Source: Actinomycetales bacterium (lineage in GTDB: Bacteria > Actinomycetota > Actinomycetes > Actinomycetales > Microbacteriaceae). From it: a DNA stretch of 64,000 nt. Each line of letters begins with the position of its first letter. The stretch's first letter is position 1. The position numbers were made by a program, and so were the translations under genes. Positions 1 through 64,000 of this stretch are shown here, in pieces. The stretch covers positions 1,247 to 65,246 of the forward strand of contig JBBRWT010000001.1 in assembly GCA_038249035.1 (NCBI GenBank), in the 5' to 3' direction. Under the pieces are notes generated by a model that saw only the letters and a list, made by a program, of their open reading frames with translations, had not been told where the DNA came from and did no database searches.

Positions 1-99
1 GAATGCTGTACGCACGGGAACGAATGCCGCCCCCAGCTGCCGAACGAGACTGAACACGGCATCAGCGTCCGCCACCACAGCCCGGCGTACGACACTCAT
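1..99 (-). CDS. unassigned protein, 5' fragment (gene runs off the left edge)
   Basis: The ATG at 99-97 sits one base after the ctaF stop (TGAcATG). The frame stays open to base 1 (MSVVRRAVVADADAVFSLVRQLGAAFVPVRTAF). 33 codons are too few to name a family. Confidence 0.3.
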   Translation of the reverse strand, partial: MSVVRRAVVADADAVFSLVRQLGAAFVPVRTAF

Positions 100-100
100 G

Positions 101-517
101 TCAGCGCCCGAAATTGCCGCGGTAGTACTCGTAAACCCAGCCCACGAGCGCGAGGAGCGCGAGCGGGACCGCATACGCGACGATCCAGAACGAGATCGAG
201 AGTCCTAAGAAGACCAGTGCCGCACCACCCGCGAGGGCGACGGGCCACCAACTCCACGGCGAGAAGAAGCCCTGCTCAGCCTCGCCGTCATCGATGTTTG
301 CATCGAGGCGGTCCTCAGCCAACTCGCCGCCCTGGTTGCGGTACACGAGCTGCAGATACAGGGCAATAAGGGCCGACAGCATTGCGCACAGACCGAGAGC
401 GACAGCACCTACCCACTCCACCGAGTTGTGGTCGATGATCGACCACGCCACGTAGATCACGGTCAAGAGGGTGAAGAAGCCCAGCAGAATCCAGAACAGG
501 TTGATCGTCGTTTTCAT
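101..517 (-). CDS. ctaF: cytochrome c oxidase subunit IV (actinobacterial CtaF type)
   Basis: 138-aa four-helix membrane protein 9 nt downstream of ctaD. Size, position and hydrophobic pattern fit actinobacterial subunit IV. No sharp diagnostic motif. Confidence 0.8.
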   Translation of the reverse strand: MKTTINLFWILLGFFTLLTVIYVAWSIIDHNSVEWVGAVALGLCAMLSALIALYLQLVYRNQGGELAEDRLDANIDDGEAEQGFFSPWSWWPVALAGGAALVFLGLSISFWIVAYAVPLALLALVGWVYEYYRGNFGR

Positions 518-526
518 CGGTCTGCC

Positions 527-2248
527 CTACCTGCTGGTCTCGGTAGTACGAACCGATCCACGTTCCGCGCCCGAGATGCCGAGCGGCAAACTGGCCTCGG
601 GGTGGTTCAGGTCGAATGCTGGCGACTCGGAGCGGATGCGCGGAATCGAGGTGAAGTTGTGACGCGGCGGCGGGCATGAGGTAGCCCACTCGAGCGAGCG
701 GCCGTAGCCCCACGGATCGTTCACCGTGACCAGCGGCGCCCGGCGGGCCGTGATGTACACGTTCAGCAAGAATGGAATCATCGACGCCGCGAGGAGGATC
801 GACCCGAAGGTCGAGAGCTGGTTCATCCAGGTGAAACCATCATCGACAAGGTACGTCGCGTAGCGCCGAGGCATGCCCACGACGCCGAGCCAGTGCTGAA
901 CCAGGAACGTCGTGTGAAAACCGATGAAGAGCGTCCAGAAGTGAATCACGCCGAGACGCTCGTTCAGCATCTTGCCCGTCCACTTTGGCCACCAGAAGTA
1001 GAAACCCGCGAACATTGCGAACACCACGGTACCGAACACCACATAGTGGAAGTGGGCTACCACGAAGTACGAGTCGGAGACCGCGAAATTGAGCGGTGGT
1101 GAGGCCAGGATCACGCCCGTGAGGCCTCCGAAGACGAAGGTGATCAAAAACCCCAGCGAGAAAAGCATGGGGGTCTCGAATGTCACCGATCCGCGCCACA
1201 TGGTGCCGATCCAGTTGAAGATCTTTACACCCGTGGGCACGGCGATCAGCATGGTCATGAGGGCAAAGAACGGCAGCAAGACCGAGCCTGTGACGTACAT
1301 GTGGTGAGCCCACACGGTCATCGAGAGGGCGGCGATAGCAATCGTGGCGTAGACGAGTGTCTTGTAGCCGAAAATTGCCTTGCGGCTGAAGACCGGGAAG
1401 ACCTCAGACACGATGCCGAAGAACGGCAGGGCGATGATGTACACCTCAGGGTGTCCGAAGAACCAGAACAAGTGTTGCCAGAGGATTGCACCGCCGGTCG
1501 CAGCGTCGAACACATGCGAACCGAACATGCGGTCTGAGCCGAGAGCGAACAGCGACGCGGCGAGCACTGGGAACGCCATGAGAACGAGCAGTGAGGTCAC
1601 GAGGGTGTTCCACGTGAAGATGGGCATACGCCACATCGTCATACCCGGGGCGCGCATCGTGATGATGGTCGTGATGAAGTTCACGGCGCCCAGAATGGTT
1701 CCGAAACCGCTCAGCGTGAGCCCGAACACCCACATATTGCCGCCGAGTCCTGGTGAAAACGTCTGACTAGACAGTGGCGCGTAGGCGAACCATCCGAAGG
1801 ACGCCGCGCCCTGTGGGGTGAGGAAGCCGGCGACGGCGATCAGTGAACCGAAGGAGTAGAGCCAGTAGGCAAAAGCATTCAGTCGCGGAAAAGCCACATC
1901 AGGGGCACCGATTTGCAGGGGCATAAGCGCGTTGGCGAAGCCCGCAAAAAGGGGCGTCGCGAACATAAGCAACATGATCGTGCCGTGCATCGTGAACAGC
2001 TGGTTGTACTGCTCTTTCGTGGCGACAATTTCTAGCCCCGGTGCGAACAGCTGCGCCCGAATGACGAGCGCCATGACACCGCCGATCAAGAAGTAGATGA
2101 ACGACGTGATCAGGTACATGTACCCGATGGTCTTGTGGTCGGTGGTCGTGATCCACCCGACGAACACGTTGCCTTTGCGGCGAACCGTCGGAGAAACGTG
2201 CTCGGGCGCAGGGCCCGACACTGATGGACGAGGTGCGGTCGTGGTCAT
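527..2248 (-). CDS. ctaD: cytochrome c oxidase subunit I
   Basis: 573 aa and polytopic. Carries the heme-copper oxidase signature [10 protein letters not shown] and conserved His ligands. Confidence 0.97.
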
Positions 2249-2254
2249 GAGCCG

Positions 2255-3118
2255 CTACTCCCCTTCGCTTGCGCCGGAGGTGCCCGGCAGGTTCGTGTTC
2301 GTGTTGAGCTCGGGGCCAAGGCGGCCAACGTTGCCCTCGGCGCGGAGTGACTCGACGTAGGCGTCGTACTCGTTCTGTGAGACGACCTTGACGTTGAACA
2401 GCATCAGCGAGTGGAATTCGCCGCACAGCTCTGCGCACTTGCCGGTATACGTGCCCTCTTTTTCGGGGATGAAGTACCAGTGGTTGGTTTTCGACGGGAT
2501 CATGTCTTTCTTGTACAGAAAGTCGACGATCCAGAACGAGTGGATGACATCGCGCGACTCGAGACGGATCTCGACTTTTTGACCGACGGGGAGGTAAAGG
2601 GTGGGCAGGCTTTCGGGGTCGATCGTGTTATTCGGCCCCGTCTCTTGAGCCTGAATTCCCGAGAAGTAGACATCGTCGGTGATGTAATTGAAATCCCACG
2701 CCCAACGCTTGCCGAAGACCTCGATTACCGTGTCAGGATCAGCAATCGGGGCCTCGATCTCAGCCTGGTCTCGGGCGGTGAAGGCGAAGAAGCCCAGCAC
2801 CAAGATGAGCGGCACGACCGTGTAGAACGCCTCGATCGGCATGTTGTAGCGAAGCTGAGCAGGAAGCCCGGTCTGGCCCTTGCGACGGCGGTACACGATC
2901 GCCGCCCAGATGATGAGACCCCAAGTGATGATGCCCACAACGAGCAACACGATCCACGACGTGACCCAGAGACCGATAACGCGGTCGACCTGGTTCGTGG
3001 TGCCCGGATCGGTGGGCAGCCACCCGAGCGTTTGCTGGGTCGTGCAGCCCGCAAGGGCAACCGTGGTGACGATGGCGAGCGGGATCGCCGTCAATCGAAG
3101 ACGTCGGTTGGAACGCAC
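2255..3118 (-). CDS. ctaC: cytochrome c oxidase subunit II
   Basis: CuA motif CAELCGEFHSLM and a lipoprotein-like LAGC signal. Start placed at GTG 3118 (GAGAGG upstream) rather than the longest-ORF start at 3232. Confidence 0.9.
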   Translation of the reverse strand: MRSNRRLRLTAIPLAIVTTVALAGCTTQQTLGWLPTDPGTTNQVDRVIGLWVTSWIVLLVVGIITWGLIIWAAIVYRRRKGQTGLPAQLRYNMPIEAFYTVVPLILVLGFFAFTARDQAEIEAPIADPDTVIEVFGKRWAWDFNYITDDVYFSGIQAQETGPNNTIDPESLPTLYLPVGQKVEIRLESRDVIHSFWIVDFLYKKDMIPSKTNHWYFIPEKEGTYTGKCAELCGEFHSLMLFNVKVVSQNEYDAYVESLRAEGNVGRLGPELNTNTNLPGTSGASEGE

Positions 3119-3254
3119 CGGAGACCTCTCGTGGGGGGCAAGGAACAGCTTCCACTCTACGCCACGGGCGGGGCACCGACGGCCCCGCGACGCTCCGAAA
3201 CCCCTGCCAATCGACGCCGATATGCTGCACATCCGTGCCCGTTAACGCAGGAGA

Positions 3255-3274
3255 GGCTCACCGCGTGGTGAGCC
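3255..3274 (-). terminator. stem-loop downstream of the HesB-like gene (possible factor-independent terminator without U-tract)
   Basis: Perfect 8-bp stem GGCTCACC/GGTGAGCC with a 4-nt loop, about 50 nt after the stop at 3323. Confidence 0.35.
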
Positions 3275-3322
3275 CATCCATTCGCGCAAACGCGCACCGT
3301 GCGGGACGCCGGTGGGGTCAGA

Positions 3323-3688
3323 TCAGTGGAAGCTGTCGCCGCACGCGCAGCTGCCGCCGGCGTTGGGGTTGTCGATCGTGAAGCCCTGCTTCTGAATCGT
3401 GTCTTCGAAGTCGATCGAGGCGCCGTCAAGGTAGGGAACGCTCATCTTGTCAACGACGACCTCTACGCCGTCGAAGTCGCTCAACGCGTCGCCGTCGAGC
3501 ACGCGCTCGTCGAAGTAGAGCTGGTAGATGAGGCCAGAGCAGCCGCCCGGCTGCACGGCCAAGCGCAGGCGCAGGTCGTCGCGACCCTCTTGGTCGAGCA
3601 ACGAGCGCACCTTTGCAGCGGCGGTCTCGGTGAGCTGGACGCCGTGTGCAGTGTCGGTGCTCGGCGGCGTGAGTGCGGTGTCGGTCAT
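3323..3688 (-). CDS. A-type iron-sulfur cluster carrier (HesB/IscA/ErpA family)
   Basis: 121 aa ending GGSCACGDSFH (the C-x-C-G-x-S-F motif of A-type carriers). Confidence 0.9.
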   Translation of the reverse strand: MTDTALTPPSTDTAHGVQLTETAAAKVRSLLDQEGRDDLRLRLAVQPGGCSGLIYQLYFDERVLDGDALSDFDGVEVVVDKMSVPYLDGASIDFEDTIQKQGFTIDNPNAGGSCACGDSFH

Positions 3689-3775
3689 GATGACTCCTCG
3701 CGTGGGTCGATGTCGATCTTTAGTGTACGCGGTGCTGCTGGATGCCCGATGGAGGCTTCGCTGAGCATCCTCTGA

Positions 3776-5197
3776 TCACTCGCCCACGGTGTGGGCAGCC
3801 AGTCGCGCTAGCAGCACAGCCTCGGTCAGAATAGCGCGCTGAAAAACCCCAAGGTGCAGCGACTCATCGGGGCTGTGCGCCCGCGTGTGCGGGTCTTCGA
3901 CGCCCGTAACGAGCACCTGTGCATGAGGAAAGATCTCAGCGAGCTGGGAAATGAATGGTATCGAGCCGCCGACTCCCACCTGCACCGGCTCGGCGTCCCA
4001 GGCTTCGCGCATCGCCGCGAGAGCCTCGTCGACGGCCCATCCACTGGAATCGACGAGAAAGGGCTCACCCAGATCTACCGAGGCAAACGCAAGGTGAGCG
4101 CCGAACGGCGTGTGCTCGCGCAGGTGGCGCTGGATCGCCTCAAAGGCCTCAGCGGCGCTCTGGCCAGGAGCCACGCGTGCGCTGATCTTGACAGTGATTG
4201 AGGGCGCGAGCGTGTTCGAGGCGTTCTGAACGCTCGGGGCATCGATGCCCGTCACCGTGATCGCAGGCTGGGCCCAGAGGCGGTGCAACAGCTCGCCGCG
4301 CCCGATCGGGGTGACGCCCTCGAGCAGGGCGGCCTCGTCGCGCAATCGTTGTTCTGAAATGATCGGCACATCTTGTACGTGTGACCGTAAGCCCTTAACC
4401 GCGACAGAGCCGTCGGCGTCATGCAGCGTGGCCAGCAATGCGATGGTCGCGAGCATGGCATCCGGCACCGCTCCCCCATACATGCCCGAGTGTGAGGCGT
4501 GGCCGAGCGTCGACACGGTGAGGCTGAAGGTTGCGTTGCCGCGCAAACCGACCGTGAGTGATGGGGTGTCGATCGCCCAGTTGTCGGAATCGGCGACGAC
4601 GATCACGTCAGCGGCAAGAAGGTCACGGTGACGTTCGAGCAGGGCGCCAAACGAGCGAGAACCGAACTCTTCTTCGCCCTCGATGAAGACGACGAGACCG
4701 AGTTCGGGCTCGCCCGTGGCCTCGACGAGCGATCTGATGGCAGCAACGTGCGCCATGACTCCGGCCTTGTCGTCGGCGACGCCGCGGCCGTAGAGCCGAT
4801 CACCGCGCAGGGTCGGTTCGAACGGCGGCGAGCTCCAGTCGCTCTCGACACCGGGGGGCTGCACGTCGTGGTGGGCGTAGAGAAGAGCTGTGGGCCTTCC
4901 GCCCACCGCCGCGCGGCGCGCGAGCACAGCGGGCTGCCCGAGCACACCGTCCGGGCCCGGGGCGCGGTCAATGAGCACTTCATCAAAGACCGCGAGTTCC
5001 CGGAGAAGCTGTGCCGTACGTTCGGCCGACGCGTGCACGTGCGCAGCGTCAAAGCCGTCCCACGACACGGAGGGGATGCGCACGAGTTCAGAAAGCTCGG
5101 CGATGGCTCGCGGCAGCCCTCCGCGCACGCTCGCGCGGAGGGCATCGAGCGAGGCTGTGGGGGTGAGAGAAGGATCGGGGCGAATGGCGGGCGTCAT
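3776..5197 (-). CDS. M20 family dipeptidase
   Basis: Metal-ligand motifs HHDVQP, GRGVADDKAG and EGEEEFGS. ATG 5197 preferred over TTG 5224. Confidence 0.85.
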   Translation of the reverse strand: MTPAIRPDPSLTPTASLDALRASVRGGLPRAIAELSELVRIPSVSWDGFDAAHVHASAERTAQLLRELAVFDEVLIDRAPGPDGVLGQPAVLARRAAVGGRPTALLYAHHDVQPPGVESDWSSPPFEPTLRGDRLYGRGVADDKAGVMAHVAAIRSLVEATGEPELGLVVFIEGEEEFGSRSFGALLERHRDLLAADVIVVADSDNWAIDTPSLTVGLRGNATFSLTVSTLGHASHSGMYGGAVPDAMLATIALLATLHDADGSVAVKGLRSHVQDVPIISEQRLRDEAALLEGVTPIGRGELLHRLWAQPAITVTGIDAPSVQNASNTLAPSITVKISARVAPGQSAAEAFEAIQRHLREHTPFGAHLAFASVDLGEPFLVDSSGWAVDEALAAMREAWDAEPVQVGVGGSIPFISQLAEIFPHAQVLVTGVEDPHTRAHSPDESLHLGVFQRAILTEAVLLARLAAHTVGE

Positions 5198-5241
5198 GCC
5201 GGTAATCTTAAGCCTCTGCCTCAACGGAAGGATGTGCCGCC

Positions 5242-5841
5242 GTGGCCGCCCGCGACAACGCTAAACCCGCACCCAGCGCCGCCGAACAGGCGACGGCCGA
5301 TGCGATCGCCACAGCCGACGCCATTAGTGCCGGCAAAGGCCACGCGACTCCAACGCGCAAAGAACGCGAAGCCGCGCGAAAGCGCCCCCTTGTTCCCAAT
5401 GATCGCAAGCAGGCCGCCAAAGAGCACCGCGAGAAGCTGAACGCGTCGCGCGAGCGGGCGCGAACGGGCATGGCGAACGGCGAAGAGAAGTACCTACCGC
5501 AACGCGACCGGGGTCCGCAGAAGAGGTGGGTGCGCGACTATGTCGACGCGCGCATCAGCATCGGCGAGTTTCTGATTCCGGTGATGTTTTTCGTCATCAT
5601 TTTGACGTTCATCCCCTCGGTCGAAGCGCAGACGATCTCGATCCTCGGCCTGTGGGCATTCTTCCTCGTGGCCGTGCTCGACTCGACGCTTCTGGGCTTC
5701 ATCGTGCGACGCAAGCTCGCAGCGAAGTTCGGGGCCGACAAGGTCGAGAAGGTGCGCTGGTACGCGGCGATGCGCTCGCTGCAACTGCGCCTGCTCCGCC
5801 TGCCCAAGCCGCAGGTCAAGCGGGGCCAATTTCCTGTCTAG
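5242..5841 (+). CDS. DUF3043-type membrane protein
   Basis: Lys/Arg-rich N-terminus followed by two TM helices (FLIPVMFFVIILTF, ILGLWAFFLVAVL). The GTG start is preceded by GGAAGGA. Confidence 0.75.
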   Translation: MAARDNAKPAPSAAEQATADAIATADAISAGKGHATPTRKEREAARKRPLVPNDRKQAAKEHREKLNASRERARTGMANGEEKYLPQRDRGPQKRWVRDYVDARISIGEFLIPVMFFVIILTFIPSVEAQTISILGLWAFFLVAVLDSTLLGFIVRRKLAAKFGADKVEKVRWYAAMRSLQLRLLRLPKPQVKRGQFPV

Positions 5842-6866
5842 AGTGGCCGCCGGCCTAGGCCACGCGTCACCTGCCGTGCCCACAGCGGGCCGCGGTACAA
5901 GAATGCGGTGTACCCCTGCACGAGAGTCGCTCCCGCTTTCAGGCTCTCGGCCGCGTCATCGGCCGTGTCGATACCGCCCACCGCGATAACGCACAGGTCA
6001 TCGCCCACCGCGGCACGCACCCGTCGCAAGACGGTCAGGGCGCGCTCGCGCAGCGGGGCGCCACTCAAGCCGCCAGCACCTGATGCGACGACGAGATCGG
6101 GCTCAGAAACGAGACCCTCACGGCCGATTGTTGTGTTGGTTGCGATGATTCCCGCGAGGCCCAGCTCGAGTGTCAGTGCACACACTGCGTCGATGGCCGC
6201 GTCGTCGAGGTCTGGCGCGATCTTCACGAGCACGGGCGTTGCACCCGCCTCCTCGAGCACCGCCGACAACAGCGGGCGGAGCAGAGCATCGTCTTGCAGG
6301 CCGCGTAGGCCCGGAGTGTTGGGTGAACTCACGTTGACGGCGAGATAGTCGGCGACCGGTGCGAGCAGGCGGGCCGATGAACGATAGTCGGCCACGGCAT
6401 CCTCGACCGCGACGACGCGGCTCTTGCCGATATTCGCGCCGATAACCGGTCCGTGCGGGCGCCGGTGCTCGCGGGCAATGCGGTCGGCAGCGCCGGCGGC
6501 TCCCTCGTTGTTGAAGCCCATCCGGTTGATGACCGCGCGATCATCGACGAGCCGAAAGAGCCGCGGCTTCGGGTTGCCCTCTTGCGCGATCGCGGTGACC
6601 GTACCGATCTCGACGTGGCCGAATCCGAGAGCCCACAGGCCCCGGATGCTGCGCGCATCCTTGTCGAACCCTGCGGCCATACCGAACGGCGACTCGAAGT
6701 GCAGCCCGAGGGCGTCGACCGCCAGGGCTGGGTCGGGTCGGGTGAACCTTCGCATAAGCCCGGTGAGGCCGAGCGCAGGAATCGCTCGGATGACAGCGAC
6801 CGCCCAGTGGTGAGCGCGCTCAGGGTCGAGACGCAGCAGCACGATGCGAAAGAACAGTTCGTACAC
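5838..6866 (-). CDS. pyrD: dihydroorotate dehydrogenase (quinone), class 2
   Basis: Motifs GFNNEGA and NVSSPNTPGLR, plus the FMN-binding VIAVGGI. Confidence 0.92.
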   Translation of the reverse strand: MYELFFRIVLLRLDPERAHHWAVAVIRAIPALGLTGLMRRFTRPDPALAVDALGLHFESPFGMAAGFDKDARSIRGLWALGFGHVEIGTVTAIAQEGNPKPRLFRLVDDRAVINRMGFNNEGAAGAADRIAREHRRPHGPVIGANIGKSRVVAVEDAVADYRSSARLLAPVADYLAVNVSSPNTPGLRGLQDDALLRPLLSAVLEEAGATPVLVKIAPDLDDAAIDAVCALTLELGLAGIIATNTTIGREGLVSEPDLVVASGAGGLSGAPLRERALTVLRRVRAAVGDDLCVIAVGGIDTADDAAESLKAGATLVQGYTAFLYRGPLWARQVTRGLGRRPL

Positions 6867-6874
6867 GCTGCGTC

Positions 6875-7351
6875 TCAGCCCGCGTCGGGGGCGGCTGGCG
6901 CGGTGCCGTGCTCGATGCGCAGCTGCGAGATCGCCGACTCGAAGTCGTCGAGGTTCTCGAAGGCCTGGTACACGCTGGCAAAGCGCAAAAATGCGACCTC
7001 ATCGAGCTGGCGCAGCTCAGGCAGAATGGCGAGACCGATGTCATTCGCGTCGAGTTGAGAGGCTCCTGTGGCGCGCAGGTTCTCTTCGACCTTTTGCGCC
7101 AGTTGCGCCAAATCGGCATCGGTCACGGGCCGACCTTGGCACGCCTTGCGCACGCCGAGCACGATCTTCTCGCGCGAGAACGGCTCGACCACACCGCTGC
7201 GCTTAATGACCATGAGGCTCGCCGTCTCCGTGGTGCTAAAACGGCGGCCACACTCCGGGCACTGGCGACGGCGTCGGATCGAGAGCCCGTCATCGCTCGT
7301 TCGCGAGTCGATAACGCGGCTGTCGGGGTACCGGCAGAAGGGGCAGTGCAT
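6875..7351 (-). CDS. nrdR: transcriptional repressor NrdR
   Basis: N-terminal zinc ribbon MHCPFC...CPECGRRF followed by an ATP-cone domain. 158 aa. Confidence 0.95.
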
Positions 7352-7363
7352 GGTGGGGCCAGC

Positions 7364-8668
7364 CTAGAGGAAGCGTGCTCGCACGGCGTCGCCGTGGGCG
7401 GGCAGTTGCTCGGCGTCGCTGAGAGCCGCTATGTGGTCAGCGACCGCGGCCAGGGCATCCCGGTCGTACTCGACAATTTGTTGTGGGCGCAAGAAGGTGT
7501 ACGCGCCAAGACCAGAGGCGAAGCGCGCTTGACCACCCGTGGGCAGCACGTGATTGGAGCCGGCGATGTAGTCACCGAGGCTCACTGGCGTGTGGTCTCC
7601 GACGAAAATCGCGCCCGCGCTTTCGAGGTGCGGCAGCAGAGCGTGCGGGTCGGCGACCTGCACCTCGAGGTGCTCGGGGCCGTACGCGTTACTGAAACGG
7701 GCCGCCTGTGCGAGGTCGTCAACGAGGACCACTGCCGACTGCTCACCCTCGATCGCGGTCGTCACACGCTCTCGGTGCCGCGTGGCGGCGACAGCTGCCG
7801 GAAGAGCCCGCTGCACCGCATCTGCGAGGGCCACGTCGTCGGTAACGAGCACGCTACCGGCGAGCTCGTCGTGCTCGGCCTGACTGATCAGATCGGCGAC
7901 AACGTAGTCGGCGCGGGCCGTGCCGTCGGCAATGATCACGATCTCGGTCGGTCCGGCCTCAGAGTCGATGCCCACGACTCCCCTCACGGCACGTTTGGCC
8001 GTGGCGACGTAGAGGTTGCCAGGGCCCGTGATGACCTGCACGGGCTCGAGCCCCAGATCGGGCACACCATAAGCGAAGGCGCCGATCGCTCCGGCGCCAC
8101 CCATGGCATACACCTCATCGACGCCGAGCAGGGCAGCCGCGGCCAGGATCGTGGGGTGCACGCTGCCGCCGAACTCGGCTTGCGGGGGCGACGCCAGAGC
8201 GATCGAACGCACTCCCGCAACCTGCGCAGCAACAACGTTCATGACAACACTTGAGGGGTACACCGCCTTGCCACCCGGCACGTACAGCCCGACGCGCGCG
8301 ACCGGCTGCCAGCGCTGCACAATGCGAGCGCCGGGAGCGACCTCGGTCACCCGCTCGGCGGGCACCTGCGCCGTGGTCGTTCTGCGCACCCGGTCAATGG
8401 CCTCGTCGAGGGCCGCACGTACGGCAGGGTCGAGCCCCGCCTGGGCGACGCGAAACTGCTCAGCCGCCACGCGCACAGCAGCGGGTTTCACACGATCGAA
8501 GCGCTCGGCCTGATCGAGGAGGGCGGCGCTGCCGCGGTCGCGCACATCCTGAATCAGGGCGTCGACGGCGGGGACCGCTGACCCGACGTCTCTCGTCGCG
8601 CGCGGAACGAGGGCAAGCAGGTCGGCGGTGCTGAGGGCGCGGCCGCGCAAATCGAGGGTTCGCATCAT
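7364..8668 (-). CDS. hisD: histidinol dehydrogenase
   Basis: Motifs SQAEHD and GDYIAGSNHVLPTGG. 434 aa. Confidence 0.95.
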   Translation of the reverse strand: MMRTLDLRGRALSTADLLALVPRATRDVGSAVPAVDALIQDVRDRGSAALLDQAERFDRVKPAAVRVAAEQFRVAQAGLDPAVRAALDEAIDRVRRTTTAQVPAERVTEVAPGARIVQRWQPVARVGLYVPGGKAVYPSSVVMNVVAAQVAGVRSIALASPPQAEFGGSVHPTILAAAALLGVDEVYAMGGAGAIGAFAYGVPDLGLEPVQVITGPGNLYVATAKRAVRGVVGIDSEAGPTEIVIIADGTARADYVVADLISQAEHDELAGSVLVTDDVALADAVQRALPAAVAATRHRERVTTAIEGEQSAVVLVDDLAQAARFSNAYGPEHLEVQVADPHALLPHLESAGAIFVGDHTPVSLGDYIAGSNHVLPTGGQARFASGLGAYTFLRPQQIVEYDRDALAAVADHIAALSDAEQLPAHGDAVRARFL

Positions 8669-8733
8669 GGCGCGTCCAGCCTAATCGCGGCCAGCCTCGG
8701 GAATACCCGGGCGTGGATGCGGTTGCATAGTCC

Positions 8734-9237
8734 GTGATGACCATCGCTCCCGACGCCACTGGATTCGACGCGTTCGCGCAGGCCTTCCGCCGTCATGCTG
8801 CCGGCGTGGCCGTGATCACAGCGCTCACTCCCGACGGCCGACCCGTAGGGTTCACTGCCACCTCGCTCGCCTCACTGGCCGCTGTGCCACCACTCGCGAC
8901 GTTCAACATGGCCTGTACGGCGAGCTCGTGGCCCGCGATCGAGCAAACCGAACGCGTCGCGATCCATATGCTCGGCCAGGACGACTACGCGGTCGCAAAG
9001 ATCATGGCGGGCGACAACTCCCACCGCTTCGACGGCGACCACTGGGAGCCGGGGCCGCACGGCCTTCCGATTCTGAAGAACGTGACCGCGTGGATGGTCG
9101 GGACGATTGTCGCCCGCACCGCTGTGGCGGGCAATGCCATGATCGCCGTACAGATCAACGAGGGGGCACTGGGTCAGCCTGACGAGCCCTTGTTGTACCA
9201 CGAACGCTCGTATCGGGCCCTCGGCGCCGAGCTCTAG
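8734..9237 (+). CDS. flavin reductase-like FMN-binding protein
   Basis: 167 aa. The segment FRRHAAGVAVITA...GFTATSLASLA is typical of the flavin reductase domain family. Confidence 0.8.
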   Translation: MMTIAPDATGFDAFAQAFRRHAAGVAVITALTPDGRPVGFTATSLASLAAVPPLATFNMACTASSWPAIEQTERVAIHMLGQDDYAVAKIMAGDNSHRFDGDHWEPGPHGLPILKNVTAWMVGTIVARTAVAGNAMIAVQINEGALGQPDEPLLYHERSYRALGAEL

Positions 9238-9262
9238 CTGCACTCGGCTGAGACGCTCGACG

Positions 9263-12200
9263 TTACTGCAGCGCCCGCGGCCCGAGCAGGCTCTTGACCT
9301 CGCCGAAGAAGCCCGCCGAGGGTTCGATGCGGTGAGGTAGTTCGAACACGCGGGCTGAATCGTCGCGCATCAGACGCAACCGCACCTCGGTCGAGCCGCG
9401 GTGGCGGCTGAGAACTGAGTTGAGTTCGCTGACCACGTCAACCGTCGCGCGCTGCTCGCGCACGCTCAGCGTGAGAGGACCGCTGTCGGTACTCACGCCG
9501 AAGTCAGGCTGTTGTAGCAGGATCGCCTGCAGCGTGATGCCGTCGTCGCGGTGGTTCACCCGGCCGCGTATGACGACGATGCTGTCGGCAACGAGCTTCG
9601 ACCCGAACTCGAGATAGGTCTTGCCCAAAAACATAATGCTGAGTTCGCCACCGAAGTCTTCGAGCGTGATCATGCCGTAGGGGTTGCCTGATTGGCGCGC
9701 CACACGATGCTGCACGCTCGTGATGAGACCGGCAACGGTGACCTGCTCGCCGTCAGCGGGCGGGTTGTCGTTGAGCTCGGCAATGCCGATGCCGGCGTGT
9801 TGAGCGAGCGAGCGCTCAAGCCCTGCCAGCGGATGATCAGAGACGTACAGACCGAGCATTTCGCGCTCAAAAGCAAGTTTGTCTTTCTTCGCCCATTCCG
9901 GCCTTTCGGGAACGTGCTCGGCGCTCTGCTCGGGCCCATCAAACAGGCTGTCGAAGTCGAAGCCGACGTCGCCGACTTCTTCTGCCCGCTTTTCTTTCAC
10001 CGCCGCCTCGACGGCGCCCTCGTGAATTTCTATGAGCGCACGGCGGGTCGAGCCGAGCGAATCGAAGGCGCCCGCCTTGATGAGCGACTCGATCGCCCGC
10101 TTGTTCGCAACCGGTGTTGGCACCTTCTTGAGAAAGTCGAAAAAGCCCGTGAAGCGGCCTTTCTGCTCGCGGGAAGCACGAATGTGGTCGACGACGGCAA
10201 ACCCGACGTTGCGCACAGCCCCCATGCCAAATCTAATGTCGTCACCCACGGCCGCGAAGAAACCGATCGACTCGTTGACATCGGGCGGCAGCACCGTAAT
10301 GCCCATGCGGCGGCACTCATTGAGGTACACCGCCATTTTGTCTTTCGAATCGCCGACGCTCGTCAGCAGGGCCGCCATGTACTCGGCCGGGTAGTGAGCC
10401 TTCAAGTAGGCCGTCCAGTAGGAGACCACGCCGTAGGCGGCCGAGTGCGCCTTGTTGAATGCGTAGTCGGAAAACGGCACCAGAATTTCCCACAGCGTCT
10501 GGGTCGCCTGTTCGGAGTAGCCGTTCTCTGCCATTCCCGCCCGGAATCCCGGGTATAGCGCTTCGATCTCTTCTTTCTTCTTCTTGCCCATGCCACGCCG
10601 CAGCAGGTCGGCCTGAGCAAGCGTGTAGCCGGCCAGCACGCGGGCAATTTCCATGACCTGCTCTTGGTACACGATGAGACCGTAGGTGCCGCCGAGCACC
10701 TCGCGCAGAGGCTCTTCGAGTTCGGGATGAATGGGCGTGATCTCTTGACGGTCGTTCTTGCGCAGCGCGTAGTTGGTGTGCGAGTCGGCACCCATTGGTC
10801 CAGGGCGATACAGGGCCAGTACGGCCGAGATGTCGTCGAAGTTGTCGGGCTTCATCATGCGCAATAGCGAGCGCATTGGCCCGCCGTCAAGCTGGAAAAC
10901 CCCCAAGGTGTCTCCACGGCCAAGCAACTCATACGCGGCCGGGTCGTCGAGGGTCAGGTCTTCGAGAACGAGCCGCGTGCCGCGATTAGCCTCGATGTTG
11001 TCGAGCGCGTCGTCGATGATCGTGAGGTTGCGCAGCCCCAAAAAGTCCATCTTGACAAGGCCGAGCGCCTCAGAGGCCGGAAAGTCAAATTGCGTGACGA
11101 TTTGACCGTCTTGCTCGCGCTTCATGATCGGGATGATGTCGATGAGTGGCTCGCTCGACATGATCACGCCGGCCGCGTGCACTCCCCACTGGCGCTTGAG
11201 GTTTTCGAGCCCGAGGGCAGTGTCGAACACTGTGCGCGCCTCGGCGTCGACCTCGATGAGAGCACGAAGGTCGGCGGCTTCTTTGTAGCGCTCGTGCGTC
11301 GTGTCATGGATGCCCGACAATGGCATGTCTTTGCCCATCACCGCTGCCGGCATCGCCTTGGTGAGCCTTTCGCCCATGCCGAAGGGGAATCCGAGCACAC
11401 GAGAGCTGTCTTTAAGTGCCTGCTTTGCCTTGATCGTGCCGTAGGTCACGATCTGGGCCACGCGCTCGTCGCCGTACTTCTCCGTCACATACCGAATAAC
11501 CTCGCCGCGACGACGGTCGTCAAAGTCAACATCGAAGTCGGGCATCGAGACGCGGTCGGGATTGAGAAAACGCTCAAAGATGAGGCCGTGCTCGAGCGGG
11601 TCAAGATCGGTGATGCGCATGGCATACGCCGCCATCGAGCCCGCACCCGAGCCACGACCAGGGCCGACCCGGATGCCGTTGTTCTTAGACCAGTTGATGA
11701 AGTCGGCCACGACCAAGAAGTAGCCCGAAAAGCCCATCTGCGTGATGACGCCGATCTCGTACTCGGCGCGCGCGCGCACAGCATCCGGAACCCCGCCCGG
11801 ATACCGCACCGCCAAACCTCGCTCGACTTCTTGAGTGAACACGCTGTTCTCAGTCTCGCCCTGCGGCACCGGGTAGTGCGGCATGTAGTTCGCCCGGGTG
11901 TTGAAAGCGACCTCAGCACGCTCGGCGATGAGCAGAGTGTTGTCGCAGGCCTCGGGGTAGTCGCGAAAGAGCTGCCGCATCTGCGCTGGCGTCTTGAGGT
12001 AAAACTCGTCAGTGTCGAACTTGAACCGGTTGGGGTCATCGAGAGTGCTGCCCGACTGCACGCACAACAGTGCCGCGTGTGAGCCAGCGTCGGCGGCGTG
12101 CGTGTAGTGCAGGTCGTTCGTCGCCACGAGCGGTAACCCGAGGTCTTTCGCGAGGCGAATCAGGTCGGTCATCGCGCGACGCTCAATGCCGAGGCCGTGG

Positions 12201-12778
12201 TCCATGATTTCGACGAAGTAGTTCTCAGCACCAAAGATGTCGCGGAACTCGGCAGCTGCCTCACGCGCCTTGTCATACTCGCCGAGTCGCAGGCGCGTTT
12301 GCACCTCGCCGCTCACACATCCCGTCGTCGCGATGACGCCTTCCGCGTAGCGGCTGAGCAGTTCGCGATCCATGCGCGGCTTGAAGTAGTAGCCCTCGAT
12401 CGACGCCAGCGACGACATGCGGAACAGATTGTGCATGCCCGTAGTCGAGGCTGCGAGCATGGTGAGGTGTGTGTACGCGCCCGCCCCGGAGACGTCGTCT
12501 TCGCCCCCCACACCCCACTTGACGCGCGTCTTGTCGGTGCGATGTGTGCCGGGCGTGAGGTATGCCTCGATACCGATGATGGGCTTGATACCCGCCTCAG
12601 TTGCGGTCTTCCAGAAGTCGAAAGCGCCGAACATGTTGCCGTGGTCGGTGATCGCAATCGCGGGCATACCCTGGGCGACGGCCTCAGTGATGAGGGGCTT
12701 GACGCGGGCGGCACCGTCCAGCATCGAGTACTCGCTGTGCACATGGAGGTGTACGAACGAGTCTGCTCGAGTGGTCAC
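9263..12778 (-). CDS. dnaE: DNA polymerase III alpha subunit
   Basis: 1171 aa. N-terminal PHP domain (HLHVHSEYSMLDGA), pol III alpha core and an OB-fold tail. Confidence 0.97.
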   Translation of the reverse strand: MTTRADSFVHLHVHSEYSMLDGAARVKPLITEAVAQGMPAIAITDHGNMFGAFDFWKTATEAGIKPIIGIEAYLTPGTHRTDKTRVKWGVGGEDDVSGAGAYTHLTMLAASTTGMHNLFRMSSLASIEGYYFKPRMDRELLSRYAEGVIATTGCVSGEVQTRLRLGEYDKAREAAAEFRDIFGAENYFVEIMDHGLGIERRAMTDLIRLAKDLGLPLVATNDLHYTHAADAGSHAALLCVQSGSTLDDPNRFKFDTDEFYLKTPAQMRQLFRDYPEACDNTLLIAERAEVAFNTRANYMPHYPVPQGETENSVFTQEVERGLAVRYPGGVPDAVRARAEYEIGVITQMGFSGYFLVVADFINWSKNNGIRVGPGRGSGAGSMAAYAMRITDLDPLEHGLIFERFLNPDRVSMPDFDVDFDDRRRGEVIRYVTEKYGDERVAQIVTYGTIKAKQALKDSSRVLGFPFGMGERLTKAMPAAVMGKDMPLSGIHDTTHERYKEAADLRALIEVDAEARTVFDTALGLENLKRQWGVHAAGVIMSSEPLIDIIPIMKREQDGQIVTQFDFPASEALGLVKMDFLGLRNLTIIDDALDNIEANRGTRLVLEDLTLDDPAAYELLGRGDTLGVFQLDGGPMRSLLRMMKPDNFDDISAVLALYRPGPMGADSHTNYALRKNDRQEITPIHPELEEPLREVLGGTYGLIVYQEQVMEIARVLAGYTLAQADLLRRGMGKKKKEEIEALYPGFRAGMAENGYSEQATQTLWEILVPFSDYAFNKAHSAAYGVVSYWTAYLKAHYPAEYMAALLTSVGDSKDKMAVYLNECRRMGITVLPPDVNESIGFFAAVGDDIRFGMGAVRNVGFAVVDHIRASREQKGRFTGFFDFLKKVPTPVANKRAIESLIKAGAFDSLGSTRRALIEIHEGAVEAAVKEKRAEEVGDVGFDFDSLFDGPEQSAEHVPERPEWAKKDKLAFEREMLGLYVSDHPLAGLERSLAQHAGIGIAELNDNPPADGEQVTVAGLITSVQHRVARQSGNPYGMITLEDFGGELSIMFLGKTYLEFGSKLVADSIVVIRGRVNHRDDGITLQAILLQQPDFGVSTDSGPLTLSVREQRATVDVVSELNSVLSRHRGSTEVRLRLMRDDSARVFELPHRIEPSAGFFGEVKSLLGPRALQ

Positions 12779-12856
12779 GGGGCCCTCCGACTGGTCAATC
12801 TGGACCCTCAGTCTAGGTCGTGTGGCCCGACCACTCTTGCGTCGCAGGCGGGCGCG

Positions 12857-13780
12857 TCACGCACCCCGCAGCACGTCAAGTGCGTGCTGTAGATCGGGTG
12901 GGTAGCGCGATGAATACTCGCTCCACTCCCCTGTGCCCGGATGCCGGAAGGCGAGCCGCATCGCGTGCAACCACTGCCGCTCGAGACCGAGCCGAGCGCT
13001 CAGGCTCGGGTCGGCGCCGTACATCGCGTCGCCCACGCAGGGGTGTCGTTGCGCAGCCATGTGCACGCGGATCTGGTGGGTGCGCCCTGTCTCGAGATGG
13101 ATCTCGAGCAGCGAGGCAGCCGGGAAGGCCTCGATTGTGTCGTAGTGGGTCACTGACGACTTGCCTCCCGCGACGACGGCGAACTTCCAGGAGCTTCCGG
13201 GATGCCGGCCGATCGGCGCGTCGATCGTTCCCGACAGCGGGTCGGGATGCCCCTGAACCACCGCGTGGTAAATCTTCTCGACCTCTCTGTCGTGAAACTG
13301 GCGCTTCAGTTCGCGATAGGCCGACTCCGACTTTGCTACCACCATCAATCCGCTGGTGCCAGCGTCGAGCCGGTGCACGACGCCTGCTCGCTCCGGCGGC
13401 CCCGACGTCGCGATCGCATACCCAGCCGCGGCCAGTGCGCCAATGACCGTCGGCCCCTCCCACCCCACCGACGGGTGCGCCGCGACACCGGCTGGCTTGT
13501 CGACAACCACGAGGTCGTCATCGTCGTGAACGATCCCCAAGTCGTCAACGGCGATCGGCTCGATACGTGCTTGGCGCCGAGGTTGCCAGGTCACCTCAAG
13601 CCAGGCATCGGCCGAGACACGGTCGGCCTTCCCGACGACGCGGCCATCAAGAGTGACGCCTCCCGCATCGGCGATCTCGGCAGCCTGCGTTCGGGAGAAC
13701 CCCAGCAGCGTCGCGAGAGCGACGTCTACCCGCTCGCCCGCTCGGCCTGGGGGAATGGGAAGGGAGCGCGACTCGGTCAC
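12857..13780 (-). CDS. rluD: RluA-family 23S rRNA pseudouridine synthase (RluD-like)
   Basis: Catalytic motif [15 protein letters not shown] and an N-terminal S4-like segment. Start set at GTG 13780 so the gene does not overlap divIVA. Confidence 0.85.
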
Positions 13781-13817
13781 CGTCGCGCTCCCTGCCGCTG
13801 CGTGCGGATTGTGCCGC

Positions 13818-14588
13818 TCAGGAACCGTAGCCCGGGAACTGACCGGGCGGCGGGGTCTGCGGTGCTGGGTAGCCCTGAGCCGGCGCCGGATCTGAGTACG
13901 TCGGCGCCGAGCCCGGATACGCCTGTTCGGCCCCAAAGGAGGGAGCAGAGCCATAGACGGGAGCAGAACCGACCGTCACGGCGGAGGCGGGGGCCGCTGC
14001 CGGCTGAGCGGTTCCCTCAAGCTCGGTCAGCTGACCCTGAATGTAGGTGCGAAGTTGCTGGCGGTACTCGCGCTCGAAGGTGCGCAATTCGTCGACGCCC
14101 TTCTGGAGCGCCGCCCGCTCTTGCTCGAGAGCACGGAGCTGGCCCTGCTGCGCGTTCGTCGCTTCGGTGACGATGCGGGAGGCCTCGGCTTGGCCCTCAG
14201 CAATGAGCTGCTCTTTCTTCGCAACGCCCTCGCGCACGTGTTCTTCGTGCAGTCGACGAGCAAGCTGCAACAGGTTATTGGTGTCGGCACTCGCCTCGCC
14301 CACGCCCTGTGCGGGCGACTCAGGCACCGGGAACGGCGAGGGAGCCAGCGCAACGGGAGCCGCAACCATGGCAGGCGCGGCAGCAACGGCGCCGCCGCGT
14401 TGCAGCTCAGCGATGCGAGCGTCAGCAGCTACGAGCCGCTGACGTAACTCGTCGTTCTCCTGGTTGAGACGACGCAACTCGACGACGATCTCGTCAAGGA
14501 AGTCGTCGACCTCATCTTGGTCGTAGCCCTCGCGGAACTTGGTCGACTGGAAACGCTTATTGACGACATCTTCGGGCGTGAGAGCCAT
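13818..14588 (-). CDS. divIVA: DivIVA/Wag31 cell-pole and division protein
   Basis: N-terminus [34 protein letters not shown], a coiled-coil middle and a P/A/Y-rich tail. Start at ATG 14588. Confidence 0.9.
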
Positions 14589-14720
14589 GCGCGTCACCTC
14601 GAGACTTTCTGGAGCGGATGAATAACGATGGGGTAACGCTAGCAACAAGATGTCACATGCGTCACATCGGTGTCCACCAGCGTACATCGGCGGCCCACAC
14701 GGTGGCCAGGAGCAGCGATA

Positions 14721-15017
14721 CTATCGGCCGCCCACGAGCGACATCAGGATCAGCAGAACGATGAGCACAATGGTCCACGCCAGATCGAGGCGGATTGACC
14801 CGAGCTGGAGCGGAGGGATGACACGTCGAACCGCCTTGAGTGGTGGATCGGTGATCGTGTAGCTCGATTCGGCAAGCAAGACAACGACCCCGCGGGGGCG
14901 AAAGGCCGGATTGAGTACCTGCACCCAGTCGAAGACGAACCGCACCCACATGGCGATGAAGACGATCAACAGAGCCACGTAGATGACTGACAGGATGATC
15001 GAGAAGACGAGCGTCAC
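14721..15017 (-). CDS. YggT family membrane protein
   Basis: 98-aa hydrophobic protein in the conserved sepF-yggT-divIVA position. Confidence 0.8.
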   Translation of the reverse strand: MTLVFSIILSVIYVALLIVFIAMWVRFVFDWVQVLNPAFRPRGVVVLLAESSYTITDPPLKAVRRVIPPLQLGSIRLDLAWTIVLIVLLILMSLVGGR

Positions 15018-15061
15018 GCCTTTAGTCTCTCAGGTTCTGCTGTGAGACGATGCGCAGCTCG

Positions 15062-15523
15062 CTAGTCGCGAGGCAGGAACGATGCGTCGACATCAGGCTC
15101 GATGTCGGCCGGGTCGCCGCTCGTGGCCACATGGGCCGGCGAGAGCAGGAATACCTTGCTCGTCACACGTTCGATGCGCCCGTAGAGGCCCTGTGAAAGT
15201 CCACTGGCGAAGTCGACGAGTCGACGGGCCTCGCTTTCAGACATCTGCGACAGGTTGATGATCACCGGGATACCCTCGCGGAAACTCTCGGCGATCACCT
15301 GCGCGTCTTTGTAGGCGCGGGGGTGCACAGTGAGGATCTCGTTCATATCGCTCGGTGCACCTTGACGGGCCGGAGTCGCGCGTCGCAACGGGGTGACCGG
15401 CGCGCGCTGGGCGGCCGGGGCGGTCATGGCAACAGCGGCGGGGGCCACCTGGCGGTGGTCGTACTCCAGCTCTTCATCGGCGAGGCCGAGATACACCATG
15501 GTCTTGCGCAGCGGATTGTTCAT
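15062..15523 (-). CDS. sepF: cell division protein SepF
   Basis: C-terminal domain [26 protein letters not shown]. Start at ATG 15523 (MNNPLRK), preceded by GGTGAGGA. Confidence 0.88.
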
Positions 15524-15557
15524 GTCGTCGTCCTCACCGGTCGTGGCAATGGCCAGG

Positions 15558-16256
15558 TTAGGGCCGATCAGGTCGTTTTCCGGTGATTGCTGTGCCGATG
15601 CGGAGGTGTGTCGCGCCCTCCGCGATCGCCTCGGCGTAGTCATTCGACATGCCAGCCGAGATGGCCGTGGCCCCGGGGGCGATCGTGCGCAGGTGCTCAG
15701 AGATCCCGCTCAGGCGAGCGAATGCGGCGCGGGCATCCTCATCAATCGGCGCGACCGCCATCACACCGCGCAGAGTGAGTGACGGATGCTCGAGCACACG
15801 TTCAGCAAGGGGCGGCAGCGCATCCGGCTGCACTCCCCCGCGACCGGGGTCGGAGGTGAGGTTCACCTCAAGGAACACGTCAAGGGGCCGCTCGGCACGC
15901 GCAAGCGCCATCACGAGCGAGTCTCGATCGACAGAGTGGATGACGCGGGCGTATTCGGCAACCGCGCGGGCCTTGTTTGACTGTAGCTGACCGACGAAGT
16001 GCCAGGTCAGGGGCAGGTCAGCAAGCTCAGCGGCCTTCGGTGCGGCGTCCTGATGCCGGTTCTCGCCCACATCGTGCACGCCAAGCTCAAGGAGTTCGCG
16101 GATGAGGGATGCGGGGTGGAACTTGGTCACCACGATGAGCGTGACCTCGTCACGCGTCCGCCCCGAGGTCCGGCAGGCCTCAGCGACACCCGCCTCCACG
16201 GCCGCGTGCCGAGCCGCAAGGCCATCGCTCGCAGCAGGCTCGGAACTGGTCGCCAC
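15558..16256 (-). CDS. YggS family pyridoxal-phosphate homeostasis protein
   Basis: PLP-lysine context LIVVTKFHP and alanine-racemase N-terminal-type sequence. The GTG at 16256 is 2 nt after the ftsZ stop. Confidence 0.85.
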
Positions 16257-16257
16257 G

Positions 16258-17430
16258 TCAGCGCAGGAAGTCGGGAATGTCGAGATCGCCGTCGTCATCG
16301 ACTTCGAGCGGGTCGATCGGCGCAGTAGCGGCGAGCCCTGCGTCGTCACCCCAGGCGCGCTCGCCGAGTTCACGTTCGCCAAGGGGGGCCTCCGCCGTCG
16401 CAGTCGCCACGGCGGTCGATGCCGTTGCGGAGCCGCTGGCAGATTGATAGCTGCTCCGGCGGTCGCGACGCACCACGGTAGGTTCTCCGCCGTCAAAACC
16501 CGCGGCGATGACGGTCACCCGCACCTCATCGCCCAGCGTGTCATCGATGACGGCGCCAAAGATGATGTTGGCCTCGGGATGCACAGCTTCTTGCACGAGC
16601 TTGGCCGCATCGTTGATCTCGAAAATGCCCAGGTTCGAACCGCCCTGAATCGAGATCAGCACGCCGTGCGCGCCGTCGATGCTCGCCTCTAGCAAGGGGC
16701 TTGCTACCGCGAGTTCGGCGGCCTTGATGGCGCGATCAGCCCCGCGGGCTGAACCGATGCCCATGAGAGCGGATCCGGCACCCTGCATGACGCTCTTTAC
16801 GTCGGCAAAGTCGAGGTTGATGAGCCCGGGCGTGGTGATGAGATCGGTGATGCCCTGCACGCCTGCCAACAGAACCTGGTCGGCCGTGGCGAACGCCTCC
16901 AACATCGAAATGCCGCGATCGGAGATCTCGAGTAGCCGATCGTTGGGTACCACAATGAGAGTGTCGACCTCGTCTTTGAGCTGCGAGACGCCGAGGTCTG
17001 CCTGAGCCTGACGCCGCTTGCCCTCGAACCCGAAGGGTTTGGTGACGACTCCGATCGTGAGTGCTCCGATCGACTTGGCGATGCGGGCAACGACGGGGGC
17101 ACCGCCAGTGCCGGTACCACCGCCTTCACCTGCGGTAACGAAGACCATGTCAGCTCCCGCGAGTGCTTCTTCGATCTCTTCCGCGTGGTCCTCCGTGGCA
17201 CGGCGACCCACTTCGGGGTCGGCTCCGGCGCCGAGGCCGCGGGTGAGCTCGCGACCGACGTCGAGTTTCACGTCGGCGTCACTCATGAGCAGCGCCTGAG
17301 CGTCGGTGTTGATGGCGATGAACTCCACACCCCGCAGACCCAGCTCGATCATGCGATTCACGGCGTTCACGCCGCCGCCGCCGATGCCGACGACCTTGAT
17401 CACGGCGAGATAGTTCTGGTTCGAGGTCAC
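16258..17430 (-). CDS. ftsZ: cell division GTPase FtsZ
   Basis: Tubulin signature GGGTGTG and NTDAQAL. GTG start preceded by GGAAGG. Confidence 0.98.
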
Positions 17431-17597
17431 GTCGAGGCCTTCCGCTCAACCTTCACCCTCAGGTAGAGGGCCAAAGTTATGCTCAGTATGTACTGCTGGA
17501 CTCGACGGTAAGGCTCCGTATAGCGCGCACGCCACAGGCGCGCCGCGTGTCGCGAATCCCCTGCCCGCGGAGAACTGAATGCGCGGCACAATAGCCC

Positions 17598-18629
17598 TCA
17601 GAGTTCGCGAACCACGAGGCTTTCGGGGGCCGAGACGTCGTACTCCCAGGCAGAGCCCTGGCTGGTCGCAGCGATGGCAGCCTCAAGAACGCGAGCCTTG
17701 AATTCTGATCGTTCGGCGCTGCCCCACACCACGCGGTGCCCCACGCCTGTCATCGTGAAGGTCACATCGTCGCGCGTCGAGGCGCTGATCGCGTCGACCT
17801 GCGCGCGGAGCCCCGCCGGTAACGCCGTCAGCACGGCGGATACGCTGCGAAACGCGAGTGACGTGGCGTCAGCACTCGCTGCCGCGATCACCGGAATGCC
17901 TTCGGGTCGCTGCGCAGAGGTCTCGACCACGACCCCCGCGGCATCGACGAGATCGACCACCGCGCCGCGCTCGATGGCGCCGACCGGAGCCCGTTCGACG
18001 ATGCGCACCACGAGCGTGTGGGGTGGAACCACCTCGGTCGAGTACGACCGAATCAGCGGAAACGCCGCAAGATCGTCTCGGATCGCGCTCTCGTCGAGCA
18101 ATGCGAGGGGTGTGCCGAGGTGGTCGTCGAGGGCTTCACTCACGTTCACGGAGTCAAGCCTGTTCGTGCCGACGACATCAATCGTGTCGAGCGCCATGAG
18201 CGGTGACAGGGTCACCACCGCGACGCCCCCGACGAGGGCGACGACCGTCGTAGCCACTCCCGTAGCCAGCAGGCGTCGGTGCCTCGAGCGTCGCGTGAAG
18301 CGGCGGACCTCTGCACGCTCTTCGCGACGGCGCGCGCGTGCGGCGTCGCGCGCCGAGGTGTCTGCAGACAATCGGGCCCCCGCGGAGGCTGTCGGAGGCG
18401 CTGTCGTGCGAGCTGGCGAGCGGGAGGGCGGACGAGCGGGGCTAACGGCGGCCCGCGCAGGGGGCGGCGTCATCGACGGGGCTGGAGCCGGTCGAATGGT
18501 TCGCGGTGCCCGCGGCGCGCGCGGAGCTCGAGCAGGTGCGCTTGATCTCGCCGAGCCAGATGCGGCGCCCCGCCCTACGGTCGGGGGCGCCGTCGGCGGC
18601 TCGTGACCAAACCCCTCGGGCCGCTTCAC
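17598..18629 (-). CDS. ftsQ: cell division protein FtsQ
   Basis: P/A/R-rich cytoplasmic N-terminus, one TM helix ([17 protein letters not shown]), then a POTRA/FtsQ-type region. GTGA overlap with the murC stop. Confidence 0.8.
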
Positions 18630-20041
18630 TGTTTCTTCTCCCGCGCTTCGAGCGACGCACGCACCTGAGGGAGGATGCGGTACACGTCGCCGCAACTGAG
18701 CGTCATGACGATGTCTCCGGGGCGCGCAATCTCGGCGACACGGTCAGCGGCCCCCTGCCAGTCGGGGCGGTAATCGACAAGGCTCGCATCCGCGAAACGC
18801 TCGACGACGAGCGCGCCCGTCACCCCCGGAATCGGGTCTTCGCGTGCGCCGTAGACGTCGAGCACGATCGTGTGGTCGGCGTCGTGCTCATACACCGCGG
18901 CGAACTCGCCCGCCATGGCCTGGGTACGGCTATACAGGTGCGGTTGGTGAATCGCGATCACGCGGCCCTCGCCCACGACCGAGCGGGCCGTCTGAAGTGC
19001 AGCGGCGACCTCCGTCGGGTGGTGCGCATAGTCGTCGTAGAGACGCACCCCGTCGGCCAGGCCGTGCGCCTCGAAGCGTCGCTGAGTGCCCGCGAATCCG
19101 TCCAGGGCCGCCACGGCCTCCCCCGGCGCGATTCCGAGCCCGACGAGCACGGCGACGATACCGGCGGCGTTGAGTGCGTTGTGACGACCGGGGATGGCGA
19201 GTTCGCCCGAGAACTCCTCGCCGTGAATCGCCATGCGGTATCGAATGGGTCCCGACTCGCTGATCGCCACGAGTCGCACGTCGGCGTCAGCCGATTCACC
19301 AAAGGTGAGTACGGGAACAGCGGCTTTCAGAGCCCGTCGTTGCTCGCCGAGGCGACGGGTTGCGGGGTCGTCCGCCGAGAGCACCAGCAACTCACGAGCG
19401 ACTGCGGCAAAGGTCTCGAACGCACCCTCGAGTGAGGCCTCATCGCCATAGTGGTCCAGATGATCGGTATCGATGTTGGTGATGAGCGCGACGGCCACGT
19501 CATAGAGCAAGAAAGACCCGTCTGACTCGTCGGCCTCGACGACGAAGAGATCACCCGTTCCCCAGTCCGCACTGGTGCCGGTGCCCTGGATGACCGCGCC
19601 GTTGACGAAAGAGGGGTCGAGGTTGAGGGCGCGCAGGGCCGAGACGAGCATCCCGGTCGACGTCGACTTGCCGTGCGCACCCGCTACCGCGACCAATCGC
19701 TCTCCCCGTACGAGCCACGCAAGCGCTTGAGAACGGTGCAACACGGGCAGCCCGCGCCGGAGCGCCTCTTGATACTCGGGGTTGTTGGTCCAGAGCGCGC
19801 CCGTCACGACGAGCGTGTCGGCCTCGCCCACGTGGGAGGCATCGTGGCCGATGCTCACGGGAATACCCAGCTCGCGTAGCGACTGGATGGCCACAGAGTC
19901 GGAGCGATCACTGCCCGTCACGGCATACCCCCGAGCGCGGAACATGCGGGCGATGCCGCTCATACCGCTACCGCCAATGCCGACGAAGTGCAGTCGGCCG
20001 AGCGTGTCGGGAAGGATGAGGGTGGGATCGGGCTTGATCAT
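18626..20041 (-). CDS. murC: UDP-N-acetylmuramate--L-alanine ligase
   Basis: GIGGSGMSG nucleotide-binding N-terminus and P-loop GAHGKSTST. Confidence 0.95.
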
Positions 20042-20047
20042 CGTCGT

Positions 20048-21136
20048 TTAGCCTAGGCCGGTCGCGTCGGCCAAAGCCTCGCGCACGAGAGCGAGTAGTG
20101 CGACGTCGGCGTCGCGCCGCCCTACCGACTGGGCGGCTGCTGCCATACGGGCGATCTCGGCGCGCCGGCCCATCAGTGGCACGAGCTCGCGGGTGACCCA
20201 TTGCGGGGTCAGCTCCGCATCCGCGACCAGCACCGCGCCGCCAGCAGCCACGAGTTCGCGGGCATTGAGTCGCTGCTCGCCATTGCCCGCCGCATAGGGA
20301 ACGAGCACCGCGGGCAGCCCCAGAGCAGCGAGTTCACTCACGGTGGCCGAACCCGCACGGCATAGCGCGAGGTCTGCGGCGGCGAATGCGAGCTCCATCC
20401 GGTCGCAATAGGCCATGGTGTGGTACCCCGCGAGGCCCGGGTCCTCCCCTCCACGCCCGCTCCCGGTGATGTGCAGAACCTGCCAACCGGTGCCGAGCAC
20501 GCGTGCGGCCGATGCTGTCATCGTTTCGTTCAGTCGTTGAGCGCCGGTCGAACCGCCGGTAACGAGCAGTACAGGTCTGTGCGCCTCTAACCCGAGCTCG
20601 CGGACAGCGTCGGCACGGGCAACCGGTCGGTTGAGTGCGGCGATTTCGGGCCGCAGGGGCATGCCCACCAGGCGAGAGCGGCGTAACGGTGTGCCCGCGA
20701 AGGTGATCGCAGCGCGTCCTCCCAGCCACACCGCAAGGCGGTTGGCAATACCGGGACGCGCGTTTGCCTCATGCGCGACCATCGGGATGTGCTCGAGACG
20801 GGCCGCGACATAGGCCGGGGCCGACGCGTACCCGCCGAAACCAACCACGATATCGACCCCACGATCGCGAATGATCGTCCGCGTGCGCCGGACGGCGTCG
20901 CGAAAACGACCGGGAAACCCGAAGGCTGCCCGATTCGGCCGCCGGGGAAACGGCACGCGGGGAATCGTCAGAAGCTCGTACCCGCGATCGGGCACCAGTC
21001 GCGCTTCGAGACCCTCCGCGGTGCCAAGAACGAGTAGCTCGATCTCTGGCTCGACCCGCCGCCAATGGTCGGCGAGGGCCAACAAGGGGTTGACGTGGCC
21101 AGCGGTGCCGCCGCCGGCGAGCAGCGCCGTTGTCAT
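20048..21136 (-). CDS. murG: undecaprenyldiphospho-muramoylpentapeptide beta-N-acetylglucosaminyltransferase
   Basis: Starts MTTALLAGGGTAGHVNP (G-loop) with an ATGA overlap on the ftsW stop. The upstream part of ORF 20048..21970 is an out-of-frame overlap with ftsW. Confidence 0.93.
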   Translation of the reverse strand: MTTALLAGGGTAGHVNPLLALADHWRRVEPEIELLVLGTAEGLEARLVPDRGYELLTIPRVPFPRRPNRAAFGFPGRFRDAVRRTRTIIRDRGVDIVVGFGGYASAPAYVAARLEHIPMVAHEANARPGIANRLAVWLGGRAAITFAGTPLRRSRLVGMPLRPEIAALNRPVARADAVRELGLEAHRPVLLVTGGSTGAQRLNETMTASAARVLGTGWQVLHITGSGRGGEDPGLAGYHTMAYCDRMELAFAAADLALCRAGSATVSELAALGLPAVLVPYAAGNGEQRLNARELVAAGGAVLVADAELTPQWVTRELVPLMGRRAEIARMAAAAQSVGRRDADVALLALVREALADATGLG

Positions 21137-22371
21137 GGTGCTCGCGATACCGCGACCGGCGAAGGCCGTACGGGAACAGGAAGGTCGCGCGCGAGCGACA
21201 GCACTACCCCGATCGCGAGTAGCGACGAAACGAGAGCCGAGCCTCCCGCTGAGATGAACGGCAGCGGCACGCCGAGCACCGGCAACATGCCCAGCACGAC
21301 AGCAATATTGACGAGTGCTTGGCCGATGATCCACACCATGATCGCGCCGGTGGCGACACGATGGAACGGATTTTCGTGGGCGCGCACGAGGCGCACGAGC
21401 CCGACGGCGAGCACGGCGAAGAGCACGAGGACCACGAGCGCACCGATGAGGCCCAGCTCTTCTCCGATGATCGCGAAGATGAAGTCGCTCTCGGCGTGCG
21501 GCAACCAGCGCCACTTGGTCGCGGAGTTGCCGAGCCCCACGCCGAACACGCCACCAGAGCCGAGGGCCCAGAGAGCGTGCACCGACTGCCAGCAGGTGAA
21601 CTCGTAGTCTTCGGGCGCGCAGCCATTGAGCCAGACGTCGATGCGGTTCGAGCGCGAGATCGAGGTGAGGGCGAACAGCACTGCGCCCAGGGCAACGACG
21701 CCCATCATTCCGATCAGGTATCGCAAGGGCGCTCCGGCAAAAAACAGAGCGGCGAGCACGATCGCGATCATGATGGATGCCGTGCCGAGGTCTTGGCCCG
21801 CGAGCACCATGATGACGGCCAGCGCTGATACGGGCACAGCGGGGATCACGACGCTGCGCCAGTCGGTGAACGCGTTGGCTCGGTCGGCGAGCACGGTGGC
21901 GAGCCACACCACAAGCGCCAGCTTGAGAAACTCGGAAGGCTGGGCGGTGAAGCCGCCGAGCGAGATCCAATTCTGGTTTCCGCCATAGTCGTACCCGAGA
22001 CCCGTGAACACCAGTAGTTGTAAGACAAGGCCCAGCATGACGGCGTGCCGCGACCAGCGCCGCCAGACTCTCGCGGGCAACCGCGCGATCGTGAGCATGA
22101 GCGGGATGCCGATGAGCGCGAACAGCCCTTGCCTCAGAAAGACGGCGAAGAAGTCACCCTCGTTGTTCTGCGCAGAGGTCACCGCCGATGACGACAGCAC
22201 CATCACGAGCCCGAACAACACGAGAAAAATCACCGTGCCCACGACGATCATGGCATCGGGGTGCTCGACGCCGAACAGACGGCGAACCGCGACTACTACG
22301 GCAGGCGGCGTACGCGGTGCCGGAGCGGCTTCAGGCCCGGGGCGCCCCCGCGGAGGACGGACCGTCGTCAT
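21133..22371 (-). CDS. ftsW: SEDS-family peptidoglycan glycosyltransferase FtsW
   Basis: Polytopic FtsW/RodA-type sequence. ATG 22371 is preceded by GGGGGAG. Overlaps the murD 3' end by 41 nt. Confidence 0.9.
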   Translation of the reverse strand: MTTVRPPRGRPGPEAAPAPRTPPAVVVAVRRLFGVEHPDAMIVVGTVIFLVLFGLVMVLSSSAVTSAQNNEGDFFAVFLRQGLFALIGIPLMLTIARLPARVWRRWSRHAVMLGLVLQLLVFTGLGYDYGGNQNWISLGGFTAQPSEFLKLALVVWLATVLADRANAFTDWRSVVIPAVPVSALAVIMVLAGQDLGTASIMIAIVLAALFFAGAPLRYLIGMMGVVALGAVLFALTSISRSNRIDVWLNGCAPEDYEFTCWQSVHALWALGSGGVFGVGLGNSATKWRWLPHAESDFIFAIIGEELGLIGALVVLVLFAVLAVGLVRLVRAHENPFHRVATGAIMVWIIGQALVNIAVVLGMLPVLGVPLPFISAGGSALVSSLLAIGVVLSLARDLPVPVRPSPVAVSRAP

Positions 22372-23872
22372 GAGACTCCCCCTCCAGGTGTTGCCGCACC
22401 GCGGTGGCAAAGCGGTCACCGCGGTCGGCGTAGTCGACGAACTGATCCATGGACGCCGCGGCCGGAGCGAGGAGCACGGTGTCACCACCCTGCGCCACGT
22501 CGGCGGCCAACCGCACCGCGGCAGGCATCACCCGATCAGTCTCGTCGTGGTCGACCTCGAACAGCGGCAGCGCGGGCGCGTGTCGCGCGAACGCCGCGCG
22601 CACAGCATCCCGTTCGACACCGATGATGATGGCGGCCCGCAGCCGATCGCGGTGCGTTGAAACGAGCGGCGCCAGGTCGACACCCTTGAGCAGCCCGCCA
22701 ACGATCCAGACCACTGAGCGGTAGGCGCTCAACGCCGACGCTGCCGCGTGTGGATTCGTGGCCTTAGAGTCGTCGACCCACGCGATGTCGGCATTGACCG
22801 CGACGAGCTCGGTGCGGTGCGCGTCGACGCGAAAGCGCCGCAGCGCATCGCGCACTGATGCAGGGGCGACACCAACTGCGCGCGCCAGGGCCGCGGCGGC
22901 GAGAGTATTTGCGAGGCCGTGCGGGGTCGCGAGACCCGCGGCCGCGACATCCGCGAGCTCGGCGAGCTCGAGGGCGGCCGTACGGCGCTCATCGAGAAAG
23001 GCGCGGTCGACGATCAGGTTGTCGACCACGCCGACGTCGCTGGGCCCGGGCACGGTTGCCCCGAACCCGATCGCCCGACAGCCCTCCTGCACCTCGGCCT
23101 CTTCGACCATGCGCATCGTGGCGGCGTCGCCGAGGTTATAGATACACGCGACCCGGGTGTGCGCATACACCTTGGACTTCGCGACGGCGTACCCCTCAGC
23201 ACTTCCGTGCCAGTCGTAGTGGTCTTCGGCAAGGTTCAGGCACACGCTCGCGAGCGGGAGCACCGCGCCGGGGCCCGATTCGGGCATCCAATGCAGCTGA
23301 AAACTCGAGAGTTCGACTACCAGTACATCGAACCCGGCCGGATCGCGCACGGCATCGAGCACGGGCACGCCGATGTTGCCGCACGGCGCGACTCGACGAC
23401 CATCTTCTTGCAGCATGGTCGCGGCCAGTTGGGTTGTGGTGGTCTTGCCGTTAGTGCCCGTGATCAGCACCCACTCGGCGGGCGGCGCCACCTTGTCGCG
23501 CACGCGCCAGGCCAGCTCGATGTCGCCCCACACCGGGATACCGCGCTCTTGGGCCCACACCACGAGCGGATGCTCTGGGCGGAAACCCGGCGAGACAATG
23601 ACGAGTTCGGGATCGAACTCGTCACAAGCGGCGGGCACCTGCTCGCCCGATTCGAGTTCGATGAGGTCGACACCGATCACGGTCAGGATGCGCGCTCGAT
23701 CGTCGTCGGGCCGGTGCGCTGCGACGAGCACACGTGATTCCAGTTCGGCGAGAGTGTCGGCGACGGCGAAACCGGTGACGCCGAGCCCCAGCACGAGCAC
23801 ACGCAAGCCAGACCAGTCGTCGTGCCAACTCTGCAAATCGTCTGGGCGCCCCACGGCTACTGGCTGACCCAT
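22331..23872 (-). CDS. murD: UDP-N-acetylmuramoylalanine--D-glutamate ligase
   Basis: P-loop GTNGKTTT and Mur ligase central and C-terminal domains. Confidence 0.93.
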
Positions 23873-24954
23873 TCGAGGTAGAACAGGCCGACGCCAACGG
23901 CCACGAACAGGCCGCCGATGAGCCAGAATCGCACAACGACGGTGACCTCTGCCCAGCCCTTCAGCTCGAAGTGGTGGTGCAACGGACTCATTAAGAAGAT
24001 GCGTTTGCCTTTAGTGATCTTGAAGTAGGCCCGCTGCAGAATCACCGAGCCCGTGACGATGAGGAACAGCCCGCCGATGAGCACGAGTAGTAGTTCGGTG
24101 CGGGTCAGGATGGCGAGCGCAGCGAGAGCACCGCCGATGGCGAGCGAGCCGGTATCACCCATGAAGATCTGGGCGGGCGAGGTGTTCCACCAGAGAAACC
24201 CGATGAGGCTTGCCGCGATGGCCGCTGCGACGATGGCGAGATCCAGCGAGTCACGAACCTCGTAGCACCGGTAGACGTTGTCCCGGTCGATCAAGTCGTT
24301 GAAGCACGACTGGTTGAACTGCCAGAAGGCAATGAAGATATACGCAGCGATGGAGAGGATCGAGGCTCCCGTCGCGAGTCCGTCGAGACCGTCAGCCACA
24401 TTGACGGCGTTCGACGTGCTCACGACGATCACGTTGACCCAGATCGCGAAGAGAATTACTGCGCCGATCGAGCCAGCGATCGCCAGATCGAGCCAGTGGA
24501 TGTCGCGCACTGCGGAGATCATCGTTGACGCAGGCGTCTCGCCGTTCTCGTCGGGGAACGACAGCGCGAGCACGGCAAACACCGTGGCAACGACTGCCTG
24601 GCCGGCGATCTTGGCCCAGCCCCCCAGCCCCAGGCTGCGCTGCTTGCGCGTCTTGGTGAAGTCGTCAATGAACCCGATCAGTCCGAGCCCCACCATGAGA
24701 AGCAGCACAAGCAATGCGCTGAAAGTGATTGGTTCGCCGCTGACGACGTGACCAAAGAAGTAGCCGAGCACTGACCCCAGAATGAAGACGATGCCGCCCA
24801 TGGTCGGCGTTCCGCGCTTTGTGTGATGCGACTGCGGGCCGTCGTCGCGAATGAATTGGCCCCACTCGAGGCGGTTGAAGAGCCGGATAAACAAAGGCGT
24901 CAGCAACAGCGTGAACGCCAGCGAGAACGCTCCAGCGAGCATCAGCGCGATCAT
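23857..24954 (-). CDS. mraY: phospho-N-acetylmuramoyl-pentapeptide transferase
   Basis: Motifs GFIDDFTK and [13 protein letters not shown]. Ten-TM profile. Confidence 0.95.
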
Positions 24955-25607
24955 TGCTCAGCCTCGACGAGTCGAGCGACCAGGCGGTCGAGAGGGGTTC
25001 GGGATGCGGCGCTCACCAAAACCACATCCCCTTCATGGACCTGCGCACGCAGCACATCGTATGCCTGCTCAAGTGTGTCGACGAGGATCGACTCTCCGTC
25101 CCACGAGCCTTCAAGCCCCGCAGCGTTGTGAATGTGGCGGGCGCCCTCTGCCACCACAATCAGCTGGCCGATGTCGAGCCGCACCACAATGCGCCCGAGA
25201 GCGTCGTGATCGTCGAACCAGTCGGCGGGCTCGGATTCGAGCTCGCCGAGCACGGCAAATGAGCGCGCACGACCGCGCGCAAGATCGGCGAGCACACGCA
25301 GTGCTGCGCGCACCTCCAGCGCCGTGCTCGAGCCGGTGTCGTCGAGTAGCAGGGCGCCGTTGGACAGTTCACGTCGTGCCGTGCGCCCGGGAATGTCGGT
25401 GATGCTTCGCGAAATGGCCTCGACTGCCGTGGCCAGGGTCTCGCCAGCCCCGAGCCGCTCGTCGATGAGGGCGAGGGCGGCGTCGACGGACACCTGCCCC
25501 ACCGCGTCGAGCTGTAGTTCGACCTGATGGTCATTAACGCGCACGAGAACGAGCGAACCCTCGAGGCGGTACACGACGTCGTCAACAACGATCGTGGAGG
25601 GCATCAT
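24951..25607 (-). CDS. murF: truncated, motif-degenerate MurF-like protein (C-terminal half only; possibly a pseudogene remnant)
   Basis: Occupies the murF slot. The 218 codons align by eye to roughly the last 200 residues of MurF. There is no P-loop and no N-terminal domain. The ORF is open, starts 4 nt after the murE TAA and overlaps mraY by ATGA. Confidence 0.6.
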
Positions 25608-25611
25608 CGCG

Positions 25612-27147
25612 TTACCAGCCCGCTTCGCGCAAGGCCGCTCGGGCCTCGTCGCGTGCCGAATAGTCGGTGCGCACACCGCGAATGTCTCGGTAGTCCTGAT
25701 GGCCGGGGCCCGCCCAGAGGATGGAGTCACCCTGCCGCGCGAGATTGACTGCAACCCGGATGGCCTTCTCGGGCGGACTCACCTCGTGGATTTCGGGTGA
25801 ATTCGACGCAAGAGCTGCGCCTTCGAGCAGCGTGGCCCTGATCGAGGCCGGATCTTCGAATCGCGGATGGTGGTCGGTAATAACGAGCACATCGCACCCC
25901 TCGGCCGCCACGCGAGCCATCTCGTGCCGCTTCGTCGCGTCGCGGTCACCATCAGCCCCAAAAACCATAATTGTGCGTCCGCTCGTAAATCCCCGAACGG
26001 CAGCCAGAGTGTTTTCGAAAGCGTCGGCACTGTGGCCGAAGTCTACGTAGACGCTCGGCCCGCTATCACCCGAGACGCGCTCCGTGCGACCCGGCAGATA
26101 CGCGTTAACGCCCGCAGTGGCGAGCGCCGCGGCGATCGTGTCGAGCGCGATACCCGACTCGACGAGCATGACGATCGCGAGTCCGGCGTTGGCGGCCATG
26201 TGCCCGCCGATGAGCGGCACCCGAGTCTCAATCGACTGTTCTTCGGGGCCTACGAGCCGAAACCCGGTGTGGGCCGGGTGCTCGTCGGTGATCTCGACGC
26301 GCCAGTCGGCCGCGACGTGGGGGCGCGAGGCAATCGTGACGACTGGGATACGCGCCGCATCCACCACTCGCGCCCCGTACGGCGAATCAAGCGACACGAC
26401 CCCGCGTCGTCCCCGATCCTCGAAAAACAGTGGCACCTTTGCCGCGAAGTACTCGTCCATGTCGGCGTAGTCGTCGAGGTGATCGTGCGTGAGATTGGTG
26501 AAGCCGACCACGTCGAACAGCAGACCATCAACACGGTGACGGCTGAGCGCCTGCGCGCTGACCTCGACGGCCACAGCCTCGACTCCGGCCTCGCGCATGC
26601 GGGCTAATAGGGCGTGCATCTCACTCGCCTCGGGGGTGGTCAAGCGGCTGACGACCGTGAGTTCGCCGATGTGGCGCTCGGCGGTTGAGCTGAGTCCGGT
26701 GACGAGGCCCAGTTGGCGCAGGATGCCCTCGAGCAAGTATGCCGTCGAGGTCTTGCCGTTCGTCCCGGTGACGCCGAGCATAAGCGGCGGATGCTCGCGC
26801 GTTCGATAAACCCATGCCGAGATCTCACCGAGCGACGAGCGTGGGTCATCGACGACCACGACCGGTAGTCCGGACTGCTCGGCGACCAGGAGTCCTTCGC
26901 GGTCGGTCAAGACGGCCACCGCGCCCGCTGCGGCTGCGTCGCTTGCGAACTCTGCTCCGTGGCGGTTCGCACCGCGCAAACCCACGAACAGGTCACCTGA
27001 CCGCAGGTCGCCTGTCGACAGTGTCACCCCCGTGAGGACGACGCCCTCGGCAACCCCGTGGTGCTCAAGGCGAAAAGCCTCAATGAGTCCGGCGAGCGGT
27101 CGGGGCTCGGGATGCTCGGGTCGCAAGACGGGGGGAATGCGAGACAA
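25612..27147 (-). CDS. murE: UDP-N-acetylmuramoyl-L-alanyl-D-glutamate--diamino acid ligase
   Basis: P-loop GVTGTNGKTST, plus FGADGDRDATKR and GPGHQDY. The DNPR specificity motif is replaced by HHPR. Confidence 0.93.
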   Translation of the reverse strand: MSRIPPVLRPEHPEPRPLAGLIEAFRLEHHGVAEGVVLTGVTLSTGDLRSGDLFVGLRGANRHGAEFASDAAAAGAVAVLTDREGLLVAEQSGLPVVVVDDPRSSLGEISAWVYRTREHPPLMLGVTGTNGKTSTAYLLEGILRQLGLVTGLSSTAERHIGELTVVSRLTTPEASEMHALLARMREAGVEAVAVEVSAQALSRHRVDGLLFDVVGFTNLTHDHLDDYADMDEYFAAKVPLFFEDRGRRGVVSLDSPYGARVVDAARIPVVTIASRPHVAADWRVEITDEHPAHTGFRLVGPEEQSIETRVPLIGGHMAANAGLAIVMLVESGIALDTIAAALATAGVNAYLPGRTERVSGDSGPSVYVDFGHSADAFENTLAAVRGFTSGRTIMVFGADGDRDATKRHEMARVAAEGCDVLVITDHHPRFEDPASIRATLLEGAALASNSPEIHEVSPPEKAIRVAVNLARQGDSILWAGPGHQDYRDIRGVRTDYSARDEARAALREAGW

Positions 27148-27176
27148 CGCAACCTCGATCTTTCTGGTCCGACCTC

Positions 27177-28952
27177 TTACCAGGTCAACGGGATACTTGG
27201 TGCCGGCGCCGTCGACGGGGGTACCCGGAAGGTCTTCAGCACCTGAGTCATGATCGACCGGAAGGTGGGCGCGGCGGCGGCAGACGTCTTCATCGTATCG
27301 GGCTTGCCATAGGTCACGACGACCACGAACTTCGGGTCGTCGGCGGGGGCCGTACCAGCGACCGTCACAATACGCTGGTTGCCATACGCGCCGTTCTCGG
27401 ATACCTCGGCGGTACCGGTCTTGGCTGCCACGCGGTAGCCAGGGATGGTGAGTTGCCGCGAGAGGAAGCCCTGGGTTACGACGTTCTCGAGGGTCGTGAT
27501 GACGTCACGCGCAGCCGATACGCTGACGACTTGTTCGCCCTCGGTCGGTGGCAGGTTGGTGACAGTGCCATCCTCATGCTCGCACCCGGTCACGAGGGTG
27601 AGAGGCGCGCGCACACCGTCGTTCGCGAGAGCCTGATAGAGGCTCGCCACTTGCGCACTTGTTGCTGTCATGCCCTGGCCGAACATCTGCGTAACGGCGG
27701 TGTGTCCGTCGATCGCGTCGACCTCACTGACGTACCCGGGCTCTTCACCGAGAAAATCGACGGCGGTCGCGGTTCCAAAGCCGAACCCGGTCAAGTAGTC
27801 GTGCCTCTGCTGCAGCGAGAGACGCTCGCTCAGCACCGCTGTGCCCGTATTCGACGAATTCGTGAGGACACCGGCGGTCGTGTAGCGCAGGTCGCCGTGA
27901 TCCCACGCGTCGCCGATCTGGTACCCGGCGATGGTGTTGTAGCGGCGAGGCGCGATGACCTGGTCAGCAAGCGTCGCGGCACCCGAATCAAGCAGGGCGG
28001 CAAAGGTGGCCGCCTTGAGCGTCGAGCCTGGCTCGTACGGCCAAGTGAAAACCCTCGACCCCAAGTTCTCGGGGGCCGTACCGTTGACATTGTTCGGGTC
28101 GACTGTCGGCCAGTCAGCGGCCGCGATGATGTGTCCATCCCCCACGCGCACAACAACCGCGGTGGCCCACTCTGCGCCGATTGCCGTGGCCTGCTCGGCG
28201 ATCGCCTGTTGGGCGAACCACTGAACGTCGGCATCGATCGTCAGGTGCAGGGTGCCCCCATCGACCGCGTCTTGTGCCACGACCGTGGTGCCAGGCAAGC
28301 GAACGCCGTCGGCGCCGCGCTCGTAGGTTGCCGATCCGTCGGCGGCCTGCAGGCAGTCATTGAGGCGATACTCGAGCCCCGTCTGAGGCCCGTCGGTGCC
28401 GAGAAAACCGACCAAATTTCCGGCGATCTGACCATTCGGGTAGGTGCGGGCGGGGATGCGTTCCCAATACACCCACGGGACACCGAGGGCGCGCACCTGC
28501 TCGAACACGTCGGGGGTGACCCCGCGGGCGAGGTACGCGTGATCATCCTCTGGTTCCACGGCAAGCTGAGACTGAATCTCAGCCAACATCGCGGTGGCAT
28601 CGCCACCAACGATGGCGGCGAGGGCAGCAAGCGATTCGGCCACCGGGCGTGTTACCTGTTCGCCTGTCGCCTGATCGGTGCGCGTGTAGTCGCGCACAAA
28701 GCGCGGCGACACAGTGATGTCATAGCGAAAGACCGAATCAGCGAGCACCACATCGCGGGCATCAACGATGTCACCGCGGGCACCATGGATTGTGATGGGA
28801 ATCGACCGCCGCGCCTCTGACTCTTGAGAAAGTTGCTCGGCGCGCACGACCTGAATGTCGACCAGTCGCACGACGAACGCCGACAACACAATGGCGAGCA
28901 CGAGCATCCACGCCGCGAGGCGGCGGCGCGTGCGGCGCTCAGCGGTCACCAT
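27177..28952 (-). CDS. ftsI: class B penicillin-binding protein (FtsI-type transpeptidase)
   Basis: N-terminal TM anchor. SxxK (GSTLKA), SxN (NSSN) and KTG (AKTGTA) motifs. Confidence 0.92.
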   Translation of the reverse strand: MVTAERRTRRRLAAWMLVLAIVLSAFVVRLVDIQVVRAEQLSQESEARRSIPITIHGARGDIVDARDVVLADSVFRYDITVSPRFVRDYTRTDQATGEQVTRPVAESLAALAAIVGGDATAMLAEIQSQLAVEPEDDHAYLARGVTPDVFEQVRALGVPWVYWERIPARTYPNGQIAGNLVGFLGTDGPQTGLEYRLNDCLQAADGSATYERGADGVRLPGTTVVAQDAVDGGTLHLTIDADVQWFAQQAIAEQATAIGAEWATAVVVRVGDGHIIAAADWPTVDPNNVNGTAPENLGSRVFTWPYEPGSTLKAATFAALLDSGAATLADQVIAPRRYNTIAGYQIGDAWDHGDLRYTTAGVLTNSSNTGTAVLSERLSLQQRHDYLTGFGFGTATAVDFLGEEPGYVSEVDAIDGHTAVTQMFGQGMTATSAQVASLYQALANDGVRAPLTLVTGCEHEDGTVTNLPPTEGEQVVSVSAARDVITTLENVVTQGFLSRQLTIPGYRVAAKTGTAEVSENGAYGNQRIVTVAGTAPADDPKFVVVVTYGKPDTMKTSAAAAPTFRSIMTQVLKTFRVPPSTAPAPSIPLTW

Positions 28953-28974
28953 GTGGGGTCGTCCTTCGGCTCGA

Positions 28975-29577
28975 TTAGCGCGTCACGGGCGAGGGCAGCG
29001 CCCCCGATGACGGCACCGCACTCGAGGCTGACGGTAGCGACCCCGACGACAGCGGCGTCGGAGGCACGCCCGAAGTGGCCGCCGATGCACCCCCTGCCGC
29101 CGTCGGGGTCACGAGGGGCACGTCGGCCAGCAGCACATTGCCGACGAGATCGCCCCGACCGTCGAGAACGCCCGAGCCGGCCCCCGCCGGCGTCGGTGAG
29201 CCCTGTACGGAGCCATTGGAGAGCAGAAGGAATGCGGGGCTCACGGTGCTGACAACCATGCCAAGCGATTCGGCATTGGCCGCGACGTTTTGGGCCGAGT
29301 CATAGACGTTGAGTCGCTCGGTGAGCACTTGGGCCGTTCGGTCGAGCTCAATGCGCTGCGCCTCGAGTGCGGTGATCGTGTAGGCGCCCTCCGAGAGCAC
29401 GATGCTCAGCAGTAGTTGGGTCAGCAGGATGGCGAAGACTCCCGCCACCGTGGCTATCGCGTACGCTGCCCGAGGTCGCGCTCGGCGCTGGCTGCGCGTG
29501 GCGACGACCTCGAGGGGGCCCTGGCTGGGGGAAACCCGGCGCGGACGAGGGGCTGCAGTGAACGGCACGGCGCTCAC
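28975..29577 (-). CDS. ftsL: FtsL-like septum formation protein
   Basis: Bitopic: a basic N-terminus, TM helix [18 protein letters not shown], then a coiled-coil-like segment and an S/P/A-rich tail. It sits in the conserved slot between rsmH and ftsI, with a GTGA overlap on rsmH. Confidence 0.65.
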
Positions 29578-30608
29578 GCGGCGTCTCGCAGTCGTTCAGC
29601 CGCGCGAAGGCGCACAGGGATAGCTCGGGGGTTGCGGGCGCGCTCGGCCTCGCCAGCTTGCTCGGCACCGCGCACCAACAGGGCAAACTCGGGGCGGTGC
29701 TCGGGCAGCTCGACAGGCAGGCCGGCCGGTGCCGTCGACCGAGAACGCGCAGCAAGTTCTCGCTTGACGATGCGATCCTCGAGCGACTGGTAAGCGAGCA
29801 CGACGATTCGCCCCCCGACGGCCAGCGCATTCAATGCCGCCGGCAGAGCAGCCTCGAGCGCGGCGAGCTCGGCGTTGACCTCAATGCGGAGCGCCTGAAA
29901 CACGCGTTTTGCGGGATGGCCCGCCCGCTGCACCGCGCGCGGCGTCGCGTCAATGATGAGTTGAACCAGTTGCGAAGAGCGTTCGAGGGGACTCTCGGCG
30001 CGGGCCCTGACGATGCTGCGGGCGTAGCGTGGCGCGAGCTTCTCTTCTCCGTAGGCATAGAAAATGCGTCGCAGTTCCTCTTCGGGATACTCGGCCAGCA
30101 CCGTGGCTGCGGTCATGCCCGTCGTGCGGTCCATGCGCATGTCGAGCGGGGCATCCTGCGAATAGGCGAAGCCGCGCTCGGCCTCGTCAAGCTGCATCGA
30201 CGACACGCCCAGGTCAAACAACACGGCAGTCGCGCGGTCGATGCCGAGATCGTCAAGCGCCTCGCGCACGCCGCTGTAGACGGTGTGCACAAGTCTGGCG
30301 CGATCGCCGAACCGGGCGAGTCGGGCCCCTGCCTTGGACAGAGCGTCGGTGTCGCGGTCCAGACCGACCAGCGTCAGGCCTGGGTGCCGTTCGAGAGCGG
30401 CTTCAGCGTGGCCTCCGAGCCCGAGCGTCGCGTCAACCAGCACGGCACCCTCGTCGCGCAGAGCGGGATCGAGAAGTTCGAGCGTGCGCTCGAGCATGAC
30501 GGGAATGTGCGCAGGGGTGGCGGTCATCATTGTGTCCGGGTCGGCCGCGGGGCCCTGATCCCCATCCGTGCGACCTGTCACCGGGGAAGGTGCGTCAGGG
30601 CGACTCAC
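29574..30608 (-). CDS. rsmH: 16S rRNA (cytosine1402-N4)-methyltransferase
   Basis: Motifs [15 protein letters not shown] and GVSSMQLD. The start is ambiguous: GTG 30608 or ATG 30530. Confidence 0.93.
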
Positions 30609-30631
30609 GGCTGGGAGTCAGGATCACGCGA

Positions 30632-31066
30632 TCAAAAGAGTCCGGGAATCACCTCCTCCTCGGTGTTGGCGAACGCGTCTTCACGCTCGGAGTAGTAGGA
30701 GTTCCAGGCCTCGGTGGACCAGATTTCGGCACGGTCGCCGGCACCGATCACGGTCAGCTCGCGGTCGAGCCCTGCATAGTCACGCAGCACCGTGGGGATC
30801 ATCACGCGGTGCTGCGAGTCGGGCTCTTGCTCGCTCGCTCCCGAGAGGAAGAAGCGTTGAAACTCACGGCCCTGCTTGCTCGTCAGCGGCGCGATGCGTA
30901 GCTTCTCGAGCTGCTGCTGAAACGTCGCGCTACTGAACACATAGATGCAGTGCTCTTGCCCGCGGGTCAGCACGACTCCCCCGGCCAGATCACTGCGGAA
31001 CTTGGCGGGAAGGATGATGCGCCCTTTGTCGTCGAGCTTGGGGGTGTGCGTGCCGAGAAGCATCAA
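30632..31066 (-). CDS. mraZ: transcriptional regulator MraZ
   Basis: [21 protein letters not shown] and a duplicated SpoVT-AbrB-type half. 144 aa. Confidence 0.95.
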
Positions 31067-31107
31067 CCTGGCCCCCTCTCATCTCCGGCCCGAGATCAGG
31101 TGATGAC

Positions 31108-31137
31108 CTCCACTTTACTCCACTTTCCTCCACTTAG
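31108..31137 (-). promoter_or_regulatory. MraZ operator: three phased direct repeats upstream of mraZ
   Basis: The minus strand reads TAAGTGGAG-GAAAGTGGAG-TAAAGTGGAG with exact 10-bp periodicity, 42-71 nt upstream of the mraZ start. A fourth, weaker in-phase copy (AAAGTGGCG) lies at 31178-31187. Confidence 0.6.
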
Positions 31138-31293
31138 TAAAGGATCCACAGCAATGTATCCCTCTTACGTGGCTCTGCGCCACTTTGGAAGCCCAGATTT
31201 CCGGGACTTCACGCCCGTAACGGGGGAAGGAGGCGGGTGGAGGGATCGGAGATGAGAAGGGGGCAGAAACGGGTATGCGACCGCTGAGCACAC

Positions 31294-31325
31294 AAAAAAC
31301 GGGGCCGACCCGAAGGTCGACCCCG
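31294..31325 (-). terminator. intrinsic terminator of the DUF3040 gene
   Basis: On the minus strand, an 11-position stem (10 pairs) CGGGGTCGACC/GGTCGGCCCCG with loop TTCG, followed by TTTTTT. It starts 23 nt after the stop at 31348. Confidence 0.7.
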
Positions 31326-31347
31326 TGAAATGGAGGGGGGTGGAGCG

Positions 31348-31728
31348 CTACTCGCCGCGCTCGTCCTGACGTCGCTCCCAGCGATCCGTCATCGTGCTCA
31401 TCCACGAAGTGCGCGGTGCGCGCGTCGCACGCCCCGACGTCGAACCGGCGGTCGAACCGCCTTGAGCACCACGACCAGGAGAGATCACCATCAGCACACC
31501 ACCGAGCATGAGTCCGAAACCGACCACGCCAATGACGGGCTGGCGAACGATCACGCCGGCCACCAGGGCCGCGACGCCGGCCACGGCGAGCAGTGCGCCG
31601 ATGACGATCAGGCGGTAGTTTGGCTTGCCCCGGCGACCCGAAACCGTCGCCACGAAATCGGCGTCGTTCTGATAGAGATTGCGCTCCATCTCTTCCAGGA
31701 GACGCTGCTCGTGCTCCGACAGCGGCAT
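31348..31728 (-). CDS. DUF3040 family membrane protein
   Basis: MPLSEHEQRLLEEMERNLYQNDADF followed by two TM helices. Start at ATG 31728. Confidence 0.8.
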   Translation of the reverse strand: MPLSEHEQRLLEEMERNLYQNDADFVATVSGRRGKPNYRLIVIGALLAVAGVAALVAGVIVRQPVIGVVGFGLMLGGVLMVISPGRGAQGGSTAGSTSGRATRAPRTSWMSTMTDRWERRQDERGE

Positions 31729-31810
31729 GATGACTCCTTCAACGACTATGCGGGGTGAATGCTCGCCCGCGCCCTCATTGTAGGCTCGCGCACCTGGATA
31801 GGCTAGGCGA

Positions 31811-32932
31811 GTGCCTGAGAGAATGCGGTTAGTCGACCTAGTTAACGCTCGTCTCGAGCAGTTCCTCGACGAGCGCGCTACGCAACTGGGCACGATTGCC
31901 GACGATCTATCGGTGTTCACCGACGCGAGTCGCGACCTCCTCAGCGGCGGAAAACGGTTCCGTGCACTGTTCTGTTATTGGGGATGGCACGCCGTTGCCG
32001 GCACAGTCCGCGCCGACGACCTGCTCGCCGAGCTTGATGAGCATCCCGATCTCACGAGCGTCATTGACGCCGCAGCGTCCCTTGAGCTTTTTCACGCCGC
32101 CGCACTCGTGCATGACGACATCATGGACAATTCCGACACGCGCCGGGGTATGCCGTCGGCGCATCGACGATTCCAGGCCGACCACGCAGGTCGAGACTGG
32201 GTGGGGAGCGCGTCGACGTACGGAACGTCAGCGGCCCTGCTTCTGGGCGACCTGCTGCTGGCATGGAGCGACGAACTTCTTGACGCAGGCCTTGCCCACC
32301 TCGGCGACCCCGGCAGCGCGCGTGCAGCTCGGGCGGAGTTTCACACCATGCGCGCCGAAGTCACAGTCGGCCAGTACCTCGACATTCTCGAAGAAGTCGC
32401 CTGGCGCGACGCCGACGAAGCCGACCTGCTCTCGCGGGCACATCGAGTCGTGACCTTCAAGTCGGCAAAGTACTCGATCGAGGCCCCGCTCGCTCTCGGA
32501 GGGCTGATGGCGGGTGGAAGCCTCGAGCAGGTATCGGCCTTGCGCGCCTTCGGGCTGCCCCTCGGCGTCGCGTTCCAACTTCGCGACGACCTGCTCGGTG
32601 TGTTTGGCGACCCTGTCGTCACCGGCAAGCCAGCAGGCGACGACTTGCGCGAAGGAAAGCGCACGGTCATCATTGCGCTCGCCCGCGCGGCGCTCCCCGC
32701 CGGAGCCGTGCGCCTCATCGATGAACTGCTGGGCGACCCACAGCTCACCGAGCACCAGATCGCCACCCTGCAAGCGACCATTCGCGACAGCGGCGCCGTG
32801 GAGACCACCGAGAGCATCATCGCGCGCTCAGTCGCCGAGGCCGTCGCCGCTCTTGAGGATGCCCCCATCAGTCGGTCGGCACGCGCCGAACTCATCGGAT
32901 TGAGCGACCTGGTCACCCGCCGAGCGCACTAG
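31811..32932 (+). CDS. polyprenyl diphosphate synthase (geranylgeranyl-type)
   Basis: First and second Asp-rich motifs DDIMDNSDTRRG and DDLLGVFGD. Confidence 0.9.
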   Translation: MPERMRLVDLVNARLEQFLDERATQLGTIADDLSVFTDASRDLLSGGKRFRALFCYWGWHAVAGTVRADDLLAELDEHPDLTSVIDAAASLELFHAAALVHDDIMDNSDTRRGMPSAHRRFQADHAGRDWVGSASTYGTSAALLLGDLLLAWSDELLDAGLAHLGDPGSARAARAEFHTMRAEVTVGQYLDILEEVAWRDADEADLLSRAHRVVTFKSAKYSIEAPLALGGLMAGGSLEQVSALRAFGLPLGVAFQLRDDLLGVFGDPVVTGKPAGDDLREGKRTVIIALARAALPAGAVRLIDELLGDPQLTEHQIATLQATIRDSGAVETTESIIARSVAEAVAALEDAPISRSARAELIGLSDLVTRRAH

Positions 32933-32953
32933 CGCGCCGGCGAGAGCGCGCTA
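32930..32953. terminator. palindromic hairpin shared by two convergent genes
   Basis: TAGCGCGC-cggcgaga-GCGCGCTA. The 8-bp arms contain the TAG stops of both the synthase (+) and the Rv2175c-like gene (-). Confidence 0.4.
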
Positions 32954-33289
32954 CAAAGCCAGGGCCTGCGCGACGCGCCGCACCTCAGATTTGCGCCCGG
33001 CTCGCAACGCGGCAATCGGCGAGACACCGAGCATCTCGTTCACTGCGAGCATCCATTCCATGGCCTCGTCGTCGGTGAAGCCATCGTCCGCGAGCAGCAT
33101 AAGGGTGCCACGCACGTCTTTCAGAGGTTCGCCATCCTGCACGAACTCTTCGGGTACGACGAGCACCCTGTCGCGCCACACGGCGAGCAGGTGCCGATCT
33201 TCGATCAGGCGGTGCACTTTGCCCGGGCTCAGGTTGAGAAGTTCGACGAGAGCAGGGACGGTCAACCAACGAACGGATTCTTCAGCCAC
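32951..33289 (-). CDS. Rv2175c-family DNA-binding protein
   Basis: 112 aa. Winged-helix-like N-terminus LTVPALVELLNLSPGKVHRLIEDRHLL. It lies next to a Ser/Thr kinase locus, as in mycobacteria. Confidence 0.8.
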   Translation of the reverse strand: MAEESVRWLTVPALVELLNLSPGKVHRLIEDRHLLAVWRDRVLVVPEEFVQDGEPLKDVRGTLMLLADDGFTDDEAMEWMLAVNEMLGVSPIAALRAGRKSEVRRVAQALAL

Positions 33290-33464
33290 GACACCAGCGT
33301 GCCATGTCTGCGGCGCCCGAGGTACGCGTAGTGAATGTTACGAACATGTAAACTCACGTCACTTCTTCCCCATTGGTAGTCGTGCGTTGTAGTCTCTAAC
33401 AACGGATGGGGGCATCCGCCCCGCCCGTTCGGGCCGACCGGGGCACTGCGAAGGGTCGAAAACG

Positions 33465-34883
33465 ATGAGCGAGACTGAGCGCGCTATTGACACAGCGCGC
33501 AGCCCGCTAGGGGCATCTGATTCGACGGACCGCGCTCGCGCAGTGTTTTCTGGTTTGACTCCGCGCACTTTCGCCGACGATTCAGCAGTCGTCACGACGC
33601 CAGTCACCACCGCCGCTCGTCGCGACTTCGGGCGCCGGGCACGGTCGGCAGCTTTCACCAGCGTGCCCGTTGTGCTTACCGGCGCAATTGCGCTGGGGCT
33701 CGGGCTCACCGGTCCTGTCGATCCGGCCTACGCCCGCAAGCCTCTGCCGCCCAAGCCCGAGCAATCACCCTCGCCCCTCGGCTTGCGCGCCGCGCTCTCG
33801 CAGATCGGCGCCGCTCTTGTTCCGGGCGGCCTCGCCGCTCAAACCATGACCGCCAGTGCCGCGCCTGCCGTTTACACGGTGACTACCGGTGACACCGTGA
33901 GCAGTGTTGCCCAGCGCTTCGGCTTGTCGACCGCCTCGGTACTGGGCCTGAACGGCCTCTCATGGAAGTCGACCATCTTCCCTGGCCAGGTACTCGCGCT
34001 CACCACTGCACCCGTGAAGGCCACCGGCGTGCCGATGCCCACCACCTCGGCTGGCCGCTACAGCATCGTCAAAGGAGACACGCTCTCAGCCCTTGCGGCG
34101 CGGTTCGGGCTGTCAACCCAGTCGATCCTCGACGCTAACCGTTTGACCTGGACGAGCATCATCTACCCGGGTCAGACTCTCATCATCCCCGGCCGGGTTG
34201 CCGCGCCCCTCGCCGCTCCCGCGCCCATCGTCGGCGTGGCACCGGATGCCCCACGCGCATGGCCCGCATCCGACCCCGCCAGCGACGCGACCATTGCCTC
34301 GGCCACTGCCTCGGCCACTGCCTCGACTTCATCGGGCATCTCGGCCGCAGCCGCCGTCGCTGCCGTAGCCACCATGGCGATCGCGGAACGTCCCGTGCTC
34401 CCGGTCGAGCCTCGCCGATTCTCTCCTGCCCCCGGCACGCCGTCGGGCGGCGCCCCGAGTGGCCCTCCGAGCGGCGGAACCGTGACCCCGCTCACGGCCG
34501 ACATGCGCACCCACGCGACAACGATCATTCAGGTCGGCCGCCAACTGGGCGTGCCCGAGTACGGCATCGTCATCGCCCTCGCAACCGCCATGCAAGAGTC
34601 GTCACTGCGCAACCTCTCGTGGGGCGATCGCGACTCGGTCGGCCTGTTCCAGCAGCGCCCGGCTTCGGGCTGGGGTACGTCTGCCGACTTGCAGGTGCCA
34701 AGCCACGCCGCGCGATTGTTCTACGTGGGCCGTCCGGGCTACACCAGGGGGTTGCTCGGTATTGCCGGTTGGCAGGGCATGACACTCACGCGTGCCGCAC
34801 AGGCAGTGCAGATCTCGGCCCACCCCGACGAGTATGCCAAGTGGGAGGCGAGCGCCTGGGCCTGGTACTTCGAGCTCACCTGA
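33465..34883 (+). CDS. secreted/anchored LysM-domain protein with a C-terminal lytic-transglycosylase-like domain
   Basis: TM/signal anchor (VPVVLTGAIALGLGL) and two LysM repeats (YTVTTGDTVSSVAQRFG..., YSIVKGDTLSALAARFG...). The C-terminal domain carries AMQESSLRNL...GLFQQR. Confidence 0.85.
   Translation: MSETERAIDTARSPLGASDSTDRARAVFSGLTPRTFADDSAVVTTPVTTAARRDFGRRARSAAFTSVPVVLTGAIALGLGLTGPVDPAYARKPLPPKPEQSPSPLGLRAALSQIGAALVPGGLAAQTMTASAAPAVYTVTTGDTVSSVAQRFGLSTASVLGLNGLSWKSTIFPGQVLALTTAPVKATGVPMPTTSAGRYSIVKGDTLSALAARFGLSTQSILDANRLTWTSIIYPGQTLIIPGRVAAPLAAPAPIVGVAPDAPRAWPASDPASDATIASATASATASTSSGISAAAAVAAVATMAIAERPVLPVEPRRFSPAPGTPSGGAPSGPPSGGTVTPLTADMRTHATTIIQVGRQLGVPEYGIVIALATAMQESSLRNLSWGDRDSVGLFQQRPASGWGTSADLQVPSHAARLFYVGRPGYTRGLLGIAGWQGMTLTRAAQAVQISAHPDEYAKWEASAWAWYFELT
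34296..34328 (+). repeat. in-frame 12-nt tandem repeat (2.75 copies) inside the LysM gene linker
   Basis: gcctcggccact x2 plus gcctcgact, encoding ASATASATAST in a low-complexity linker. Confidence 0.8.
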
Positions 34884-34945
34884 TGCGTCCTCCGTGCCGC
34901 GCGTGGCACCCGGGCCGCCCAGGCCGCGCGACCTAGACTGACGCG

Positions 34946-36874
34946 GTGAGCTCCTCGACGACCGATCCCCTTATCGGCCGGCTGATCGACGGTAGATATC
35001 AGGTTCGCTCACGCATCGCACGCGGCGGCATGGCGACCGTGTATCTGGCCACCGACCAACGCCTCGACCGTCTCGTCGCGGTGAAGATCATGCACGGCCA
35101 CCTCGCCGATGACAGTCAATTTAAAGAGCGCTTCATCCAAGAGGCACGTTCGGCTGCTCGACTCGCGCACCCCAACGTCGTCAACGTCTTCGATCAGGGT
35201 CAAGACGCCGAGTCGGCGTATCTGGTGATGGAGTACTTGCCAGGCATCACCCTGCGCGAGTTGTTGCAGGAGTACGGCGCACTCACGCCCGAACAAACCA
35301 TGGACATCACCGAGGCTATTCTTGGCGGCCTCGCTGCAGCACACAAGGCAGGCATCGTGCACCGCGACCTGAAGCCCGAGAACGTACTTCTCGCCGACGA
35401 CGGCCGCATCAAGATTGGTGACTTCGGGCTCGCCCGTGCCGCCAGCGCTAATACTGCAACGGGGCAGGCGCTGCTCGGCACAATCGCCTATCTCTCCCCC
35501 GAGCTCGTCACACGCGGCATCGCCGACACCCGCAGCGACATTTATGCGGTCGGCATCATGATGTTCGAGATGCTCACCGGCGAGCAGCCCTTCAAGGGCG
35601 AGCAGCCGATGCAGATCGCCTATCAACATGCCAACGACTCTGTTCCCGCACCCAGCACCCTGAATCCCCGAGTGCCCGCCGAGTGGGACGAGCTTGTCGT
35701 GTGGGCGACGTCACGCGACCCGCAAGACAGGCCGGCGGATGCCCGCGCCCTGCTCGACCAACTCACCGAGACAGGCCGCTCTCTGCAGACGGCCTTGCCG
35801 ACCGCTGCCACCCAGCGCACCATGTTGCTGACCTCCCCGATTCCCACTGCTCTTGCAACGGGCGAGACTCAGGTGCTCGGCACGCGCGGGTCGGCGGAGC
35901 CACCCGAAGGGCCCTCGGCCACGGGCGAGTTGACGAGCCGCGGCGCGTCGAGTCGCCGCCGCGGCTGGATCCTCTTCGCCGCCGTGCTCGCACTTGCGGG
36001 CCTTGCCGCGGGTGTCGGCTGGTGGTTCGGGGCGGGGCCGGGTGCCCGCGTGAGTATCGCCGACGTGCGGGGCGACACGGTCGAGGCCGCACGGCTCATC
36101 CTTGTTGACCAAGGCGTCGCTGTCGCCGACGGCGTCGAAGAAGCCTTCGATCTCGAGGTCGGCGCGGGGCTCGTGGCCGCCACCGACCCAGCCGCCGGTG
36201 AGGTCATCGACCGCGACACGGTGGTGACGATTGTCGTATCGCTTGGTCCCGAGCCCACGACTGTGCCCAATGTCGTCGGGTTACCCGAGGCTGACGCGCG
36301 GATCGCACTCGTCGGCGCCGGATTCGACGTGGGCGAGGGCATCCCGCAGTTTGATGCTGACGTGCCGGAAGGCTCGGTTATCGCCGTCGTGGATGCCGAT
36401 GAGCTCGCGCTCGCGGCCGGCGCCGACTCATTCAAGGGCACTCCGGTGCAACTACTCGTTTCGGTTGGCACGATCCCCACGGTGCGGGGGCTCACCGTTG
36501 AGGCGGCGCAGGCGGCACTGAGCGCGCGCGACCTGGCCGGCATCGTCGGGGGCGAATCCGAGTTCGACAACGACGTGCCCCTGGGCGACGTGCTGCGGGT
36601 CGAGAGCACGAGCGAGACTCCCGTGCGACCCGGCACGACCCTCACGATCATCGTCTCGCGCGGCCCCGATCTGGTTGATATTCCCGACGTCGTCGGGCTG
36701 TCGATCAATGACGCCGTCGAACAGCTGCAGGCGGCAGGCTTCACCGTGGCGCTCGACACGAACGTGCCGCCCGGACTGCGCGGTTCGCCGCTCGCCCCCG
36801 TACAGGAGACGAACCCCGATCAATCAGAGCGGGCTTTGCGCGAAAGCACCATTACGGTGATCGCCAACTACTAG
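34946..36874 (+). CDS. Ser/Thr protein kinase with four extracellular PASTA-like repeats
   Basis: Kinase motifs HRDLKPEN, DFGLA and SPE. One TM helix, then four repeats of the type VPNVVGLPEADARIALVGAGF. Confidence 0.93.
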   Translation: MSSSTTDPLIGRLIDGRYQVRSRIARGGMATVYLATDQRLDRLVAVKIMHGHLADDSQFKERFIQEARSAARLAHPNVVNVFDQGQDAESAYLVMEYLPGITLRELLQEYGALTPEQTMDITEAILGGLAAAHKAGIVHRDLKPENVLLADDGRIKIGDFGLARAASANTATGQALLGTIAYLSPELVTRGIADTRSDIYAVGIMMFEMLTGEQPFKGEQPMQIAYQHANDSVPAPSTLNPRVPAEWDELVVWATSRDPQDRPADARALLDQLTETGRSLQTALPTAATQRTMLLTSPIPTALATGETQVLGTRGSAEPPEGPSATGELTSRGASSRRRGWILFAAVLALAGLAAGVGWWFGAGPGARVSIADVRGDTVEAARLILVDQGVAVADGVEEAFDLEVGAGLVAATDPAAGEVIDRDTVVTIVVSLGPEPTTVPNVVGLPEADARIALVGAGFDVGEGIPQFDADVPEGSVIAVVDADELALAAGADSFKGTPVQLLVSVGTIPTVRGLTVEAAQAALSARDLAGIVGGESEFDNDVPLGDVLRVESTSETPVRPGTTLTIIVSRGPDLVDIPDVVGLSINDAVEQLQAAGFTVALDTNVPPGLRGSPLAPVQETNPDQSERALRESTITVIANY

Positions 36875-36897
36875 GGGCGATCACGCGCGACATGGGC

Positions 36898-38268
36898 TTA
36901 GCTACGGCCGAGCTCTTCTGCCACGAGGAACGCAAGCTCAAGCGACTGCATGTGGTTGAGGCGCGGGTCGCAGAGCGACTCGTAGCGCGTCGCGAGCGTC
37001 TCTTCGTCGATGTGCTCGGAGCCGCCCAGGCACTCGGTGACGTCGTCACCCGTGAGCTCGACGTGGATGCCGCCCGGGTGCGTACCCACGGCGCGGTGAG
37101 ACTCGAAGAAGCCCTTGACCTCGTCGACGACGTCGTCGAAGCGCCGGGTCTTGTAGCCGTTGGGGGTAGTGAGTCCGTTGCCGTGCATGGGGTCGCATAC
37201 CCACAGCGGCGTCGCATCCATGCCGTTGATTGCCTCAAGCAACGGCGGTAAAGCATCCCGGACCGTACCGGCACCCATGCGCGTGATGAAGGTCAGGCGC
37301 CCGGGTTCGCGCTCCGGGTCGAGCACATCGATGAGCCGCTCCATCGTCTCGGGCGTCGTCGACGGCCCGAGCTTGACGCCGATCGGGTTGCGGATGCGCT
37401 TGAAGAAATCGACGTGCGCGCCATTCAGTTCGCGCGTGCGCTCGCCGATCCACAAGAAGTGGGCGCTCGTGTTGTAGGGCGTTCCGGTGCGCGAATCGAT
37501 GCGGGTCATGGGGCGCTCGTAGTCCATGAGCAGGCCCTCGTGGCTCGAGTAGAACTCGACGCGCTTGAGCTCGTCGAAGTCGGCACCAGCCGCTTCCATG
37601 AACTTCACGGCGCGATCGATCTCTTTCGCCAGACCCTCGTACCGCTGGTTGGCCGGGTTCGCGGCGAAGCCCTTGTTCCAGCTGTGCACCATGCGCAAGT
37701 CGGCAAAACCGCCCTGCGTAAACGCACGGATCAGGTTCAGGGTCGACGCGCTCGTGTGGTACCCCTTGACCAGACGCGCCGGGTCTGCCTGCCGCGATTC
37801 CGGCGTAAAGTCGTACCCGTTCACGATGTCGCCTCGGTAGGCGGGCAGCGTTACTTCTCCGCGCGTCTCGGAGTCGCTCGAGCGTGGCTTGGCGAATTGG
37901 CCGGCCATGCGCCCCATCTTAATGACGGGCATCGAGGCCCCATAGGTCAGCACGACGGCCATCTGCAGAATGGTCTTGACCCGGTTGCGAATCTGGTCGG
38001 CCGTGGCCCCGGCGAAGGTCTCGGCACAGTCGCCACCCTGCAGCAGGAACGCATCGCCACGGGCCGCGCGGGCGAGGCGCTCGCGCAACATGTCTACCTC
38101 GCCCGCGAAGACGAGCGGCGGCATAGTCGCTAGCTCGGCTGACGCCGCAGCGACGGCAATGGAGTCGGACCACGTGGGCTGTTGTTTAATCGGCAGCGTG
38201 CGCCAGTGATCGAGTCCGGCAATGACCGCAGGGTCAGCATGCACAACGGTTTCGAACGGGTCGACCAC
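36898..38268 (-). CDS. aroG: class II 3-deoxy-7-phosphoheptulonate (DAHP) synthase
   Basis: 456 aa. Full-length resemblance to actinobacterial/plant-type DAHP synthase (e.g. LLQGGDCAETF, RMAGQFAKPRS). Confidence 0.93.
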   Translation of the reverse strand: MVDPFETVVHADPAVIAGLDHWRTLPIKQQPTWSDSIAVAAASAELATMPPLVFAGEVDMLRERLARAARGDAFLLQGGDCAETFAGATADQIRNRVKTILQMAVVLTYGASMPVIKMGRMAGQFAKPRSSDSETRGEVTLPAYRGDIVNGYDFTPESRQADPARLVKGYHTSASTLNLIRAFTQGGFADLRMVHSWNKGFAANPANQRYEGLAKEIDRAVKFMEAAGADFDELKRVEFYSSHEGLLMDYERPMTRIDSRTGTPYNTSAHFLWIGERTRELNGAHVDFFKRIRNPIGVKLGPSTTPETMERLIDVLDPEREPGRLTFITRMGAGTVRDALPPLLEAINGMDATPLWVCDPMHGNGLTTPNGYKTRRFDDVVDEVKGFFESHRAVGTHPGGIHVELTGDDVTECLGGSEHIDEETLATRYESLCDPRLNHMQSLELAFLVAEELGRS

Positions 38269-38335
38269 GAGATAACGTCCTCACAGGGCGGGCGAGAGAA
38301 GAATGCGCAGCGCACGAACGCCGCGGTTCTCGAGC

Positions 38336-39025
38336 CTACCGGGCGTTGGCGGGGCGCTTGTCCTTGACGGTGGTCGCGTAGACGTCGCGGTACTCCTGCC
38401 CGCTAAGGCGTCCGAGCTCGTACATGATCTCGTCGGTGATCGAGCGCAACACGAAACGGTCGCTCTCGAGTCCGCTGAACCGAGTGAAGTCGAGGGGCTC
38501 GCCGAACACGACGCCCGGCCGCACCACTTTGGGCAGCTTCGAGCCGATCGGCATCACCTTCTCAGTGTCAATCATGGCCACCGGCACGACGACGGCGCCC
38601 GATTCGAGAATCATGCGGGCAACGCCCGTGCGCCCCCGATACATGATGCCGTCGGGGCTCCGAGTGCCTTCGGGGTAAATGCCCAAGGCGAAGCCCTCGG
38701 AGAGAACCCTGAGGCCCGTATTGAGCGATGCTTCGCTAGCCTTGCCCCCCGATCGGTCGATCGGCAGCTGGCCGCTCGCCTCAAAGAACAATTTGATGAG
38801 CCAACCCTTGATTCCGCGGCCAGTGAAGTAGTCGCTCTTAGCGAGGAACACCACACGCCGGTCAAGCACGAGCGGCAGAAAAACCGAGTCGGTGAATGAG
38901 AGGTGATTGCTGGCGAGGATGACCGCCCCTGTGCGAGGCACGTTCTCGACGCCGCGCACCCACGGCCGAAATGCCGTGAGCAGGATCGGCCCGATCACCA
39001 GGTTCTTCATTAACCAGTAAAACAC
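38336..39025 (-). CDS. plsC: 1-acyl-sn-glycerol-3-phosphate acyltransferase
   Basis: H-x4-D motif NHLSFTD and the PEGTRS motif. Confidence 0.85.
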   Translation of the reverse strand: MFYWLMKNLVIGPILLTAFRPWVRGVENVPRTGAVILASNHLSFTDSVFLPLVLDRRVVFLAKSDYFTGRGIKGWLIKLFFEASGQLPIDRSGGKASEASLNTGLRVLSEGFALGIYPEGTRSPDGIMYRGRTGVARMILESGAVVVPVAMIDTEKVMPIGSKLPKVVRPGVVFGEPLDFTRFSGLESDRFVLRSITDEIMYELGRLSGQEYRDVYATTVKDKRPANAR

Positions 39026-39098
39026 CGGGGAATCCCTTCGTCGACAGCGCGCATTAGCCTAACCCCTGCCCGCGCCGTGTGCGCGGTCGATCGTGCTC

Positions 39099-40052
39099 TC
39101 AGCGAGCAGGAGCGGTGGCGTGGATGCGCGCCAAGTCGGCAGCGCCCACCACTCCGGCGTCGTTCACGAGCTCGGCCACGACGAAGCGTGGCTCGGGGTG
39201 ATAGCCGCGCGCAGGCAAGTGTGCGAGGTACGACTCGCGCACCGGGTCGAGCAGCAAATCGCCGGCGATCGAGACGCCTCCCCCGAAGACGAATAGCTCG
39301 GGGTCGAGCACCGCGCTCAAACTCGCGCACGCCTGGCCCAGCCAGGTTCCCAGCTGCCGCAGGGCATGCAGTGCGCCCGCGTCGCGATCGATCAGCAGCC
39401 GGGCCACAATGTCGCCCGTGAGCCCCCCGGCACGCTCTCGCTCGACGGCGAGCTTTAACCCAATGCCGCCCGCGTCGGCGATCTCATTTGCCATGCGCAG
39501 AAGGGCCCGTCCGGAGCCGTACTGCTCGATGCACCCTCGCGCTCCACACCCGCAGGGCAGGCCGTCGGGAACCACGCGCAGGTGCCCGAGCTCACCCGCT
39601 GTGCCGAAGCCGCCGCGCAACAGGCGGTCGCCCGTGACAATCGCGCCACCGACGCCCGTGCCGATCGTCAACATCGTCATGTCGTGCGCATCCCGCGCCG
39701 CCCCGAACCGAAACTCGGCCCACCCAGCCGCGTTGGCGTCGTTGTCGATCGTCACGTCAAGATCGACGCGCTCGCGCAGTCGATCGCGGAACGGTTCGTG
39801 ACGCCAGTTGATGTTGGGGGCGTAGTACACGATCGACTGGGTCGAATCAATGAACCCAGCGGCGGCGACACCCGCGGCGATCACCTCGTGACCCTCGCGC
39901 AGCTGCTGGATCATGTGCACCACGAGGTCGGTGATCGCCGCCGGATCACCGGCTGGTGTGGTCTCGCGCAACTCGGCAAGAATCTCGCCGTCGTCGCTCA
40001 CCAGGGCTCCGGCGATCTTCGTTCCGCCGATGTCAATTCCGATGGAGTGCAC
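39099..40052 (-). CDS. glk: ROK family glucokinase
   Basis: GIDIGGTKI ATP-binding N-terminus and the ROK zinc motif CGCGARGCIEQYGSG. Confidence 0.88.
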   Translation of the reverse strand: MHSIGIDIGGTKIAGALVSDDGEILAELRETTPAGDPAAITDLVVHMIQQLREGHEVIAAGVAAAGFIDSTQSIVYYAPNINWRHEPFRDRLRERVDLDVTIDNDANAAGWAEFRFGAARDAHDMTMLTIGTGVGGAIVTGDRLLRGGFGTAGELGHLRVVPDGLPCGCGARGCIEQYGSGRALLRMANEIADAGGIGLKLAVERERAGGLTGDIVARLLIDRDAGALHALRQLGTWLGQACASLSAVLDPELFVFGGGVSIAGDLLLDPVRESYLAHLPARGYHPEPRFVVAELVNDAGVVGAADLARIHATAPAR

Positions 40053-40155
40053 GAGCGACGAGTCTAGTAAGGCACCGCACTCGCCTGGGCTTTCGCGCTC
40101 AGGGGGCGACTAGAGTGAGGGCACCATCCGCCCGCCCGGTACCAAAGGAGTTGCC

Positions 40156-41979
40156 GTGAAAGAGTTTTTCGTCCCGGCCGTTGTCACGCCTGATCCCGAC
40201 GCGAACGCGAGCGACCTGCTCGTTGATCGAGTGCGTCAGACGCCCAATGGCGCACTGTTCGCCCTCCCCACCGCCGACGGCGGTTGGACTGACCTCACCG
40301 CGACCGAGTTCCACCGTCAGGTGAAGGCACTCGCCAAGGGCTTTATCGCCGCGGGCGTCAACCCCGGCGAAAAGATCGGCTTCATGTGCAAGACCCGCTA
40401 CGAGTGGACCCTGGTCGACTTCGCGACCTGGTTCGCCGGGGCCGTGCTCGTTCCGATTTACGAGACCAGCTCGCCGAGCCAAGTGCAGTACATTCTCGAC
40501 GACTCCGAAGCGCACCACATGATCGTCGAAACCGCCGACCATTTCGCACGCTATGACGAAGTAGCCGGCGATCTTCCGAACATCGGCCACGTGTGGCAAA
40601 TGCACCTGGGCGACCTCGAGAAGCTCGCCTCGACCGGAGACAGCGTCACCGACGACGAGCTCGAGTCGCGCCGCACGATGGCCAAAGGTAGCGACCTCGC
40701 GACGCTCATCTACACCTCTGGTTCGACCGGAGTGCCCAAGGGTTGCATCTTGACGCACTCGAACTTTGTCGAGCTGTGCCGCAATGCCGCCGTGTCGATG
40801 AGTCAGGTCGTCAACCCCCAGTCGTCGACTCTGCTCTTCATCACGACCGCCCACATCTTCGCCCGTTTCATCTCGGTGTTAGGCGTGCACGGGGGTGTGA
40901 AGATCGGCCATCAAGCTGATACGAAGCAGCTGCTGCCCTCGCTCGGGTCGTTCAAGCCCACGTTCCTGCTCGCCGTGCCGCGCGTCTTCGAGAAGGTGTA
41001 CAACTCGGCAGAGCAAAAAGCCGAAGCTGGCGGCAAAGGCAAGATCTTCCGCAAGGCCGCCGAAGTCGCAATCGAGCACTCGAAGGCGCTCGACGCAGGA
41101 AACGTCTCGCTCGGACTCAAGCTGCAGTTCGCCCTGTTTGACCGTCTCGTCTATAGCAAGCTCAAGACTGCTATGGGCGGCCGTGTCGTGTACGCAGTAT
41201 CAGGGTCCGCTCCCCTGGGTCTACGCCTGGCGCACTTCTTCCGCAGCCTCGACATCCGGATTCTTGAGGGCTACGGGCTCACCGAGACGACGGCACCCGC
41301 GACCATCAACCTGGTCGACAAGTTCAAGATCGGAACGACGGGCCCCGCGCTGCCGGGTGTCGGCGTCAAGATCGCCGAAGATGGCGAGATCCTCATCAAG
41401 GGCATCAATGTCTTCGCCGGCTACTGGAAGAAGCCTGAAGCGACCGCAGAGGTCATGGAGGGCGACTGGTTCCGCACCGGTGATATCGGCGTCCTGGACG
41501 ACGAAGGCTACTTGACTATCACGGGACGCAAGAAAGAGCTCATCGTGACAGCAGGCGGCAAGAACGTCGCCCCCGCCGCGCTCGAAGACCCGATTCGCGC
41601 CAACCCGATCATCGGCCAGGTCGTCGTCGTCGGCGATCAGAAGCCGTTCATCGCGGCTTTGGTGACGCTCGACAGCGAGATGCTGCCTGTCTGGCTCAAC
41701 AACAACGAGCTCGATGCGCAGATGTCACTCACCGAAGCCGGGTCGAACACAAAGGTGATAGCCGAGGTTCAGAAGGCGATCGATGCCGCGAACGCGAGGG
41801 TGTCACGGGCAGAGTCGATTCGTAAGTTCATTATCCTCGCCACCGAGTTCACCGAGTCGAGCGGTCACCTCACGCCAAAGATGAGCATCAAGCGTCACGT
41901 CATCACGACGGACTTCGCCGATGTGATCGAGGGCATGTACAGCGGCTCGCCCGAGACGCAGGGCATCTCACTGCAGTAG
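40156..41979 (+). CDS. long-chain fatty acid--CoA ligase (AMP-forming)
   Basis: AMP-binding signature YTSGSTGVPKG. 607 aa. Confidence 0.9.
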   Translation: MKEFFVPAVVTPDPDANASDLLVDRVRQTPNGALFALPTADGGWTDLTATEFHRQVKALAKGFIAAGVNPGEKIGFMCKTRYEWTLVDFATWFAGAVLVPIYETSSPSQVQYILDDSEAHHMIVETADHFARYDEVAGDLPNIGHVWQMHLGDLEKLASTGDSVTDDELESRRTMAKGSDLATLIYTSGSTGVPKGCILTHSNFVELCRNAAVSMSQVVNPQSSTLLFITTAHIFARFISVLGVHGGVKIGHQADTKQLLPSLGSFKPTFLLAVPRVFEKVYNSAEQKAEAGGKGKIFRKAAEVAIEHSKALDAGNVSLGLKLQFALFDRLVYSKLKTAMGGRVVYAVSGSAPLGLRLAHFFRSLDIRILEGYGLTETTAPATINLVDKFKIGTTGPALPGVGVKIAEDGEILIKGINVFAGYWKKPEATAEVMEGDWFRTGDIGVLDDEGYLTITGRKKELIVTAGGKNVAPAALEDPIRANPIIGQVVVVGDQKPFIAALVTLDSEMLPVWLNNNELDAQMSLTEAGSNTKVIAEVQKAIDAANARVSRAESIRKFIILATEFTESSGHLTPKMSIKRHVITTDFADVIEGMYSGSPETQGISLQ

Positions 41980-41994
41980 TCGCGCACCGCAGCC

Positions 41995-42026
41995 GGGCGC
42001 CGTGCACTTTCGGGAAAACGGCGCCC
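41995..42026 (+). terminator. candidate terminator hairpin after the acyl-CoA ligase gene
   Basis: 9-bp stem GGGCGCCGT/ACGGCGCCC with a 14-nt loop, 16 nt after the TAG. Only a weak T-rich tail follows. Confidence 0.35.
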
Positions 42027-42080
42027 GCTCGGCTTCTTGGGCAGCGCCAAGAGAACTAGGAGCTGTTGGAGTACGAGGAG

Positions 42081-42107
42081 CGCTAGGGGCGCTAGGGGCG
42101 CTAGGAG
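42081..42107. repeat. 9-bp tandem repeat x3 (cgctagggg) spanning the def stop codon
   Basis: cgctagggg cgctagggg cgctaggag. On the minus strand each unit contributes a TAG in the def frame. Confidence 0.85.
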
Positions 42108-42601
42108 CGAGCGAACCAGTCAGCCTGGCGAATAGCGCGCATTGCCTCGCGCTTCACGGCTGGATCGAGTCCTTCAACGTAAAGCCGGCCGTCGAGGTGG
42201 TCGCACTCGTGCTGCAGCGCCTGCGCAAGTAGTCCATCACCGCTAATCTCGATCGTCGCCCCGTCGAGGTCCGAGCCGAGCACGCGCGCCCACGGGTGGC
42301 GCCGCCGCGGAAAACCGAAACCTGGGACACTCAGGCAGCCTTCGTCTATGGGCTCGGCCTCACCGCGCACCTCGACCAGCTCGGGGTTGAGCACGTAGCC
42401 CACGACGCCGTCGACGCTGTAGCTGAACGCGCGCAACCCGACGCCGATCTGCGGCGCAGCCACGCCCGCTCGGCCGGGAACATTCACGGTGTCGATCAGG
42501 TCGACGACGAGCATCCGCACGGCGTCATCAATGTGACGGATCGGATCTGCAGCGCTGCGTAGCACCGGGTCGCCGAAGAGGCGGATGGGCCGAACAGCCA
42601 T
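42101..42601 (-). CDS. def: peptide deformylase
   Basis: Motifs GVAAPQIGV, EGCLSVPG and HECDHLDG. Start at ATG 42601 (MAVRPIRLFG). Confidence 0.93.
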   Translation of the reverse strand: MAVRPIRLFGDPVLRSAADPIRHIDDAVRMLVVDLIDTVNVPGRAGVAAPQIGVGLRAFSYSVDGVVGYVLNPELVEVRGEAEPIDEGCLSVPGFGFPRRRHPWARVLGSDLDGATIEISGDGLLAQALQHECDHLDGRLYVEGLDPAVKREAMRAIRQADWFARS

Positions 42602-42608
42602 GGGCCGG

Positions 42609-44012
42609 TCAGACCCCGCGCCGAACGGGCATGCCCTGGGCGATGAGCGCCGCGAGCTCACGAGCGGACTGACGAGTCAGAGGCCGCAAATCTTTCCACG
42701 AGATGACCGAACCAGCCGCGAGCAACGCGTCGTAGGGAATGCGCACGATCTGGCGCACCCGCGACGCGAAGTGCGCTTCGATCTCTTCGAGCTTGACCAG
42801 ATTCGTGCCCTGTGTGGCCGTATTGATCGCCACGATCGACTCACGAACAAGGTCGCCATACCCGTTCGCCTCGAGCCACGTGAGGGTCTCTGAAGCCAGT
42901 CGTGCTTCGTCGACGCTGCCGCCAGAGACAATCACAAGGGCGTCGGCGCGCTGCAACGTCGCGCGCATGACCGAATGGACGATGCCCGTCCCGCAGTCGG
43001 TCAACACGATGGAGTAATAGCGCGCGGCCAGGTCAGCGACAACGTTGTAGTCGTTCTCATCGAACGCTTCGGACAGCATCGGATCGGTGTCGGAAGCCAG
43101 AATGTCGAGCCGCGTCTCATCGCGCGAGATGAGCGTCGAGAAGTCAGTGAATCCCTGAATGCTCGCTGCGCGATTGACGACGTCTCTCACGGTCGCTCGT
43201 GTCTGGCGAGCCACGCGCTCTGACAGGGTGCCACGGTCGGGGTTAGCGTCGATGGCGATGACGCGGTCATCGCGTACCGACGCGAGGGCCATGCCGAGCA
43301 ACGTCGTGATCGTCGTCTTGCCCACACCCCCCTTGCGGGTGAGGACGGGAACGAATCGCGCTCCGCCCTCGAAGGCCGTCGCGATGCGAGCGTCGAGCTC
43401 TTTACGTGCACGCACTCGCGCGGAGTCGCCGATGTTCACGAGGTGAAAGGTGACGGCATATACGAACGACGGCCACAGCCCCTCGGGTGCTGTGAGGTTG
43501 CGACGCCGAGGCTCGATAAGCCGCTCGGCCGTTAACATCGCGGCCGACTCGGGGCCTTGGCGAACGCCGTCAAGCATGTCGCGGCGCGAATACACGCCAT
43601 CAGCGACCGGGAGCGGCGGGATCTCGGGCTCTCGCTCGCCCTCATGCTCGGAAGCCGCGACGGCCGCCTGCAACTCGTCGTCACCGATTTCAATGACCGT
43701 TGTCCCGAGCTCACGATGCTGCACGACAGCGGGATCGATGCTCGACTCGATGAGGGCGACGGCCTGCTCGTCTTCGGGCTGCTCGCGGACGGGTGCGGGC
43801 AGGCTTACCTGGATCGTGAGGCTTGCCGGAAGCGCGGCCGCGAGGTCGTAGTCGCCGACCGGCTCGACGCCGTCGGCAACCGACGATCCTGCCGACGACA
43901 ACGCAGTCGACAATGCACCGTCGGGCGTGGTTCTGACGCGCTTTTCAGCCACTACGGCAACTCTCCCTGGGATCGGACGAATTTTCATTCTAGCCGTCCA
44001 GGCCGACAGCAA
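42609..44012 (-). CDS. MinD/ParA-family ATPase with a long N-terminal extension (actinobacterial Ssd/Rv3660c-like)
   Basis: Deviant Walker A (KGGVGKTT) at about residue 235, with a ParA fold after it. An acidic, motif-free N-terminal part of about 230 aa precedes it. The exact start is uncertain. Confidence 0.8.
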   Translation of the reverse strand: MLSAWTARMKIRPIPGRVAVVAEKRVRTTPDGALSTALSSAGSSVADGVEPVGDYDLAAALPASLTIQVSLPAPVREQPEDEQAVALIESSIDPAVVQHRELGTTVIEIGDDELQAAVAASEHEGEREPEIPPLPVADGVYSRRDMLDGVRQGPESAAMLTAERLIEPRRRNLTAPEGLWPSFVYAVTFHLVNIGDSARVRARKELDARIATAFEGGARFVPVLTRKGGVGKTTITTLLGMALASVRDDRVIAIDANPDRGTLSERVARQTRATVRDVVNRAASIQGFTDFSTLISRDETRLDILASDTDPMLSEAFDENDYNVVADLAARYYSIVLTDCGTGIVHSVMRATLQRADALVIVSGGSVDEARLASETLTWLEANGYGDLVRESIVAINTATQGTNLVKLEEIEAHFASRVRQIVRIPYDALLAAGSVISWKDLRPLTRQSARELAALIAQGMPVRRGV

Positions 44013-44040
44013 GCCCGAGGCATGGCCCCGCGAGCGCGCG

Positions 44041-47000
44041 CTATCCGATGATGACGAGCAGGTCGCCTGCTTCGCACTGCTGCGTCGCCGGTATGGCCCG
44101 CCGCTGCACTGTGCCCGTGACGGGACTAGTGATCGCGGCTTCCATTTTCATTGCCTCGATCGTGGCCACTGCTTGGCCCGTTTCGACGCGGTCGCCCTCC
44201 GCGACCTGAAGGGTGACAACGCCCATGAACGGCGCGGCGATCTGCCCGGGCTGCGCGGGGTCGGCCTTCTCGGCGGTCGCGGCGTCGACGGCGATGCTGC
44301 GGTCGCGTACCGTGATCGGGCGCAACTGGCCGTTGAGTGTGGCCATGACGCTGCGTGTGCCCTTCTCGTCGGGCTCGCCGATCGCTTCGAGGCTCACCAG
44401 CAGGCTGACGCCCCGCTCGATCTCGATCGAGTGCTCAACCCCGGGTCGCAGCCCGTAGAGGTAGTCAGGCGTAGCAAGTACAGAGAGGTCGCCGTATTGC
44501 TCGCGCACCTGCAAGAACTGCTGGGTGGGTTGCGGAAAGAGCAGTTGGTTGAGCATCAAGCGACGATCGTCAGTGTTTCCGGCGAGCTTCGTTCGCTGCT
44601 CGTCGGTGAGCGGTGTCGTGCCGATCTTCACCGTGCGGCCCGCGAGCACCTTGCTGCGGAACGGCTCTGGCCACCCGCCAGGCAGGTCACCGAGTTCGCC
44701 AGCCATGAAACCGATCACCGAGTCAGGGATGTCATAGTTCTGCGGATTCGCCTCGAAGTCGGCCGGGTCAGCACCGGCAGCGGCCATCTGCAACGCGAGA
44801 TCGCCGACGACCTTCGACGAGGGCGTGACCTTGGTTGGCCGGCCGAGAATGCGGTTGGCGGCCGCATACCAATCTTCGATGACCTCGAATCGGTCGCCGA
44901 GTCCGAGCGCGATCGCCTGCTGACGCAGGTTCGAGAGTTGCCCCCCTGGGATCTCGTGCGTGTAGACCCGGCCGGTGGGGCCGGGCAACCCTGACTCGAA
45001 GGGGGCGTACGCGCGGCGCACGGCCTCCCAGTAGGGCTCGAGATCGGCGACCGGTCCCAAACCCAAGCCTGTGTCGCGCTCGGTGTGCTCCAACGCCGCC
45101 ACCAGGGCAGAGAGTGAAGGCTGCGAGGTTGTTCCGGCCATCGGCGCACTCGCGGCATCGACGGCATCCGCGCCCGCCCGCGACGCGGCCAGCAGCGTCG
45201 CCAGCTGACCGCCTGCCGTGTCATGCGTGTGGACGTGAACAGGAAGGTCAAAGCGTTCCCGCAGCGCCGCAACGAGCTTCTCAGCAGCACTCGCGCGCAA
45301 CAGACCCGCCATGTCTTTGATTGCGATGATGTGCGCGCCCGAGTTGACGATCTGCTCGGCAAGCCGCAGGTAGTAGTCGAGCGTGTAGAGGTCTTCGGCC
45401 GGGTTGAGCAGGTCGCCCGAGTAGCACATGCCCACCTCGGCGACGGTCGTTGCGGTGCCGAGCACAGCATCGATCGCGGGCCGCATTTGGTCGACATCAT
45501 TGAGTGCGTCGAAGATGCGGAAAATGTCGATGCCCGTCGCGGCAGCCTCGAGCACGAACGCGTCGGTCACTTCGGTCGAATACGGCGTGTACCCGACGGT
45601 GTTGCGACCACGCAGAAGCATCTGGATGGCCACATTGGGGAGAGCCTCGCGCATGGCCGCGAGGCGCTGCCACGGGTCCTCCCCCAAGAAACGCAGGGCG
45701 ACGTCGTAGGTCGCACCGCCCCACGCCTCGACGCTGAGCAGCCCGGGGGTCATGCGGGCCACGTGCGGCATGACCTGCACCAGGTCGACCGTGCGCACAC
45801 GGGTGGCGAGCAGCGATTGGTGGGCATCCCGAAACGTCGTGTCGGTGACGGCGAGGGCCGTCTGTTGCCGCAGTGCGTCCGCAAAGCCCGTCGGGCCCAG
45901 TGCGAGCAGTCGCTGGCGTGAGCCGTCGGGAGCGGGCGCATCAAGATCGACCACCGGTAGCTTCACGGCGGGGTCGATGACGCCCTCCCCCGCCCCATTG
46001 GGCTGGTTGACGGTGACGTCGGCAAGCCAACTGAGCACCTTGGTACCGCGGTCTTTCGACGGGTTCGAGCGCAACAAGTGTGGGCGTTCGTCGATGAACG
46101 CCGTGCTCAGTTCGCCCGCCTGGAACGCCGGATCGTCGAGCACTGCCTGCAGGAACGGAATGTTGGTCGTCACGCCCCGGATGCGGAACTCGGCCAGCCC
46201 GCGACGCGCCCGCGACACGGCCGAGGCGAAGTCACGACCCCGGCAGGTCATCTTGGCGAGCATCGAGTCGAAGTGCGGTGAGATCTGAGCGCCCGAGGCG
46301 ATCGTGCCGCCGTCGAGGCGCACACCGGCGCCGCCGGGTGAGCGGTAGGTCGTGATCTTGCCGGTGTCGGGGCGGAAGCCACTCGACGGGTCTTCTGTCG
46401 TGATGCGGCACTGCAGCGCAGCACCCCGCAGGTGGATTTGATCCTGCTGGAGGCCGAGTTCGGCAAGCGTCTGACCGTAGGCAATACGCATCTGCGATTG
46501 CACAAGGTCGACGTCGGTGACCTCTTCGGTCACCGTGTGCTCGACCTGGATGCGCGGGTTCATCTCGATGAACACGTGCTCGCCAGCGCGCTCGCCCGCG
46601 GTGTCGAGCAAGAACTCGACAGTGCCAGCGTTGACGTATCCGATCGACTTCGCGAACGCCACAGCGTCGCGGTACATCTCTTGACGTGTGTTCTCATCGA
46701 GGTTCGGTGCCGGGGCAATCTCGATGACCTTCTGGTGCCGGCGCTGCACCGAACAATCGCGCTCGAAGAGGTGCACGGTTTCGCCCGTTGCGTCGGCGAG
46801 GATCTGGACCTCGATGTGCCGCGGGCGCACGACCGCCTGCTCGATGAACATCGTGGGGTCGCCGAACGCACTGTCGGCTTCGCGCATGGCGGCCTCGAGG
46901 GCTGCTGTCAAGTCTTCCCGCTTCTCGACGCGCCGCATGCCACGGCCCCCGCCGCCGGCGACGGCTTTGGCAAAGACGGGAAACCCGATCTCGTCAGCCG

Positions 47001-47439
47001 CATCGATGAGCACCTGCATGTCAGTCGTGGCGGGGCTCGAATTCAGAACAGGAACACCCGCCGCGATCGCTTTCTCTTTAGCCGTGACCTTGTTGCCGGC
47101 CATTTCGAGCACCGAGCGGGGTGGGCCAATGAAAGCGATTCCGGCGTCTTCCGCTGCTTGCGCGAGGTCGGGATTCTCGCTGAGAAACCCGTATCCCGGA
47201 TAGATCGCGTCGGCCCCGGATAGCTTCGCCACGCGGATGATTTCGGCCACATCGAGGTAGGCCCGCACCGGGTGCCCTGGCTCGCCAATCTGGTATGCCT
47301 CGTCGGCTTTCAGACGATGCATCGAGTTGCGGTCCTCGAAAGGAAAAACCGCGACGGTCTTTGCGCCGAGCTCATACGCGGCGCGGAACGCGCGGATCGC
47401 GATCTCTCCGCGGTTGGCAACAAGGATCTTCCGAAACAT
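44041..47439 (-). CDS. pyc: pyruvate carboxylase
   Basis: 1132 aa. Biotin carboxylase ATP-grasp N-terminus, a carboxyltransferase middle and the C-terminal biotinylation motif EAMKME. Confidence 0.97.
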   Translation of the reverse strand: MFRKILVANRGEIAIRAFRAAYELGAKTVAVFPFEDRNSMHRLKADEAYQIGEPGHPVRAYLDVAEIIRVAKLSGADAIYPGYGFLSENPDLAQAAEDAGIAFIGPPRSVLEMAGNKVTAKEKAIAAGVPVLNSSPATTDMQVLIDAADEIGFPVFAKAVAGGGGRGMRRVEKREDLTAALEAAMREADSAFGDPTMFIEQAVVRPRHIEVQILADATGETVHLFERDCSVQRRHQKVIEIAPAPNLDENTRQEMYRDAVAFAKSIGYVNAGTVEFLLDTAGERAGEHVFIEMNPRIQVEHTVTEEVTDVDLVQSQMRIAYGQTLAELGLQQDQIHLRGAALQCRITTEDPSSGFRPDTGKITTYRSPGGAGVRLDGGTIASGAQISPHFDSMLAKMTCRGRDFASAVSRARRGLAEFRIRGVTTNIPFLQAVLDDPAFQAGELSTAFIDERPHLLRSNPSKDRGTKVLSWLADVTVNQPNGAGEGVIDPAVKLPVVDLDAPAPDGSRQRLLALGPTGFADALRQQTALAVTDTTFRDAHQSLLATRVRTVDLVQVMPHVARMTPGLLSVEAWGGATYDVALRFLGEDPWQRLAAMREALPNVAIQMLLRGRNTVGYTPYSTEVTDAFVLEAAATGIDIFRIFDALNDVDQMRPAIDAVLGTATTVAEVGMCYSGDLLNPAEDLYTLDYYLRLAEQIVNSGAHIIAIKDMAGLLRASAAEKLVAALRERFDLPVHVHTHDTAGGQLATLLAASRAGADAVDAASAPMAGTTSQPSLSALVAALEHTERDTGLGLGPVADLEPYWEAVRRAYAPFESGLPGPTGRVYTHEIPGGQLSNLRQQAIALGLGDRFEVIEDWYAAANRILGRPTKVTPSSKVVGDLALQMAAAGADPADFEANPQNYDIPDSVIGFMAGELGDLPGGWPEPFRSKVLAGRTVKIGTTPLTDEQRTKLAGNTDDRRLMLNQLLFPQPTQQFLQVREQYGDLSVLATPDYLYGLRPGVEHSIEIERGVSLLVSLEAIGEPDEKGTRSVMATLNGQLRPITVRDRSIAVDAATAEKADPAQPGQIAAPFMGVVTLQVAEGDRVETGQAVATIEAMKMEAAITSPVTGTVQRRAIPATQQCEAGDLLVIIG

Positions 47440-47550
47440 CGTGTCCTCTCGGAATCGGCCCGGTGGGGGTCGACAGGGCTCCGGTGGTGGCGGGCCGACG
47501 TCGGTGCGCGTGCGCGCTTCTCAACACTAGTGAAGGTAGGGTCGTTACTC

Positions 47551-48354
47551 GTGCACGTACTGAGCATCAGCTCCCTCAAGGGGGGCGTGGGGAAGACAAC
47601 GGTGACGCTGGGTCTAGCGTCGGCGGCCTTCTCGCGCGGCCTGCGCACCCTGGTCGTCGATCTCGACCCGCAATCCGACGCTTCCACCGGCATGGACATC
47701 CAGGTCGCTGGGCACCTCACGGTGGCCGACGTGCTTGCGGCGCCGAAAGAGCGCACCGTTCGCCAGGCGATTGCTCCGAGCGGGTGGACCCGAGGGCGCC
47801 CTGGCACGGTCGACGTCATGATCGGCAGCCCGAGCGCCATCAACTTCGACGGACCGCACCCCAGCATCCGCGAGATCTGGAAGCTGGAAGAGGCGCTCGC
47901 ACATGTCGAGGCGGACTACGACCTCGTGCTTGTCGACTGCGCTCCGTCTCTCAACGCGCTCACCCGCACCGCTTGGGCAGCGAGCGATCGTGTCGTCGTG
48001 GTTACCGAGCCAGGGTTGTTCTCTGTGGCCGCCGCCGATCGCGCGCTTCGGGCGATCGAAGAGATTCGCCGTGGGCTTTCGCCCCGGCTGCAGCCCCTCG
48101 GCATCATCGTGAACCGCGCGCGAGTGCAGTCGCTCGAGCACCAGTTCCGCATCAAAGAGCTGCGCGACATGTTTGGTCCTCTGGTGCTCGCCCCGCAGCT
48201 ACCCGAGCGCACGTCGCTGCAGCAGGCGCAGGGTGCGGCAAAGCCCTTGCATGTCTGGCCGGGCGATAGCGCTCAAGAGATGGCGCACAACTTCGACCAG
48301 CTGCTCGATCGCATCATGCGAACGGCGAAGATGGGCGAGTACGCGACGTCTTAG
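47551..48354 (+). CDS. orphan ParA/Soj-like ATPase (no adjacent parB)
   Basis: GTG 47551 preceded by GAAGGTAGG. The product starts VHVLSISSLKGGVGKTT (deviant Walker A). 267 aa. Confidence 0.85.
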   Translation: MHVLSISSLKGGVGKTTVTLGLASAAFSRGLRTLVVDLDPQSDASTGMDIQVAGHLTVADVLAAPKERTVRQAIAPSGWTRGRPGTVDVMIGSPSAINFDGPHPSIREIWKLEEALAHVEADYDLVLVDCAPSLNALTRTAWAASDRVVVVTEPGLFSVAAADRALRAIEEIRRGLSPRLQPLGIIVNRARVQSLEHQFRIKELRDMFGPLVLAPQLPERTSLQQAQGAAKPLHVWPGDSAQEMAHNFDQLLDRIMRTAKMGEYATS

Positions 48355-48385
48355 CGTGGCGCTGGGTGTTACCGCGCGTTAAGCC

Positions 48386-48441
48386 GAGCGCAAAAAGCAG
48401 AGCGCAAAAAGCAGAGCGCAAAAAGCAGAGCGTAAAAAGCA
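48386..48441. repeat. tandem direct repeat, 4 x 14 bp (GAGCGCAAAAAGCA)
   Basis: Three identical units plus one with a single C-to-T change. A-rich in a G+C-rich genome. Located in the intergenic space between the convergent parA-like and merR genes. Confidence 0.95.
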
Positions 48442-48447
48442 GATCGC

Positions 48448-48475
48448 GGGCTACTCTACGAAGCCCGAGTAGCCC
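48448..48475. terminator. palindromic hairpin overlapping the merR stop codon
   Basis: Perfect 9-bp arms GGGCTACTC/GAGTAGCCC with a 10-nt loop, immediately after the 14-bp repeat array. Confidence 0.45.
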
Positions 48476-49001
48476 GCCGTGCCGCGAGTTCATCACTCGG
48501 GTCGGCAGCAGACGTCGAGTCGAGATCGACGAGCGAGGTTTCGACCTCGCGAAGCACTTTGCCCACGGCAATGCCGAAGACGCCCTGGCCACGGCTGACA
48601 AGGTCAATAACCTCGTCGTCGCTGGTGCAGAGGTAGACACTGGCCCCATCGCTCATGAGCGTGGTCTGCGCAAGATCACTGACACCGGCTTCGCGCAGTT
48701 GGTCGACGGCTGTGCGGATCTGCTGAAGTGAGATACCAGTGTCGAGAAGTCGCTTGACGAGCTTGAGAACGAGGATGTCGCGGAAGCCGTACAGCCGTTG
48801 CGTCCCCGACCCGGCGGCACCCCGCACAGTGGGCTTTACGAGCTCGGTGCGCGCCCAGTAGTCGAGCTGCCGGTACGAGATGCCGGCAGCGCGGGCAGCG
48901 ACGGCTCCGCGGTAGCCCGCCTGGTCATCGAAGACAGGAAGGCCATCGGTGAAGAGGAGCCCGAGGTCGTACCGCGTGTCGCGGTTGTCAGCGTCGGTCA
49001 T
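48456..49001 (-). CDS. MerR family transcriptional regulator
   Basis: HTH segment AARAAGISYRQLDYWARTELVKP...RLYGFRDILVLKLVKRL. 181 aa. Confidence 0.85.
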   Translation of the reverse strand: MTDADNRDTRYDLGLLFTDGLPVFDDQAGYRGAVAARAAGISYRQLDYWARTELVKPTVRGAAGSGTQRLYGFRDILVLKLVKRLLDTGISLQQIRTAVDQLREAGVSDLAQTTLMSDGASVYLCTSDDEVIDLVSRGQGVFGIAVGKVLREVETSLVDLDSTSAADPSDELAARRATRAS

Positions 49002-49069
49002 GACCCCTACCTAACCTTCATTGTGAACGTGACAGTTGGTGCCACGCGGTTCAGAGTAGCGAGCCGTGT

Positions 49070-49108
49070 CACGCCGACGGGAGACATTCGCTCGAACACG
49101 TCGGCGTG
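49070..49108. repeat. 10-bp perfect inverted repeat between the two MerR genes
   Basis: CACGCCGACG-N19-CGTCGGCGTG, 11 nt downstream of the upstream MerR stop and about 70 nt upstream of the next MerR start. Confidence 0.6.
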
Positions 49109-49118
49109 TCGGGCCCGA

Positions 49119-49823
49119 CTACGACTGTAGCTTGCCCAGGGCCGAACGGATGAGACTCGAGCGCACGATCTCGAGTTGCCCGGCGATCTCGCGGGCCAAC
49201 TCGGCGGCCTTTGCCCGGCTCGAGGGGTCGTTGCGGCGTGAGACCGGGATAAGGGCGCTCTCGATGAGCCCCAGCTCACGTTCCGCGGCGGCACGGAAAC
49301 CCCGGAGGTGCCGTGGCTCAATGCCGGACCGTTGAAGCTCGACGAGAGCCCGCAGAACCTGGACAGCATCATCTCCATAGGTGTCAGCAGGCGAAATAAG
49401 CGACGCTGAAATGGAGTCGGTGAGTAGCGCGATGCTCGCCCCCGCCTCGCGGGTGAGCTCGACACGCGAGTAACGGCGCTCGACGACGAGAATGGACGTG
49501 GGCACCGATCCGTTGGCGAGCAAGGCCGGAGTGCGCCCTGCTTCGATGTCATCGAGGTAGCCGCGAATGACCTTCAGGCGCAGGTAATGGTCGCGCTGCA
49601 TCGTGAGGATGAACCGCAGCCTGTCTACATCGGCCGCGCAGAATTTGCGATACCCCGATTCGGTGCGCGACGGCGAAACAAGCTGCTGCTCCTCAAGAAA
49701 ACGAAGCTTCGAGGGGGTGAGATCGGGAAATTCAGGGGTGAGCTTGGCGAGCACCTGCCCGATGCTCAGCAGCCCGCCTCCCGCCGCGGGGCGAGATGCA
49801 GCGGCCGTTGACCGCGACGCCAT
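49119..49823 (-). CDS. MerR family transcriptional regulator (FtsR/Rv1828-like, encoded directly after garA)
   Basis: HTH LLSIGQVLAKLTPEFPDLTPSKLRFLEEQQLVSPSRTESGYRKF. Its start shares one base with the garA stop (TGATG). Confidence 0.8.
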   Translation of the reverse strand: MASRSTAAASRPAAGGGLLSIGQVLAKLTPEFPDLTPSKLRFLEEQQLVSPSRTESGYRKFCAADVDRLRFILTMQRDHYLRLKVIRGYLDDIEAGRTPALLANGSVPTSILVVERRYSRVELTREAGASIALLTDSISASLISPADTYGDDAVQVLRALVELQRSGIEPRHLRGFRAAAERELGLIESALIPVSRRNDPSSRAKAAELAREIAGQLEIVRSSLIRSALGKLQS

Positions 49824-50302
49824 CAGGCCCCCGTGTTGAGGTCGACGCGCGATGCGTAGAACGTGAGGTGGAACTTGCCCACCTGCACTTCGCATCCGTC
49901 GGTGAGCACAACCGTTTCGTCGATCCGCTCACCGCTCATGAAGGTGCCATTAAGCGAACCGAGATCGCGCACAGAAAATCGAGTGCCCTGTCGCAAGAAC
50001 GTGGCGTGCTTACGCGAGACGGTTACGTCGTCGAGAAAGATGTCTGCTTCAGGATGCCGCCCCGCTACGGTCACGTCGGCGTCGAGCAAGAATCGCGCAC
50101 CGGCATTGGGCCCACGGCGCACGATGAGCAGGGCCGATGCCGACGGCAAAGCACCGATGACCTCTTGCTCTTCAACGCTGACTCCGGCTTCAAGCGCAGC
50201 GAGCTGCGCGGCAAACTCAGGCCCGTAGTTCACCGTGGTCTCGTGCGGTCGGTATGCGCCCGGAGTCGCGTCGTTGTGCTCGTCAGGCGGGGTTTCAGCC
50301 AT
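49823..50302 (-). CDS. garA: FHA-domain regulator GarA/OdhI
   Basis: N-terminal ETTV phospho-threonine motif. The C-terminal FHA domain contains GRHPEADIFLDDVTVSRKHA...SLNGTF. Start at ATG 50302. Confidence 0.88.
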   Translation of the reverse strand: MAETPPDEHNDATPGAYRPHETTVNYGPEFAAQLAALEAGVSVEEQEVIGALPSASALLIVRRGPNAGARFLLDADVTVAGRHPEADIFLDDVTVSRKHATFLRQGTRFSVRDLGSLNGTFMSGERIDETVVLTDGCEVQVGKFHLTFYASRVDLNTGA

Positions 50303-50951
50303 CCGTCGACCTCCTTTGCTCGCCCAGCGTATCCGATGTATTGAGGCTCGCTCGCGGTACTTTCGCGATGAGGTCGCGGGTCTGTCGCAGGTAAATGAAG
50401 CCCGCCGACCAGTAGAGGAAGGCCCCCCAGATCGTGAAGGCCCAGCCGATGGGGTCACTCACCGCCTGAATCGCTGGGAACGCCTGACCGAGCACGAGAA
50501 TGGGCAGCGCGTAGAACAGAGCGAAGGTGGCGAGTTTGCCCAGATGGTGAACGGGCAGCGGCCCGTAGCCGTGCTGTGCGAGCACGAGACCGAGACCGGC
50601 CAGGAATACGTCGCGGCCCACGATGACCGCGACGACCCACCAGGGCACGACCTCGCGCACGGCGAGCGCGATCACTGCAGCGAAGATGAAAAGTCGGTCA
50701 GCGGCCGGGTCGAGCAGCTGCCCCAGCTTGGTGATCTGGCTGAACCGACGGGCGATAATGCCGTCAAGGAAGTCGCTCAGGCTCGAAACGATAATGACGA
50801 TGAGTGCGGCGAGATCCTGCTCAGTAAGCACCAGCACGAGAAATACCGGCACGAGCACAATGCGCAGAGCGCTCAGCGCATTCGGCACCGTCACAATGCG
50901 CTCGCTGATGACCGGCCCGACCGGGCCCGGGCTGCTCAGCGGCTGCGACAC
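50295..50951 (-). CDS. pgsA: CDP-alcohol phosphatidyltransferase (PgsA-type)
   Basis: D-G-x2-A-R-x8-G-x3-D-x3-D motif (DGIIARRFSQITKLGQLLDPAADRL). Confidence 0.88.
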   Translation of the reverse strand: MSQPLSSPGPVGPVISERIVTVPNALSALRIVLVPVFLVLVLTEQDLAALIVIIVSSLSDFLDGIIARRFSQITKLGQLLDPAADRLFIFAAVIALAVREVVPWWVVAVIVGRDVFLAGLGLVLAQHGYGPLPVHHLGKLATFALFYALPILVLGQAFPAIQAVSDPIGWAFTIWGAFLYWSAGFIYLRQTRDLIAKVPRASLNTSDTLGEQRRSTDG

Positions 50952-51013
50952 GAGGCCAGTCTAGTGAGCCGCGCGGGCGCGTGAGAGGGGCATCCGGCGC
51001 TAGCCTGTCGGCC

Positions 51014-51847
51014 ATGGACGCCATTGTGATCGTGCTGGGCATCGCCGCCGGGGTCAGCCTATTCACGTGGGTTGCTTCGTTGCTCACCGGTGACTTCTCG
51101 TGGGTCGATCGCATCTGGTCGATCGTGCCGGTCGTCTACGTTGCCGTGTTGTGGGCGGCGACAGGCTTCACCGATGCTCGGCTCACGATCATGACGGTGC
51201 TGGTGACCCTGTGGGGGGCGAGGCTCACGTTCAACTTCGCGCGTAAGGGGGGCTACCGCGGGGTCGAAGACTATCGCTGGCCGATTCTGCGTGAGCGCAT
51301 GAGCCCGGCACAGTTCCAGGTGTTCAACCTGCTGTTCATCGTGCTCTTTCAAAACGCGCTACTGGTGCTCATCGCACTGCCCGCGTTCGCCGCCTTCGAG
51401 AATCAGGGGACGGCGGTCGGGCCGCTCGACTGGGGACTCGCGGTGCTGTTCCTGGTCATGCTCATCGGCGAATTCGTGGCCGACCAGCAGCAGTGGACGT
51501 TCCACCAGGCCAAACAAGTTGCAATCGCCGCCGGGCATGCCCCCGAGTCCAACTTCGCAACGACGGGCCTCTGGCGCCTGAGTCGACACCCGAACTTCTT
51601 CTTCGAGCAGGCCCAGTGGTGGGTGTTCTACGCCATGGGCGCAGCCGCGCTCGGGGCCGTTGTGCACTGGACACTGGTGGGGCCCATACTGCTCACTGCT
51701 CTCTTCATCGGGTCCACTCGGTTCACCGAGGAGATCTCGCTCAGCAGGTACCCGGAGTACGCGAACTACCAGAGCCGCACGTCGATGCTGATTCCGTGGA
51801 TTTCCCGAGAGCGCCGTGCCGCTACCGCGGATGCAGCCGCTGTCTGA
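51014..51847 (+). CDS. DUF1295 / steroid 5-alpha-reductase-like membrane protein
   Basis: Polytopic, with C-terminal WRLSRHPNFFFEQAQWWVFY. ATG 51014 preferred over GTG 50981. Confidence 0.8.
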   Translation: MDAIVIVLGIAAGVSLFTWVASLLTGDFSWVDRIWSIVPVVYVAVLWAATGFTDARLTIMTVLVTLWGARLTFNFARKGGYRGVEDYRWPILRERMSPAQFQVFNLLFIVLFQNALLVLIALPAFAAFENQGTAVGPLDWGLAVLFLVMLIGEFVADQQQWTFHQAKQVAIAAGHAPESNFATTGLWRLSRHPNFFFEQAQWWVFYAMGAAALGAVVHWTLVGPILLTALFIGSTRFTEEISLSRYPEYANYQSRTSMLIPWISRERRAATADAAAV

Positions 51848-51861
51848 ATATCGTCATCGCC

Positions 51862-52341
51862 ATGTCGTGCATTCGGTTCAATACCCCCGCTCAGCGCCGT
51901 CAGCTCGCTGCCGACGCACCCGTCATGCTCACCTTTGACGCGCCAGTCGCGCAGTTCCTCTCCCCCGCGGTGACGGCGTCGAAGATCGCGCGCATCCGTC
52001 GGCTCGCCGCTGACCCCAACCCGAAGATTCGAGAGAGTGCGGCGTTGTCGTACCACGCCCCTCTCGAGATCTACGAGGCGCTCTCGCGCGACTCCGACGC
52101 GGGTGTGCGCGCGTGCATTGCCAAGAACGAGCACGTGCCGTGCGACATTCTGCGTCGGCTAGCCGCTGACCCCGACGAACGCGTGCGGGGCTTCGTGGCG
52201 ATCAACTATTTCGTACCCGCCGATGCCATGAAGGTGCTCGCCGACGACTCAAGCACGATCGTGCGCGGGCTCGTCAGCTGGAAGGCTTCGCTCGCCGAGC
52301 TCGAGCAGGCGCTGCCTCAGCGGCAGCCCGTCAGCGTCTAG
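51862..52341 (+). CDS. hypothetical protein with leucine-rich-variant (LRV/HEAT-like) repeats
   Basis: Four repeats of about 24 residues: LAADPNPKIRESAA, LSRDSDAGVRACIA, LAADPDERVRGFVA and LADDSSTIVRGLV. Confidence 0.6.
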   Translation: MSCIRFNTPAQRRQLAADAPVMLTFDAPVAQFLSPAVTASKIARIRRLAADPNPKIRESAALSYHAPLEIYEALSRDSDAGVRACIAKNEHVPCDILRRLAADPDERVRGFVAINYFVPADAMKVLADDSSTIVRGLVSWKASLAELEQALPQRQPVSV

Positions 52342-52346
52342 CCATC

Positions 52347-53117
52347 TCAGGCCCGTGGCTGGTCGGCAGACGCGAAGGAAAAGCGCCCGACAAGACGGTC
52401 GGGTAACCGTCGCAACAGCCCAGCGATCAGGCGATACCGGAGTGTCGGAATCACCACCGACTTGCCGCGGTCGATGCCCCGAAGCGCGAGCCGCACCAGA
52501 CGCGGTGCGTCGAGCCAGAGAAACGACGGAATTCCCTTTATCGAGACGCCCATGCGGTCGTGGAACTCGGTGTGAGTGAAGCCCGGACAGACCGCAGTGA
52601 CGGTGACGCCACGGTCGTTTAGCGCGAGATTTGCCCCGCGGGCAAAGGAAACCCCCCAGGCTTTCGCAGCCGAATAGGTTCCGAGCGGCGTGAAGGCGGC
52701 AACGCTCGAGATGATCACCACCCGTCCGCGCCCTCGTGCAACCATGCCGCGCAGCGCCGTGTGCGAGAGCTGTAGGGGAACGCTGACATGAATATCGAGG
52801 TGCCGCTTCTCATCGCCCCAGCTCGTCGACACGATGTCACCGTCGAGTCCGTAGCCAGCATTGTTGATGAGCACATCAATCGGTCGCCGGTCGGCGGCGA
52901 GCCGCCGGTCGACAGCGGCGAGACCGTCGGCGCTCAGCAGGTCGGCAGCAATGACCTCGACGTGCACGTCGAACTCGTGCTGCAGGGTGGCCGCGCTGCT
53001 CGCGAGCCGTTCGGCGTCGCGCGCGACAATCACGAGGTCGTAACCTTTCGCCGCGAGCTGCCGAGCGAACTCTGCACCGATGCCTGCCGTCGCACCCGTG
53101 ATCAGAGCTGTCGTCAT
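52347..53117 (-). CDS. short-chain dehydrogenase/reductase (SDR)
   Basis: TGATAGIG cofactor motif and the catalytic YSAAK. Start at ATG 53117. Confidence 0.88.
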   Translation of the reverse strand: MTTALITGATAGIGAEFARQLAAKGYDLVIVARDAERLASSAATLQHEFDVHVEVIAADLLSADGLAAVDRRLAADRRPIDVLINNAGYGLDGDIVSTSWGDEKRHLDIHVSVPLQLSHTALRGMVARGRGRVVIISSVAAFTPLGTYSAAKAWGVSFARGANLALNDRGVTVTAVCPGFTHTEFHDRMGVSIKGIPSFLWLDAPRLVRLALRGIDRGKSVVIPTLRYRLIAGLLRRLPDRLVGRFSFASADQPRA

Positions 53118-53127
53118 AGTCCTCAGG

Positions 53128-54492
53128 CTACTGGCTGGCCCATTCTCGAGGGCCGCTGCTGCCCGCCGCATAGCTGTCAAGCGGCACCGCCCCACTTCGC
53201 CACGTCGCCAGCACGGGGTCGACGAGACCCCAGCAGGCCTCGACGATGTCGCCGCGCACCGAGAGCGTGTCATCGCCGTCAAGGATGCCCGCGATTACCT
53301 CCCCGTAGGCAGTGAGTTTCCCCTTGGCAAAATAGGTCGACAGGGTCACCCGATCAAGCGTGAAGGGATCATGCGCGCCATTGATGTCGAGTTCGATGGC
53401 CAGTTTTTCGGGTGCCAGCGAGACGATGATCGACGTCGGCGGGGCGTCGCCACGCAGACCGGCGGGTCGATTGTGAGACTTGCGCAACACCAACCGGATC
53501 TCGGTGACCGGCTCACCAAGAGCCTTACCGCTCCGAAGCACAATGGGAACTCCCGCAAACCGATTGTGAATACTCTCGAGTTCGAGTTCCACGAGTGTTT
53601 CAGTATTCCGTTCCGCGTCAACCCCATCTTCGTCGACATAGGCCGGCACGTTCACGCCGTCAACGTTTCCTGCGGTAAACCGTGCGCGACGCGAGGCCTC
53701 GGCCGGTTCACCGCGTAGGCGTGTGGCGGCGAGAGCAGCCATCATTGAATCGTGAAGGTGGTGGGGGTCGAGGCTTGGCGGCGCATCCATCGTGACGAGG
53801 GCGTGCACAAGAAGCAGGTGGCTTTGAATCATGTCGACAAGCGCGCCCACACGGTCGTAATACTCCGCTCGACCTTCCAGTGCAAGCGACTCATCGAAAC
53901 GGATCTCGATCGACGCCACGTGATCAGCATTCCAGATGGCTTCGATCGCTCGATTCGCGAATCGCAAACCCAAAAGATTAAGCACGGTCGACATACCCAA
54001 GAAGTGATCCACGCGATGCACCTGTGACTCGGGTATCAAGCGCGCGAGACGCGCGTTGAGCGCAGCCGCCGTTCGGCCGTCGACACCGAAAGGCTTCTCG
54101 ATCGCCAAACGCAGATCGTCGGGGAACCTCACCGACCCCAGGGCGTCAACGACCGACTCGCTCACCTGGGGGGGAAGCGCGAGATACAGGACAGGCGAAT
54201 TGGGTGCCTCGTCGAACAAACGCTGCAGGGTCTCAGGCTCGGTGACGTCGCCCGACGCATAGCGCGCAGTCTCACGCACCCGGTCGCGTATCGGTCCACT
54301 GCCGATTGAACGCTCGAGTGCCGCCTGCCAATCCGGCGCCGATTCGGCCATGCGTCCTACACCCATCAGGTCAATGTCGAGAGGCCTTCCGCCGCTCTCG
54401 GCCATTGCTATCACCGAATCCAGGCCGGGAAGTAGGAGTCGCTGGGTGAGGTCGCCGGTGGCGCCAAGAATGATCAAGGTGCGTGCAGACAT
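53128..54492 (-). CDS. zwf: glucose-6-phosphate dehydrogenase-like protein (divergent short paralogue)
   Basis: Motifs GATGDL, IEKPFG, RVDHFLGMS and MIQSH. The signature lysine is replaced by Met. Start at ATG 54492. Confidence 0.85.
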   Translation of the reverse strand: MSARTLIILGATGDLTQRLLLPGLDSVIAMAESGGRPLDIDLMGVGRMAESAPDWQAALERSIGSGPIRDRVRETARYASGDVTEPETLQRLFDEAPNSPVLYLALPPQVSESVVDALGSVRFPDDLRLAIEKPFGVDGRTAAALNARLARLIPESQVHRVDHFLGMSTVLNLLGLRFANRAIEAIWNADHVASIEIRFDESLALEGRAEYYDRVGALVDMIQSHLLLVHALVTMDAPPSLDPHHLHDSMMAALAATRLRGEPAEASRRARFTAGNVDGVNVPAYVDEDGVDAERNTETLVELELESIHNRFAGVPIVLRSGKALGEPVTEIRLVLRKSHNRPAGLRGDAPPTSIIVSLAPEKLAIELDINGAHDPFTLDRVTLSTYFAKGKLTAYGEVIAGILDGDDTLSVRGDIVEACWGLVDPVLATWRSGAVPLDSYAAGSSGPREWASQ

Positions 54493-54542
54493 AGCTCTAC
54501 GGTACCGAGAGGCCCTTGCGCCCCGTCTGGTTGGATGGGCTG

Positions 54543-56330
54543 ATGACATTGCCCGAACCCATCGAAAACTACGCAATGATCGGCGACTGCCGGTCAGCTG
54601 CCCTCGTGAGCCGTGGGGGATCCATCGACTGGCTGTGCATGCCACGCTTCGACTCTGCCTCGATGTTCGCCCGTCTTTTGGGCTCTGATGATCACGGGCA
54701 CTGGACCCTGAGACCCGTCAACGCCGTCGAGTGCACCGATCGGCGGTATGAAGAAGACACGTTCATTCTGGTGACTCGCTGGGTTACCGAAACGGGAGAA
54801 GTCGACGTCATCGACCTTATGCCGCACGGTGACGGCGCTGCCGACCTCGCCCGACGCGTCGTCGGGATCAGTGGAGAAGTTCAGATCGAGCAGATCTTGC
54901 GCATCCGTTTCGACTACGCCAGCGCCATGCCGTGGATGCGGCAAGTGGGTACCGATGACGAGCCCGCGCTCGTCGCGATCGCCGGGCCCGACGCCGTCAT
55001 CGTGCGCGGGCCCGCCTTCACCTCCGTCGACCACTCGCACCGCACCGAGTTCACCGTTCGCGAAGGTGACGTGGTCGACACCGTTATGACCTGGTTCCCC
55101 TCGCACCACGCACCCCGCGACCTCAGAAGTCTCGACGACCGCATTGACGAGACCCGCGCGTGGTGGCGGCAATGGGCTCGAGCATGTACCGAGCCTGGAG
55201 CCTACGACCGGGAGGTGCGCCGATCGCTCCTCGTGCTTCGCGCTCTCACCCATGAGTCGACCGGCGGAATCGTGGCAGCGCCCACAACGAGCCTGCCGGA
55301 GACGATGGGCGGGTCGCGTAACTGGGACTACCGCTATGTATGTCTACGCGATGCCGCGTTGACCCTCGAAGCTTTGATGCTGCACGGGTACGAGCGCGAG
55401 GCGCAAGATTGGCGAGACTGGCTGCTGCGGGCCATCGCGGGTGACCCCGAAGACGTGCAGATCATGTATGGGCTGTCAGGTGAGCGTCGACTGAACGAGC
55501 ATGAGCTGGCAGGGTTGCCCGGCTACCGGGGTTCTACACCGGTGCGCATCGGCAACGGGGCCTTCACCCAGTTTCAAGGCGACATCTTCGGCGAGGTGCT
55601 CATCGCGCTCTGCAGGGCGCGCGAGCTCGGTGTCACAGAAGACGACTTCTCGTGGCCGCTGCAGGTCAGTCTGCTGAACCACGTCGCCGAGCACCTCGAC
55701 CGCGAAGACAACGGCATCTGGGAGATTCGGGGCCCCCACCGACGCTTCACGCACTCTCGAGCCATGCTGTGGGCCGCCTTCGATCGCGGTATCTCGGCCG
55801 TGCACGAGCACGGACTTGAGGGGCCCGTCGAGCAGTGGGAGAACCTGCGCGCAACCCTGCGAGATGAGATTGAGCGCGAGGGTTTCGACAGCGAACGACA
55901 GCACTACGTGCAGCACTATGACACGACTGAAGTCGACGCCTCACTGCTGCAACTGGCGCAGATCGGATACGTGGACTATGACGATCCACGAATGCTCGGC
56001 ACGGTTGCCGAGATCGAGCGCACGCTGCTTCGCGGTGGGTTGCCCCTGCGCTACCGCACCGAAAGTGGTGTGGACGGTCTCGAGGGTGAGGAGCACCCGT
56101 TTCTTGCCTGCGCCTTCTGGCTCGCCGAGCAGTATGCGTACTCGGGTCGACTCGACGACGCGACAACTTTGATGGATCGTCTGGTCGGCCTGTCGAATGA
56201 CGTCGGTCTCTTGTCAGAGGAGTACGACGTCGAGAACGAGTGCCACATGGGCAACACTCCCCAGGCGCTCTCGCATCTGTCGCTCGTGCGGGCCGCTGAT
56301 GCGATCGCAGCGGCACGGCTGCGGCGATGA
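54543..56330 (+). CDS. glycoside hydrolase family 15 (glucoamylase/trehalase-like)
   Basis: N-terminus IENYAMIGDCRSAALVSRGGSIDWLCMPRFDS and a C-terminal (alpha/alpha)6-type region. Start is ATG 54543 or TTG 54516. Confidence 0.88.
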   Translation: MTLPEPIENYAMIGDCRSAALVSRGGSIDWLCMPRFDSASMFARLLGSDDHGHWTLRPVNAVECTDRRYEEDTFILVTRWVTETGEVDVIDLMPHGDGAADLARRVVGISGEVQIEQILRIRFDYASAMPWMRQVGTDDEPALVAIAGPDAVIVRGPAFTSVDHSHRTEFTVREGDVVDTVMTWFPSHHAPRDLRSLDDRIDETRAWWRQWARACTEPGAYDREVRRSLLVLRALTHESTGGIVAAPTTSLPETMGGSRNWDYRYVCLRDAALTLEALMLHGYEREAQDWRDWLLRAIAGDPEDVQIMYGLSGERRLNEHELAGLPGYRGSTPVRIGNGAFTQFQGDIFGEVLIALCRARELGVTEDDFSWPLQVSLLNHVAEHLDREDNGIWEIRGPHRRFTHSRAMLWAAFDRGISAVHEHGLEGPVEQWENLRATLRDEIEREGFDSERQHYVQHYDTTEVDASLLQLAQIGYVDYDDPRMLGTVAEIERTLLRGGLPLRYRTESGVDGLEGEEHPFLACAFWLAEQYAYSGRLDDATTLMDRLVGLSNDVGLLSEEYDVENECHMGNTPQALSHLSLVRAADAIAAARLRR

Positions 56331-56719
56331 CGCAGGGCGCCGCACGCGTGGATGCGTGGACGTGGGCGATTCGCCTGTACTCCACGCGCTCGGCCGCGAC
56401 CGCCGCGGCCAAGGCGGGTCACATTAAGGTCAATGGGGCGTCAGCCAAACCAGCTCAGCTCGTGCGCATCGGCGACCAGGTGCGCGCCCTCACACCGTCG
56501 GGTGAGCGCACCGTCGTCGTGACGGGAATCATCACCAAACGCACGAGCGCCCCGCTGGCCGCTCTCAACTTCGACGACCTGACGCCGCCCCCTCCCCCGC
56601 GCGAGGAGCGACCGGCCACCGTGTTGCGCGAGCGCGGCGCGGGGCGCCCCACCAAGCGAGATCGTCGTCTCATTGAGCGACTTCGGGGGCGCAACGCCAA
56701 CGACGAGGATGTCGACTGA
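56327..56719 (+). CDS. S4-domain RNA-binding protein (Hsp15-like)
   Basis: RVDAWTWAIRLYSTRSAATAAAKAGHIKVNG. ATGA overlap with the GH15 stop. Confidence 0.8.
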   Translation: MTQGAARVDAWTWAIRLYSTRSAATAAAKAGHIKVNGASAKPAQLVRIGDQVRALTPSGERTVVVTGIITKRTSAPLAALNFDDLTPPPPPREERPATVLRERGAGRPTKRDRRLIERLRGRNANDEDVD

Positions 56720-56763
56720 GCGGGCAGCGCCCCGCACCGCCTCGCCTCAGTACTCGCTGAGAG

Positions 56764-57720
56764 CTAGCTGAGGTCGAGCGCGGCGAGCGACTCGCGAATC
56801 GCCTCTGCTGAGGTGTGCAGCAGTCGCTCTTCTTCGGCAGAGAACGGCACCTCGATGACCCGCGAGACACCGGCGGCATCGACGATGCTCGGCACCGAGA
56901 GCGCGACGCCACTGACGCCGCGATAGTTGTCGAGCATCGAACTCACGGGCAAAATCGCGCCCTCGTCGTTCAACACGGCTTCGACGATGCGCGCGCCCGA
57001 GAGCCCGATCGCGTAGTTGGTGGCGCCCTTGCCGGCGATCACTTTGTAGGCGGCGTTCTTCACTTCGTCGGCGATGCGGTCCAGCTCTTCAACGGTCATC
57101 GAGTCACCAGAGGCATCAACCCACTCGCGAATCGGGATCGGGCCGATGCGACTCTGTGACCACAGCGGAAACTCGCTGTCTCCGTGCTCTCCGACGATCA
57201 TCGCGTGGATGCTGGACGGGGCAACATCGAAGCGCTCAGCGAGTCGCCACCGCAGCCGGGAGCTGTCGAGCACGGTGCCGCTCGAAAATACGCGCCCGGC
57301 GGGCAACCCACTGAAACGTTGCGCGGCGACCGCGAGTACATCGCAGGGGTTCGTCACGAGCACGTACACCGCGTTCGGCGCACGCTCCACGAGCTCGGGC
57401 ATCAGGGACCGCAGAATCCCCACGTTGACCCCCGCCAAGTCGAGACGGCTCTGGCCGGGGTGCTGCTTGGCTCCCGCGGTGACGACCACCACGTTCGCCC
57501 CCGCGATCACATCGAGGTCGGCTCCTCCAGTGATGGTGCTCGAACCGGTAAACGGCGTGCCGTGGGCGAGGTCAAGCACCTCTGCTTCGACCCGCGGGGC
57601 GTCGATGTCGTACAGCACCACCTCGCGCGCAGACCCGCGAATGAGGGAAGCGTAGGCGAGGGACGAGCCGACAGCCCCGGCTCCGATGATGGCCAGGCGG
57701 GAGTTTTCGATAACGGTCAT
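56764..57720 (-). CDS. ldh: L-lactate dehydrogenase
   Basis: Motifs IGAGAVGSS, VTNPCD and the catalytic-His context GEHGDSE. Confidence 0.93.
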   Translation of the reverse strand: MTVIENSRLAIIGAGAVGSSLAYASLIRGSAREVVLYDIDAPRVEAEVLDLAHGTPFTGSSTITGGADLDVIAGANVVVVTAGAKQHPGQSRLDLAGVNVGILRSLMPELVERAPNAVYVLVTNPCDVLAVAAQRFSGLPAGRVFSSGTVLDSSRLRWRLAERFDVAPSSIHAMIVGEHGDSEFPLWSQSRIGPIPIREWVDASGDSMTVEELDRIADEVKNAAYKVIAGKGATNYAIGLSGARIVEAVLNDEGAILPVSSMLDNYRGVSGVALSVPSIVDAAGVSRVIEVPFSAEEERLLHTSAEAIRESLAALDLS

Positions 57721-57865
57721 GACCCCAGCCTGTCGGAGTGATGCTCAACACGCTAGGGCCGTTTGGCCTGGGCTCGTGACCCATCGCGAAAGAAGGGCCT
57801 TTCGACACTGGTCGGGCCGAGCACCGAATCCTTAGCCTGAGAGAAACCCGTGTCAGGAGAACCCC

Positions 57866-60394
57866 GTGAAACTAGTCGTCGTCGGCGGAGTCGCCGCCGG
57901 AGCATCCATTGCCGCGCGCACCCGTCGTCTCGACGAGTTCGCCGAGATCATCGTTCTGGAGCGCGGCCACCACGTCTCGTTTGCGAACTGTGGGCTGCCG
58001 TACTTCATCGGCGGAGTCATCACCGACCGCAGCCGGCTGCTCGTGCAGACCCCCGAATCTCTGCGCGAAGCCCTCGACCTCGACGTGCGCGTCGGAAACG
58101 AGGTCGTGTCGATCGACCGCGCCGCCAAGACGGTCACCGTGCGCCGAGTCGATGACGGCACCGAATACACCGAGTCGTACGATGCGCTTGCCCTCACCCC
58201 CGGCGCCGAGGCGGTGCGGCCCCCGATTCCCGGCATTGACCTTGACGGAGTGCACGTGTTGCGCCGCATGGGCGACATGGACCAGATCAAGGCGCAGCTG
58301 GATGCCCTGCTTACCGAGGCAGCCTCCGGCCGCCGCGGCCCCGTGCGTGCGGTGGTGATCGGCGCGGGCTACATCGGGCTCGAGATGGCCGAGAATCTGC
58401 GGCACCGCGGCGCCGAGGTCGATGTTGTGGAGCTCGCCGACCAGATTTTGCCGCCCATCGACCATGAACTCTCGGTACCAGTCGAGTCGCACTTGCGCAG
58501 CAGAGGCGTCGCCGTACACCTCGAGACCGGCGCTGCGGCGCTGCGCGAAGCCGACGGTGGCATCGACGTCGAACTGACCAACCACGAGGTGCTTCGCGCC
58601 GATCTCGTGATTCTGTCAGCTGGAGTACGGCCGAACACCGCTCTAGCTCGCGAGGCAGGCCTCGAGTTGGGCGCACACGGCGGCATTGCCGTCGACACAC
58701 ACATGCGCACGTCTGACCCCTTCATCTGGGCCGCCGGTGACGCTGTCGAGACCCCCAACACCGTGTTGCCGGGCTCGGGGCTCTCGCCCTTAGCTGGTCC
58801 GGCTAATCGAGAGGCGCGCGTCGCCGCCGAGAACATTTGCGGTCGCGACACCGAATACCACTCAACGCAGGGCACCTCGATCGTCAAGGTGTTCGACATG
58901 GTAGCGGGGGGCACGGGCGCAACCCAGCGCCAGCTGATCGCGGCGGGAGTGCCGCACCGCGCGGTTCACGTGCACCCTTCGGGCCACGCGGGTTACTACC
59001 CCGGCACCGCCATGATGCACCTCAAGGTCGTCTTCGACCCCGAGACGGGTCGTGTGCTCGGCGGCCAGGCTGCGGGCTTCGACGGGGTCGACAAGCGCAT
59101 CGATGTGCTGAGCGTTGCCGTGCGCAATCGGCTGACGGTTTTTGACCTCGAAGAGCTCGAGTTGGCTTACGCCCCGCCGTTCGGTTCGGCGAAAGACCCG
59201 ATTAACATGGTGGGCTTCGTGGCGAGCAACGTCGTTCGGGGCGACCTCGAGCTCTGGTACGCCGAGGATTACCCGGCAGCGGTCGAGGGCACCCGCGTCA
59301 TCGACGTACGCACGCCGGAAGAGTTCGGCATTTGGCACTTGCCCGGTGCCGAGAATGTGCCGCTCGCAACCCTTCGGTCGGTGTGCGGCGACTGGGATAC
59401 CGGTGCCCCGATCCGGCTCTACTGCGCCGTCGGATTCCGGTCGTACCTGGCGTATCGCTCGCTGCGGCAGCGCGGTTTTACTGACCTCAAGACTCTGTCG
59501 GGCGGCTCAACCACGTTCCGCGCCTGGCACGAGCTCGACGAGCCCGATGTGGCAGCGCAACGCGAGCCGATGGAGAACTACGCCGAGACGCACTCGCTGT
59601 TCGCGCTCGTCCCGACCGGCGTCGGCGCATCCATCGATCTCGATTGCACCGGTCTGGCCTGCCCCGGCCCGATCATGCGCCTGGCTGAGACTGTCACGGC
59701 CGCTAACGCGGGCGACGAAGTCACCGTGCACGTCTCTGACCCGGGATTCGCATCGGATGCCCCTGCCTGGGTGAAGCGCAGTGGCCACCAGCTCGTCTCA
59801 ATCGAGCCGGAAGGCCCGGGCTACGTCGCCGTTATTCGCAAGGGCGGCGCGGGCACGATGGCGTCGGCGAGGTCGGCCAGCAGAGGTACCAGCAGCGGTG
59901 CCGGCGGCGGCATTGTCAACGGCCCGGGCAAGACCTCATTCGTCGTGTTCTCGGGCGACATGGACAAGGTGCTCGCCTCGTTCATCATCGCCAATGGTGC
60001 TCTCGCGATGGGCGAAGAGGTGTCGATGTTCTTCACCTTCTGGGGGCTCAACGCGCTGCGACGCGAGCAGCCGCCGAAGCGCGAGAAGAAGTTGATGGAC
60101 CGCATGTTCGGCATGATGATGCCCTCCAGTGCCCAGCACTTGCCGCTCTCGACCATGAACATGGCAGGCATGGGGCCGGTGATGATCAAGAGCGTCATGA
60201 AGCATCACAACGTGCCGTCGCTGCCCGAACTCATTGCCTCAGCGCATACCGGCGGCGCGCGCCTCATCGGCTGCACGATGACCATGGACCTGCTCGGCAT
60301 CGCCCATAGCGACCTCATGGATGGAGTGGAGTTGGGCGGCGTCGCGACGTTCCTCGGTGAGGCCTCAGAGTCGACCACGACGCTGTTCATCTGA
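57866..60394 (+). CDS. four-domain fusion: CoA-disulfide/persulfide reductase + rhodanese + TusA-like + DsrE-like
   Basis: Redox Cys SFANCGLPY in an FAD/NAD(P) oxidoreductase; rhodanese loop CAVGFRS; TusA motif CPGP; and a C-terminal DsrE-like domain with LIGCTMT. 842 aa. Confidence 0.88.
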   Translation: MKLVVVGGVAAGASIAARTRRLDEFAEIIVLERGHHVSFANCGLPYFIGGVITDRSRLLVQTPESLREALDLDVRVGNEVVSIDRAAKTVTVRRVDDGTEYTESYDALALTPGAEAVRPPIPGIDLDGVHVLRRMGDMDQIKAQLDALLTEAASGRRGPVRAVVIGAGYIGLEMAENLRHRGAEVDVVELADQILPPIDHELSVPVESHLRSRGVAVHLETGAAALREADGGIDVELTNHEVLRADLVILSAGVRPNTALAREAGLELGAHGGIAVDTHMRTSDPFIWAAGDAVETPNTVLPGSGLSPLAGPANREARVAAENICGRDTEYHSTQGTSIVKVFDMVAGGTGATQRQLIAAGVPHRAVHVHPSGHAGYYPGTAMMHLKVVFDPETGRVLGGQAAGFDGVDKRIDVLSVAVRNRLTVFDLEELELAYAPPFGSAKDPINMVGFVASNVVRGDLELWYAEDYPAAVEGTRVIDVRTPEEFGIWHLPGAENVPLATLRSVCGDWDTGAPIRLYCAVGFRSYLAYRSLRQRGFTDLKTLSGGSTTFRAWHELDEPDVAAQREPMENYAETHSLFALVPTGVGASIDLDCTGLACPGPIMRLAETVTAANAGDEVTVHVSDPGFASDAPAWVKRSGHQLVSIEPEGPGYVAVIRKGGAGTMASARSASRGTSSGAGGGIVNGPGKTSFVVFSGDMDKVLASFIIANGALAMGEEVSMFFTFWGLNALRREQPPKREKKLMDRMFGMMMPSSAQHLPLSTMNMAGMGPVMIKSVMKHHNVPSLPELIASAHTGGARLIGCTMTMDLLGIAHSDLMDGVELGGVATFLGEASESTTTLFI

Positions 60395-60444
60395 GCACCG
60401 CGCGAGGCGCCGTATTCCCGAGCGCGTGACCTAGCATCGGGATC

Positions 60445-61110
60445 ATGAGCGATGATGCACCCCCGACCCCCATTCCGGTCGGGGGCATGCCAACCCGCTC
60501 CGGATCGGTCGCTCGTGTGCTGCTTCTGAGCGCGTTGGTGGCGACCGCGGTGGTCGGTCTCGCGTTCCAGCTCGGTATTGGCGACACCGTTTTCGCCCGC
60601 CCGGGCGAACTATTGTTGCTCTACGTCGACGTGGCACCCGTGCTGTGGTTCGCGTCGGCGGCCGTACTGCTGTCAGTCTTTCGCTGGCAGTCGATCGACC
60701 AACGATTCCGCTGGGTCATGCTGGCGACGGTGGGCGCCGTGGCGGTGTCGATCGTTGTGCGCCTGACCCTGTTCGGTCAGTCACCGCTCGTGGCCATGCT
60801 CGAACCGTTCACCCTCGGCTTTCTGGTGGTGGTCGCCGCGGCAATCGCCTTCACCCGCCCGCGCGTGCGCCGACTCGCCCGCGGGAGCGACGCTGGCATT
60901 ACTCTCACCGGCATCGGGCTCGGTTTCGCGCTGGTCGGCGCTGGGGTGGCGATCGGCGCACTCCGAGTTGCTCTGACCGGCCCTCCCGTGCCCCCAGGGG
61001 CAGTGTCGCGATACGTCGAGACCTCACCGACGACAGGGTTGCTCATCGCCGCGACCCTGCTGATGATCGCCGGGCTTTTCTGGCTGACTGACCGCACTCG
61101 AAACCGATAA
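60445..61110 (+). CDS. hypothetical six-TM membrane protein
   Basis: Six hydrophobic helices and no recognised motif. It lies 50 nt downstream of the sulfur-transfer fusion gene. Confidence 0.55.
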   Translation: MSDDAPPTPIPVGGMPTRSGSVARVLLLSALVATAVVGLAFQLGIGDTVFARPGELLLLYVDVAPVLWFASAAVLLSVFRWQSIDQRFRWVMLATVGAVAVSIVVRLTLFGQSPLVAMLEPFTLGFLVVVAAAIAFTRPRVRRLARGSDAGITLTGIGLGFALVGAGVAIGALRVALTGPPVPPGAVSRYVETSPTTGLLIAATLLMIAGLFWLTDRTRNR

Positions 61111-61121
61111 GGCCCACGCCC

Positions 61122-62204
61122 ATGGCACCCGCGCACATACCCGCACACACACCGGCACACACACCCGCACACACACCCGCGGACACATCCGCGCACACAT
61201 CCGCACAGCCCGTCATCCTCGACGTCGATACCGGAGTCGACGACGCCCTTGCGATTCTCTTGGCCGTGCGGCATCCGGCCCTCGATGTGCGCGCGATCAC
61301 GTGCACGGGGGGAAACGCGCCGCTCGCCCAAGTCGTGACGAACACCCTGCGGGTACTGGATGCGGCCGGCGCCGCCGACATTCCGGTCGCCGCCGGCGCG
61401 CACCGACCCCTGCTCGAGGAGCCGCAGCACGCGGCCGCCATCCATGGCGCCGATGGCCTGGCCGACCTCGGACTACCCGACTCGCGCCGCACGCCCGTGG
61501 CGATGCACGCGGTCGATTTGCTGCGCCGTACGCTGCTCGACAGCACCGAGCCCGTGACGCTTATCAGCTTGGCCCCCCTCACCAACATCGCCCTGCTGTT
61601 GCGCATGCATCCCGAGGTGGCCGAGCGCATCGCGCGGGTCGTCATGATGGGTGGAGCCGTTGGTGCGGGAAACGCGACGGCCGCGGCCGAGTTCAACGTG
61701 TGGCACGACCCCGAGGCCGCCGCCGTTGTGCTCAGCGAGGGGCTCGACGTGCTCATGTACGGGCTCGAGCCGTTCTACAAGGTCGCCGTCTCGCACGACG
61801 ACGCGCACAGCTTGAGCGCCGCCCTCGACCCGGCTCCGCGACTGGCGGGTGCACTGCTCACCCACCTGATCGGCATCGACGCAACGGAGGATCGCGTCGC
61901 TGACGACCGCGTCGCGATCGGCGATGCGGGAGCCGTGTGCGCCGCAATGGACGCCGGGCCCCTCGTCACCCGGCGCGTGCCCGTCGAGGTGGCGCTGGCT
62001 GCTGGCGCAACGCGCGGGCAGACCGTTGTTGACCTGCGCACGATGGAGGGTGCCGACATCTCAGCCCCCCGAGGAGCGGTACCGGCGACGGTCGTGCTCG
62101 ACGTCAATCCAGAGCCGTACCGTCGGTTGTTTCTTGAAGCGCTGCTCGGCCCCAGCGGTGTCGACAGTGACACCGCGTCTGCGGCCCCCGGCGTGCGAGT
62201 ATGA
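61122..62204 (+). CDS. nucleoside hydrolase (IUNH family) with a repeat-encoded N-terminal extension
   Basis: DVDTGVDDA aspartate cluster. ATG 61122 is the only in-frame start upstream of it. Confidence 0.88.
   Translation: MAPAHIPAHTPAHTPAHTPADTSAHTSAQPVILDVDTGVDDALAILLAVRHPALDVRAITCTGGNAPLAQVVTNTLRVLDAAGAADIPVAAGAHRPLLEEPQHAAAIHGADGLADLGLPDSRRTPVAMHAVDLLRRTLLDSTEPVTLISLAPLTNIALLLRMHPEVAERIARVVMMGGAVGAGNATAAAEFNVWHDPEAAAVVLSEGLDVLMYGLEPFYKVAVSHDDAHSLSAALDPAPRLAGALLTHLIGIDATEDRVADDRVAIGDAGAVCAAMDAGPLVTRRVPVEVALAAGATRGQTVVDLRTMEGADISAPRGAVPATVVLDVNPEPYRRLFLEALLGPSGVDSDTASAAPGVRV
61128..61205 (+). repeat. in-frame 12-nt tandem repeat, about 6.5 copies, CA-rich
   Basis: ccc gcR cac aYa units encoding PAHI-PAHT-PAHT-PAHT-PADT-SAHT-SA directly after the start codon. 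Confidence 0.95.
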
Positions 62205-63580
62205 CCGACGTCGTCGCACTGCTACGAGCGGCGGTCGGCGATGCTGTCTCGACCGACGTTGCAGTACTCGATGCCGCGCGCGGCGATAAGTCGGGGCAGC
62301 GTGCCACTGGGCAACCGTTAGCCGTCGTGTCGGCGCGCACCGTCGAGCACGTTCAGGCCGTGATGCGTATTGCGCACGAGCACCGCGTGCCCGTCGTGCC
62401 CCGCGGAGCCGGAACGGGTCTCACGGGGGGCGCCATGGCTGGCGGCGGCGAGCTAGTGATCTCGACGGCGGCCATGACCCAGATTCTGGAGATCGACGAG
62501 GCTGATCAGCTCGCGGTGGTTGAGCCGGGCATCCTGAACGCCGACCTCAATCAGGCGCTCGAACAGCTCGGGCTGCGCTGGGCACCCGACCCCGCGAGTC
62601 GCACCATTTCGACGGTCGGCGGCAACATCGCTACCAACGCGGGCGGGCTCCTATGCGCGAAATACGGAGTCACGCGCGAGGCCGTGCTGGGTCTCGACGT
62701 CGTGCTTGCCGACGGATCCCTGATGCGACTCGGGCACCGCACCGTCAAAGGCGTGACAGGCCTCGACCTCACCGCGCTCATGATCGGGTCGGAGGGCACG
62801 CTCGGCATCATCGTCGGCGCGACCCTCAAGCTCACTCCCCTGCCGACGGGTGCGGTCGCAACGATCGGCGCCTACTTCGCCACGATCGAGGATGCGGCTG
62901 CGGCCTCGGCGGCCATCACCGCGGCCCGCATCCGCCCCGCCGCCATGGAGCTGCTCGACCCGCTCGCGCTTGCGAGCATTCTGCGATACCTCGAGCTACC
63001 CGACAGTGCACTTGGCAGTGCACTCGACCGCGCACCGAATAGCGCGCACCTGCTCGTACAGACCGACGGTGAGGCCGCCGAGGCCGAGGCGCGCGCCGCC
63101 CTGGCGATCATCACTCACCTGGGCGGCACGGCAAGCATGACCACCGACCCCGTAGAGGGCGAACGGATGCTGGCGGTGCGCCGGGCGATGCACCCGGCTA
63201 TGGAGGCACTCGGCCACGTGCTCATCGAAGACGTGGCAGTGCCGCGGTCGCGGCTGCCCGAGATGTTCGAGGCGATCCGGGTCATCAGCGATCGCCACGG
63301 CATCCCGATTCCGACGGTCGCGCACGCGGGCGATGGCAACCTGCACCCCAACCTCATCTACACGGGTGATGACGTGCCCGAGACTGTGTGGGCGGCAGCG
63401 GGCGAGCTGTTCGAGGCTGCGCTCGCGCTCGGCGGCACACTCACGGGCGAACACGGTATCGGCACGCTCAAGCGCCGCTGGCTCGCCGACGAGCTCGGCG
63501 ATGCCCAGGTGGAGCTGCAACGTCAGATCAAGGCCGTCTTCGACCCGAGGGGCATTCTCAACCCCGGCAAGGTCTTCTAG
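62201..63580 (+). CDS. FAD-linked oxidase (GlcD / D-lactate dehydrogenase family)
   Basis: PCMH-type FAD-binding domain (PRGAGTGLTGGA) and C-terminal GEHGIG. ATGA overlap with the previous gene. Confidence 0.88.
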   Translation: MTDVVALLRAAVGDAVSTDVAVLDAARGDKSGQRATGQPLAVVSARTVEHVQAVMRIAHEHRVPVVPRGAGTGLTGGAMAGGGELVISTAAMTQILEIDEADQLAVVEPGILNADLNQALEQLGLRWAPDPASRTISTVGGNIATNAGGLLCAKYGVTREAVLGLDVVLADGSLMRLGHRTVKGVTGLDLTALMIGSEGTLGIIVGATLKLTPLPTGAVATIGAYFATIEDAAAASAAITAARIRPAAMELLDPLALASILRYLELPDSALGSALDRAPNSAHLLVQTDGEAAEAEARAALAIITHLGGTASMTTDPVEGERMLAVRRAMHPAMEALGHVLIEDVAVPRSRLPEMFEAIRVISDRHGIPIPTVAHAGDGNLHPNLIYTGDDVPETVWAAAGELFEAALALGGTLTGEHGIGTLKRRWLADELGDAQVELQRQIKAVFDPRGILNPGKVF

Positions 63581-63584
63581 CGCC

Positions 63585-64000
63585 TCACCGCTCGCGCGCT
63601 TCGCGGAGCAACGCGAGAACCTCCGCGTCGCTCACCTGGTCGAAGTTTGCGTAGAACTTGCCGACAGCACTGAAACTCCGCGACAGGATGACCGAGCGCA
63701 GTTCGTCAGCCTCGGGCAGGTCGCGCGCCGCCTCATCGGGGGCGCAGGGCACAGCGACGATCACCCGCTCCGCCCCCCGGGCACGGGCAACAAGGCAGGC
63801 AGCGCGTGCCGTCGCACCCGTGGCCAGGCCGTCGTCGACGATGAGGGCCGTGCGATCGTTAAGATCGACCGCGGCATGCTCGTTTCGCAGCGCCAAGACT
63901 CTGCGGTCGAGCTCACGTCGCTCGTCATCTTCGACCCGGGCGAGGGCGTGTGGGTCAATATGAAGCCGACTGGAGAGAGCCTCATCAAGTAACCGCACCC
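63585..64000 (-). CDS. phosphoribosyltransferase-family protein, 3' part (gene continues past the right edge)
   Basis: PRPP-binding motif LIVDDGLATGATARA. The frame is open to the window end. Confidence 0.75.
   Translation of the reverse strand, partial: VRLLDEALSSRLHIDPHALARVEDDERRELDRRVLALRNEHAAVDLNDRTALIVDDGLATGATARAACLVARARGAERVIVAVPCAPDEAARDLPEADELRSVILSRSFSAVGKFYANFDQVSDAEVLALLREARER

Follow-up and report, generated by a model that had tools for sequence, protein, structure and literature searches.

Textbooks present MurF as an essential enzyme, and it is also an antibiotic target; it is usually treated purely as a catalyst. Canonical MurF proteins (TIGR01143; E. coli 1GG4, A. baumannii 4QDI) are homologous to the product of the gene analyzed here and share its fold over their last ~200 residues, and the two also have the same gene position between murE and mraY. 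Natural MurE-MurF chimeras and proposed Mur multi-enzyme complexes support structural or contact roles beside catalysis, and the gene order murE-murF-mraY has been taken to reflect co-assembly; no stand-alone role of the MurF C-terminal domain is described in this work (PMC10214165, PMC6420597). In Actinobacteria, extra murF copies are found outside the dcw cluster in van-like clusters, which provides a precedent for a second, horizontally mobile murF in the phylum. These copies accompany vanHAX, van-like genes occur in <1% of Micrococcales genomes, and no link to truncated dcw copies was reported (PMC8698665).

Another relevant arrangement comes from the Microbacteriaceae relative Pontimonas salivibrio, for which Table S5 lists MurE (C3B54_11976), a "putative orf" (11977) and MraY (11978), with no MurF named between murE and mraY. 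The sole annotated MurF of this organism (C3B54_11574) lies outside the cluster, where it adjoins Ddl (11575) (PMC6106888), an arrangement similar to the one that we propose below for Microcella. C3B54_11977 is presumed to belong to the same family as the gene studied here, and it is not commented on in that report (PMC6106888). When we searched the literature for murF in combination with Microcella, Rhodoluna or Microbacteriaceae, no report was retrieved, and searches on truncated or absent murF yielded only papers on the muscle protein MuRF.

The DNA analyzed here, hereafter the window, is a 64-kb stretch (64,000 nucleotides) of a Microbacteriaceae MAG. Compared with canonical MurF, the protein encoded in the murF slot of its dcw cluster lacks the N-terminal domain, ~70% of the central domain, the P-loop and the cleft motifs. 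It shares a lineage-specific block with full-length Microbacteriaceae MurF proteins such as P0128.

A stand-alone C-terminal half of MurF

The short murF-derived gene occupies positions 24951 to 25607 on the minus strand and encodes a protein of 218 aa (218 codons plus stop), identified as a stand-alone C-terminal half of MurF from its translation, Pfam and NCBIfam profiles, homologues and AlphaFold2/Foldseek. Its upstream neighbour on the same strand is a canonical murE (25612 to 27147; 511 aa) with the Pfam N, M and C domains, a GTNGKT P-loop and a TIGR01085 score of 353.8 (cutoff 257.3), and it is followed, also on the minus strand, by mraY (23857 to 24954; 365 aa; Pfam Glycos_transf_4 and MraY_sig1). 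The murE-to-mraY slot measures ~654 nt here, whereas relatives whose murF is full-length have 1393-1432 nt. In agreement with the preliminary description of this locus, the junctions are tight on both sides: the murE stop TAA (25612-25614) and the ATG start (25605-25607) lie within positions 25605 to 25614 of the minus strand, separated by a 4-nt spacer (cgcg) that is followed by ATGATG at 25607, and the TGA stop overlaps the mraY ATG start as ATGA (24951 to 24954, minus strand). Relatives have 4-nt overlaps (ATGA or GTGA) at the murE/short-gene junction, and the ATGA overlap with mraY is kept in all truncated lineages. We also considered whether MurE is joined to the remnant by a programmed frameshift. 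This was rejected, as the junction varies by species, with a spacer of 4 nt in the window but overlaps of 4 nt in other genomes, and the murE frame hits a stop ~10 codons downstream. Since open frames this long are common in DNA of 65% GC, the status of the short ORF as a gene rests on homology and conservation rather than on the open frame.

The preliminary description had matched the product by eye to roughly the last 200 residues of MurF, and profile, sequence and structure comparisons all bear this out. Pfam Mur_ligase_C (PF02875) matched residues 74-201 with 35.7 bits (gathering threshold 28.4 bits), covering profile positions 1-126 of 127, and the domain can be delimited to residues 76-218 (24954 to 25382, minus strand). 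The NCBIfam murF model TIGR01143 aligned over positions 220-417 of 418 with 54.6 bits, far below the 288.6 bits of its curated cutoff; P0128, a full-length relative, reaches 387.6 on the same model. The best PDB sequence matches were MurF structures, including residues 251-447 of E. coli 1gg4, and the AlphaFold2 model of the 218-aa protein (pLDDT 94.2) superposed on MurF structures in Foldseek with a query-normalised TM of 0.74-0.78. The product descends from MurF and has the fold of its C-terminal half, and its gene lies in the slot between murE and mraY. Residues 1-75 (25383 to 25607, minus strand) align to ~254-330 of P0128 and represent what is left of the last part of the central domain of MurF, with a three-stranded beta sheet, two helices and a degenerate GxHxxxN motif (GQVSVDA).

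Structures of the plant MurE-like protein PAP11 (8r6s chain Q, 9epc chain Q) were also among the Foldseek matches of the model. PAP11 is a Mur ligase homologue that belongs to the plastid-encoded RNA polymerase, in which it has a structural and non-catalytic part. PAP11 retains the full three domains and serves transcription, whereas the short protein is a single C-terminal half encoded in a cell-wall operon, and the likeness is one in kind only.

The three-domain MurF architecture was not found, since PF02875 was the only Pfam domain detected and the central ATPase domain PF08245 was absent. As noted in the preliminary description, no GxxGK[TS] P-loop occurs anywhere in the 218 aa, whereas the cluster paralogues keep theirs (MurE GTNGKT from residue 128, MurD GTNGKT from 139, MurC GAHGKS from 121), and the eroded motifs that it quoted (DDTGSSTA, GELESE, SAASR) are present in the translation. 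Among 52 full-length Microbacteriaceae MurF proteins, 95 positions are at least 90% conserved, 54 of which are lost in the short forms. The losses cluster in GEHxxxNA, RAERWRME, INDAYNASPDS, GEMxELG and KSS. The 41 kept positions fall mostly in residues 134-173, and only one position is newly conserved in the short forms. Judged from its sequence, the 218-aa product cannot be a ligase alone, because it has no P-loop, no Mg/ATP residues, no UDP-binding domain and no substrate-cleft motifs.

Conservation in Microcella and repeated truncation in Microbacteriaceae

More than 100 homologues of 212-233 aa were found among the matches listed, all from Microcella/Yonghaparkia. The short gene is in the same slot in the isolate genomes of M. 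frigidaquae, M. alkaliphila, M. alkalica, M. daejeonensis and Yonghaparkia Root332, as well as in dozens of MAGs; the M. daejeonensis remnant is WP_267737387. An assembly collapse, or a recent inactivating deletion unique to the source MAG, could be proposed from the short slot itself and from nothing further; with an identical architecture in several isolates and many independent assemblies, its probability is practically negligible, and the assembly deletion raised in the preliminary description is refuted. Proteins of this short type are variously labelled MurF, cyanophycin synthetase or hypothetical protein.

Members of the short family differ down to 45% identity, with values as low as 43% against the protein of the window, yet their length is constant and 40 columns are invariant. 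The dN/dS ratio, estimated by NG86 with dS near saturation except in the closest pairs, was 0.26 for the whole short gene, 0.14 for its C-terminal domain, 0.10 for murE and 0.06 for mraY. Residues 1-75 are under relaxed constraint (dN/dS 0.47). Divergence at constant length under such ratios also refutes the earlier option of a recent pseudogene, while the view of a maintained, translationally coupled but motif-degenerate MurF remnant holds genus-wide. The short protein has the features of a pseudoenzyme, having lost its catalytic residues while the remaining fold is under purifying selection.

Other Microbacteriaceae also carry intact, coupled ORFs of 146-312 aa with differing breakpoints, namely Homoserinimonas, a Galbitalea/"Glaciihabitans" MAG pair and MWH-Ta3. 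The truncated lineages were monophyletic in 0 of 100 MraY bootstrap replicates, and the L026+L039 pair nested among full-length taxa in 98 of 100. Going by these trees and breakpoints, the dcw murF has been shortened independently in other Microbacteriaceae, in at least three events. Other lineages have forms of 146-181 aa in which the counterpart of residues 1-75 is wholly absent, and the Mur_ligase_C domain is kept in every truncated lineage (L024, L026, L039, L060, L033, L058). Within this domain, a hyper-conserved block at residues 134-173 (25089 to 25208, minus strand), which contains most of the 41 positions conserved at 90% or more in full-length and short forms alike, reads HDxxGRxxVRL…ARHxHxAAxLEGSWxGES. 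These 40 residues are kept in all truncated lineages, are the same in all but a few positions across the independently truncated ones and are also carried by full-length actinobacterial MurF proteins; at least 599 stretches in GTDB genomes match the pattern EGSW[DN]GES. Two points extend the preliminary description: the truncation has recurred independently, and the conserved part is an ancestral C-terminal block rather than a set of new motifs. We regard the block as a candidate site of a retained non-catalytic function.

In related lineages, murE too is missing from the cluster. For Salinibacterium, which is among those without a cluster murE, no Salinibacterium-named MurE was present among the best 120 matches (≥70% identity; most of them nameless). 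Because these lineages dropped murE from the cluster entirely, their gene content shows that the clean removal of a Mur-ligase gene from the dcw cluster can be tolerated. This bears on whether the short gene is a functionless relic, with a frame kept only for the coupling signals or spacing that express mraY and with an idle protein. Such a relic would account for the conservation everywhere of the overlaps at start and stop with murE and mraY, and for an N-terminal stretch of 75 residues that is relaxed and dispensable in some lineages. However, coupling requires just the last few codons, yet ~140 residues are constrained at a dN/dS of 0.14, the model shows a confidently folded domain (pLDDT 94), the block is near-identical across independently truncated lineages and related lineages deleted murE outright. 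We thus consider an idle protein very unlikely.

Probable location of the active MurF

An HMM built from 52 full-length MurF relatives detected only murE, the remnant, murD and murC as Mur ligases in the 64-kb window, the recovery of the three paralogues murE, murD and murC serving as a sensitivity control. Neither a Ddl nor a further Mur ligase was revealed by Pfam annotation of 20 other large ORFs of the window. In a GTDB scan restricted to EGSW[DN]GES carriers, which would miss a divergent MurF, none of the best 80 matches was a second MurF-like locus of any named Microcella genome, and the best 120 database matches to the short protein included no full-length protein. The closest full-length relatives listed (P0128, P0153, P0174, P0175, P0178) are all from other organisms and were rejected as an out-of-cluster paralogue, each being in a dcw context.

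Taken at face value, the lack of a full-length MurF in the window and in these two sets of matches, along with the unusual plasticity in these steps suggested by lineages without a cluster murE, would fit the absence of any canonical MurF. D-Ala-D-Ala or another C-terminal unit would then be added by an unknown route, with the remnant as a bystander or a subunit. The scans were nevertheless blind to a divergent MurF elsewhere and are weak negatives in this respect. Moreover, in P. salivibrio, where the slot between murE and mraY contains just an unnamed ORF, a MurF is annotated next to Ddl. Both FtsI and MraY are of the canonical type, and convergent change is absent from MraY. None of 219 conserved MraY columns had a convergent substitution in the truncated lineages, and no consistent convergent substitutions were observed in their MurE; the chemistry of the pathway therefore appears to be unchanged. 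We consider an atypical route for D-Ala-D-Ala, as the preliminary description had put it, unlikely.

A further arrangement would be a split, trans-acting ligase in which the short protein is a detachable amino-acid-binding domain that docks on MurE or on a separate N-plus-central MurF. The C-terminal domain of Mur ligases binds the incoming amino acid, and exactly this domain is the unit retained in every truncated lineage, in a gene that directly follows murE and is translationally coupled to it; MurE-MurF fusions are also the commonest Mur chimeras. On the other hand, independent lineages have convergently lost the cleft motifs NDAYNANP, GEMxELG and KSS as well as the Asn of GxHxxxN, which is invariant in the family, MurE of the truncated lineages lacks convergent adaptation, and no N-plus-central-only MurF partner occurs in the 64-kb window. 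A split ligase is, in our view, improbable. Equally so is the broader proposal that Microcella and the other truncated lineages have no canonical MurF at all and use either the C-terminal domain in trans (for example on MurE) or an undescribed type of ligase. If true, it would mean that an "essential" peptidoglycan step is carried out by an unknown mechanism in cultured bacteria.

Of the options raised in the preliminary description, the best-supported appears to be a full-length murF elsewhere in the genome together with a domesticated remnant, which we favor on indirect evidence from the P. salivibrio gene table. We infer that the active MurF of Microcella lies outside the cluster. For the P. 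salivibrio MurF (11574) and Ddl (11575), Microbacteriaceae account for only three of the ten top BlastP matches each, and the genera most often topping the BlastP lists of this organism are Yonghaparkia, Microcella and Rhodoluna (PMC6106888). A database search with the short protein of MWH-Ta3 returned no Pontimonas-named match among the matches listed.

A putative second role for the MurF C-terminal domain

The explanation that we find reasonably probable is that the MurF C-terminal domain has been domesticated: the short protein would no longer be a catalyst but would retain a second function of ancestral origin, while D-Ala-D-Ala is added by another MurF. In this view, the ancestral dcw MurF lost its N-terminal domain and most of its ATP-binding central domain by deletion, leaving the present ORF, whose product is small, folded and maintained by purifying selection. 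The C-terminal domain of actinobacterial MurF would likely bear the second, non-catalytic function within the block described above. The likeliest function may be a protein-protein contact or regulation while peptidoglycan precursors are made in the cytoplasm or at the membrane; the putative partner would be MraY, MurG, MurE or a regulator, and the close coupling of translation with murE and mraY would match protein amounts. For the addition of D-Ala-D-Ala, the cell would rely on another, full-length MurF encoded away from the cluster, probably a xenolog next to ddl, the position seen in P. salivibrio. If this xenolog is devoid of the lineage-specific surface, the old C-terminal domain could not be discarded. 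Counting against this explanation, MurE and MurF of the Bordetella chimera meet at the N-terminal domain of MurF, a part that the short protein does not have (PMC10214165, PMC6420597).

On at least three occasions, different deletions stripped the cluster copy of catalysis, and every event spared the same C-terminal domain of ~140 residues, which is under a constraint comparable to that on an essential enzyme. This repeated retention, together with the shared block, argues for a second, non-catalytic role of the MurF C-terminal domain in Actinobacteria. For annotation, pathway reconstructions will miss or mis-call MurF in such genomes. The natural truncations would part the second role from catalysis in culturable Microcella, Glaciihabitans arcticus and MWH-Ta3, and the long-discussed idea of Mur enzymes as scaffolds in a precursor-synthesis complex may thereby become directly testable.

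A MurF piece in the murE-mraY slot

A dcw cluster of the standard actinobacterial type lies on the minus strand of the window (mraZ, rsmH, ftsL-like, ftsI, murE, X, mraY, murD, ftsW, murG, murC, ftsQ, and ftsZ) and includes the 218-codon ORF X (24951-25607, minus strand). Four bases lie between the murE stop codon TAA (25612-25614) and an ATGATG, and the X stop shares an overlapping ATGA with the mraY start. About 654 nt separate the murE stop from the mraY start; this distance is 1393-1432 nt in relatives that have an ordinary murF. A P-loop is present in MurE, MurD, and MurC of the window, all of which reach their NCBIfam cutoffs (MurD is canonical, TIGR01087, 367 bits), and is absent from X. 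The preliminary description of the locus was correct in each detail examined. Antisense to X lies a 102-codon ORF (24954-25262, plus strand) with a GC3 of 0.81, against 0.74 for X, and a crude GC3-based gene caller chose it over X. In DNA of such high GC, the antisense frame is most likely a shadow ORF, and it illustrates why simple callers could mis-annotate the slot.

Sequence and structure identify X as part of MurF. Pfam assigned it Mur_ligase_C alone (35.7 bits, residues 74-201), and its match to the NCBIfam murF model TIGR01143 (54.6 bits, cutoff 288.6) covered model positions 220-417 of 418. When the PDB was searched with a profile of the short family (X and its same-slot homologues from Microcella and Yonghaparkia), MurF structures ranked first, including residues 251-447 of E. 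coli 1gg4. The AlphaFold2 model of X was confident (pLDDT 94.2, pTM 0.90), and in Foldseek it aligned with the C-terminal half of the A. baumannii, E. coli, T. maritima, and P. aeruginosa MurFs, reaching a query-normalised TM of 0.78. The small beta sheet and helices at the end of the MurF central domain are represented by residues 1-75, and the C-terminal domain by residues 76-218. Profile and structure searches thus agree with the initial alignment of X by eye to the C-terminal part of MurF.

A comparison of the short family against 52 full-length MurFs from Microbacteriaceae covered the region common to both, in which the full-length enzymes have 95 positions conserved at ≥90%. As first suspected from eroded motifs in X, 54 of these positions were lost or altered in the short family, grouped in GEHxxxNA (38-46), RAERWRME (70-77), INDAYNASPDS (88-98), GEMxELG (123-127), and KSS (199-201). 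These Mur ligase motifs border the active-site cleft. The 41 positions kept fall mostly in residues 134-173 (HDxxGRxxVRL…L.V.G..ARH…AA.LEGSW.GES). Actinobacterial MurFs typically carry this block: the pattern EGSW[DN]GES had at least 599 matching stretches in GTDB genomes, and the best full-length MurF relative (P0128), encoded in a normal murE-murF-mraY context, has the block. Only one position is conserved in the short family alone and unconserved in full-length MurFs, so the short protein invented no motifs and retains part of the ancestral domain's own. A protein from a profile search of representative proteins (P0169, 368 aa) starts with ~150 residues that look by eye like a FAD/NAD-binding oxidoreductase (GxGxxA-type start), followed by the MurF C-terminal half with NDAYNANP and GxMGELG intact; a rearrangement or a contig chimera probably accounts for it.

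Conservation in Microcella and recurrent truncation

Searching 5.8 billion proteins with X gave 345 relatives. The best 120 of these were all 140-233 aa long (most 212-220), with 44-100% identity, and their named sources were Microcella or Yonghaparkia. Database names for short-family proteins are 'glutamate ligase domain-containing protein', 'cyanophycin synthetase', 'MurF' or 'hypothetical'. In the isolate genome of M. frigidaquae, murE (511 aa), X (219 aa), and mraY (365 aa) are linked by 4-nt overlaps, and a slot of 643-657 nt also occurs in M. alkaliphila AC4r, M. alkalica DSM 19663, Yonghaparkia Root332, and many MAGs; the M. daejeonensis copy has 215 aa. These matching slots in isolate genomes and MAGs refute an assembly deletion, one of the options initially raised. 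An alignment of 29 short-family members had 40 invariant columns, with identity to the window protein down to 43%. Among the closest genomes, the only pairs to be trusted given high synonymous distances, X had a median dN/dS of 0.26, against 0.10 in murE and 0.06 in mraY; within X, it was 0.47 for the N-terminal remnant and 0.14 for the C-terminal domain. A recent pseudogene, also considered at first, is likewise refuted, given the widespread relatives, the invariant columns, and the C-terminal dN/dS. X is neither an artefact nor a fresh wreck.

Other short forms in the same slot came from a profile search against 1.84 billion representative proteins and from a GTDB scan: 295-312 aa in Homoserinimonas (L033, L058) and locus L005, 181 aa in a Galbitalea MAG (L039), 173 aa in a 'Glaciihabitans' MAG (L026), 154 aa in a Microcella-like MAG (L024), 146 aa in isolate MWH-Ta3 (L060), and 219 aa in the Glaciihabitans arcticus isolate. 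Some Homoserinimonas/L005 forms keep a P-loop-like GSVGKT, though the N-terminal domain and an internal stretch of ~60 central-domain residues are missing. By eye, MurF-N-terminus-like first residues are fused straight to the C-terminal domain in the 173-aa form (less clearly so in the 181-aa form). All extracted short forms, that is all except G. arcticus, have intact ORFs, GTGA or ATGA overlaps with both neighbours, and a nearly invariant 18-residue block. In a MraY tree (neighbour-joining, single protein, MAG labels as deposited), truncated lineages were monophyletic in 0 of 100 bootstraps; L026 and L039 fell inside full-length Galbitalea/Glaciihabitans taxa (98/100), and Microcella grouped with MWH-Ta3 (80/100). 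Together with the differing breakpoints, this tree implies at least three independent truncations, the C-terminal domain being spared each time.

Many dcw clusters of Salinibacterium, Rhodoglobus, and 'Leifsonia SCN' present the mirror image of the Microcella case, with ftsI followed by full-length murF (~465 aa) and mraY but no murE (L035:1403-5724; also L029, L032, L034, L036, L037, L040, L042, L045, L047, L049, L055, L062, L065, L072, and L086). No Salinibacterium-named protein was among the best 120 matches to a Rhodoglobus MurE query, and MurE may also have been displaced in these lineages. In L091:510-2736, nothing but fragments fill the murE position upstream of full-length murF: a transpeptidase piece of 213 aa, several small ORFs, and a Mur_ligase_C piece of 117 aa. 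Either murE is decaying there or the assembly is of poor quality.

Where MurF activity may lie

No further Mur ligase and no ddl were found in the 64-kb window. Elsewhere in it, an 842-aa fusion (57866-60394, plus strand) combines pyridine-nucleotide disulphide oxidoreductase, rhodanese, TusA, and DsrE-like domains, an architecture of the sulfur-trafficking kind, and a 448-aa ORF (6908-8254, plus strand) looks coding by its codon statistics (GC3 0.74) and matches no Pfam family at E ≤ 1e-5. FtsI and MraY of the window are canonical, and a search for convergent changes in MraY and MurE of truncated lineages found none, which argues that the precursor is still the ordinary pentapeptide.

The Pontimonas salivibrio gene table lists FtsI (C3B54_11975), MurE (11976), a 'putative orf' (11977), and MraY (11978), and its sole gene annotated MurF, C3B54_11574, adjoins Ddl (11575) between gpsA/hydrolase and DUF3515/thiL (PMC6106888, Table S5). 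A genome devoid of any MurF is therefore unlikely, MraY being unchanged as well. For MurF and Ddl alike, Microbacteriaceae account for 3/10 top BlastP matches, a count used by the authors to flag horizontal origin; Yonghaparkia, Microcella, and Rhodoluna disproportionately often head the Pontimonas BlastP listings, a closer relationship being rejected by trees (PMC6106888). Because this MurF adjoins Ddl and a 'putative orf' occupies the murE-mraY slot, we infer that a second, xenolog-like murF beside ddl is common to the lineages whose dcw murF is truncated. In Actinobacteria, van-like clusters are known to contain additional murF copies outside the dcw cluster (PMC8698665).

The same table has C3B54_111517 as sole gene annotated MurD (Microbacteriaceae 1/10), adjoining a 'putative orf' near rph/rdgB, lacks MurI, and labels the dcw murD position C3B54_11979 'putative orf' (9/10) (PMC6106888, Table S5). 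The arrangement resembles the MurD2/MurL system (L-Glu-adding ligase and epimerase) and suggests that displacement affected several Mur steps in this clade.

Proposed displacement and domestication of the cluster copy

X is most likely a Mur-ligase-derived pseudoenzyme. Foldseek matches of its model included 8r6s_Q and 9epc_Q, the MurE-like PAP11, a subunit of the plant plastid-encoded RNA polymerase. PAP11 offers a precedent, as a Mur ligase fold kept as a non-catalytic subunit. That the C-terminal domain still acts catalytically in trans is very unlikely, since the cleft motifs were lost convergently. Similarly improbable is a pure spacer for translational coupling, which would leave unexplained both a dN/dS of 0.14 over 140 residues and the near-identical block of independently truncated lineages, and is especially weak because related lineages cleanly deleted murE from the cluster.

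Under the proposed mechanism, a second MurF would have made catalysis by the cluster copy dispensable, and deletions would then have removed the catalytic parts. The C-terminal domain could not be lost if it had a second function, presumably absent from the incoming enzyme and most likely involving the polar block (residues 134-173). By fold topology, the EGSW loop, leading from a helix to the next strand, should face away from the active-site cleft, on the other side of the sheet. Contact with MraY, MurG, MurE, or a regulator would be the most natural guess, and is still a guess, given the fixed gene position, the coupling, and published evidence for Mur-enzyme assemblies (PMC10214165, PMC6420597).

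We found no paper describing a short MurF family and no curated family for it. The overall picture is most likely one of gene displacement and domestication, which is not revolutionary; what surprises is that the MurF C-terminal domain was kept recurrently and convergently, a pattern open to experiment.
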